A DNA stretch of 64,000 nucleotides, from NCBI GenBank assembly GCA_964035545.1, contig OZ037772.1, positions 11,964,818 to 12,028,817 of the forward strand. Direction: 5' to 3'. Numbering within the stretch: position 1 is the stretch's first letter; each line of letters opens with the position of its first letter. A program made the translations under genes and the position numbers. This DNA comes from Bugula neritina (lineage: Eukaryota > Animalia > Bryozoa). Shown here in pieces: positions 1-64,000 of the stretch. The notes below the pieces were generated by a model. The model searched no databases and was not told where the DNA came from. It saw nothing but the letters and a program-made list of their open reading frames with translations.

Positions 1-410
1 CTTTACTATTCTCAACTAACACATCTCACACATAACTATCCCACAAGATTTTCTGAGTTCAGCCTACAAACTCCTCCATCATCAACTGCTGCAGGTCAAC
101 GAAGAGTGGAATTCCAATGTTCGTCGCTATGGAATAAATTGCCTAGTTCTATTCGTGCTGTGGGGAGGGAGGCTGGTTTCAAACTTGCCCTGAGAGGCCA
201 CCTAATGGCAAATTTCCAAATAAAAAAAATAAAACTCTTTGAGTTGCTGAAACTTCCAAAAACCTAAACAAAAATCTTATATAACTGTCAACCATTCATG
301 GCTCGGTGCCTCGACTAGCTACAGTGCTATTGCGCCATAGGCCTTGTCATTTTGTTTATTTTTTCTCAATTAATTTTTTCCCGACTACGACAAAATAAAA
401 CACACAAACA
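1..410 (+). mobile_element. 3' end of a non-LTR retrotransposon (CR1/L2-like): ORF2 C-terminus plus 3' UTR
   Basis: Frame 1 is open from 1 to 267: ...THNYPTRFSEFSLQTPPSSTAAGQRRVEFQCSSLWNKLPSSIRAVGREAGFKLALRGHL... This matches the HxYxTR...LWNxLP...FK pattern at the C-terminus of CR1/L2-clade ORF2. A short UTR ending in AATAAA and an AC-rich tail follows near 393-410. Confidence 0.75.
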
Positions 411-2455
411 TGATTGCGCCGCCTAAGCGACATTAGCTTAATGTTGTCAATATTGCTAATTTCAGAATTCTAATGAATTTTAAACAATGATTTGCTATTA
501 AATAATAATGCAACTTAAAATATGTTATTTTGCAACAGATAATACAAGTGTTTATTTGAATCATTTGCTATTTTTAAATACAAATTAAAGCTTAATGCAG
601 GTATTTAAGGTGTTACCCAAACCTGTAATTATACAACTCATCAGCAGTAATTTAAAGCTGACAAATTTCACCGAAGGGCTATACTCTACAAATTCCAGAG
701 CTAGATGTACATTATATGACTCATTTGACAGGTGCTGATAGAAGACAACTCTAATTATAGTAACTATATAGGGAGGGGGCTTCCAATATTTTAACATAAT
801 ATGAAATAAAGCTTTAACGATGTAAACGTTCAGCAACCAAACAAAATAGATTGAATCTGTAGGCTTGTGAATCCTGTAACATATGGTGAAGCAGTATTTT
901 CTTGCTATGTTGGTTTACAAATAAATTCATGAATGGTTTAACAAAGAATCCTGTTGAAAGATCAATTGAAACAAATAATAATTTTAATGTATAATAAGTA
1001 ACCCTCATATAAAACAGCGAAGCACCCAATCAAGTGAAGTATAATAGCAGAGAACCTAGGTGGAGTTAGAATAGCTAGTACTTGCAGGTGTGTTGAATAC
1101 AGTTTGGTTTTACATTATAATCCATCAACTATTCAAATTTAGATGCACATATAACACAAAAATTATATCGCTATACAATGGACATACTTATTTTAGGGAA
1201 GCATCTTAATATGTAAATCGCTTTAGCTTATGTATAATAAGGCTGTATTATGAGCTGGTTACTTTGTTTAGCATACTACAACATTGCAAGAGTTGTCTGA
1301 TCTAAGCAAATGATTTCCTTTAGAAAACTACAGGGACAATAACTGGCTACAGTGAGTGTACTTTTTCCTATCTAAAGTAGACTATTATAACAGTGTGACA
1401 TCTGTCTGCTGCATGCAATCAACCTACCTGCCAGTACCTGTCAGTAACTGTCAGATACCCTGCAGCTTTTCAGTCATACGCATCGTTTTCTTATCACTTT
1501 TATAAGCCTTTATTTTCTTGCACAATTTTATTCTAACACTTCTCTTTACAGCTGCAAAATTTTGTAAGTATAAATGAAGTTTACACAAAGAAAGTTTGGT
1601 ATATTATCAGTATTGACTAGTCATATGCCTCCATTTGTTAAAAGTAACAAAGTTTTAGCAGATTAATTGTAAAACTTATATTTTTTAAAACAAGAACATT
1701 AATTTCACTCAGTATATGATTATTATAGCTTCTGATCAAAATTGTATTATATAATATAAACTTCTTTCATTATATAATTATAGTGTATATATATATACAT
1801 AAAATATTCAAGTGTGTCTGAATAATACTGTATGGAAGAGCTAGAAACTAGGCCAATTTGCATGCATTATAGTATCAACATAAAGTATATTTTGAACTAA
1901 CAATTTGCTTCATATATAACAAGTTTAAGCAACATTGATACCATACTTTCAGATAGTTCAGATATTCAAACAGAGCATTGCATCTCAAGACTGAGTTTTA
2001 ATAAGGATCTTTTTTGTACATTAAAGTAAATTAATCTAATCTGCAAATTATTGTTTAATTTATAACAATTATTGCATACAATTTCAAAATCAATTGGTGA
2101 CATTGCTTTCTGATAATGACCAAGAAATCATTATGATTATGTTAGATAATTAAATTACTTTGTTTGAGCTGAAAACACAACTAATTACTTGAAATACTTT
2201 TGATATTACAAGCTAAGCATTGGTCGTATACACTTTCCATAACTATTCTATTGAAATGTATCATCATTTAAGTAGACTTGGAGATACATTAAGGTGCTCA
2301 GGTAACAAACTATTTTAACTTTAGTTTACACTATTTCTGGATAAAGTTTTGTTTTTCTTCGAATTATTTATAAACATCTGTCATTTAGAACTTCTGCATC
2401 TTATAAGGTATATATGCTAGTCCAAGTTCCATGTAATTTTTTTTATTCTAGAGTG

Positions 2456-3109
2456 ATGGCATCAAATCAATTAAGTGAAACAGGAGAAATACTCAGACGT
2501 GCTAAGGCTATAGATCATGTACTAGTGGTGACCACGTTTGTTATACGGAATTATAGCAACAGAATCCTAACCGATGGTTTAGTCATACCGGAAAGCGGGC
2601 GAGTGGCTGATCATCCCCCCAGTGTGATAGCTGCGGGAGCCACAGGCTACATGATTGCACACAAGACAAAATCATCATTGTTTGGATCTGCAGGAATTCT
2701 TTGTTACAACATTTCAGAAGAAAAAATCATGGCCATTAGATGGGAAGTAAGATATCCATCTCATTACAACACCCTCGTTGTTGGCATACTCCGCATAGGG
2801 TCTCGACCCAACCCGAATAACTCAAAACAAAAATACAAGTTGTTTCGTGAAATGAATATCAAGTTTTCAAACTCTACGTTTGTTGCAAAGGAGTATAACT
2901 ACAGTTGAGAGGCTATATACTACAGCGGAAATGGTGTTGTGGTGGAGGCCTCCATGGGTATGACACGTCGGCCTCTCATTGAGATTGCAGTCTACCCGAG
3001 ACAAGTTGAGGATCTTGCCGATAACTGGAAATCTAAAATCAGCAGAGCCCAAATCAAACGCAACAATTTAAAAGCTGGCGAGCCAGCAAAAGACGATGAT
3101 GAAGTATAA
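2456..3109 (+). CDS. Actinoporin/cytolysin-like protein (217 codons) with one in-frame TGA at 2906-2908; either a pseudogene or recoded
   Basis: Splice acceptor ttttattctag ends at 2451 and the ATG is at 2456. Actinoporin-like motifs: IRNYSNRIL, SGRVADHPPSVI, HKTKSSLFGSAGILCY, MAIRW...YNTLVVGI. After the TGA the same frame continues EAIYYSGNGVVVEASMGMTRRPLIEIAVYPRQVEDLADNWK...DDDEV* (TAA 3107-3109), resembling the last beta-strands of invertebrate actinoporin-like proteins. Confidence 0.7.
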
Positions 3110-3174
3110 ATTGAATCTTTTGAGTCTAAAAAGATATATAATATTACGAGGGTACAATAGTACTCGTAATATTG

Positions 3175-3640
3175 TTGAGTTTTTCATTTGTTGGTAAATC
3201 TTTATTATAGATTACAACAACTATAGGATGTGTTGTTTATTATTTCAGTGCTAGGGTGGGGCTACATGAGGACCAAAACGCAGAAGCAAAGATTACATAT
3301 GATGCTCGTTAAATAGTGATCATGCAGTTATAATTAGATTATTTCTGCATACAAGCTGGCCGTTCATCATTTTGTGGGCTAAAATCCACATAAAATTCAT
3401 GACTAAGTTGAATTTTTTGACTATAGAAATCGAGTTTCTTATATAATATTACTTTTGTCGAGTTTTTCATTTGTTGGTAAACTTTTATTATAGATTATAA
3501 CAATTATAAAATATGGGGTTTATTATTTCAGTGCTTATAGGGTGAGACCACACGTGGACCAAAATGCAGAAGCAAAAATCATACCATTTTCCCTAAATAG
3601 TAATCAGTTAATTAGATCATTTCTGCATAAACTGGCCTTG
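3175..3640. repeat. Imperfect direct duplication of about 180 bp (approx. 3177-3361 and 3460-3637)
   Basis: Both copies read GAGTTTTTCATTTGTTGGTAAA...TTATTATTTCAGTGCT...GGACCAAAA(C/T)GCAGAAGCAAA...TTTCTGCATA. Confidence 0.85.
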
Positions 3641-5630
3641 GCTCTGCATGTTATATTGAAGTATCCTTATACAGGCTATTATATATAGAATTACCACCTT
3701 GCTCACCAATTAGTTTTATAATAATAATAATTTTTCTAAATTATATTTTTCAACACTTTATATGCACCTAGTTGTCAAACTGATTAGTTACTTAAATAAT
3801 TATAATTTGCTATGTAAACGAATGCCTAATCTTACAAGACAATTATAGTGTTGATTAATTTCATACATATGTTATCACATGTGTATGAATTATATATAAA
3901 AATATTCATTTTGCATGCAAAAGTATAACTTTTTATATAAAATTTACATTATGTTTATTGCTATAGTAATAATGCACACTTTAGTTTACAATAGTAATAT
4001 ATTTTTCTAAAGAGCTTCTAAACAACTATAGCATGCGCTTCTTCTGAATAATATCTACTTTGTACTCATGCAAATTAGTTAAATTAACCTTCAATCATTT
4101 AAAATAAATGCTGATTTTACACAAAATAAGAAATGAATTGTACTTGGAAAAAACAGCCTAAAGTCATTTCATTAGCTAAGCCTTATGTGTTCTCACATGA
4201 TTGATTTATGGATGTTGCCTGTGTGTCTTATTTGTTGATTATATCTTATAGAACGTGGCTATAAACCAATTAATAACTTCTCAATAAATTCAAAATGATG
4301 CTAGAAACTTCAAATTTTAGGAATGATGCAGCCAATAAGATTTACTGGTTATATAGTGCTGACATAGTATGGCCAATAAGGCCAAGGACTATACCAGTGA
4401 TGCCAGGAAGCCCTCAAACATGTTGGCAGCATAGTAAGACCGTCTGGGGTTCTCACGGGAGGAATATATATTTATATACTTAAAACATACATAAATTCAG
4501 TGTTGTGATGTGTTATTCAGTGATTGCTAATTATGAAACATACTGCCAAGTCTGTAAGTATGCAATCAAATTTAGCAAGAATGCCTTTAAGATTCCTCAG
4601 TTACTCTATTATTCCACACCACTATAGGTGCCACTCAGAGCATCATGTAGTTTGCTGAAAACTATATTCAGGTTGAGATTTGGAGTGCCACCGCAACAAC
4701 CACAATAAATCTATAATATACATAATTATAATAAGTAACTTTTTTGCATAGCCACATGCAGTTTTATCTGCACTATATCTAGGGGTGAGTAGGCGACATC
4801 CAGACAGCGTATTGTATATTACTCAAGTTGACCTTCGACCTCTATTGTTTGCTCTTCAAAATAATATTGATATATTCTTTCACTCAGCTTGTATGACTTT
4901 ATAATGTGGAGTTTATATTCAATCACCATACCACAGTGACAGCTTGTTTATCTTGGAGGTTATAAACATAAAGTTTCTTATTCAATTAATGAGGTTTCTC
5001 ATCTTTCTCCACCATTTCCTGATCGGGTGGCAGTACCCAGGTTACAAGGTGAATTCTTTAAAACACTGAAAGCTTTTATTAAACTTTAAACCTGCCTTTA
5101 CTTTTAATTAGTATTTTATACAACAGCTATATAGGGTGTACCCTCTGCCTCAAATTAAGGGTTAAATAGGAAAAAACGCATGCAGCTGGCCTCAACACAA
5201 ATCCTATAGCTACCATTTGTAATGATAAGCATAATAATTATATGCAATATGAGGTACATAGAGTTATATATTAAAGCTCGTCTAGTAATGCTATAGTATA
5301 GTTTTGATACATCTGAGTGGATGTTACGGCTGCATCAAATACCAGGCCACTATTATAGCTTTACTCATCATCATTTTACATCAAGTTTCTTATTTAATTA
5401 TACTGTGGTGTGTCTGATTAAAAATGTTGCAATGATGTGAAAAGCAGAATTAAAAAACTCAACTCTATAGTTTATTAATATATGACCTATAACATTGCTA
5501 AAGATTTTTGTCATTGTAGACTATATAAAATGTAACTAGCTTGAAATCATGTTGAAAGTTTGTAATTTCATTATAATCATGTTTACATGCTTCAATAGCC
5601 ATTATGATTTGGAAGCTTGATATTAACAAT

Positions 5631-5882
5631 TGTGACCCAGGCAGTCAGAAAAGCACTTTGTGACAAAATTCACATTTTCAGTTAATGCTTGATTCTTAAT
5701 TGCCTATTTATACTGATTGATTTGCAGTTTAAATTTTTGAAATCGGACTACTATTATAATAGTGGTCCGATTTCAAAAATTTAAAATGCAAATCAATCAG
5801 TATAAAGAGGCAAATAAGAATCAAGCATTAACTAAAAATGTGAATTTTGTCACAAAGTGCTTTTCTGACTGCCTGGGTCACA
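5631..5882. mobile_element. Palindromic foldback/MITE-like element, about 252 bp
   Basis: TGTGACCCAGGCAGTCAGAAAAGCAC... is reverse-complemented at ...GTGCTTTTCTGACTGCCTGGGTCACA, with a few mismatches and almost no spacer (centre CTATTATAATAG). AT flanks both ends. Confidence 0.8.
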
Positions 5883-6199
5883 ATTACAAAAATCGTCACT
5901 GCGGATGCTTTTCTGTCTTGGGCCTGATATAAATCGCAATGCGGTTATAGTGGACAACTCCATACTTTTAGAAAAAAAAATGTGATTAAATAGACTGTGC
6001 TCGAACAATAAGTGCACTGTAATATTGTAGGGTTAGCTGTTGACTGTGATATTTTGCGGATCATGTGCCAAAGTGATGATTATTTACAATGTCAAATAAG
6101 TTGGTTCAAATGGTAATCACTGTTAAGGCATGTTAGACGTCAATGGTTTGTTTTTAATTAATATTACTATTTTAGTTTATGCTATTATTTATCTACTCC

Positions 6200-7150
6200 A
6201 ACTACTAGTACTAGTACTTTTAGTAATAGTATCATTATGAGGATATTTGTATATATTGTCTATAAACATAATTATTGTTATTAGTATTACACCTGTAGTA
6301 AATACAAAAGTATGCCCACTTAGCATTGTTACTTAGCATTGCAATTGTCCTTATCGTTGTAGTAGTACTACTACGCCTACTACTACTTAACTAGTGCTAG
6401 TAGAAGTAGACCTAGTAGTAGTACTAGTAGTAGTACTAGTTGTAGTAATTAGTATCACTTTCAGTATTATTATTAGTATCAGTATGAGTATCTAGTAGTA
6501 CTACTGTACTAGTAGTTCTACTTCTAGTTCTCTTGGTACTGCCAATATGAATATGAGTATCACTATCAGTGACTATGAGTATGAGTATGACTATGTTCTA
6601 TCACTCTATAGTCTATGGGTATCAGGATTAGTATGAGTATAAGTATCAGTATGACTATGGGTATCAGTATGTCATTGTGCTATATATTTTTCAAGGTTTC
6701 AATTTCTTACTTTTGGTAATAGTAAAACAATAACATCAACTATAGTCTATAAGTATAAGTATTACTAAATATGATACTAATATTCATACTAATAGAGTAA
6801 TGTTAATATTAAATTTAATATTAATAAATTATTATTCTATTGCTTTTAGTATTAGTATTAGACTTAGCAAAATACTAATAGTAATAGTAATTCTAAATGT
6901 AAAAGTATAACTATAAACGTATAAGTTATTATAAGTACAACTATAACTACATTAATATTTATGTTATAATAAAAATTATAATTAATGTTTTAAGTTTAAA
7001 CTCGAAAATAATTATTTTATATTTATTATAATAATAATAGTTATCACTATCATCATGATTATGAATGTGAGTGACTTAATTTCTATTTTATAGCAATACT
7101 AATAATTATTTTTATCACCATTATCAATGGCAATATCATTATCATTATGT
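6200..7150. repeat. Low-complexity (TAG/ACT)n, (AGTATG)n and AT-rich degenerate microsatellite tract
   Basis: Runs of agtagt/actact, then agtatgagtatg, then tattattaat-type sequence. Confidence 0.8.
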
Positions 7151-7747
7151 CATTAACTTCAATTATCAATATAACTTACAATACCTTTGAAGATATAGAA
7201 CATTTGGGGACACTCAATGTTATAGACCTAGATGTGCCTCATTTCTTTTACAGTCACAGTGTGGGCTACAGGTTATGTGGTAATTGTGTTATTTTTTTCT
7301 TGTGTCTATGCTCCATCTGGTGGCTCTAATGATTCTTGGTAAAAAAAATACATATTTGATTTGAAATTGTTATAAAATTAAATATATTTATATTAGTTTT
7401 ATTTATTTTTTCACTTTTGCTTTTGCTATGGATACTAGCATAATATGTAAGCCTAATCATGTAATCACGGTCATAATTAGGATGTTATTCACTTTTACTT
7501 ATAGTTTTTTGGGGTGCATCCAATTTGAAAGTAGTCAAGTTTGGAAACCTCGTAGTTTAACAAATATATAGTCTAGTGTATTAGTGTTGGAGCCATAGTT
7601 TTAATATATCCTATCCCATTAGACTTGAGTTTATGAATTCACAATAACTTAAATATTAAATACTTATCGACCCAAAGCAATAACTTTTTCTGTTTTACAG
7701 GTTGAATTATCTAGTACAAGCAGTTCTCTGGAAAGTCTAACCCAGAA

Positions 7748-10700
7748 ATGGGACGAAAAAAGCATGAACTGTCGAACAAAGCTAAGCATCAAATCTGGGT
7801 GGTAAGTGAAATCTTTAGAAGTTATTTGTGATGACTGTTTGTGGTATGTCACATGTTGATTATCTATTTATATTGTGTATAAGTAGGTAACTATCTCTCT
7901 TTGCTAGCAAGGGGACGGGAATTCAGTGCAGATACTAAACTCTGTATGTATTTGAAGCAATTGGCTAGGTCATTTGTCGATATCTTGCTAAATCATTTTA
8001 AATTAAACCTGAAAATGCTAACAACAAACTCAAATAACAAAACTGTTGTTGAAATTATGTTGCCTGTGTTCTAAACACCAACTCTAGGCCCCAGTCTATG
8101 TCTCACTCTCCATTCTAGGCAAACGAGAAACCAGATCCTACGTACGACTTATCTGATTGTGAGGTCGTAGAACTTCCTGAAGGCGTGTTCTCCAGCTGTA
8201 AAGTGCTACAGAAAGAGGTGCTGTAGACTCTATCTGGTCATCTTTTGAGATAGCAGTTCTTGTTTGTATGTTTCCTGATTTTCATTGACCTCCACACATT
8301 GAACCTACAGTGTAGAATTTCTCTGGAGTCAGGCATTCGTGGTTTTGTTGTAAAATTTAAATTTTGAAGAAACAAACTTATTAAGAGTTGTTTGAATTTA
8401 ACTTACCTGGTGAGAAGGTGTGCAACCAAAACTTTTACATGTTTGGAGCGATAAATCCTAATTTTAATAGAATATCTTTGATTTTCACTTCACAATGTAA
8501 AAACTAGCAGTCGAATTGTACTGATAGAATGCATATATTCTCTAAGTAGCCCTAGGACCTAAGTTAGTAAAGTAATATCTCATCATATAGTTATATGCTA
8601 ATGAAAGGTGTATTCCAGGCACTCATACTACACACCAATCTACTCACATCTCTCACCGACAACGGTAATAAGTTGGAGAATCTCTCTCACCTCATTGTCC
8701 TTGACATTCACGCCAATAGTCTGAGTAAACTTCCTTCTACCATAAGCCACCTGGTGAACCTGCAGGTGAGTGCACAATTTACCTGCTGGTGTAATCTTCT
8801 AGGCTAAGAACTCAGTGCTGTTACCCGGCTCTGTTTCACAGTTATTATAGAAAGTTCACTGGAAGGTTCTGCCAGCTTACAGTAAATTACTCAGTTTCCT
8901 TAAGAGAATATGGTCTGTGCAAATTATTTAGCCAATCAGGTTTCAGCTTTTTTCTGCCAAAGCATCAACATTCTCACTAAATATTTGTTAGGTTTCATAT
9001 TATTTAGTTACTTGGACGAATACCTTTTGCTGTATTGAAGCATGTTGACTGTTTGCAGGAGTATGTTAAGTTGATATTCAATCTTTGCTGTTTGTTTCAG
9101 GTACTAAACATATCTCGCAATGCTTTGTCATCACTTCCCCCGGAGATAAGGAAGTTGAAGAAGTTGCAGTCGTTCAATGTGTCTGGTAATGGAATTATCT
9201 TCTCTATATGTTATCAGTGTTGCAGTTGTCCCCCCTGATGCCCTGCTCTGTTTCTGCACTAACTTAGCTTGTTCTGGCTGCCGTTCTTGGAAATTGCTGC
9301 TAATAGTTTTATTCAGAATTTTGCTTACCCTTAGATGAAAACGTTGTCGAACCGTAGGTGAAATACGCATTATAAATGGCATTGATATGGCTCACTCATT
9401 AGCTCCCCAATAGAAGTCCACAGTTTAAAAAGGCCTTCTACATGTCACCACCGAAAACAGTGCTAATACCAGTAGTAATAGCATAAAAGTAATGTTGACA
9501 TATGTTTATTTGCATAGCCTGTGTTTCTGTTGAAAATAGTTTTGAAGTTCGAAGCAGCTTCAAGTCCCTTCTATCTATATTTTAGATAACAAGCTAAGTA
9601 AGTTACCCAATGAGATCGGGGAGTTGTCTTCTTTACGCACACTAAACATGTCAGGGAATAAGATACAGAAACTACCTTTCAGCTTGTGTCACTGCACTGC
9701 TCTTGACTCACTGACACTCGACGCACAGAGTATGAAGTACCCCGACAGGTCCATCTGCTCTAGTGGGGTGGATACAGTTATGAAATTCCTCTGCAGGGGT
9801 AATTTTGTTATTTTAATTATTTATATTGCTATGTAGTCTGCAATGGAAATGAGGATTTTTGTGGACCTTAATTGTTTTCTACTTGTATCAAAGGAGAAGC
9901 ATTGCCTTATCAAGTCATGTAGCAGGATGAGTCATCATATGATATAAATACAGGAAATTTTTGTTAAGCAGTTTGGAGTTGTGTTCTCCAACAAATTATC
10001 CAAAACGCAATCAGCATAAGGTGCATTTATAAACATTTTGAAAAGAGTGCTTATTAAATAGATTAAAACAAACATATTTCATTTTTTTAAATTTCGCTCG
10101 TTTCCCTGAGCTGGAAGCTATCCAGCTCAGGGAAACGAGCGAAATTTAAAAAAATGAAATATGTTTGTTTTAATCTATTTAATAAGCACTCTTTTCAAAA
10201 TGTTTATAAATGCACCTTATGCTGATTGCGTTTTGGATAATTTGTTGGAGAACACAACTCCAAACTGCTTAACAAAAATTTCCTGTATTTATATCATATG
10301 ATGACTCATCCTGCTACATGACTCATTTCAGAGGCTGGGATAGAATACGTGGCCCCCAGTACAGTTGTCCTCCCTCTGCTACCCTCAACCCCCTCTGCCT
10401 CTTCGGCCCCTAACCCAGCCATTGCTCACCTTCATCCTGATAACATCCAGGTTAGTCTAGTTTAGACATCAATGAGCTGACACATCAGGCTACCACGACT
10501 CTGCTGCAGATATCACTTATAGCATGTGGTTTATCTCTGAACTTTGACTTTTCATATTCTTTTTGTTTTAAAGATTGACAACTTCTACAACTACATGTAC
10601 ATTTCATCAATTATGGGTTTTGGATGTGCAAAGCTATTAGTGTTACGAATTTGAAACTTACAATTTAAATATAATTTAGTAGGTGACTCTAATTAAGGGT

Positions 10701-13700
10701 GTTTGTAACTCAGTGCTCAGAGTGAATCTTTTTCTGTCCAAGATTAGTTGTGGAATTTAGATCCATCTTGCCTGTGATGTTATTTCAGGTCAAATCTCTC
10801 TACCACTTTTAAATGTTTTCTCCATTTAATTTGAGTTGTAATTGATATTAAAATTAATTTATTTAGTATATATAACTATTTGTTTTTGTTGAATGATTTT
10901 TTCAAGGTGTCATTATATAATATACTTTAAGTTCAGTATACTGGAAGTTTGGGATAATAATTTAGAATTTCCTTGTCATATGATTATATAATGACTAGTG
11001 TTTAGCAGAAGTGGCCAAAGTGCCTATTTACTCTAAACTCTCTCTCTCTCTCTGCATGCTCTGTCACCCATCTAGATTTATAGTTTCATTGTCCAAATAA
11101 TTTTTGGTTTATCATTGCAACTGGAAAACTCTGCACTCGTTTTGTTTAGGAAGCTCTGTTTACTGTGTTACCATTGGCAACCATCATGGCCGACGAGCTG
11201 GGTGAACAGATACTTCGCTATGATGTAACGTAGCCGTGTTTTGTTAAATTAGCTGTGGTTTTTGTCCGTGTTGTGTGGCCTGCCTAGACCATAGGCTATA
11301 ATGCATGCTGACTTTGTTTTGTTTTTGCTTGCTGTCTTCAACTCACTTTGATTGATGCATTTTCAACGTATATCATGTCGTTCTTTATTCATTGGACAAT
11401 CAAAGGGTTGAATAGAGTGTGTATACGCAAAATGACCTTTTCATGTCCTTGAACTTTGACCTCTATAAGTACAAGTCATCTACAAACTTTGACTTGTTCT
11501 TTTCACACTACTAGCTGTTTCACTAACTGCAGCATTAACCTTCATTTTCAACATTTCTAATTAGAGAATTAAGAGTCTATATTTGGGAGTTGTGTTTCCT
11601 TACCTTTGGTGTCCCTTTTTAACGCACAACATAGTTTTATAAAGAAGATGCACCTAGGTTTTAGTTAGTGTGGTGAATAGTAATGTAGAGTTGCACCCTC
11701 TTTAAGTTAACTTTTACCTTCATTTATTTAATTTTAATCAAGTCTTTGCTGTGATTTGTCAAAACACGTATTTTTAATTAATTTTAATATTATCACATCG
11801 ATAATTAGTAGACTGCTTCGTAGCTTGTTCCTAGAAGAGCTTTTGTTACTTTATATGTTCAGATATGAATTATGTGGTGGCTATTTGAATATTGGAAAGT
11901 TCTCCATTTATTGTTTCTGCTGTATTTATCATTCGCCTCTGTATCCATAATTACAAAATGTCTAAGTTGAACTAAAGTTTTCATCATAAATAAAATATAG
12001 AAAAGCACAACTAAAACTTGTTTTATAAAGAATATTATAAATGTCAAGGATTTCTGTCAGAATTTCAGTGTTCCATTAAATAGATGTTTTGGATATTTTT
12101 CTTGTGCTATAACCAGAATCTATTAGATGCCATATTCTATATTAGATTAGCCATTCTATTTATAGCCGTTCTATTTATAGCCGTTCTATTTATAGTTGTC
12201 TATTTATAGCTGTTCTGTTTATAGTCGTTCTATTTATAGCCGGAGCTGAGCAGCTACGAGGAGATGAGGAGGCAGCGGCAGCAGCAGAATCTGATGATGG
12301 AGCAGGAAAGTCAGCAAAACTCTCAGCATCTCACGGCTCTGCTCAAAAGTCAGCAGAAGAAGAAGGTGGAGCATGTGGCCAGTCTGGTACAGGTCAGTAT
12401 GCAACCAGCGTCCTGATTGGTTGGCTGAACTTAGGGTGGCACCTATTGGTCAACTGACTGTTGCTTTGCTAATTGATACCTAAGCGCTAAGCAAACTCGC
12501 TACTGATTGGCTGTTCTCTCCATTGCATTACTTCAACTTCAGATCGGCTTTTGTTCTAGTCGAAGTGAAAACATTTTATAATATTTATTTGCCATAATTG
12601 TTGCATTTTTATATGCAGTTGGTGAAAGAGGTAATATACTGTGTAATTTCAGTTCACTGTGTAGTTTTGTTTAGATACTGGTGCCGGGGTAGTGTATATC
12701 TGGAGTTATGTTCACATTGTATTGTACTCATGTTTGAAATGCCTTATTGTTATGTGTCTGTGAAATAAAGTGCTTTATTAGCATGTTATAGTCATAGTCA
12801 TAGTTGAATTCTCAGTTCATGATTAGTTTTTAGTTGTAGTTAAGTTCTTTGTCATAGTAAAACTCATAGTTCCGTCTAATTAAATCTGAGAGCTCAGTCT
12901 ACAACTGTGCTGAACATCCTGCCTGCACCGCACAGAGTAGCATTGTGTTGTGAAGTTGTCATGGTGACCACACGAAGGCACGTCAGTTTACCTGTTGTAA
13001 TCACTGCTTGCAATAGCTCAACATTAAGTACCTGATTTTAGTTAATCAAATTTATGATTCTGAGTTGCCTTACCTTTGTTTTGCAAATGTAGTTGAAACA
13101 ACTTTTTTTAAAAACTACAAAATGGAGTTGAGATAAAGAAAATGCATTTTATTCTTCAGTTAATGAGATAAGTTTTCTAGCTATTACTGGTTGGTGTACT
13201 TCTGTAAGGTGCTGTATGGAAAGGCAAACCTTCAAAATACTCGTATAATATGTGGTGAATAAACCGAAAAGCCAGTTTTACCTGCGACACACCATATAGA
13301 CTAAGAAGCTGTTCATAAATCTTAGCTTGTGGATCACAGTCATATTACCAACGGCAGGGGGGGGACTCCTCTATTCCCTTTGTCCAGATTGCTCTTTAGC
13401 TCTTAGTTTACAATCAGTCTACTGATGAAAAGATTTGAACCAGTTAATTCAATTGAACAGTTAGAAACACAAGAGATTTGTGTAGCTGATGGGAATTGTC
13501 TTCTTTTGTTGGGGAAGGATGCGAACTGTGTATTTTCTGGATGTTTTAATTTCAGGAGAACCGAGATTGTGAGAATAGCATCAGCCAGTTACAGCAGCAA
13601 AAAGATGAGGACAGAAACAAACTGTATAATCTAATACTAGAAGGTTTGTAGAATCTAATATTAGAAGGTTTATAGTATCTAAATTACATGGTTTTTGTAA

Positions 13701-16700
13701 TGTATTACTGAAACATTTTTATTTAATGCTAATTAAAGTTTGAGATGTTTAGATGGTCAAAAAAATTTACTATTAGAAGATTTGTATAATTTAATGTTGA
13801 ATGGTCTGTAGCATCTAATAATACAATGTTTAGAGGATGTGATATGAAATGGTTTGTAGAATGTACTACTGAAAAGTTGTCCTATGCATTAATAATTAAA
13901 AGCTTTTACACTTAAATTTAAATTTAAACATTCCAACTAGCAAGATATTACAATGTGATTATTGACTTCTGTAATCCATCTCCAGAACTTGTGTAATTTA
14001 CTCAGATTATTTGATACTCTGTAGAGGATACAAAAGCCACAGAGTTGATTGATGAGATCATCAAACGTAACTCTGAAAGCAAAGAGAAGGAAGATCTTCT
14101 GCAGGAGTTGGAAGATGAACGGTAAGTCATGGCAGAGATCAGCAGGTGTCTACTCAGTGTTGTGACAGTGTCTGCAAGTGTCATTAGCAATCTGTGTGAC
14201 CGTGTTCACATCTGTCGAACTGTTTTATGTGAGTGTCAGTTTAGTAGATATAACAGTGTCTGCAGGTGTGTGTTTAGTAAATATGTGTTGTCTAGTAGAT
14301 GACACAACCTACAGGTGTGTTGTCTAGCATATGACACAGCCTACAGGTGTGTTGTCTAGCATATGGCACAGCCTACAGGTGTTTTGTCTAGTAGATGACA
14401 CAGCCTACAGGTGTGTTGTCTAGTAGATGACACAGCCTACAGGTGTGTTGTCTAGCATATGACACAGCCTACAGGTGTTTTGTCTAGTAGATGACACAGC
14501 CTACAGGTGTGTTGTCTAGTAGATGACACAGCCTACAGGTGTGTTGTCTAGCATATGACACAGCCTACAGGTGTGTTGTCTAGCATATGACACAGCCTAC
14601 AGGTGTTTTGTCTAGTGGATGACACAGCCTACAGGTGTGTTGTCTAGTAGATGACACAGCCTACAGGTGTGTTGTCTAGCATATGACACAGCCTACAGGT
14701 GTTTTGTCTAGTAGATGACACAGCCTACAGGTGTTTTGTCTAGTGGATGACACAGTCTACAGGTGTGTTGTCTAGCATATGACACAGCCTACAAGTGTGT
14801 TGTATAGTAGATGACACAGCCTGCAGGTGTGTTGTCTCGTAGATGACACAGCCTACAAGTGTGTTTCCTAGCATATGACACAGCCTACAGGTGTGTTGTC
14901 TAGCATATGACACAGGCGTGTAGTGACACAGGTGTGTAGTGACACAGGTGTCATGTGATGTTGTAGTGACAGAGAACTGGCTCAAATCACGGTCCTCACC
15001 GAGGAGCTGACAATGCTCCGTAAAGAGGAAATGATTAAGGCTATGAGAGAAACGTTGGAAGAGATGAAGGGCTTCAACGTCGTACTCGACAAATACCTTC
15101 AAGGAAAACAGGACACGATACGCAACGCTCAGAGGCAGTGAGTTTCTCTTATCTCTCTGTAACTCATGACCAGCACAATGCTCCAACCCTCTGGTGGAAC
15201 ATGTCTTACTTCTGATAGTCAGTAATATTCCTATTGTATAGTAGCTGTGCTCTGGTTATATGATGTGTTGCAAATGACCAGTGTGCTAGTGTTACAGTAT
15301 AAGCTACTGGTTTCAAGGTATGTGATAATATCACAGCACAACCTGGTGATGTCATAGCGTCGAGTAGCGATGTCATAATATAGGGTAGTGATGTCACTGT
15401 ATAAACTAATGACATCACTGTTGCAACGTTAGGTTTCTGGAGGAAGATGAGCAGATTGGCAGCACGCTGACGGCGAGGGGAGTGGAGAAAAAGATTGCTG
15501 TTGAAGATTTGCTACATGAGGTCAGTGTTGGGGTCAAGATTATTGCTTGGCAGTTGCTTTTACTGAATTCACGTAGGAAAGACATTTGTTAATAGGATAT
15601 CAAGTTGTTTACACGTGTTTTATTTCCTCTAACTGCAATAAACAAGTTTTTGTTTCCTGGTAAATCTCTCACCACTCCCTTCTGGTAGGTTCTGGTAACC
15701 GGACATGAGTTAACTAGTTGAGATACAGCTTTGGTTTCTTGCCATGTATTATACCATGCTGGGTAACATAATAATCATATAACATTCTTTGCAGCAGTTG
15801 GATGAAATTTCACTATTTAAAGCTCTATAATCAAAAGAGCAATTTTTAAAAGTTCCTCTGCAGTTCAGCTGTGGCTTTATGTAAGGGTAGATCAAGGATG
15901 GCATTTCAAGTTGGATCTTCAAAGTGTTTCTAAATAATTGCAAAGTTTTAGTTTCAACAGCCGAGCTGAAACTTAATAAAAATGGTGGTATTGAGGCGCT
16001 GTTGATGATTTGTGTAACGTATTGCTGTCATCTTTCATGAGCTCTATTGAACTGTGACCTCTACTGAACTGTGACCTCTATTGAACTATGACTTCTACTG
16101 AACTGTGACCTCTATTGAACTGTGACCTCTACTGAACTGTTGTGTAGGAAGAGTATCAGAGAATGGCTCTGGAGTCTCTGATGAAGCAGAGAGACGAGAA
16201 ACACTGTCAGCTGACTCACGACATCAGCTCTCTGGAGAAACAGCTGGCTCGGCTCACTGTTGTCGAGATGTCAAATAAGATGACTCAGAACAAGGCTAAG
16301 CAGGTAAGTTTGATGACACAGTGGGCAGGTGAGTGCTTTGACACTGTGAACAGGTGAGTGTGTTGACACTGTGAACAGGTGAGTGTTTTGACACTTTGAG
16401 CAGGTGAGTGTTTTGACTCTGTGAACAGGTGAGTGTGTTAAAGCTGTGAACAGGTGATAGTATGATGCAGTAGGCAAGTGTTTTGAGACACTATAAGCAT
16501 GCATTATTCTGCCGACACACTTAAACATTGTTCTCTCACAGGAAATGCTGGCTGAGCAGAGAGAACATCTGACAAAACTACTTCTAGAGCTCATGGAGCA
16601 AAGAGACCTCAGGGCTAAGGAAATCGCTCGTAGAATGGTAAGCTAAACTTTTACAGCCCTAAATTGTTTTTCCTACTCTTATTTTATTTGTTTTCTATCT

Positions 16701-19700
16701 CTCTGTATTTCTGCAGATTTCATTTTCGATCTTTCTGCAGCTGACATTATCTTTGTACGTTTGAAAGCCCTTTTATTGGTTGATTGATCAATTGATTTAT
16801 TTATTTATTTATTGTATATCACAAACATGAAAACATGTTGTGAAATTCAATGTACTGGCTATAATAAGTAGAAATGAACAAAATTTGAGGAAAAAACAGA
16901 TTTCTGTTGAATTACTTAAAATAGAAGATCATTCAAATTATTTACTATTACAAGGTGTCGTAAAAACTATCTGTGCCCCAGGTTCTTTTGCAGATTTTAT
17001 TTTTCTCTAGCTACATTCTTCGCTACCTGTTATTCTTTGTGTACTTCTGCAGATTTCATTTTCTCTGTATTTCTGCAGATTGTATTTTCTGTGTATTCCT
17101 GCAGATGGAGATGGAAGCTGCCAGAGAGGATGAACTGGCGGACTTCTGGTTGGCTCAGCTCCAAAGACTTCTGGACAGAAAACCAAAGTCTCAAATTGAC
17201 CGGGTAACCTACAGTATAGTACTTACTATATAGTGTTGAGTTAACTTACAGTACTTACTATATAGTGTTGAGTTAACTTACAGTATAGTACTTACCTACT
17301 ATACAGTGTTGAGTTAACTTACAGTATAGTACTTACTATATAGTGTTGAGTTAACTTACAGTATAGTACTTACTATATAATGTTGAGTTAACTTACAGTA
17401 TAGTACTCACTATATAGTGTTGAGTTAACTTACAGTATAGTACTCACTATATAGTGTTGGGTTAACTTACAGTATAGTACTCACTATATAGTGTTGAGTT
17501 AACTTACAGTACAGTACTCACTATATAGTGTTGGGTTAACTTACAGTATAGTACTCACTATGCATCATTAAAGTAACTTACAAGATACTGTTGCCATATG
17601 TACTTTAAAATAGAATTTAAATAATAAATTGTCCCGCAGTAGTTAACACTGAGTATATTTAGTTAGTGGTTATAGTATTCATTAGTAGCCAGTAGTTATA
17701 CTACTTAATTGTAGTTATACTAGTAACTAGCAGTTATACTAGATGCTAGTAGTTACACTGAATTTGAACTACTGGTGGTTATACTAATGACTAGTAACTA
17801 TTAGTTATACTAATGACTAGTAACTATTAGTTATACTAGAAACTAATCAGTGAGATGATACCGTATCCTGTATGATAAACTCTGTTGACCTCTACTTGAT
17901 CTTCAGGAGTCCAACTTAGAGATCGCTGTGAAAGATATTCTAAACATGTCGGAGGCAGATGACTACATCTCAAGATTTGCTCAGCACAAAGTATCGATTG
18001 AGACTCTCAAGACTTTATCAGGCGACGACTTGAGACGTGTAAGTTATACTTGTGTTTACTTGAAGTATACAAGTTATACTCGTGTTTATTATTTTAATGC
18101 AAAGTCATTCAGTCTAAATAACTGTTCACAGTATCAATATTTTGTGAAGAAGTCTGTCTGTCTGTCTGTAGATTGGAGTGTATGAAGTCGGAGTCAGAAA
18201 AGCTATACTAAAGAACACAAAGATATACCTGGAGAAGATAGGGGAGCTGTCAGACCAGCCACATCAAGTAGGTGTTAAGGGCCTTGGGCTATTTTATGGG
18301 AGCAATTCTGTGGTCAGCAGTTAATAAATCATTTTCTTTCAAATGTTTTCATAACTTCCTTAAGTCGAAAAGAATTCACTGAAGGAATGTTTTAATTTTT
18401 GCTGTTGAAGGTTAATTTTTTATTAAAGCTAAAAAATTTAAATTGCTGTCACAAAATATGCTTGTCAATTGAATTCTATTTTGTCTACAAATCTGAAAAA
18501 GAATTCTGTAACCTTTAATATCATATTGTTATTCATTTTATGTTGTATAATCAATCGTACAGGCTGAATGGAGCACACTGTGAACTGATAAGTTTCACCA
18601 GTGTATTCATCTAAATCATCTTCTATATAATTTCTTCCTATATATTGCCTTGATTGTAGAAATACTTTTATTCTGTTGGGCATAACCTTCTTTTCTGCAA
18701 TGCGCAAGATGGCCTTTATCATATCTGTGCTGTTTGCTAATTTTAGGAGACAGAGGAAGCGGGTAAAACACTGCCTAGTGCACCTTCCAGCAGTGAGTTG
18801 GGTGCTAAGGCTAAGCCTAGTGCTACCAGAGCACCTGCTCAAGTGCTGACACATGTCACCACCGAGTGTGTCATATGTATGGATAAACAGGTGAGTCAGG
18901 TACTTGTATGTGCACCGTGACACTGCATATGACTGTATTTTGGCACATGTCTCTGGCATCTATAAGTTGACCAGTGAGCCAGGTGCTTTTTCAACTGTCA
19001 TCATGACTTTAAGATGGCAATATTAAGAAATGACACAGCATGGAGTTACAGTATTTTCGGCATTATGACTTTGACACTCATATAAATGTATAGATTGCAT
19101 TTCCTCAAAGGTGTAGAGTGTGGACTAAAATGTTATTTATGAGTGAAAAATTATGTAGTACTGAGGGATTTTCTAGTGTTTTAACAGATTTTGTCGGTCT
19201 TGCTATGTCCTTGCTATAGCAAGACATGGAAATCTTGCAGAAAACTTCCAAATGTTTTGTGGCTTGACTTTGTATAGTAGTTATATGAGTGTCAATATCT
19301 GACATGTTTTGACAAGTGCTTGCATGACTTATAGTGTAGTGACATGTGACAACCTGTGACAATGTATTCAGGTTGTTGTAATTACATTTCGTGAAACCAC
19401 TTTTGTTGCCCTTCATGTTTAGTTATAATATTTATCTTAGTAGGGGATTTTTTACCCAACGCACACCTTATGTTGTATTTCATGGAAAGGTTAATGTTGT
19501 AAATTGTAACAATTTTCTTAAATACAGATATTGTGGTTTAAAATACATCAGCTCTTCAAGGATACAAGTAAATGGAGTACATACCATCACTTTGTGTATC
19601 ACGTGACGTATCTAATATGTTTTACAGACGGGAATTGTGTTCCTCCCCTGTGGGCATGTCTGTACTTGTCTGGATTGCTCTCAACCTCTCTACCACTGTC

Positions 19701-19747
19701 CAATGTGTCGAGCTGAGATATCACAGAAGATTATTCTGGAGTCGTAG
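7748..19747 (+). CDS. LRSAM1: E3 ubiquitin ligase LRSAM1 (LRR - coiled coil - SAM - PSAP - RING), 19 coding exons, 743 aa
   Basis: Phase-consistent exons: 7748-7801, 8119-8217, 8619-8765, 9101-9185, 9586-9798, 10332-10450, 11150-11224, 12240-12392, 13556-13643, 14025-14121, 14967-15137, 15433-15520, 16148-16303, 16542-16637, 17105-17203, 17907-18038, 18172-18267, 18747-18890, 19628-19747 (2232 nt). Diagnostic segments: [32 protein letters not shown], LRRs, KFLCREAGIEYVAPS, DFWLAQLQRLLDRKP, SAM (YISRFAQHKVSIETLKTLSGDDLRRIGV), PSAP, and RING CVICMDKQTGIVFLPCGHVCTCLDCSQPLYHCPMCR. Confidence 0.95.
9913..10323. repeat. Long inverted repeat with 203-bp arms and a 5-nt loop in LRSAM1 intron 5
   Basis: 9913-10115 is the reverse complement of 10121-10323; no mismatches seen by eye. 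The loop is AGCTA. Confidence 0.95.
12151..12239 (+). repeat. Six 14-15 bp tandem copies of the LRSAM1 exon 8 splice acceptor
   Basis: Unit CCGTTCTATTTATAG; TAG ends at 12165, 12180, 12195, 12209, 12224 and 12239. Confidence 0.9.
14285..14950. repeat. 32-bp minisatellite, about 20 copies, in LRSAM1 intron 10
   Basis: Unit GACACAGCCTACAGGTGTGTTGTCTAG(TAGAT/CATAT), decaying into GTGTAGTGACACAG just before the acceptor at 14966. Confidence 0.95.
16043..16140. repeat. 17-bp minisatellite, about 6 copies, abutting the LRSAM1 exon 13 acceptor
   Basis: Unit CTCTA(T/C)TGAACTGTGAC. Confidence 0.9.
16301..16458 (+). repeat. 25-bp tandem repeat of the LRSAM1 exon 13 splice donor
   Basis: Unit CAGGTGAGTG(T/C)(T/G)TTGACACTGTGAA; GT at 16304 (used), 16329, 16354, 16379, 16404, 16429 and 16454. 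Confidence 0.9.
17204..17562. repeat. 37-bp minisatellite, about 10 copies, starting at the LRSAM1 exon 15 donor
   Basis: Unit GTTAACTTACAGTATAGTACT(T/C)ACTATATAGTGTTGA. The first copy is the real donor GTAACCTACAGTATAGT... Confidence 0.92.
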
Positions 19748-20904
19748 AGGTCCATGGACACCCTCAGTGCAAGCATATTTATCTTTTGTGCAATTTTACT
19801 AAAATTTTTGTGATAGTTTATTTCGTGCCAGGAATTTTCTCGCCTAAAGATGGGCGTGGGGTAGAGAAGTAAATCAGCTAATGGAATGTCTCAACATTTT
19901 GCTGACTCTGAATTCAACATGTACCTGATTTGGTTCTATTTATTATGTGCAGGAACTAGGGAAGCTCTATCTACCCCCATCTTCTGTTGCACTTGGATTC
20001 AGTTTGATGGCTATTTTCATTAATACTTTCTATAAACTTTCAGCTCACCAATTACTTTGCTAAAAAATTAATTTTATGAAAAAGTCACTGAACTCAAGTT
20101 TGTAAAAGTTGAAAGACTAGAGGATTTCCCGTCTTCTCTATTTTAATTATTTTATTTTTGTATATCATAGCTAAACTACTTTATCAATATTAACCTCTTA
20201 TTTAATCTTTTAATTGTCTCTATTACGTAAAGCTATAATAATAATATATATATATATATTTTCCTGTAGCTTTTGTTATTTTACCATTAAATTGTGTTAT
20301 ATACTGTTAAGTTGTTTTATATAATGACTATATATAATAATATGACAATATAAAAAATATGGTATTAAAACTTGCATGATGTGATAGCAAATATTGTATC
20401 ATTTAAAGTATTTGAATACTGTGTTGTGGTATTGCTATATTGATGTCTATATTTTTTACTATTTTATCAAACAATAAATATTACAAGAGCTCATGTTTCA
20501 AAGTTCCTTAAAGATGTATAAAGTGTATTGCAGTAAACTGTGAGCATGTGTGGGGGTTCATATATATAACATTTTATTTTAGTAAGTTAATCAGATGTGT
20601 AAAAGTTGTTTCCTTAAAAGGGGATTAGAGTAGAACGAAGGCAAGCTGAGGAGGAGACCTTAAGTTAAAAATTATTGCTACGTACTAATCATTTCACTAG
20701 AAACACATTTTTACAGAATAATCCCAAGTTCTGCACATAGGCATCTAGCAAGTAGCCCTGACTGAAAGATCTTGTCTACTGAAGGTTAATACTGAATGAG
20801 AAAGAAAGTAAAAACTCCAGCTGCTGTGATGTTGACAATTTCTCTGCTGATGATGCTCTAAGGCTACTTGTAGCCTCAGTTCCAAGACCACCCTCTGCTG
20901 TAAC

Positions 20905-23900
20905 TCACACATTCTTTAACTCTTCATCTGTATGCACACTTTTCTCTCTTCCTCTAACTTTGTCCTCTACGGAGGTCGTGTGGTCTTGCTCAAAGTCTAC
21001 ATACCCGTAGTCATTAGAGCTCCTTGTACGACTCACAGACAAGTTGAGTCTCTTGCTCACTGTGGGCTGCCGGCCGATGTCGCTGTCGTCTTCTGAGGTC
21101 ACAATGTCCTCTGTACTGGCGTAGTAGTAATCATCCATAGACTTGTTACCTGGGGGTGTAGCTCCACTTTCCACGGCATCCGATGTGGGGCGGTGTGGCA
21201 GAGGCCCGTATCTAGCAGACCTGAAAGAACAAATGATCATTATAAGTTTTGAAAAGTTGTATTTTTATTTCTTTTTACAACCAACTGCAAGAATTTAGAA
21301 TACGGCATAAATTGTATCTCTCAAACAGAAAGACATTTGAAAACATCAATATATAGCAGTACAATGCTATATTATAAAAGTTTTAAAGTTATAAAGAAAC
21401 TCAGATGACTGTATCATATAGTGCCAGTATTATTCAATATAAGGGACTATTAAAATATTCATGGGGTTTACTTTGTGTTTAGATATAGTCTCTAGGCTTG
21501 TCAACCAGTAAGTGTTATTATCACTAAATATGATTTATTAGCATAATTCATGCAGGAATTTAAGCTCTCAGGCCCAACATGGTGTCATACTTAGTATAAT
21601 ATATAAGTTAAAATCTCACTGATTGTAAAGGAATGGTATAGAAACAGCAGCATACTTCAAAAACCATTTCAGTTTAAGTTGCATTTAATTGAGTTCAAGA
21701 AATGTAATTTGTCCTGCGGAACTTGTAATAGCAAAGTACTGCAACTCAGTGTGACTCATTTTCTTATTAAAACATGAAGTTTAGCTGATAAATGCCAATC
21801 TCAAAATGTAATTGTTGTTGTTTATTTAAAGGTTGTTTGTTTTGTATTTATTGTTTGTTAAAATGCTAAATTAGATTCATAAATATTAATCAGCAGTTGT
21901 CTTACTTTTTGCTCATCTGTTTGTCCTCGCCAAGGTCAAGGTGAGTATAACTGCTATCTGTAGCCTTGGTTTCTAACATCTGGTAGGGGTCCTCAACCTC
22001 TGTGTACTCATCATAAGGGAGAGAGTAGGCTTCCAAGTCTAAACATCAGCAACATATCAGACTTCAAAGGATAAAATAAAAGACTTTAAATTAATTTTTA
22101 CTCTGAGATAAGTTAAATTTGACAATTTTGTATCACCAACTCCTTTAAACTTTCAAATGTGCGAAATGGAGAAATTTGTTGTGAAATTTTATTAGCATAA
22201 TACTTCATATTATATCATTGCATCATCCTCAGTTTTATGAGATCATAAAGCCCTGTGTTTGTGCCAAACCACTGTTTATGGTTTAGTACAGGAATTTTAC
22301 TGGACCAGGTTAAGGCGTGGTGCCTCTAGTATGATGTCAAGATTCAAGGATCAATTGAGATAAATAGATCAATTTGATCAAAGGGAAGTGAGAATAGACA
22401 TAAATCACTGGCTTTCCTTGCATCAGAGTCAATGCAGAGCCTTGAGTGCTAAGCCAATCACAAGGCCTTTGAGTGTAGAAAGCCAGCAGGTGATTGGCTA
22501 ATTAAGGAAAGACGGCAGTATTATTGTGAAATCAGCATATTTTTTGTAGCCATCTTTAGTTTCAATTATTTAATTTTAATCATAATTGACATTGTATTTA
22601 TTGATTTTATCGTTTGCAGATGTATGTAGGCATTATGTTGTTAAATGACTATAAGTAATTATAATGTTGGAACCTTGTTTCCAATTGCATTATATTCTGG
22701 ATATATAATTAATTTTGTAGTTAATACTATTGTTGTCAAGGCATATATTACTGTTGATGCACATACTAATTATGGTTAATTACATATGTCCATGTATATC
22801 ACCATATATTAAAAGCTACAGAGCTTGACCATAGCATTATATAGCTAAATAGCTATAGCCAGTATGGAATGTGAATAAACCCAACATGGACACACTTAGG
22901 ATTTGACTCACTGGTGAGTAACACCTGTCTAGTATATAACTTCAACAATTCTATATAATATGCCATTCATTTAATCTGTCCAGCTGTCCAGCAGCTTGCC
23001 CTTTACACATAATGATGTGTCATTACTAAACTACATGCTGCTGCATAATAAGATAAAGGAAATAAATAACTACAGAAAGGACTGGGGGGATAGATGCAAA
23101 TAACTTAAGTCTATTCTCAGTGATTATATCCATAAATCTGTATTAAGCAGACGTGTGTCATGTTGGGAATATATCTTATCAATATATGACTCTCAACTCA
23201 AAGTGAATAAATCCAGGCAGCTTCAGAATTATATCTCTATATGATAACAGTTAATTCTGCAGAGTTTGTTTGGTTGAATGCAGCTATTGATAGTATTAGC
23301 ATCAAAGTGACTATGTAGGGTGAAATGACAACCATAGCTCTCTTGTCTGCTGTAAGACATTAAAAGCTAATCTGTATGATTGATAGATCAATGGTGTGGA
23401 ACTTATAGTTTAACTAATAGCTGGTCTCTATAGTAGATATGCAAGTGTAAACTGTAAATAACATGTTTGTGAAATAGTTTTGCAATATTAAAAAGCCCTT
23501 AAAAGATAAGTTATATGAGCGAGATTGGGTGAGGATGTTGACTAAAATATTTAAAACAGACAAGTTAACCTTTTTAGGGATATAGTTTGTTCTCAAATTT
23601 TATAAAACCTGCTGGCATATATAAGATTACATCAAATAGACCAAATTGAGTTAAAAAATTCTTATCAACTCTACAATGTCAGCTGACACAAAAATTGGAA
23701 ACTGAAGCAGTAAAGGGTTTGATTTGGTACTGCAACCACTATATTGAAACATAGTGTTGGTTGAAATATTTTTTGTCTTGTTGAGAAATTCCTGTCAAGT
23801 CAGTCGTATCCACAGATTACCCCGAGTTTTGTTGAGTTATTGATACCTCTTCGGGAAAATTAATTTTACACTATATACAGTTTTCTCTCATTGTTTATAT

Positions 23901-26900
23901 AACAAAACAAATATGCAACATACCTTTACTGTCTTTTTGGTTATAGATGCCATGCTTGCTGATGGAGTCGTCTCTCGCCGCTATGCCTGAATTTTTAGTC
24001 TGATTTTGTCTGCATATGAATAAAATTAAGATATTGAATTAAAGCATTTGCTCAAACAGCGTAACAATTTGTTCATTTCTAAATAATTATGTAACTGCCG
24101 ATTAAAATTAAAAGACTATATAGTTGAAAATTGAAATTAAAATTTTATTCTGAACTGATAACCAGTCTAGCCATAAATTCAGTCTAACTACAAAATAAAA
24201 TTTAATGGTTTCAAAAATCTATGAGGAAGAAAGTAGCCATGATAAAGGAAATGTGTAATTATTATGAGAAACTTGCTTTGGGGACTAAATAAAGTTAGCC
24301 AACTTCTATATTTGTCAGTTTTAGTAGAAAACTAAATAATTAGCATTGCAAATTTAGAGCTAATGAGAAAACGATCATTAATGAATAATAAGTGAATCTT
24401 GTAGATTTTGGTGCATTTGGACATTATAGAAACTTTAGCCTAACGATTTCTTTTATTCATCAATAACATGTATTATATCAATTACAGATTTAGCTGATCA
24501 AAATCTACATCTAGTGAGCTCTAAAACATACCTGGATTTGCTGGCTCTCTTGTACAGAAGGCAAGATAGTGATATGATGACAGCTATGAGAATTACTCCT
24601 ACAGTTGCCACGGAAACGGCAATAACTACAGTTGTGGAGGGAGAGCTGCCACTGTTGCTAGTGCTGCCACTGAGGTCTTCCTCTGAAGAAGAATCAAACT
24701 CGCCTGTATTGTAGCAGTAGACATGGTTAGAGATCAATGAAAGGTCAGTGTAAACTATAGTTCAGCCAGCATTAGACATCAGTGCAATTATAACTGTAGT
24801 TTAAGCTATCAACAGTTCATTTTTAGAAACACAATTAATTTAATTTAGCATTAGTTTGACTACCATATAGTTATATGAAGTTCATCAGTGAATAGATTTG
24901 AAATAAAATTCTTTGCAAACTGTAATCGCTAATACCACTAGCTAACTTTAAACCATTACAGGCCCTTATTTCAAGGATTTCGATCTCTCGTATTATTCGA
25001 TGCTTAAATGTAAACACTTCACAATTTAATATACACAATTGATGCCAATTATTATTTTGCTTCATAGAGATAGTTCCAACATCTTGTCACGTTTTACACA
25101 TCGCAACGCATGACGCAAAGTCATCAGATAGTTTCAATACATCCTGCATACACTCTGACAAACTGTGCATGAAATTACCTTTAAAAAATTTTCAGAACAT
25201 TTGGCATCCTCCTGACATATCTGTCATATATTATACGCAGATGAAAAAGATTAAATTTGATATTCCTAACACCCAACGCTTTATATAAAAAATCTTTTGG
25301 GAAGTAGTTTTCCTATTACAGCTTTTAAACTCAATAAAAGTTTAATAAAATGAAATTGCTAACAGGTAAAAGTTTTATGAAGTAGATTTAGTTAAACACT
25401 AACACTTACCCATAGAGTTAGAAAAGTTGAGAGTATTACAGCTTTCTTACAACAACCTCTTCACGTAAGAACAGAGTTGAAATGTGTGAAACAGTATACC
25501 CACCTCATTAATAAGATATTCTCAATAATAAGGAAAACTATTTACATTTTTGTTTATGCACAAGGGTTTTAGGAACTAAGTAATTAATAAATTTACATCT
25601 AATTTTATATAAATAATTTTCACGGTTCCAAATAGTTTCCTTATGCGTGAATATACAAACATATACTAGGTAAAACTGTCTAATTTTAGAAAATTTTAAG
25701 CATATCTTTTTTCAAGAAAATGATCAGAAAACAACTCTGTGGTCTAAACTCTAAACGCAATACAACTAAATGTGATTTAATATTTCAACTCAACAACCTA
25801 GCATAGTTGTGATTGTGAATTTAAATGTATCAACATGTTTCGAAGTGACAATGACCAAAATAGGTGGAAAAGTTAACAGGATTATGACGATTAAAATAAA
25901 TTGTGTGTAAAAAATCAAATTGGTTGCCAACTCATAGAAGTAAGTGTGTTACAGAAAGTGTGCTGTGAGCCAACTTTCACACAGACCAGGCGACCCTCTG
26001 GCTGCATATTATGATACGTAGTAACTTACTTGTAGTTGTTGGGGGCTTCATAGGTTTCATGGGGGGTTTCGGGAATGGTACCGGGGTCGGGCGATCTGCA
26101 GCATAATATGAGGTTGTGAATTTTTGAATTTAAATATTTTCTTACAAAACTGTCTATTTATAATTTCTTCAGCCTGTTACCTCTTCAAAAGTATCTCTAA
26201 ACTGTAGCAGCTTTTCTAATCAAGAGTTGAAATAAAATTACATTATTGTATATAATGTTTATAATCTTGTTTTTAAAATTGGTATTTCTTTTTAAAGAAA
26301 CCGCTGAACTACAGATTTAGCTGAGGAGTGTCTTCTTACTAATTCTGACTATACTCATTATTAGGCAATTAATAATTAATTAACTGGTTTATATTAGTTT
26401 CACAGCAGTTCCTTGAGCCAACAAAATAGGTTTAGTGACTTAATAGATATTATTAGATAATTAGTTCCAAATTATTGCCTTAGTAATACATGTCCAGTGT
26501 GCAGTAGAATAAGACCTGAGCAGTTTCCGTGTTGCCATTTCAAGTGTCATAGTTTACGTACTTCTGACACTAGGGAGGTATAGACCTGCTAGCAGCTACA
26601 TGTCAGACTATGTATCAGACTATGTATCAGCCTTAGTGTCAGGTGATGTGTCAGACTATGTATCAGCCTTAGTATCAGACTATGTATAAGACTGAGTGAG
26701 TTATTACTTGTGAGTTACAATAAAAACATGCATTGTATTCAGAAAACTATTGCAAACTTCCTATACACTAAACATTTATTTCAAACTTTCACCTAAGAAA
26801 ACTATGATCACTTGCAGTATTTTTCAAGCCAACAGCCTACATAAGGTCAGTCAGCCAGCTTAGTAACTCAGCATAGGTTAGCAAGGGTTCCGTTTCACAA

Positions 26901-28989
26901 TGTTACATGACATGCTAAATAACAAACTATAGCTAGAGATCATTGAGTCGCTGAATCGTTACTCACCTAGCACGTAGTTGAGCAGTTTCATCTCAGAGCT
27001 GTTACCACCAATCAGCACAGCCCCAGACTTGTACTTCATTAGAGAGAGGGGTTGGTAGAGGTTACACTTATCAATGCTGGTGAGATCTTCATCGTCGCTG
27101 CTGCAGATAGAGGAAACGGTGTCCGACCTCGTGTTGACAACTCTCAGTCGGTTGTTCAACGTATCCGCCACGAGGATCACGTATCTCGCTATCTTTATTA
27201 TTTCAAAGGGGCTGTTCACTTGCGCCCAGTTCAGTCCGCCATCTTTGAAACCAACTGTTGTTGACTCGATCAATGGTGTGATGATGTTTGTTGCTGGATT
27301 CACTCTTATGAATCTAGAGGTAGTTGTGACGTAGAGTTGTTTATGCCGATTGTCATAGTATATTCCGTGTGGACTGTCATCTAGTGTGATCATCGTGCTA
27401 GCTAGCTCTCCTGCTAGTAATCTGATGGCATTGTTACCTGAGTCTGACAAATAGATTGAGCCATCCTGGTTGTTCAGTGTGACTTGGCGGGGCGTGCTGA
27501 ACCGAGCCGTGAGCAGCTTTCCATCTACGTAGCCACTAGAGTTACAACTGCCAGCTGCCAGAGAAGTGCTGCCGGAAGGCACATCAAACCACTTGAGGCA
27601 GTGACTGAGTGAGTCCACTAGGAGGATGGTTGTGTCGTTAACCTGACTGAAGCCTGTGATCTGTGTGAACTCTCCAGGAGCAGTGAGGGCTATCTGGTCT
27701 CCTGACAAATCCTCGTACTTGATGAGACGAGAACCGTCTGCTATGTAGTAGATGTCAACTTCTGCGTCTGACTCCTCCATATGCCACACTCTCTCCTCAA
27801 TCTCTGGTTGAGTGAAGTCCGTCACAACCACAAACTTTATTCTAAAAATTTTTTGTGTTTGAGAATCAAAAGTCTCAGAAGAGGCAAAATTAATTATTAA
27901 AAAATATTTGCTGCTTTCCAAAGTAAGATTTAAGGAAACATAATTAACACTCTGAAAAAAGTGAATCGAGTTAATTTTGAAATAAAATGTAACTAGTCAA
28001 TAGGTTGAACTTGCATGAGTGTGAAAGTTTGTTTCATTTTCAGCTTACAGCTACAGCATTCTTTATTCTTCAATATTTAATTCAGATCATATGTAGATGT
28101 ATAGGAAGAGCATGTGAGTAATAGTTGTATTGTTAAGAAATGTCTTTGCATGATTTTTGATTTCCAACAAAAAGGAAACTGAAGTTAGGTGAATCATTTT
28201 AAGTTTTATTACTCATAAAATCATTATATTATATTATATTACAATGCATCATGGTCGCATTAATCTGCACTTATGTTATGTTATCCTATATTATAATAAT
28301 ATATTATAATATATTATATTATGTTGTTATCCTATATTATATCATATTATAATATTATATTATACCATATTATAATATTATATTATATCATATTAAAATA
28401 TCATTTCTGTTTTATAACTTTACATTTACTTACTCATTCACAGCTTTGCTGTACACTGCAAACTGTTCTAAATCTTCATCGCTTGCTACAAGAGTTATCT
28501 TCACTACGATTATCTAAAATTTTCATATAAAAGGCATAAATTTTATATGGACTCATAAAACCAGGCTCCTAGTTGAATGACATAATATAATAGGTTTCTT
28601 ACTTAATAGTATTAACTTAGATTTAGATAATTATATTATAAATTATGCGCTTCAGTTTAGACTGGTAAATGCAGAAGCAATGATATGATAATAATATTGA
28701 TTTGTTATACGTGGTATTGATATTCAAAAACAAAACCGGTGTATATTTTAGATGAATATTTAACTTGCTAATGTCTCAACACCACTGACAGTTTAGGGTT
28801 GTCTTCTCATATCGAGTATTCTACATTCTCAACTTTCCTAGTAGCTGCTACTACTACTAATACTACTGCTGCTACTACTATACTACTATTACTGCTGCTA
28901 CTGCTACTGCTGCTGCTGCTGAATCATGCAGCAAAGTAGAACATTGACCAGAAGGTACTCACAGCTGCTACATAACAGCAGACAATCAT
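20905..28989 (-). CDS. Type I membrane receptor: signal peptide, NHL beta-propeller, Pro/Thr/Ser stalk, TM, Tyr-motif cytoplasmic tail with an ITAM; 8 exons, 584 aa
   Basis: Phase-consistent minus-strand exons: 28989-28963, 28513-28434, 27841-26967, 26095-26030, 24703-24532, 24009-23924, 22038-21906, 21220-20905 (1755 nt). N-terminus MIVCCYVAAIIVVKITLVA. NHL blades: GYVDGKLLTARFSTPRQV...IYLSDSGNNAIR and GFKDGGLNWAQVNSPFEI...ILVADTLNNRLR. TM VVIAVSVATVGVILIAVIISLSCLLY followed by KRASK. Tail includes EDPYQMLETKATDSSYTHL. Confidence 0.82.
26600..26695. repeat. Degenerate 12-bp intronic tandem repeat
   Basis: TGTATCAGACTA / TGTATCAGCCTTAG units. Confidence 0.75.
28840..28921. repeat. (CTA/CTG)n trinucleotide microsatellite
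   Basis: ctactactact...gctgctgctg just inside the first coding intron of the NHL receptor gene. Confidence 0.85.
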
Positions 28990-30515
28990 CACCTGTGAAT
29001 ATTAGTTTAGTGCTTCTCATTAGTTCAAAGTATAGTAAATAGTTTAGCTTAAATTAAGTTTTATATTTTTGATGATAAATAGGACCAAAGAGAATATAAA
29101 GTAGATTCATATGTTTACATTAGAGAGGAGAGAGGGGTGGAGAGAGGGGAGGGGAATTTTTATCACGATTCTGTTGAGTAAAAGCAACAAAGGAATGCCA
29201 TAGTTATATACAAACTAGTGTTGCTATAACAGAAGGCAAATGTTAAGCACAATATGTGTTACTAATTAGTGGAGTGGTGTTTATAAATGAAATATAATAT
29301 TTCTCCACCCACCCTACAGCACAGGGTACATAACTGCAACTAATACTTTCAGCTTATTAACTGTAGGAATTTGAAATAAAATGATGACTTGGCAAATTTT
29401 TTAGAAAAAGAGTTCAAGTTGGATTTAGTTTGGCATTCGAAGCTGCAGCTAGAAGGGTGTGTGTGAGATTCATAACAGAAGATAAAAGAATAGTAATCAG
29501 TATCACTTATCAAATCAATGACTGAAAACCTCTCTAACTGAAGTCCAACACTATGAGGTCGTGAAGTGCTAACTTTTTATTCTACTAGTTAGAAGAAAGT
29601 AGCATTAACTTAAACTATAATCTAGATACATATAAATCACGTTGAAATGCTCCCTCTTACTGTATATGAATGATATGTTTTAGGTGTATATAACATGATT
29701 TGTCACGAACTAATTAGAAGCAGTGCAACGCCATGTAACTCTATCACAGAGATACTCAGTAACACCCAACCAATGTCATTCACTGGTTGTTGAGATGTCA
29801 TAGAGTGCCAGAAATAGCAAGGTGAGCCTTTTTAGCATGAAGATATTATAGCCCAATGTGTTACACAACATATAATTGTAGGCAGTTCAGATTACCTTAA
29901 ATATGGTAGCTTATGGAATTAGTTCAGAATATAGAATCTGCACCCACCCCACCCTTGAAACTGGTATTTAATCAAGCTAATAATATGATATTATAGACAA
30001 TTATTACAGTTTATCATGCAACCTGCATTTTCCATATGCCATCAGGGTGAGCTTAAGCAGCATACATCTTTGAGTATGTCAAAGAATGCCTATTTCAATG
30101 TTCTTTATTAAAGAGTGGTCCTGGGAATGCTAATAATTAGCTCCAACATGATATAGGAATTACAGTTTAGACCTACTTTCTCACTTTTAACTGTCTTTAG
30201 CTGTTTCAGGATCTTGATTATTTCGTGTTTCAAAAGCTGCTAGATTTTCATATTCCATTTAGGTAAAAGATTAATTTCCTGCTCTTGTAAAAACTTTGCA
30301 ACAGTTAAAGCTGGAAATTGTTGGTTTTCAGGCAATGAGCTAACATAGTCACACTGACTTGCCGGAATATTCCAAGAGTCAAGCAGCAGACAACTCCTAC
30401 TGCACACGTGTGCAGAGACAGCTATATATAATGTATTGGTTACGTTGAACCAACCGTCATGGGTGAATCAGCAAAGGCCGATAGAGATAAGTGAGTTTAT
30501 ATTTATGTCACAAAT

Positions 30516-30585
30516 TATCTCTGTACCACAGTACTATCTCTGTACCACAGTACTATCTCTGTACCACAGTACTATCTCTGTACCA
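30516..30585. repeat. 19-bp tandem repeat, about 3.5 copies
   Basis: Unit TATCTCTGTACCACAGTAC. Confidence 0.9.
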
Positions 30586-33500
30586 AATTCTATGTAAACT
30601 GCTGGTAGTGTCACGGCTCTTCCAAATAAAACTGTTTCATAAGCCAACTAATTCATTCTAAAGTTTTGCTATGATAATTTCATGGCATTATGATTCACTA
30701 AAATATCAATGTTCAAAATTTTAAACCGAGTTAAAATAGAGAATATATTTCTGTTAAATTTGCACAACATCTATACATATATAAGTTATATTGCTGATAG
30801 AAAATGGAGTAATTGGATGTGCGAAGAACTTTGCTTGTTACTTGCCTGTTAGTTTGACAAATAGTTGAGTAGGTTTCATTATACTTGAATATTACAAGTT
30901 ACTTATCTGTGTGAACCCAAACTCAAACTTGTAATTCTCAACTAATCTTTAAAATGCAATGATTCAATCGTAAATGACGGAAATGATTTTCCCCTTATTG
31001 ATTAAATCAATTCATTGACTGGCAGTGCATGGCTAGACTGTTACCACAGTCTCCCTCAGCTGTTCTACCTTTTATTAAACCTTGAAATTATAATATAAGA
31101 TACAAGAATGACTACGGTTATTATTTTTATTAATAATTAATAGTATTACCTATAGCTTTTTACATTGCTCTTATTTCACATTATGAATTACTTTTAGAGA
31201 GCATATTATATTATAGAGAATGGTTGGAAGTGCCATATGAGTTTACATTAGCTGTTGCTTTAAGATTTATAGGTATTTCAAAATTAATTTCTATGACACT
31301 TAGAGAGGTTTTGAAAAATGAAAAAAACATTACGATATGTAAGACACAGTTTTCAACTGGTCAATTTCAGCTATTCTAACTTTCACAGCTGGTCACAATA
31401 TTCAGCTAGATGTCTAATGCTCTGAACTTGTATCATGCTATATTCTAGAGATCATGTTAGCAGGAAATCTTAGCTCCCTTTTAGACTAAGAACTATAACA
31501 AGACATAACCCCTGTGCTGCAAATAGCCACATTATTTTCTTTGTGAGTCACTAGATTAGAGGCAATGATTAACTGAGTTGTAAGAGCAACTGCATCAAAA
31601 ATGGAATTGAATTCCAAAAACTAATTAGTGTTCCACTTCCACTGATATGAAATTACTTCCACCTAAACTAATGCAGCTGCAGTGTTTTGTTAAAGGAGTG
31701 AGTAATATTGCTATCTATTGTGAAAAATGATACTTATAAAGTGTTCCTTCTGTATGTTGAAAAGGCATTTCAGGCTACATCATTTGCGCTTGACCATTAA
31801 ATATTGGTTGACTGTTGGCTTAAAATAAAAATTCACCGCAAAATTAATATGGATGAGTAAGTTGATTTCGGTGCGCTGCCTTGCTCTCGTAAAAATCTGA
31901 AGCCATCTTGAGTGTTTTATTTAATAAAAGTGTGATGAAATAGTTGGTCCTAAGGATTCTTGAAGTTACAAAATAATATTCTTTTGACACTTTGGCTACT
32001 TGATGTTCAATTTAATCGTTTATGTTGTTTAAAGAACTCAAACTACGCATATTTTCAAGATCTGAATTTAATTGTGCAGCACCAGTTTGAGTTTGACTTG
32101 GTACTGGCTATATGGTGGCTTATTCAACTCTAATCAAGAAGACTTAGCTTTAAATGACTCCATTGAAGATTCTTAGGATTTTAGTCACTCTGTTTTATCA
32201 CTTCATCAATATCACTATTAGTATTACTGTTCCCAGAATGACTATTACTATTAGTATTAGTATTAGTATGAGTATTAGTATTAGTATTAGTGTTATATAG
32301 CAACAATGTAAAACTCCTACTAATAACTCACTGTGACTGCCAGAAAGAGTAATGTAAGTAGTTTATTCCACATGCTGTATTCTTCTAATTCTGTGGTAGA
32401 ATCTGTATATCTACTAACTCGAGCTGGTAGTAGGCAAGTTAATGTTGGAGAAGATGAAATAGTATATTGCCATTTCTGTACTATGCTGTGAGCTTACAAG
32501 AGTAGCATAAGTTCCTATCAATAAGCTGATAAAATTAGTGAGGGCATGTGTTAGACCTATCTATAATACAGATAATTAGTGTGGCTAAGTGTTTGTAACT
32601 TCTATAAACTTTTCCAACAGGAGCGTAGCCAGAGTATGTACAACCTGAAACTATAGGGTATCAATTAATTAAAAGAAAAACTAACAACAACAAAAAACAT
32701 TCTATTTTTATCTAAAGTATTATATTTTTATAATAAAACGATTTTAGAATAAATTTTCAAATCAAAAATATTGTTTTTCTTTCTGATAAATCCCTTTTCA
32801 TACAAATCTTCATCCACCCCTTTGTGAAGATGACATCCTATTTATCAAATTTGTGTAAAATACTTTGCTGTATCATTTTAGTAATGTACTAGATTATGGC
32901 ATTAAAATACTTCAGCAGGGATAGACGGATTGAAAAGTATGTTTGATTTATGTACAACTTCATGTTACCACGGTAATATGGATGGGTAATTTAGCTAACC
33001 TGAAGTATTTGAGTCTATAGTAACTAGATAATTTTATGTCGGTTATGAATTACGTACTCTAATTAAAACCATGTGCTATTTTTTAGATCTACTGAGGTTT
33101 GCTTTAGCCATCATGATGTTAATGTGACTAGCAGCAGCTTTCTAACTCATCTCTAGATAAAAGGTAAGAGAATACAACTTCTCAAAAGGGCATAGTTTTC
33201 CTATTATATCACACATTGCATATGTAGTGCCATAGACTATGTTTGTCATGTAATAATACAATATATAATTATACTATATTATATTAGGTATCATAATATG
33301 AATGATTCAACATTAAATTATAATTTTATGTATTATTTTACTAAAGTATATAGTATATAATAATATATTGTAATATATTAAAATCAATTATATAGTATAA
33401 TATATAATAATATGTCACACATATAGGCATTACTTGCTATAGTTGTTGTACCTGCATATCTATATTGGTCTAGGAATTGCAAAATTAGAACTTTTTACTC

Positions 33501-33589
33501 TCAAAAATGAATATTATTTGTATGAATATTGATTTAATTAGAAACTATTTTTCCCTCAAGGAAAAAGATTATTATAACAAGTTTAATAG

Positions 33590-33812
33590 TAGTCTATATA
33601 ATATAATATAATATAATTATGATATAACATATATAATATAATATAATTATAATATAATATAATATAATTATAATATAATATTATATATTATATATTACAT
33701 TATATAATATACAATATAATGCATTATATAATATAATATACAATATATAATGTGATATATAATATAATACAATATACAATATATAATATAATATATAATA
33801 TAACATATATAG
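33590..33812. repeat. (ATATA)n-type AT-rich microsatellite
   Basis: Runs of atataatata. Confidence 0.85.
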
Positions 33813-34376
33813 TAAGTAAACAACATGAAAGTTTTTGTTGATTTTATAGGATAACAAAATATTAAATTATCTTTACGTTATTCAACTATAAGCGATATTT
33901 TACAGATTTGAAATATAAAACTAAGTTAAAGTGTACATGGTGTCAATCAGCAAGTGTGTTACTCACCAGATAACCAATATTAATTATCAAGTTTTAAAAT
34001 AGCCTTTATTTTCCAATTACTTAGTAAGATAATGATTACTTAAAATTGTTAATAAGAAATTAGATGACTTTTCATAGAATATGTCAGTTCAGTGACACAA
34101 CAGCTTCCTGCTTCATATAATTAGAAACCAACTTCAAATATAACCATTTCTGTATTCATAACTTGCACCATTGTATTTAATGATTATATTATTATTATAA
34201 TTATATAATTATATTCCAATGAATGTTATTTCACTTTAATAATAACTTGCTGCAGAGATAACCTGCTATAATACATCACTCTAGAATATTCTACAGTACT
34301 TCTTGAATTTTTATTAAAATTTCATGAAGAAGTAGTTTTGTAGAGGTAATAATTTTCAGGACTGTAACAAGCAGTC

Positions 34377-36353
34377 ATGTATGCTATTAGTTTGGTGTTT
34401 GTTTTAGAGATCCTACTTTTATTTCTCCATGGCACTTCTGTGTTATGTAAGTATATAACTATTATTTTTATAAACATGTTGAAATGATATAAATTCATAT
34501 AGAACAGTTATCTGCTTAGAATAATGATGTTTCTTATAAAACATATAACGTTTTAAGTTTAAAAATAATATAAGTGAAAATATGAAAACCAAAAACATAA
34601 AAATGTTCTTGCATGCAACACACAGGAACGCATATGAGAGAATAATGGCTAGATACTTTATTATAAGCATATGAGATACAATAATGAGCGAGTTTTGGCC
34701 GTTTGACACTCCATAAATGCATGCATGTATATTTATAATGCAACTTTAATATATTACTTAAAAACATGATAAAGATAATATTTAATTATAAATGAATAAT
34801 AAATTTAAATGCGTATTTAGTACATGAAGTTTTACTGCTAAAATGTAAAGTTTTGGTTGCATGAGCAATTGCTCTAATATGTACATTATCAAATATATAT
34901 TTTAGCCCCAGTACAGGCACAGCACTCAAGCAAACTGTACGTGCTCACTGGTAACCGTGGAGCTTATTCAAGAGGAGGAAAACAAAAAGAGACGAAATGC
35001 TTCTCCGATAGAAAGATCGCAGTGAATGGAATACGGTCACCAATAGAGTGTCAAATTCAGTGCATGAACTACGCAGACGATGGGTTTACTTGTTCCTGTT
35101 TCGAGTTTTGGCAGAGTTCCAGGAGGTGTGATCTGTACAGACAGATGAGTAGCCAAGGTTCTCCAGAGGTGAATGGCACCTTGGATCACTTTCAACAGTC
35201 ATCTTCTTTGACAAGAAAAACAACCACAGCAACAATATCTGAAGTAGTAATGGCTGCAACCGACGTAACAACGGACAGACCGACACCCGTTACACACCTG
35301 CTATCAACAACTACAACCACGCCAACAGAAGTAACAAGTGAAACTATTGCTATGACAGTAAAGTCAACGATAACTACAGTTGCGCTCTCAAAAATTGTTG
35401 CTCCAACAACAACATCTACAACTACATCAACAACATCTACACCTACATCAGCAACTCTAACCCCTCCAACAACCTCTACAGCTACATCAACAACTGAAAA
35501 TAAACGAACAGCTACCTCAAATGTTGTCACCGGACTCCCATCTACTACTATTTTGTCAACCGTACCTAGAGCTATACAAACCGTACCTAGCAGACAAACA
35601 TTCTCAACAAATTTGTCAAATGCCACAGTTAAGCCAACGACTACAAACGACCTAACAACCAGTACAGCTGAACAGACTATTAAAACCACAACCACAAGCG
35701 AATTAGCAACAGCTGTAGCTGTACCAAGCACAACAGACAGACATACAACTACAGACATTAAAACAATTACAGAAACTGAGCTAACAATTGGCACAGCCAA
35801 GTCTACAATTGAAACTACAAATAGTGCTGCAAACTCTGAAGCAAAGGACACACCTACAACTACAGAAAAAGAAACAACCACAATGAAAGAAATGAAAACC
35901 AAAACAGCTAAACCAGCATTGATGAAAACTAGTACAATAACAACAAGCAAATTAACAACAGCTGTGCCAACAACCGACATGCATACAACTACAGAAACAA
36001 CCACTACCACAACCAAAATAAATGAACCACAACCCACTACAGCTAAACTAGAAACTAAAGTCACACCAACAACCAAAATAACAACAACTGTGGTAAATGC
36101 CAAAACAACTGCAGACATACGTGCAACTACAGAAAAAGAAACAACCACAAGAAATGAACCACAAACTACTACAGCAAAACCAACAGCTAAAGTCACACCA
36201 ACAGCTGAAAGGAAAGCTACGCCTACTGTTACTGCTGATACACCAACCACTGCTCTTAGTCTAAAGAGTTCTCTTGAGGAATATTCTAATCTTTGCAAGG
36301 TTCAAGGACATCTCTGCAATTTGGGAATGAATCCTAATTACCAGGTTGCATAA
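34377..36353 (+). CDS. Secreted PAN/apple-domain protein with a Thr-rich mucin-like tail (paralog 1), 2 exons, about 505 aa
   Basis: Exon 34377-34446 encodes a signal peptide (MYAISLVFVLEILLLFLHGTSVL) and joins in phase 1 to exon 34906-36353. PAN-type cysteine pattern: KCFSDRK...SPIECQIQCMNY...FTCSCFEFWQSSRRCDLY. About 350 aa of Thr/Ser/Pro-rich sequence follows, with no TM. Further 3' splicing cannot be excluded. Confidence 0.8.
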
Positions 36354-36359
36354 GTCACT

Positions 36360-36575
36360 TGCTACTATAATATGCTATATGCTATACATGCTATATTACA
36401 TGCTACGCATGCTATATGTGCTATATTACATGCTACATGCTATAATAATATGATACAATATTCTCACCTTTTTCTCACCTATCTTCACTTTGTCCTGTTC
36501 AGGTAGCAGAAAATATGCTATAATATGCTATACGCTGTTTATGCTACAATATGCTATATGCTACAATACACTACT
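36360..36575. repeat. Degenerate (ATGCT/ATATGCT)n repeat right after the stop codon
   Basis: tatgctatat gctatacatg ctat... Confidence 0.75.
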
Positions 36576-39049
36576 TATATACTGTGAATTGTGAATATTG
36601 TGTGTGCATCTTTTCCTGTTATCTCTTTTTATATAATATGTTACCTATTTGCTGCTTAAACAATGACATCTATTGCATTGCATGTATACAGTCATATATA
36701 CAACAAATACTATATATCTGTTAATGCATCAGAAACGCTTTTTACATCAGTATATTTTCGTTAAGGGGACATTTGCCTTTCATGATTCTACTACTGACAC
36801 CATTGTATGTTAGTCAACTGCTGTTGATATACATTTTGTGTGTTATAGCGGCCATCTTTAACCAATACTAAAACTAATAAAGACTCAGCTGCTTTCCCTG
36901 GTCATATTAAGCATTAGCAAAACACAGCTGGTCATGTGATCATGCAGTTAACCCAAGCTACAGCATAATATAGTCAATAGAGTGATAAGCAATATATTTC
37001 AATAAATTGCAACAAACTTGTATATAAAATGTTTCCATCAACAAGTATATTATATATAAAACATCACCAGAATATAATACTAGTATCTATTGATTTTAAA
37101 GAATGCCTAGAACAGTTGATGTAAAATTTGGAAACCCATACAGTACTTTCTCACAAAACTATTTAAAGGAATGCAGTCACTCAAAGCTCATACTGGAATA
37201 GACGGATTCGGATTTGCTGATCAGTTTTGCTTAAATTAGTAGATGTTGAGCGATTTTATTGCAAGTTCTTAAACACAATTTCCAATCGCTAAAATATGTG
37301 AATATTTGTCTGAGGTGCATAGTCAATATATGTGAGGTTGACGTTTAACTCTTGCCTAGTATCAACAGACAAAGTCTATTCTCACAAAATGCTTTAACAT
37401 AAATACGAGTACATCCAGCTGCATTGAATTCTATGGCGATGGTCTGAAGCTAGTGCAAAATTAGTGATTGTCTCCCTTGCTTCTTTTGTTTGTATTATAC
37501 TTGGACACACAATGATAAAAAACTATAAATACAATTTTTAAAATCTTTGAAAATTATTTCAGTTTATAAAATATGTTAGAATGTTAAAACAAACAAAATA
37601 TTATCATAAATAAATTTATTTTAATATAAAGACACATTTTGATTATAATTTTAGCAAACATATATAACTCATTGCACACGCCCTGGTGCTAACTAATCTT
37701 GCTCCCAATGAAAAAGGTTAAATATATCACTTTATTTACCTGGTAAACCAGCTGACACAAAAGGTTGTAATTACGGTGATAATTATTATACATGTAGTTA
37801 CTTAAATCGTGGAAGGCAAACAAAGAGCTTCTAATGAATTCAAACTTGCAGTTTTCTTGCTTACAATATGGATGTCTTATTTTGTACACTACCTTTTATT
37901 TATTATAATATTTTCATTTTTCACAATTATTTTTAGAGCACTTTGTAGGGTAATTCCTTATGAGAAGACAACTCTACAGTCTACAATTTCTGCAGACATG
38001 TGACTAGTTATAGAGATGAATTTGCTAAGTAATAATGAAAAAACAGCAGCAGAGAATTTTTCAAAATACTACCATATTTGGTGAGAGAAAATAAAAGCAG
38101 CTATTCAATGAGAATATATTTTGTATATGTCACAGTTTTCAGCCTTAAATTTTAGATATTTGTAGCACATAATATTATATCAGTGCAAATACTGTTAGTC
38201 AACCAACTTTCAACTCACATGTCTCAGCAAGAGCGGGTCTGTTAGTAAACTTTCAACATGTATGCTCACTGTAACACAAGCCTCAGCTAAACTGGATCAT
38301 ATCTCCAAGTTTTATAATATATTCCTCAAGTGTTTTTGTTTATAGCTACTCCACACAATGCAGTATTTCTGTCACATTTATTTTTTAAAAGTGTTTTACA
38401 AATGAATTATTACCAATGTTTAGATATCTCTCAAGATGTTTGCTAATTTTATGCTATATTTCTGCATATTTTGTAAGTTTAACAGATAAAAGCACATTTG
38501 TAAAAAGATGCATTTTAGGCAAACTTCAGTTTTTTTTTCAAAAATATGAAATTAAAAGTGGAATCTTCTCATGTAACTGAAAAAAAGCAGTTGCGTCCAC
38601 TCGTGTAGCTCAATGCTACACAATACTTCCTGGTAATTATTGTGGGTGATTTAACAGCTTCATAATAGTTGCATAAAAACAAAATTTTAAAATTAGGAAT
38701 TGTCTCCCCATACATTTATTTTAAATTGAAAAACAATGTTTAGGAAGAACCGGACATAATTTGAACAGAAAATTAATTTTTGTTTCTAATTTGTATTTAA
38801 ATCATACAAAATGATGTATGAAACAAGCTTTTGCATTCAAAAAAAGACTCTTTTGGTAATATCACACCTGTGATTTATATGATTTTTTATTTCAGTAATG
38901 ACCAATTTACTTTTATCCCTATATGGGTTGCTGCTAGCACGTGAGTGGAAGAATGTGAATTAACCAGTGAACCTGATGCTGTTTCATAACAGGAGTTTGA
39001 GTCAGTAGCTCAGGCAATCTGGTGAAAAACTGCCTTTGCATGCAACTGT

Positions 39050-39218
39050 GCCTGGTTCACCGGGCTTGCCTGGTTCACCGGGCTTGCCTGGTTCACCGGG
39101 CTTGCCTGGTTCACCGGGCTTGCCTGGTTCACCGGGCTTGCCTGGTTCACCGGGCTTGCCTGGTTCACCGGGCTTGCCTGGTTCACCGGGCTTGCCTGGT
39201 TCACCGGGCTTGCCTGGT
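39050..39218. repeat. Perfect 18-bp tandem repeat, 9.4 copies
   Basis: Unit GCCTGGTTCACCGGGCTT; translates as (PGSPGL)n on + and (GKPGEP)n on -. Confidence 0.97.
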
Positions 39219-39378
39219 CCCCTGGCCTTTACCAAATATCTAATCCAATAGCATTCAAAATGCAACTTCAACTGAAGTGCCTCAATTTATCAGCATGCCA
39301 AAAAAAATTTCTAGCTTCCAAATACTAGATCTGGAGTTTTCTCCCTACACTTTTTCAGCATGCTGAAAATTTTTCCTG

Positions 39379-39997
39379 GCTTCCAAATTTTAGTTTTGGA
39401 GTTGTGTCCCCGTTTTGCTAAAACTCGGTAAAATATCACAAAATTGATGTTTTGCTGGGTAAAATGTAGGCTGTGGAGTTGTTCCCTCGATTTTTCCTAC
39501 AAAAAAGGAATGTTTTACAAAAAATAGCACTTCCTTGCCCTAGGCACTGTACCATTCCTAACAAAATTCGACAAAAAATACCTTTTATGTGGGAAAAACA
39601 TCAAAAATGGCACCTCCAGTGCACCAATTCCACACAGAATCCTCTAAAACGGCTCAAAAGCTACAAATTGATGCCAGTAGACCCGTACATTTCAGTTCTG
39701 AAAGGTTTCTGCGTAACCAGACCCATAAGCACAAGGCAACTGAATGCAGGTTTTACTATTTTAGGTCTGAATGGTTCTTTTTACTCATTCCATCACCAAA
39801 TAGACCCTTCCTATGTGGAACTGTAGCTAGGAGGTGCCATTTTTTGTTTTTTTTTTTTCTAAAAAGGGATTTTTTGTAGAAAAAACCGAGGGAACAACTC
39901 CACAGCCTACATTTTAACCCAGCAAAAACTCAGTTTTTCGATATTTTACTGCATTTTAGCGAAACGGGGACAAAACTCCAAATCTAAATTTGAAAGC
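39379..39997. mobile_element. Non-autonomous DNA transposon/foldback-like element with long imperfect inverted arms
   Basis: About 39379-39505 (…GGAGTTGTGTCCCCGTTT…TGCTGGGTAAAATGTAGGCTGTGGAGTTGTTCCCTCG…) is inverted at about 39872-39997. There is an inner inverted pair AAAAATGGCACCTCC / GGAGGTGCCATTTTT. The left end is locally duplicated at 39291-39345. Confidence 0.7.
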
Positions 39998-42900
39998 TAC
40001 AGCAAAAACTCCGTCCAATATCTTAATATTTCGGTGAGAACACAATTCCGGCATCTGCAATTTAGTAGCTAGCTGGAAAGTTGGTTCTATAAGTATAATC
40101 TATATTACTTCGAACAGTTGGAAAAGAACAGCCGGACTATCTGGATGGCAAAGCAATATTTGGGCACAAGACATGGTATCTAAACAGGTGCTAGACCTAT
40201 CTATGTGCACGAAGCACTTGATTGTGCTACAGCACCTGGTAACATCCTGCCTATGCTCACCAGGCATTGAACCATTGGGATTACCTGGCCTGCTAGTGTA
40301 AGCTGGCTACTCAGCTTACACACGCCATCAGACAATCAAGATGTCTCTACGGCCTGTTTACATGCACTTTAGCAAGCACACTCTGTATCACCATGAGTGT
40401 ACTGGTCACTACTGACATAATTGAAACATATAAATTTTAGGTGTCTTAATTTTAAAATAGCCGTTTTCATTGAAAATACTTATTCAATACATCATTTTAA
40501 TTGATTTAAAAGTAAGTCAAGTAATTTGAAATACTATTTTTGTTTATTCTATTTACTGTAGCTTATAAAATAATGTTTTGTCAATTTAAAATTAATGTAT
40601 GGGGAGACAAACCCTAATTTCCCAATGCTATACTCATTGAACTATAGTTTCAGTTCAGTGATTATACTTATACAATTAAGCACAATTAATAAAAGCTGGG
40701 AAATCAATCACAACAAGACTATCAAAATTACTGAGTTATTTTATAACTTTAAGCCGCATAAGTGGACCCAACTGTTGCAGTTTCTCACCTGGAATTACGT
40801 AAGACAGTCCAACTGCTATATCTCATTATTCTGATACAAACAAAACATTCTACCTTCTTTTATAACTGTGAATATTATTTGTAAACATCTCAGCTCTACA
40901 AAAGGAATGAATTGAAGTATTTATCATCAATATTACAAACTACATAATTACAAAGAGAGGAACACCTGAACATTATGTAATACTTTGATCTATTATTAGG
41001 TTTACTGTGTTATACTGCCTTAAACAAATGGGTTAAAGTTTTGTACTCAAACATATATAGGTGAGCAGTTGTTTGGACTACACTATAATATTGTGTACTG
41101 CAAATTGATATAAATGAAAATATCAATGATTTTCATGACTTCCTTACAGTTGACTTCATTTGACAGAGTATGATGTTGTAATAGATAATTAAATATTGAA
41201 GTTTTGAGAAAAGAGAAGGAAGACTATAGCAGCAAAACTTAATATAAACACTTAGATCTACCCTGAATTATAACTGCCAATAAACTCATGAAAAGTTATT
41301 GATGGGCTACTATGGGCTGTCAAAACACAACATACTTGTTATAAATGTTTCTTCGCATGTAACCCTAGTAGTGTAATGTTGTGAAAATACAGTCAATTAG
41401 TGCATGTGATCACGATTTTCAGAGTTGCGTTAATGGTCTTACTTTGTTTATTTAGAAAAAATCTTGCATATTTTCCACATAAGACAGTGACAATAAAGGT
41501 AGAGAAAATGTTATCAAACCAAATAACAGAGGGGGCTTTGGCTATAGACCAGGCGTATTCTACGACATGAGCGGATTACGATGAGATTTTATAGTTATTT
41601 GAATTATGACAGTACCAGCAGTGATATACACTGTCTGAACCGTAGGCCAAGGGTGTGTTTTGCAACACTAAGTGCGATTTTACTAGATAACCTCAGCTGC
41701 ATTAGTAAGTTGATTGAACAACTTAGTCTGATAATTACCTTTTGTGCAACTATAGTAAGGTTCGCAAGTCAAATCGTGTGAATATAACTGTGCGCTATAA
41801 ACACACTCTTATGAAACACCACTAGCGTATTGGTAGTAGTTGAATCGTCATTGCTTAGAAAACGGTGTGCAAGGTACTTTATAGTTTTATAATAAAGTAG
41901 GATTTGTTTATATTGTATTGAAAATTCATTAAATTTATTATATCTTTTTCTTTTATTTTTAAAAAAATATAAAAATATTTTACTTTGTCTTTTTTTAAAT
42001 AAAAATGTTATTTGATACAAAGATACGTATTAAAGTCCAAGGGAGATAAACCCTAAAATCTAAATCTAACCATGAACGAACAATATCGCGAGTCATAATT
42101 ATTATGATTGTGTTATTTGAATTGAATTGGGTTGTAGTTGCGCAAGACAACTCTCTTATGATAATCAAAGTATATAAGAAGTTAGAAAACTGGCAGTTCT
42201 AAGATTCACAGCATGCAGTTATAAAACTCATTACTAGTTGTACTGTGTTGGCTATGAATAACGAATTCTTCTGGCTGAAACGGACAAGTGTAAGCTACAA
42301 ATTACAGCAATATATAATAAAGTTCATTTAATAATTGCAACCATTTTACGTAATCTGTTCATTAATCTGAAGAACTTGGACAGTTGACAAACAGTTTAAC
42401 TGAACTAGTGTACTGTAACTTGTATCATAGTTTATTCTTCACACACAGGACAGAGTAGCACAACTATATGGTAATGTTTATAAACTGTTGTTAAGAAGGG
42501 GCTCTTCAGTATATTATAGAACCTCCTATAGAATTATTCTGAACTTTAGGCTTGTAACCAACTAAGTTTAACTACAAGCAACGAATTATTGTAGAATAAC
42601 ATTCATCAAGTGCACATATTGCCTGTATGAACTGCAGTATTGGTGTGACAACTCCTTCCACACAGCTTCTATCAGATGATATTATATTGTTTTAAATAAC
42701 TCAACATTTGAAGGCAGTAGATTTTTTATAAACAGTCTAATTGATTAGTCTAGGAATTCAACTGCAGATTGCCATTAATGCTGCAGGAAACACTTTAAAA
42801 TGATGCTGAATACTTTCCTTCTGTGCATATAGACTAGATTCTATACTCTCCATAACGAGAGAATATAAGGCTAAAGGTCATTAAATTACCTGAAGATATT

Positions 42901-43394
42901 TTGGCTCTATTAATATCAGGCATCTATTAGAACACTGCCTTTTACATAGATTCAATTGGTAATGGTTATTTTGTGAGAGTACATGCAGCAAAAGGTGTCA
43001 TTCCACCAAATATTTGTAATCGTAAGGGTAATTTTCATTAACATAACATTAACATTGCACACTGTTATTCACAACTTAATCAAATTAAAATTATTATATT
43101 GTTTGGCTCAATTTTGTTAAAAAGACAAAGTTATCAATAAGCATGAAAAAGACAAGGGAGACAACCTCCAAATTGTGTAACCAACAAAGCTACTGTAATA
43201 AAATCTATTCTTACATATTATTATAATAAGCATGCTTACTGTTAGTCAGACGTGTAGGATACACTTTGTACATAGTATATAAAGCTGTTTGACTAGAAAA
43301 AGTAATGTATCATTGGTGAGTGCACATGGATCATTAATTCAAGTTTTAAAACTTTTACTAACTGCATGGTATATATATTTGTTTCAAGATGGAG

Positions 43395-43550
43395 CAGCAG
43401 TGAACACAGAGTCATGGGTTTGAACCCCATGCAGTTAAGGTTATTGGTGATGTTAGGAAGAGCATCTATAGTCGTAATTTCTATGAATAATGAAATGAAT
43501 AGCCTGCAAATGTTTCTCACAGGGATAGTGACTAGTAAATTTTCGTGAGA
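43395..43550 (+). mobile_element. Degenerate copy of the tRNA-derived SINE at about 51 kb
   Basis: B-box-like GGGTTTGAACCCC, then GTGATGTTAGGAAGAGCATCT and GTTTCTCACAGGGATA...CGTGAG, shared with the reverse complement of 50945-51125. Confidence 0.65.
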
Positions 43551-43828
43551 TTTTTCATACGCTTGTTTCAAGAGTTGCACTCAGGTATAGTTATAGTACT
43601 ATTAAGTTTTGATAAATCAAGACTTGAAATAAAGCATTGTCTATTGGATCAGGACAACTCGACTAGCACAGAATCATTATTTAGTTGGTATCAGCATTCT
43701 GCAAGAACATTAAGCTGGACAAAGCAATCTTAGAGATATTATATCATAACGTAAATAATGCTTTCAGAAATCTCGCATTTTCAAACAAGCAACTAAAAGT
43801 AGAGAATAAAAAGCTGCTGGCAGCTAAG

Positions 43829-50550
<6,722 letters not shown>

Positions 50551-50939
50551 AACTAGAACTCAGGCTATAAATCAACCTGAGGGAAACTCTCCTCATCTAA
50601 CTCAGATCTGAGCTGTTCGGGTAGCAGATGATTGACCTCTGTAATTCTATTAAGTTATATGAACTGAAGCTTTCAACTGTATCTGCTACTCAAAATAAAT
50701 ATATGCTAATTATTTCTGGTATTAATTTATTAATTTCAATATTATTGCAAATGCACTTTAATTTATTCGAAACTTCAAATGTTTCATATAATAGTATGCC
50801 TTGACATGGCAGTTGCTGGCAATCAGCAGCCATATTAAAAATACTCCTCCAAGCTATTTGAATAATATTGTGTTACTAAGTCTTCCAAAATATAATAACT
50901 AATTCTGTAAAACTAAAATAGTTATTTTACACTCAGATG

Positions 50940-51165
50940 ACTCAGACTCACGCAAGTTTATAGTCGCTATATATCCCTGTGAGAAACCCCTGATGGAAAG
51001 GGTTTTTGTTAAATCAGGCTAATTGGACTTATTCAGATGGAGCACAGGAGCAATTATGACTGGATACTCTTTCTAACATCACTTTAATGGCCTTTGTCGG
51101 GGTTCGAACCCACGACTTCATGTTCCCAAAGCAAACGCTTTAACCCCTAGACCACGGCTGCTCCC
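50940..51165 (-). mobile_element. tRNA-derived SINE
   Basis: The minus strand begins GGGAGCAGCCGTGGTCTAGGGGTTAAAGCG (A box) ... GTGGGTTCGAACCCCG (B box). Acceptor and anticodon stems do not pair, and the body recurs at about 43.4 kb. Confidence 0.75.
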
Positions 51166-53635
51166 TCAGATAGCGTAGAAAAATAACTAAACACATATAC
51201 AATGCATCATCTGCATGCTTCATAATTATTCTTTTCAACTTTTCACAGCACTTCTCTATTCAGTATCCACAGCAGTTCTCTATTTAGTATCCACAAGCAT
51301 AATATTAAGATACTTTTATACAATTGAAAATATTTCCTATATTATGATTTTGTAGAATTTATAAAGCAGGAAATTAGTGCTGCACCTATGAAATGGTTAT
51401 ATATAAAAACAGTAGAGCCTGTAGAAATTGTAGCAGAATGTTAGCTCTATATATAGTATAGTAATAATATAGTAAAATAATTAGCTTGCCTTGAATCTTT
51501 CCCTGGTTGAAACTGGTATACCCTCTGCTGATGGATGAATTAACATAAACCTATTTTTTACTCTCAGTAACTACGTATATTAATAAATATATTTAAATAA
51601 TTTACATTTGCAAATCACATGCTTTACATATTGTAGCCTGCCAAACAAATTAAAACTAGAATGCTCTTCCAAATAACATAACATATACTACAAAAGTAAA
51701 TCAGAAGTTAAATATGCTAATTTTAAACAAACTATATCATTGTATCACTATCATAGTTTGAACAATTTCCCATTTTAATAATCAAGTTTCAAATGCTCAG
51801 GTTAATGCATAGCTGCACGTACTACAAAACTCAAACTAGTAAATAACCATGATATATTATATACAATTCCAGCACAGCCAGAGTTATTCTCAACACATGT
51901 TTGACACAATGCCAACTTCACTATTCAAAGGTTCTAATTTAGTTTAAATCGAATAAGTTGCAACACTCTCTTGGTTTGGTTATATTTTTTGATTCTCTGT
52001 TCACTTTTAATGCCAATAATTTAATTTTACAAATTATCAAAAACTATTTGATGTGTGAAAATTCAATTGACTGCAGATTTTTAATCGTATTTTGTTTGAA
52101 GATTAGAATTAAACTTTTAATACTGATTCACTGGGTTATTAGCAATAGAGGTGCCACCAGTTAGATAGCTTTTATAGCTTTCTCATGTAGCACAGATTGA
52201 ATTCACATTTATATAGTGTTTGTATTCAGAAGGTAACGCCAAACCTTCTCCACATGTATTAGCTAATTCTATGTAACTGTAGAGTATCTTTCAGATTGTC
52301 TACACATTATATACACAACACATGCTAAAATATAAAGTCATACGCTAAACTATAGTGTTCTATGCAAAACATAACGTCGCACACTAAACTATGTATAGTG
52401 TCATACCATATTCAGACTATTAGAAATTACAAGCAACTTGGCAAAAACAGCTTTACCCAGAATGCTGTGCACATGACCTGGGTTCTACTGATTAATTTTT
52501 ATATAGGATTTAGCTTTGAGATGCTATATTCATTATAACTAGCGATGTTTTTGAGACTCAAATTTTGTCAAAAGTAGCTTTTTTAGATCTAACAAAAGCA
52601 GTAGTTACTTCATTCAATTTATGTGTTTCACTTTTTCAGCTACGTGCATATGACAAGCTCAATTTCAAAAGTTTCGTATTTAAAATCTTTAAACAAATAT
52701 TTACCAACAGGTGAGCTGATTGAGTGTTTAAACGGCTATTGGCTCATAAAGTTAGACATTTAAATCAGAACTAGCAGCTACTTTTATATTTCCGACCATG
52801 AGTTCAACTTCTGAACGTGTCTTAAAATTAGCGATGGTGAATCATTCGCCATCTAAAACAGGCATTCTAGTTGTTTATCAAAGAATGTAGAATTCTGTCA
52901 CGAATGAGTGCATTAGGAAGAAAACTATCAGCATATTACACATACCAAGCTGCTTAGCTCAACCTTAGTAATGCATGCAGAAACATCCATGGAAAATACC
53001 ATAACCTGATTCTGCCATGTGAATAGCATCTTCAATATAATATTATTTTACACTAAAACCTGTATATTGAGGCTGGCACATTGTTCATAAATGTGTTCTA
53101 TTTTGGTAGAATATAATACTAAATGATTAGTGGCCATTTAATCTCTATTTTGAAGTCAAGACACTATCAATAAGACAATTTCATTTTGACAAATTTGCAA
53201 ATAAATAGAGCAATTTTGCAAATCAAGTTAATAAGATTATAGGATTGAGACATATATAGCTGTTGTTAAGCATCTGTTGCTAAGCATCGGTTGCATAGCA
53301 ACAAAATTGTCACATGGTTGATTTTATACAGAGGCATTTTATTAAGAAGTTCTCAACTTCGCAATTGCAATAAAGAAAAGAAGAAAATGCATGCATTTCA
53401 TTGTTAAGTCACTTGCAGTATCTTGATTAGAAATTATTGGTTAATGATTCTAAGAAATATCAAACAAATATAAGAGATAGATCAGTCAAAATTGATTATT
53501 GAAAGTTAGTTTAAAAGGTATAACAAAATTATTACAGTTTAACAAGGAAAAGTATTACAAGAAAATACTTAAAAGACACCAATATATAATTAAACTCTAA
53601 GCACCCATATTAGATACATCATGTTTTAAAAGTTA

Positions 53636-54998
53636 TTAGGGTCTGTAGGGTTTATACACTGGCTGACAGTAATGTATACTAAGATATCTGGGCACATTGC
53701 CAACATCTTATTTCTCTGGTTCTCAGGTCACATTCTTCTCTAGTTCCGTCTATTATAAATGAGGGGTACTTGCAGCATCCATAGTAACCCTGAACCAAAC
53801 AATATTCCATATCATTATCTGTTAGCTCGATACCTTTATGGGGGACACAACTCTCAATAGAAAAGAATAAAAGGCGATTGTTGGGAAACCACATCTTAGC
53901 ATATTCAATGAATCAAATCAAATTAATCATCAATTAAATTAACAATGAATGAATATTTCTTATAAATTTGTAGCAAAATAATGTTAAAGCTTTACTCTTT
54001 AAAAACAATAACATATTATACAACGTGTACACATGGCAGGCTACAGGCTAAGCAGCGTTTTGTTGTGCTGCTACTGAGGGGCTGAGTTTACCACCCGCAC
54101 TTTTGCAAAACACACTCAGATCTGCTTATTCTAACATTAAATTATATCTTTATAACTGTATCGGTTAGTATAGTCATCATGCATGCATTAAGTATTTATT
54201 CTGCAATTAATTACAAGGCAAATGATAAGGCATAATTGAAATTTAAGTTGGTTTCTAATTTGCAAAAACCATCTGATATGGTAATTATTTTAGAGCAATT
54301 CATTTGTTAGCTTCTGATTCATGATTTTTGTTGCACTCGTTTGACATGCGAATCATTGATTGAATAAGCGAGACCTCAGACTAAAACCAACTGATGAGTC
54401 ACGCGACATTCTCGTTTAATTTCACCATTTGTCTCATTTGTCACAATAAATTATTCACTTTGAATGCTTATTTGCATATCTTACCAAAATAGAAAAAAAT
54501 TATATTGGCGGCATTAAAACTTTTCAAACATGTGGGTGAAAGAAACTCATGTGCCCTTGAAGAATAAAAAGTAGTTTCAAGAATTAGAAATAATTTTTTT
54601 TCTCAACAATGGAGATTTGTCTTTTAATACTAAGGAGTAGCCAGTTGTTTGGCTGATAATGCATACATGCACTGTTTGTGGTAAAAAAAGGATGTGTTTT
54701 AATTTTACCTCTTATAAAATTTCCTTTAGTAAAGGATGCTTACAAAGTTAAAACATCGTAGATTTTCATTCTTCATTTTCAAATATATTAATCAATTTTC
54801 ATATGAAAGTTATAAATTATATTTCATTATATTTTTCAACAGCTGACTTTAGTAAGTTTTGAGTTTGAAAGTTAAGCCAAAGTCAAGAAAATTTACTTAT
54901 ATCATCAAATAAAATTCTATATATTAGAACTTGAAATGAATTAACAGACTTACACCAATAGCGTGTGAAGTGGTAAAAATACAGCCCAGAACAGGCAT
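53636..54998 (-). pseudogene. Decayed copy of the small Cys-rich secreted peptide gene
   Basis: Exons 54998-54954 and 53789-53636. The ancestral ATG is ACG. A deletion removes most of the signal h-region (now MPVLGCIFTTSHAIG). A +1 insertion after REIRC gives a premature stop at 53679; the corrected frame reads GNVPRYLSIHYCQPVYKPYRP*, with one Cys changed to Ser. Confidence 0.75.
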
Positions 54999-56661
54999 AG
55001 CTTCGTTGTTGTTTTTGATGAGTAACTGTGAATTAAGACAGACTTTAAACTTGCAAATAAACATATTAAAAATAATACTGATACTAACTTAAAACTACTG
55101 TTTAACCTTAAAATATACAACAGTATTGTTCCTTAAAAAACTGCATTGCTTTAACTGTGGTATACATAACTACTAGGTTTTATTATACTAATGGTAAACT
55201 TGAGGTGCATGAACCTATTGGAAAGATCATGTTCAAACACAAATGATAAGCAATGGCATGGTAATCTAATATGCAAATAAGTTCTCTAATACTATACCAG
55301 CACTTGCAGACGCTCTAGGTGCTATAATACCTCCAAGGCTTAAGTAAGGAAACAGTTTTTGCATAGCTGCAGATGTGTGGTACTCTGTAAATGATTTAGC
55401 CTCTCCTTATATAATACTTAGGACTTTGTTGAATTAGCCAATCAGCCTTGTAAATACTCCATCTGCTGGTCACACCACCAAAACAAATATAGCGCAGCAA
55501 TATGTTTATGACTTCCTAGGACACTCATAGCACAACAATAACGCACTGCAGCTACATTAGATACCACATTCTTTATATTTGAGGAGTACTAGTTTGACCT
55601 TTGACCTATTGAAACATGCTGGCACATCGTATTTTCACTGAACTTTAACTTGATTGCAGTAACTTTATTTAACACTCACTGGAGCTCCATTATAGATTGA
55701 TCTTAATTCTTAATTCGATTTTGGGCCCATATGGTGTGAAAAGTTGGCACTTGTGAAGCTGCTTCCTCTTATGTAACGGGTACTTTAAACCCCCCCCCCC
55801 CCCAACACATACACACAGACATGCATACAATTAATCTATAATGCAGTAAGAAAATATTCATATATATCTTAGATATCATATTCAGGTACTTTGAGGGTTG
55901 CATGCTTTAACAATAGCAAATATTTTATTATAAAGTTTGTGCAAATATATGTATTGAATTAATTTGGAATTTGTGATGCTTGCTGATAACCGTTCCAGTT
56001 GACTCTGTCATTACATTCTAGAGCTAATAGTGGTTATTGTTAAAGCTTGTTGCAGCAGCACAGCTTAATCACACAGCTAGCTTGAAATTTGTAGCTTTAA
56101 ACTTTTAAGTCAACTGGAGCAACTAAAATCAATCGTTGCCATTGTTCAATAGGTTAAACTGAGATAATGGCCATAAAACAACCAGTTATTCTGCACTAAG
56201 ATGCACCTGCATAGCATTAAGTTGGCATGAAGTCCTTGTCAACAGATAGTAGAATTATTTCAGCCGTTGAAGTAATTATCAAGTGCATGTTTTAAATGTT
56301 TTATTGAATTGCTTCACCTGTAACTGTTTAGTGCTAGATATCAAAGTGTTACATGATTGATTTCATTAAGAAGCATATAAAAATCTTACACTTTGCAATT
56401 GCAATAAATAAAAGGGAAAAATACATGCATTGCTAACTCACTTGCATAATCATGATGAGATTTATAAATGATGATTTAAAAAGTAATATAAAATGAGTAC
56501 TGCAAGAGAAAAAGTCAAAATTGATTAGTAAAAGCTAGTTTAAAAAACGTATAAAAATACTATTAAAGTTCAGCAAAGAAATGTATATTACGAAATTCAA
56601 TACTTATATACATAGACACCAATACATACTTTTAGCACCCAACCTGAAATATGGTTCAAGT

Positions 56662-58050
56662 TTAAATATTATAGTAGGGTGTGTAATCTGGTTGACAAAA
56701 TTTTATACAGAGATATTTTGGCACATTTCTGCATTTTATTTTTCCAGCCACCAAGTCACATTGTCTTTTAGTTCCGTCTATTATAAATTTAGAGTACTTG
56801 CAGCATCCATAGTAACCCTGGAACAAAAAATATTCCATATAATTATCTTTTAGCTCCATACTTTTATGAGAACACAACTCTAAGAGGAGAATGTGAAACG
56901 TAATATCTATCAATTTGTTCAAATGAATTAAAATTAGCTGTGAGTGAAATTAATAGCCAGTTAAAGTGCTGGTATATAATAGTAAAGTATTCACAACTAT
57001 TTTAAAACTTTGTAGCAATTGAAACTTATATAATTGCAATGTTTAACTCCTTTAAAAGAAATAAAACAATACAAGGTGTATACATAGGCTATAATAAGCT
57101 ATTGTGTTTTAACTCGTACTATAACTACCCAGAAGATAGGTTTACTTAAGTGTACACCCACACTTCTTGCAAAATAACACACTTATATTTAGCTATTCTG
57201 ATATTGCAATATACCTACAATACGTCTCAATTATTAATTATTTTGTAATTAATCACATTGATATATCGTAATTAAAATTCGAGTTGGTTTCTTATTTACA
57301 ACCTATGTATAGAAACCATCTGATATGTTAATTATTTTAGAGTAATTTATTTTCTATTTTCTGATTCACGTGACATTCTCTTTTGTCTTATGTTTGTCAC
57401 AATAAATTATTCACTTTGAATGCTTATTTGCATATTATTTTGCCAAGATAAAAAACTAAGACTTTTCAAAAATATCCTTGCAAATTATGTGCACTTGACG
57501 AAACACTAATATCATAGTTAAAAAAACTTAATGATTCAAGTCCAACTTAATTGCTCATGTAGTGAATGACTCAATTTTGTTATTGTCAAGTTGTTAATAT
57601 GCTAAGTTATTCTAAAAATAGATAAAGCTTCTCACTGATTGATATGTCACTTTTCAATAATAAATATTGGATAAAATAGCCAGTAAATTGCGTGCTTGCT
57701 TCATGCATTCGGTCAGGAAAGTTATAATTTTTAGCTTTAATATAATGTTTACTAATTAGAATAGTTAAAAATGTTTGCAGAAGTTGGCTTACCAGATATT
57801 TTCAAGCGTTAATAATTTTTCATATAAAAACTGTGAGTGTTGCCCATTCATACTTTGTCAAAATCTCATTTTGTAAGTTTCAGACTCAAAACTTAAAGCG
57901 AAGTAGTATAGCTGATCTACTTATATTAAATAAAATACTTAACTAAAATTCATATTAGGATTTGAAATGAATTAATAGACTTACACCAATAGCGTGTGAA
58001 GTGGTGAAGAGACAGCCCAGAACAAGCAGAACTAACAATCCTATCTTCAT
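56662..58050 (-). CDS. Small secreted cysteine-rich peptide (73 aa; mature framework CC-C-C-C-C)
   Basis: Exon 58050-57985 encodes MKIGLLVLLVLGCLFTTSHAIG (donor GTAAGT). It joins in phase 0 via acceptor ttttttgttccag to exon 56817-56662, GYYGCCKYSKFIIDGTKRQCDLVAGKIKCRNVPKYLCIKFCQPDYTPYYNI*. Both splice sites are conserved in the duplicate. Confidence 0.8.
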
Positions 58051-60389
58051 GGTTGTTGTTGGTGAGTGACTGTGAATTAATTAGTCAGACTTCAAATCTA
58101 TAAATAAACGTAATAATAGTAATGATAATTTATCACCACTGTTTAGCTTTAAAATATGCAAGAGCAAATTTCCTTAAACAACGTTGCAATGCGTGCACTG
58201 TAGTAGCCTAAACTACTACTAATATAAACAAGCTAAACCTGAAGAGCAAATACAATAGGATTATGTTACAGACACAAATGATAAGCAATGATATATCAAT
58301 CTGATATGTAAATAAGTTATATGTAATACTATACCTGTGACTGTACTTGCAGATGCTCCAGGTGCTATTATAATACCTCCAAGGCTAAAGTAGGATACAG
58401 TTTCTATTACAACTTTAGCAAAGCAATGACAACAGATGCAGATATGTGACACTCTGTAAATGATCTGAAATTGGCTTGGCTTCTGTATATATACTACACT
58501 AGATCCTGTTCAATCAGCCAATCAGATGTGTAAATACTAATTTGATTGCTTACATTGCTAGGAGTCATCGTGATAATGATTCTCTGATAGAATGCTATCA
58601 ATTTACTACATCTGTTGGTTACATCATCAAAACAAATAATTCTACAGTAATATGTTTATGACGATGTATTCACAACAAAACATTAAAAAACTTGCATGTA
58701 AATACTACTTCCGTTATGAGTAATGGTTTGGCTTTTGACCTAAGATTTCTCAACTGATGCTTATTGAAACGTTTACAATGGAAATCTAATTTAATTGCAG
58801 TAGCTTTATCTAATATTATGCACTAATTATACGTATAATATCACTAGATGTTTGTTAACTGAATAAAATTCGAGCACCTACATATTGTCAGTATATAACA
58901 GCTTTCTTCCAAGTCTTAAAATAATTATGAAGTGCATATTTATTTGATAGTTTTACCTGCAGCTGTCTAGTGCTGGATTTTGCTGATAAATACAAGTTAT
59001 ATTCCAATCCAGCTTATGTTTCAAGTTTATTATCAAGTATTCATGTATGCTCATGTAATGGGGTCATTTTACTTAATTTAAAGCACACCATGTGTCATTT
59101 ATGAAAAAGCACACCTAAATTTGCTGAAAAATTGGAAAAAAAACATAGAAACTTAAAATAAAATAAAAAAAGTCCCGATTATTCACCTTATTTGTCAATA
59201 TTCTATGGGTTTAATGCAAGGAACTATATACAATGGCTGCTAAACAGTGAAAATAGCTAAAAACTAGAGATATATTATAGCTAGTACTAAATTAAGTTAA
59301 ATACTTTTTATCTCTTTTATATTGCTTCGAGTTTCGTAACAGTAGAATACTCAACATTCTTCCTTCTGATCTGAGCATGTATTCGTAAGAGTTTACAAAC
59401 TAATATGCCCCAATTAAGAGGATAACTCTTAAAAACACATTGCTGTTGGTACAGACTATCTCCATATCTCAATAAGAATGTTTAGAGTTTAGATAGTCAT
59501 TTGTTTATGTAAATTATTGCTAAACAAACAACACAGATACTTCATTTGACAAGCCATTTGTAGTGCAAAGCATAGATAAGATTGCTTGACTCATAATCTG
59601 TTGTTAATCAAAGAAACAGAAATATTTTTTTTCTTATAGTAAATGTATCAACAACGTATTGCGAAATAGTTGATCAAGATGCAGTGAGAGTAAAACCATA
59701 TAATATGCCAAAAGCCAACTCCTGTACCATGTTTATGATTGCACTGTATTATCATTGTATTTACATCAATAAACATAACAGCCTATCATCACATGTGGTT
59801 CCTGGCATCATAAAGTAATTTGTTTACTGTATAAATTATTATCAGTTAAATATAGAATACAATAATAAAACTGCCTTTACTAATATAATAAGATATCCTA
59901 TCTATTCACATACTATTACCACTTCCTATATCTATTCACATACTATCTCATCACTTATTCTGTGCCTCAGATAGTTTCAACTGATTGTATGTGAGGCGAA
60001 CATAGCGAGATATTACAATGGATACACTTCCTGTATCCTAAACTGTGTAGCAGAGCTGTGTCCGTGGTGAAAGAATTACAATATAACTGAAATCCCACTC
60101 AATCATCAGCAGCAGTGACGCGACTCCTCTAATAATCTAATAATTATTGGTTTTTAATTTAACTGGTTTCAGCAGTCAATTGCAACTAATATAATAAATA
60201 TACTAAAAAATCCTAAAGCTTATGAATTCTCCACTACTTAAACACCAATTTGTAAAGAAGTATCTTTGTACTGCTTCATAAGTAGTAGTTGCTGTGGTCT
60301 ATTAGATATTTAATGTAAAGACCAGTTAAAAATAAAATGGAACTATCAAACAATAACTCAGAATTGACACAGCCAGATAATAGGTACGG

Positions 60390-60520
60390 TATGACAGGTA
60401 GTTCTAATTTCTGAAGAGGAACTAAAAATATGGAGAAAGAATGCCACAGTTTCAGGCAACTCATTCCAATTAATGGTGGTTTATTAAAACTGTAGCTCAT
60501 AACCAAACAAATTAATATGA
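60390..60520 (-). mobile_element. Possible degraded LINE 3' fragment
   Basis: The minus strand encodes TINWNELPETVA, resembling the terminal WNxLP motif of LINE ORF2; otherwise disrupted. Confidence 0.3.
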
Positions 60521-62681
60521 AAAGACTAGAAACCAGGATGTTATAACCACTCCAACATTTCCGCTAGCGGTCTACCTGGTGGTCATAAAGCGGCGTTGGT
60601 AATATCTCTGCAAGACACCAAGTTCCTGATCTAATGACTAAGCCATGTAGGTAATGTGGAAGATAATGCAGAGGAAGTATTGAATACAAACCTTTCCTGG
60701 AATCATTCATCACTTTGATGTTTGCAGCTTACAAACTGGAAATATTAACTTTCAAAGGATACTGGTTATTAAGTTTGTTGTTTGTTGTTTTTTGCATTTT
60801 GTTTTTTTTTTGAGGAGCTAGCTAATCCTCACAGACAATGGAGATAGTATCTTAGCACCTTATTTATTTTGCTTTATCAATGGTTGCCATCATCTTGTAG
60901 CTTAAGCTCAAAGTCACATGACCTATTCAACATCAAATGACTCATTTAGAGTGGTAGAATTGTTACATGTGTATGTTTAGCAATAAACATGACTTTATGG
61001 CACCAATGACATCATTATGGCCTTATGGCACTAGTGAGTCAATAAAACTAAACAGAATAAAATAAATAAGCAATAAAAAAAACAATAACCTATCAAGTTG
61101 GGTAACAATGTGTGTATATTAAGCAACTGATTCAATCTGAACACATATTCCCATGTATTTGTATACTGTTGTTTTTATTTTTTTATTTGATTTACGTCTA
61201 GCTTGGCTTACAATCTGCCAACATTATTGAAACGCAGCACCACTCTATAAACCAAGAAACACAGTCTAAAGTCTAAGCAAAACCACACCATAATTACGTA
61301 CTATTGTATGAAAAGCTTGTGATAGACTCAGGCCCACAGACCTTTGAAATAAGGTTGATTCTAGCAAAATGATAGTTCTAGCAATCACGCCAAGTTTGGC
61401 AGTTTGGTATAATTATGTGTTGTGTATTATAACTCAAACTGTGCATACTCTTCTTTTTGCGTTACTAAGTAGTGGGTTGAAACCGGGAAAGTTCCGGGCT
61501 AATGTTCAAAGTCTTGTCAAACAGAAAAAACTGTTTAGAAAACATCACGTATAAGAATGGTTGTCAACTTCTAGCTATTTAAGGCTTGCCAAGGCTTTGA
61601 TGAATTACACACTAAGAAATAATTTATTGCTTCTACTCCTTAACTACTGGCATTTTTTATAACTCCCTTCTGTGTGCATATTACGTAAATTGTAACTCCA
61701 TTTTTGGCAAAGTTTCAAGATCTTACGTAATGAATGCACCAGCTGCACCAAGTTACCTGGATCCACTTTGTCAATGTACTAGTTAGTAATTTGTTTCTTA
61801 TTATAAAATAAATGTAGCTACAGAATAATTGGTTATATAGAAGGAAATATGCAGGTTAATAAGGCTTTAAAGTTATATAACCTGTTGCAGGTGCCACTTA
61901 TACTTCAGTTAGAGTGACTGCAAGCATAACACAAAGTTTCCCTTCCTACTTATATTGGATTTATGTCTACTAGTTTAGGCTTGCTGTCTGCTATGAAAGG
62001 CAGAAACAAGTGTTGGATATTTGACACCTACCAACAACCTGCACTTGCCTTTCACAATGCAGTAGGAGTCGTTGCACTGCAGTCTGCCAGCTGTTGGAAC
62101 ACATCTATCTTGCAAAGCTGTCATTGCAAAAACTCAATACAAATATTTGTCTCAGACAGATTAGACGTTTGTCAAGTTGTCACTATCTCCTAGTTCTGTA
62201 CATTCACAGGAAGTGGTGCCCATGGCATAAGTTCACTATTACTTAGAGTCAGATATGACTAGCTGTGGCATTGCATAAGGAGTTGTCTTTCCATGAAAGC
62301 AGCCTAGTTTATTGACATTTCTACAAGTCATTTCTTCTGTTGAAATTTATCTTAATTTATACCAAACTTGTGTGTATTATTAAAAAATGAGAAAATTCAA
62401 ATGTAACAATATATAGACTGATAAACACCCTTTTAAAAATTTTATGAAAAGTGAGAAAAAGAAATAAAAATGTTATATTTATATATCAGTAGAATGATAT
62501 CCTTGTATATAATAGGATATATAATCATGACTGGTAATCTATATTATAGTAATACACATAATAAATTATAAAAGGATATTGTTATACTGATGACTTGGTG
62601 ATTACCAGTGCAAATTTCGAATTCGAAAATTTGTGAATTGGTAGAAGTTATCTTCTATAAGTACAACAATTGGGTAATCCT

Positions 62682-64000
62682 TTAGCCTCTGTACCTTCCC
62701 TGCCTTCTCTGTCTGTTACGATTGGAACTTCTGCTGTATTGGGAGGTTGTCCAATAAGAAGTTGTCACCTCCACATGTTCTTCTAAAGCAAGTTAGACAA
62801 TTTTATTGCATATATATACATATAGTACATATCGCAAAACTTCAAAGCAGATCTTGTCGTACAAATATTTTAAATATTGTTGTTTATTCCAATATGCAAA
62901 CATAGCTTTCACTTTGCGAATATCCTATTAATGATAAAGAATGGATATAATATTTCATACTGCAGTAATGTTATTTATGATATAATAGCACACTTACTCT
63001 CGACTGGTACTAAATTTGCAGCGGTCGTAGGTGTAGCGTGTGTTGTAGTTGTGGGTGTAGTTGTGGTGGGTGTAGTTGTGGGTGTAGTTGTGGGTGTAGT
63101 TGTGGTGGGTGTAGTTGTGGTGCGTGTAGTTGTTGTGGGTGTAGTTGTGGTGGGTGTTGTGGTGAGTGTTGTGGTGGGTGTAGTTGTGGGTGTAGTTGTG
63201 GGTGTAGTTGTGGTGGGTGTAGTTGTGGTGGGTGTTGTGGTGGGTGTAGTAGTTGTGGGTGTAGTTGTGGTGGGTGTAGTTGTGGGTGTAGTTGTGGGTG
63301 TAGTTGTGGTGGGTGTAGTTGTGGTGGGTGTAGTTGTGGGTGTAGTTGTGGTAGGTGTAGTTGTTGTGGGTGTAGTTGTGGTGGGTGTAGTTGTGGTGGG
63401 TGTAGTTGTGGTGGGTGTAGTTATGGTGGGTGTAGTTGTGGTGGGTGTAGTTATGGTGGGTGTAGTTGTGGTGGGTGTTGTAGGTGTATTAGATGGTGAT
63501 CTAGTAGTTGTAGTTGCTGTGGATGTGGCAATGCTAGAAGCGACTAGTACTGAAGTTGTAGTAGTTAGTAATGTAGTAGTGGGTAATGTGGTAGTTGGTA
63601 ATGTGGTAGTTGGTAATGTGGTAGTTGGTAATGTGGTAGTGGGTAATGTGGTAGTTGGTAATGTGGTAGTTGGTAATGTGGTAGTTGGTAATGTGGTAGT
63701 TGGTAGTGTGGTAGTGGGTAATGTGGTAGTCGGTAATGTGGTAGTTGGTGATGCAGTAGTTGGAAATGCACTCATAGGTGACGAAGCAGTATATGAAGTA
63801 GTAGCAGTGAATGAAGTGTTGGGGCACTGTGAGCCCTCCAGTTGGTTGTTGATTTTGTCGGCATACAGAACACACCTCCTGGAACTCTGCCAAAACTCAA
63901 AACAGGAACAAGTAAACCCAGCGGCCGCGTAGCTCATGCACTGAATTTGACACTCTATTGGTGATCGTATTTCATTTATTGCGATTTTTCTATCGGAGGT
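62682..64000 (-). CDS. PAN/apple-domain mucin-like protein (paralog 2), 5' end outside the window
   Basis: Exon >64000-62998 encodes ...SDRKIAINEIRSPIECQIQCMSYAAAGFTCSCFEFWQSSRRCVLY..., then (TTLPT)n and (TTTPT)n. Donor GTAAGT at 62997 joins in phase 1 to exon 62782-62682, EHVEVTTSYWTTSQYSRSSNRNRQRRQGRYRG*. Confidence 0.82.
63040..63750. repeat. Coding 12/15-bp Thr-Pro tandem repeats in two blocks
   Basis: GGTGTAGTTGTG(GTG) units at about 63040-63480 and GGTAATGTGGTAGTT units at about 63570-63750. Confidence 0.95.

Follow-up and report, generated by a model that had tools for sequence, protein, structure and literature searches.

A solitary NHL propeller gene of Bugula neritina encodes a predicted type I membrane protein with a putative ITAM in its tyrosine-rich tail

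Organization of the gene

The window analysed is a 64,000-nt stretch of Bugula neritina contig OZ037772.1 (positions 11,964,818–12,028,817). On its minus strand, between positions 28989 and 20905, eight exons (E1–E8), with GT-AG sites throughout, join in phase into a coding sequence of 1755 nt (584 codons and a stop) free of internal stop codons.

E1 (28989–28963) carries the ATG and the first 9 residues of a hydrophobic leader and ends at a GTGAGT donor, and E2 (28513–28434; phase 0 in, phase 2 out) supplies the remaining leader and the beginning of the mature chain. The leader is likely a signal peptide, with a probable cut site near LVA/SDE. The entire six-bladed NHL beta-propeller is encoded by E3 (27841–26967, 875 nt), which also specifies three N-glycosylation sequons and four family-invariant cysteines. 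Two stalk exons follow: E4 (26095–26030; AG/GT, in phase) encodes 22 Pro/Thr-rich residues, and E5 (24703–24532) an acidic Ser-rich segment, the TM helix (approximately 24555–24629) and the stop-transfer sequence YKRASKS. The cytoplasmic part comprises the juxtamembrane exon E6 (24009–23924; in phase), the ITAM exon E7 (22038–21906), which also contains AYSLP, YDEY and EYTEV, and E8 (21220–20905), which encodes the remainder of the tail, with YGPL (21199–21210), DDYYYAS, DYGYVDF and the stop codon.

Hydropathy analysis (Kyte-Doolittle, 19-residue mean up to 3.1) revealed, apart from the N-terminal leader, just a single TM segment, at approximately residues 375–399. The predicted order is therefore leader, NHL propeller, Pro/Thr- and Ser-rich stalk, one TM helix and an acidic, Tyr-rich tail of 185 aa. 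The joined 584-aa model was used solely for the open-frame check, hydropathy and shuffling, while fold prediction and Pfam analysis were performed on E3. NHL was the sole Pfam domain found, and the tail contains no enzymatic domain.

An earlier note on this DNA had proposed eight in-phase exons encoding a leader, propeller, stalk, single TM helix and non-enzymatic tail. The coordinates, phases, splice sites and 584-aa open frame all proved to be as claimed, and the architecture was borne out by Pfam, hydropathy and ortholog constraint (see below). The gene and its architecture are very probably real: judged by its sequence, it is intact, occurs as a single copy and evolves under purifying selection, and it is predicted to encode a type I membrane protein.

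Conservation in a sister lineage

The sister-lineage contigs L033 and L034 together span all eight exons, with all splice sites and the reading frame retained. Identity is 91–97% in the exons and 54–84% in the introns. On L033, E1 retains its ATG and donor and carries an in-frame insertion of 3 nt; E2 retains AG/GT and shows 91% nucleotide identity, compared to 67–74% in the introns on either side; and E6 likewise retains AG/GT. E4 differs from its ortholog by a single residue, and E5 shares 97% nucleotide identity with it. This conservation supports the predicted splicing model.

The dN/dS ratio is approximately 0.11 overall, 0.12 for E1–E6 and 0.078 for the propeller exon. E7, which retains AG/GT in L034, is identical at 43/43 residues, with 5 synonymous and no nonsynonymous differences (0 of ~105 nonsynonymous sites changed versus 5 of ~24 synonymous sites; Fisher estimate p ~1.5e-4). 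In E8, 97/104 residues are identical (14 synonymous and 7 nonsynonymous differences; dN/dS ~0.13). Both ITAM tyrosines and their spacing are thus unchanged in this one ortholog, and all 13 tail tyrosines, including every one in E8, are retained, as measured over one modest divergence (dS ~0.25). Since the entire tail is constrained, as the value for E8 indicates, the ITAM is not statistically singled out.

The propeller and its family

A search of E3 with Pfam detected one NHL repeat (PF01436; E 1.2e-6; 28.7 bits, curated cut-off 20), and the protein-atlas neighbours of the propeller were exclusively NHL clusters. AlphaFold2 predicted a six-bladed propeller of 24 strands (pLDDT 90.4, pTM 0.89), for which the best Foldseek matches were TRIM71, SOQ1, Pizza6/PknD and NHLRC2 (E ~1e-12, TM 0.7–0.8). 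The NHL propeller previously proposed for this exon was thus confidently recovered by both approaches.

At least 134 copies of the propeller exon, i.e. at least 133 paralogs, are present in the genome, in a clustered distribution; the earlier note had not recognised this family. Identity of E3 to any paralog is 22–30%, and a phase-1 donor occupies the same codon position in all 30 of the copies inspected (G|GT in 29, G|GC in 1). Thirteen paralogs all retain the four cysteines (alignment A2); the other family-invariant positions are the Gly, Asp, Pro and Arg of the NHL frame, and a His/metal cluster is absent. In relatives L008, L013, L014 and L023, stalk and TM exons likewise follow the propeller. 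On these sequence features, E3 is a member of a bryozoan family of predicted surface receptors with a single-exon propeller, stalk and TM helix, and the invariant cysteines and three sequons fit an extracellular propeller.

Within this family the gene stands alone and, by its sequence, is deeply diverged. It lies on the same chromosome as the C8 propeller array, 4 Mb away, and forms a long isolated branch in the tree, loosely grouped (94/91) with that array. The C8 genes share the single-exon propeller, the phase-1 G|GT donor and the four cysteines, but this gene is solitary and under strong purifying selection, and its tail has no detected paralog. No paralog of E7 was found in the genome at E <= 10, and none of E8 was detected there. 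Recognisable tails were not found in the 1.5-kb flanks of the paralogs, where an ITAM-like regular expression returned AT-rich noise alone. Since the tail is common to no paralog, the family gives the ITAM no independent support.

A search of 1.84 billion representatives with E8 yielded one real relative, P0023, from Bugula-type samples; a second match, P0024, was rejected as an unrelated repetitive protein having only HRPTSD in common. A 345-aa frame around E3 (length window <=604 aa) retrieved only P0001 and NHL proteins of bacterial type, and a profile search yielded relatives on no contig longer than 3.4 kb. When metagenomes were scanned, neither E8 nor a paralog propeller gave a match. 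In the tree the bacterial-type sequences group together as a single clade; because the rooting is arbitrary, no conclusion on a bacterial origin of the propeller was drawn. The extra Cys-framed modules that follow the propeller in C7 and C2 paralogs were considered as HYR-like by eye, but this identity had no Pfam support and was abandoned.

Tyrosine motifs of the cytoplasmic tail

The sequence EDP-YQML-ETKATDSS-YTHL is encoded at 21938–21985, with YQML-x8-YTHL at residues 454–469 and E/D at -3/-2. It matches Yxx[L/I]-x6-9-Yxx[L/I], the stricter form of the ITAM consensus, as quoted in PMC9546547. In the predicted topology the motif lies 55 residues C-terminal to the sole internal hydrophobic helix; YKRASKS comes after that helix. 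A third YxxL, YGPL, occurs 14 residues past YTHL. The 185-residue tail contains 13 tyrosines, most of them preceded by acidic residues; NPxY is absent. Three of these tyrosines are in YxxL, compared to roughly one expected by composition, and five are in YxxPhi contexts (YTEV, YQML, YTHL, YGPL and YVDF).

In 100,000 shuffles of the tail, the loose pattern Yxx[LI]-x6-12-Yxx[LI] arose in 2.8% and the strict pattern [DE]xxYxx[LI]-x6-8-Yxx[LI] in 0.22%; the motif had been chosen after scanning many genes. The YTHL-x14-YGPL spacing was found in 0.18% of shuffles. A genome-wide DNA pattern for YxxF-x14-YAxL was uninformative (287 matches versus 121 in the control; the matches listed did not extend to C8).

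The earlier note had described an exact ITAM at these coordinates, and both motif and position are as claimed and identical in L034. It had also listed EYTEV, DDYYYAS and NDYGYVDF, all of which were found in the tail, and the fit of SSYTHL to the ITIM consensus. That fit is present ([I/L/V/S]xYxx[I/V/L] as defined in PMC9546547), yet the pattern is uninformative because it appears in 35% of the shuffles.

Comparison with known receptors

Full-text literature searches revealed no described NHL-TM-ITAM receptor, in agreement with the novelty previously suggested for this combination. The motif grammar itself is identical to that of FcR gamma, DAP12, CD3 and Fc gamma RIIA (acidic residue, YxxL, 8-residue spacer, YxxL), although no homology between the E8-tail query and vertebrate ITAM receptors or adaptors was found. 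ITAM signalling is central to vertebrate immunity, where the motif mostly belongs to a small adaptor, a chain distinct from the Ig or C-type lectin receptor that it serves. To our knowledge, invertebrate ITAMs are documented for only a few receptors (Draper and the Alr candidates), whose heads are all of Ig or EGF type, and there is essentially no molecular immunology of Bryozoa.

Draper/CED-1/MEGF10 is an invertebrate ITAM engulfment receptor that uses Src and Shark (PMC4503800; Ziegenfuss 2008, as cited in PMC9546547). The present protein resembles it in being an invertebrate type I protein with an ITAM on its own tail, for which Src-type and Syk/Shark-type kinases would be the expected partners. 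However, the Draper ectodomain consists of EMI/EGF repeats and its tail contains NPxY, in contrast to the NHL propeller and NPxY-free tail found here, and the two proteins have no sequence relationship. In Hydractinia, some Alr tails carry ITAM or ITIM motifs, supported by the motif together with homologs of Syk/Shark and SHP (PMC9546547). The case made here, from a motif and candidate kinase and phosphatase loci, is of the same type, and the Alr proteins are likewise surface receptors, with divergent tails, in a marine invertebrate that forms colonies. Their ectodomains, however, are Ig-like/Fn3-like, and Alr1/2 act as polymorphic allodeterminants, whereas the NHL propeller is non-polymorphic in the data examined.

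Among proteins with related propellers, Mycobacterium tuberculosis PknD (1RWI/1RWL), from which the Pizza6 designs derive, also combines an extracellular six-bladed NHL propeller, one TM helix and a cytoplasmic signalling part, but this bacterial protein includes a kinase domain and its chain order is reversed. The TRIM-NHL proteins (TRIM71/LIN-41, Brat, Thin) provide the best structural matches, but they are intracellular, with RING/B-box and a C-terminal propeller, whereas here the propeller stands after the leader and before the stalk, TM helix and tail. A TRIM-NHL E3 ligase was rejected: only 35 leader residues precede the propeller, and five exons, including that of the TM helix, come after it. 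A teneurin was likewise rejected, these being type II giants with EGF, a YD-repeat shell and Tox-GHH, in contrast to the type I order, 584-aa length and lack of any other Pfam domain in this protein. Like the NHL domain of teneurins, the lyase domain of PAM is an extracellular NHL propeller, but PAM is an enzyme.

Putative signalling role and alternative readings

Candidate partners were sought by domain order. At C7:14371513–14377601, two distinct SH2 matches (model positions 19–66 and 2–52) are followed, 2–5 kb downstream on the same strand, by Tyr-kinase matches. By this domain order the locus is a candidate Syk/Shark-like kinase, and C3:23740128–23748502, with the order SH2-SH2-phosphatase, a candidate SHP-like phosphatase.

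We propose that the protein is a putative ITAM-signalling receptor, with a rough probability of 0.42. The propeller would face outward and bind a conserved, non-polymorphic extracellular ligand. Upon clustering by this ligand, a Src-type kinase would phosphorylate both tyrosines of EDP-YQML-x8-YTHL, and the doubly phosphorylated ITAM could then serve as a docking site for the candidate Syk/Shark-like kinase encoded at C7:14.37 Mb, through its tandem SH2 domains, and so trigger an activating response, for example uptake or activation of the cell. Additional SH2 docking may be provided by the other acidic tyrosines that are conserved (YDEY, EYTEV, YGPL, DYYY, DYGYVDF). If functional, the joining of an ITAM to an NHL propeller would be a new head-tail pairing, and the gene would be an entry point into bryozoan cell signalling and possibly immunity. 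The wider idea, that bryozoans use NHL propellers, in place of Ig, lectin or LRR domains, as receptor heads in a large germline repertoire of which this member is a Syk/Shark-coupled activating receptor, is speculative and unlikely as a whole; if true, a phylum without described immune receptors would have coupled an ITAM, independently, to an ectodomain fold new to such receptors.

An alternative, rather unlikely but compatible with an ITAM role, is that the protein is an endocytic or scavenger-type receptor, whose propeller captures a ligand for uptake and whose YxxL/V/F sequences are YxxPhi sorting signals for adaptor-protein complexes rather than SH2 docking sites. YxxPhi motifs bind AP-2 mu2, the PAM tail directs endocytosis, and endosomal cycling is a feature of YWTD propeller receptors as well as of membrane PAM. 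The five tail tyrosines in such contexts agree with this reading, as does an ectodomain that is conserved rather than diversified, as expected for a housekeeping ligand. Against it, a long, acidic tail with 13 tyrosines in 185 residues has the pattern of a kinase substrate rather than of one short sorting signal, and chance seldom produces the exact x8 spacing together with an acidic residue before it (0.22%). Should the motif prove to be a sorting signal, the gene would still be a useful, conserved point of reference for the more than 130 propeller exons that make up this undescribed family.

The tail might instead serve as a phosphotyrosine scaffold or belong to an inhibitory receptor, acting in adhesion, guidance or inhibition through single-SH2 or phosphatase partners and without Syk coupling; this too is unlikely. 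SHP-like proteins would be recruited via SSYTHL, or else Src, Crk or PI3K-type adaptors would bind. The match of SSYTHL to [ILVS]xYxx[ILV] (PMC9546547), the SH2-SH2-phosphatase locus at C3:23.74 Mb and the rare YTHL-x14-YGPL spacing are in line with it, but the first carries little information, given its frequency in the shuffles, and the x14 match is a relaxed, post hoc fit.

It is quite unlikely that the tyrosine motif is a coincidence in a structural or adhesive surface glycoprotein, or in a membrane-anchored propeller enzyme, with the tail conserved for other reasons. The motif was selected from a very large scan, its loose form recurs in shuffles, and conservation spans the entire tail beyond it; moreover, six-bladed propellers include lactonases and lyases, a sub-threshold Pfam echo of Arylesterase (E 0.16) was observed, and bacterial relatives are labelled lactonase. 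On the other hand, the family-invariant residues belong to the NHL frame and include no His/metal cluster, binding propellers are the best fold matches, and the three YxxL exceed the one expected.

The earlier note had further envisaged an exon-swappable ligand-binding head and, among several options, a role in allorecognition. The phases of E3 are unequal (2 at the 5' end, 1 at the 3' end), and an exon-swappable head is unsupported for this reason. A second data set, run X1, the only run found to include the locus, contains introns as well (share 0.99) and is therefore DNA; its reads give an 11-kb genomic contig with no joints, which differs from the reference at 3 positions in 5.9 kb, none of them in the 875-nt propeller exon. 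Although bryozoans form colonies and this propeller family has many, clustered members, a polymorphic allorecognition determinant of the colony is highly improbable: the gene is solitary with a clear one-to-one ortholog, and allorecognition or a fast-evolving head is unsupported because the propeller has a dN/dS of 0.078 and no variant in X1. One X1 variant, at 24583, results in the substitution A390V within the TM helix.

Gene structure and conservation in a sister lineage

Eight segments of the minus strand, bounded by canonical AG...GT sites, splice in phase to give an open frame of 1755 nt (584 codons and a terminal stop, no internal stop codons): E1 (28989–28963), E2 (28513–28434), E3 (27841–26967), E4 (26095–26030), E5 (24703–24532), E6 (24009–23924), E7 (22038–21906) and E8 (21220–20905). 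This bears out the eight-exon in-phase structure claimed in the earlier note. E3 is the sole propeller-bearing exon, E4 is Pro/Thr-rich, and the beginning of E5 is acidic and Ser-rich. A local hydropathy scan revealed only two hydrophobic stretches, a leader (residues 1–19) and a helix (approximately 375–399) followed by YKRASKS; together with Pfam and composition, it agrees with the proposed order of leader, propeller on one exon, Pro/Thr stalk and single transmembrane (TM) helix. The cytoplasmic tail comprises 185 residues (13 Tyr, 35 Asp/Glu and 38 Ser/Thr). Homology searches were run exon by exon, and the joined 584-aa model was used in local scripts only.

An ortholog was located in a sister lineage. 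Protein P0001 (95% identical to E3) led to a 10-kb contig, L033, spanning E1–E6, while P0023, found with E8 as the query among 1.84 billion protein representatives, led to L034, a contig from the same sample that spans E7 and E8. All acceptors and donors are conserved in these contigs, and the frame is open except for a single in-frame 3-nt indel in the leader. The exons are 91–97% identical to their counterparts, compared with 54–84% for the gap-ridden introns. Nei-Gojobori counts against the sister lineage gave a dS of 0.26 and a dN/dS of 0.12 for E1–E6, with dN/dS values of 0.078 for E3 and approximately 0.13 for E8; E7 differs from L034 by five synonymous and no nonsynonymous changes. The conserved splice sites and frame, the excess of exon over intron identity and the low dN/dS in these comparisons characterise a functional coding gene organised in these eight exons, and both gene and architecture are very probably real.

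The only sequencing run found to cover the locus, X1, yielded an 11-kb contig that contains introns along with exons, and therefore represents DNA rather than RNA. It differs from the window at three sites in 5.9 kb, none of them in the propeller. The sole coding variant (position 24583, plus-strand G>A) causes an A390V replacement in the TM helix. Val is also the residue present at this position in the sister lineage, and the variant may represent an ancestral polymorphism or one that both lineages share.

The propeller exon and its family

E3 matches NHL in Pfam. AlphaFold2, supplied with the paralog alignment, gave a model (pLDDT 90.4, pTM 0.89) with 24 strands, hence six predicted blades. 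The best PDB matches of this model in Foldseek were NHL propellers: TRIM71, the SOQ1 lumenal domain, PknD-derived Pizza6 designs, NHLRC2, PknD and a teneurin-like protein. Four cysteines, invariant among 13 paralogs, and three N-glycosylation sequons fit an extracellular placement of the propeller.

The genome contains at least 134 matches to the propeller exon, almost all of them intact open frames of approximately 300 aa, clustered on C2 (24–33 Mb), C7 (13.3–14.7 Mb) and C8 (7.6–8.0 and 8.7 Mb); a few others lie on C3, C4, C5 and C9. The phase-1 donor is conserved: all 30 inspected copies end at the same Gly codon (G|GT, except for one G|GC). The sequence that follows varies by family group. 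A Ser/Thr stalk and TM exon follows the propeller in paralog-bearing contigs L008, L013, L014 and L023, and this layout was seen in two members of the C8 array. Members of a large C7/C2 clade carry further conserved Cys-framed exons behind the propeller exon (L007:1037-1255:-, L027:1093-1290:-, L012:750-995:-, L004:364-585:- and relatives) with the motifs CPxxNIT...C.YYV.V, RRLxFKxxYxVxCD and DCxMS...TVYWPTD. These exons have no match in Pfam, and the clade represents an undescribed multi-module ectodomain architecture. E3 has different phases at its two ends (2 and 1), which weakens the suggestion of an exon-swappable head, although across the family the propeller exon does stand before differing downstream modules.

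Maximum-likelihood analysis placed the window gene together with its ortholog on a long isolated branch, whose connection to the C8 array and to one copy on C4 is only loose (94/91); the closest paralog of the propeller is 32% identical. A genome-wide search found no paralogs of E7 or E8, and real relatives of E8 among the 1.84 billion protein representatives came only from Bugula-type samples. Given the isolated branch, the distant best paralog and the tail exons without paralogs, the gene is an old and conserved member that stands alone within a lineage-expanded family and carries its own tail.

The tail motif and its candidate readers

The sequence EDP-YQML-ETKATDSS-YTHL lies exactly at the claimed position, 21938–21985, and satisfies the stricter ITAM consensus Yxx[I/L]x(6-9)Yxx[L/I] (PMC9546547). 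A third YxxL, YGPL, is located 14 residues past YTHL, over the E7/E8 junction. In composition-preserving shuffles of the tail, the loose ITAM pattern arose in 2.8% of cases and the strict form, which requires an acidic residue upstream, in 0.22%. SSYTHL does fit the ITIM pattern, as had been pointed out, but this carries no information, since 35% of shuffles show the pattern. The E7 protein is identical in the sister lineage in spite of the five silent changes, and 13 of 13 tail tyrosines are kept, a conservation to be read against the modest divergence sampled, the constraint on the remaining tail and the choice of the motif from a very large scan.

At C7:14371513-14377601, one strand encodes two distinct SH2 domains and, after them, a tyrosine-kinase domain, an arrangement shared with Syk, ZAP-70 and Shark; an SH2-SH2-phosphatase order, as in SHP/Corkscrew, was identified at C3:23.740-23.748 Mb. 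By their domain order, these loci are candidates for the expected readers of the motif. The Syk/Shark-like locus sits between two clusters of propeller paralogs (14.05–14.21 and 14.59–14.67 Mb), which could be a coincidence. Tyrosine-phosphatase domain exons also occur in dense arrays (C1:3.96-4.23, C6:8.02-8.43, C3:7.6-8.1 and C5:1.3-2.3 Mb), possibly receptor-type phosphatase expansions.

Predicted function

The favoured reading, to which we assign a probability of roughly 0.4, is an ITAM-type signalling receptor. The propeller would bind a conserved ligand, receptor clustering would lead to Src-type phosphorylation of the tail motif, and a Syk/Shark-like kinase would then dock on it. Next in rank, and unlikely, is an endocytic receptor whose tail motifs are YxxPhi sorting signals, a pattern that fits five tail tyrosines. 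A phosphotyrosine scaffold or inhibitory receptor, which would take in the YTHL-x14-YGPL spacing, comes third and is doubtful. A merely coincidental tyrosine motif is improbable. The proposed role in allorecognition is disfavoured by the one-to-one ortholog, the propeller dN/dS of 0.078 and the lack of X1 differences in the propeller.

Full-text literature searches on NHL with ITAM, Bugula with NHL, NHL-repeat expansions and bryozoan immune receptors returned nothing relevant, in line with the claim that no NHL-TM-ITAM receptor has been described. The closest functional analogues are Draper (PMC4503800) and the Hydractinia Alr proteins (PMC9546547), and the closest in layout is PknD. The window gene would encode a receptor of the ITAM type, with predicted ITAM signalling, whose ectodomain fold is new for such receptors.

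Noncoding conservation and neighbouring DNA

A 210-nt stretch (19616–19825), located approximately 1.1 kb beyond the 3′ side of the stop codon, is 95–100% identical to L034; its flanks are approximately 81% identical. This stretch occurs once in the genome, matches nothing in Rfam and gave no sign of folding (z 0.28); it may be a 3′UTR or regulatory element. Four intronic islands of 60–110 nt (25533–25642, 25850–25929, 23191–23299 and 22520–22628) share at least 95% identity in the two lineages. Their many stop codons rule them out as hidden exons, and they are candidates for regulatory elements. Intron 3 contains a short tandem repeat (26600–26700; units like CTGATACATAGTCTGA) that aligns with the ortholog in several registers, and intron 1 an imperfect AGC/AGT trinucleotide run (28860–28925).

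Approximately 6 kb upstream of the gene, a 470-aa open frame (34941–36353, plus strand) has only a sub-threshold match to the PAN domain (E 0.0087). On many small unplaced contigs of the assembly G000 (e.g. C10, C15, C33, C37, C66, C170, C176, C201 and C304), the matches to kinase and phosphatase domains contain 5–18 TAA/TAG codons in frame but hardly any TGA, a pattern consistent with admixed DNA from an organism that uses a ciliate-type genetic code.
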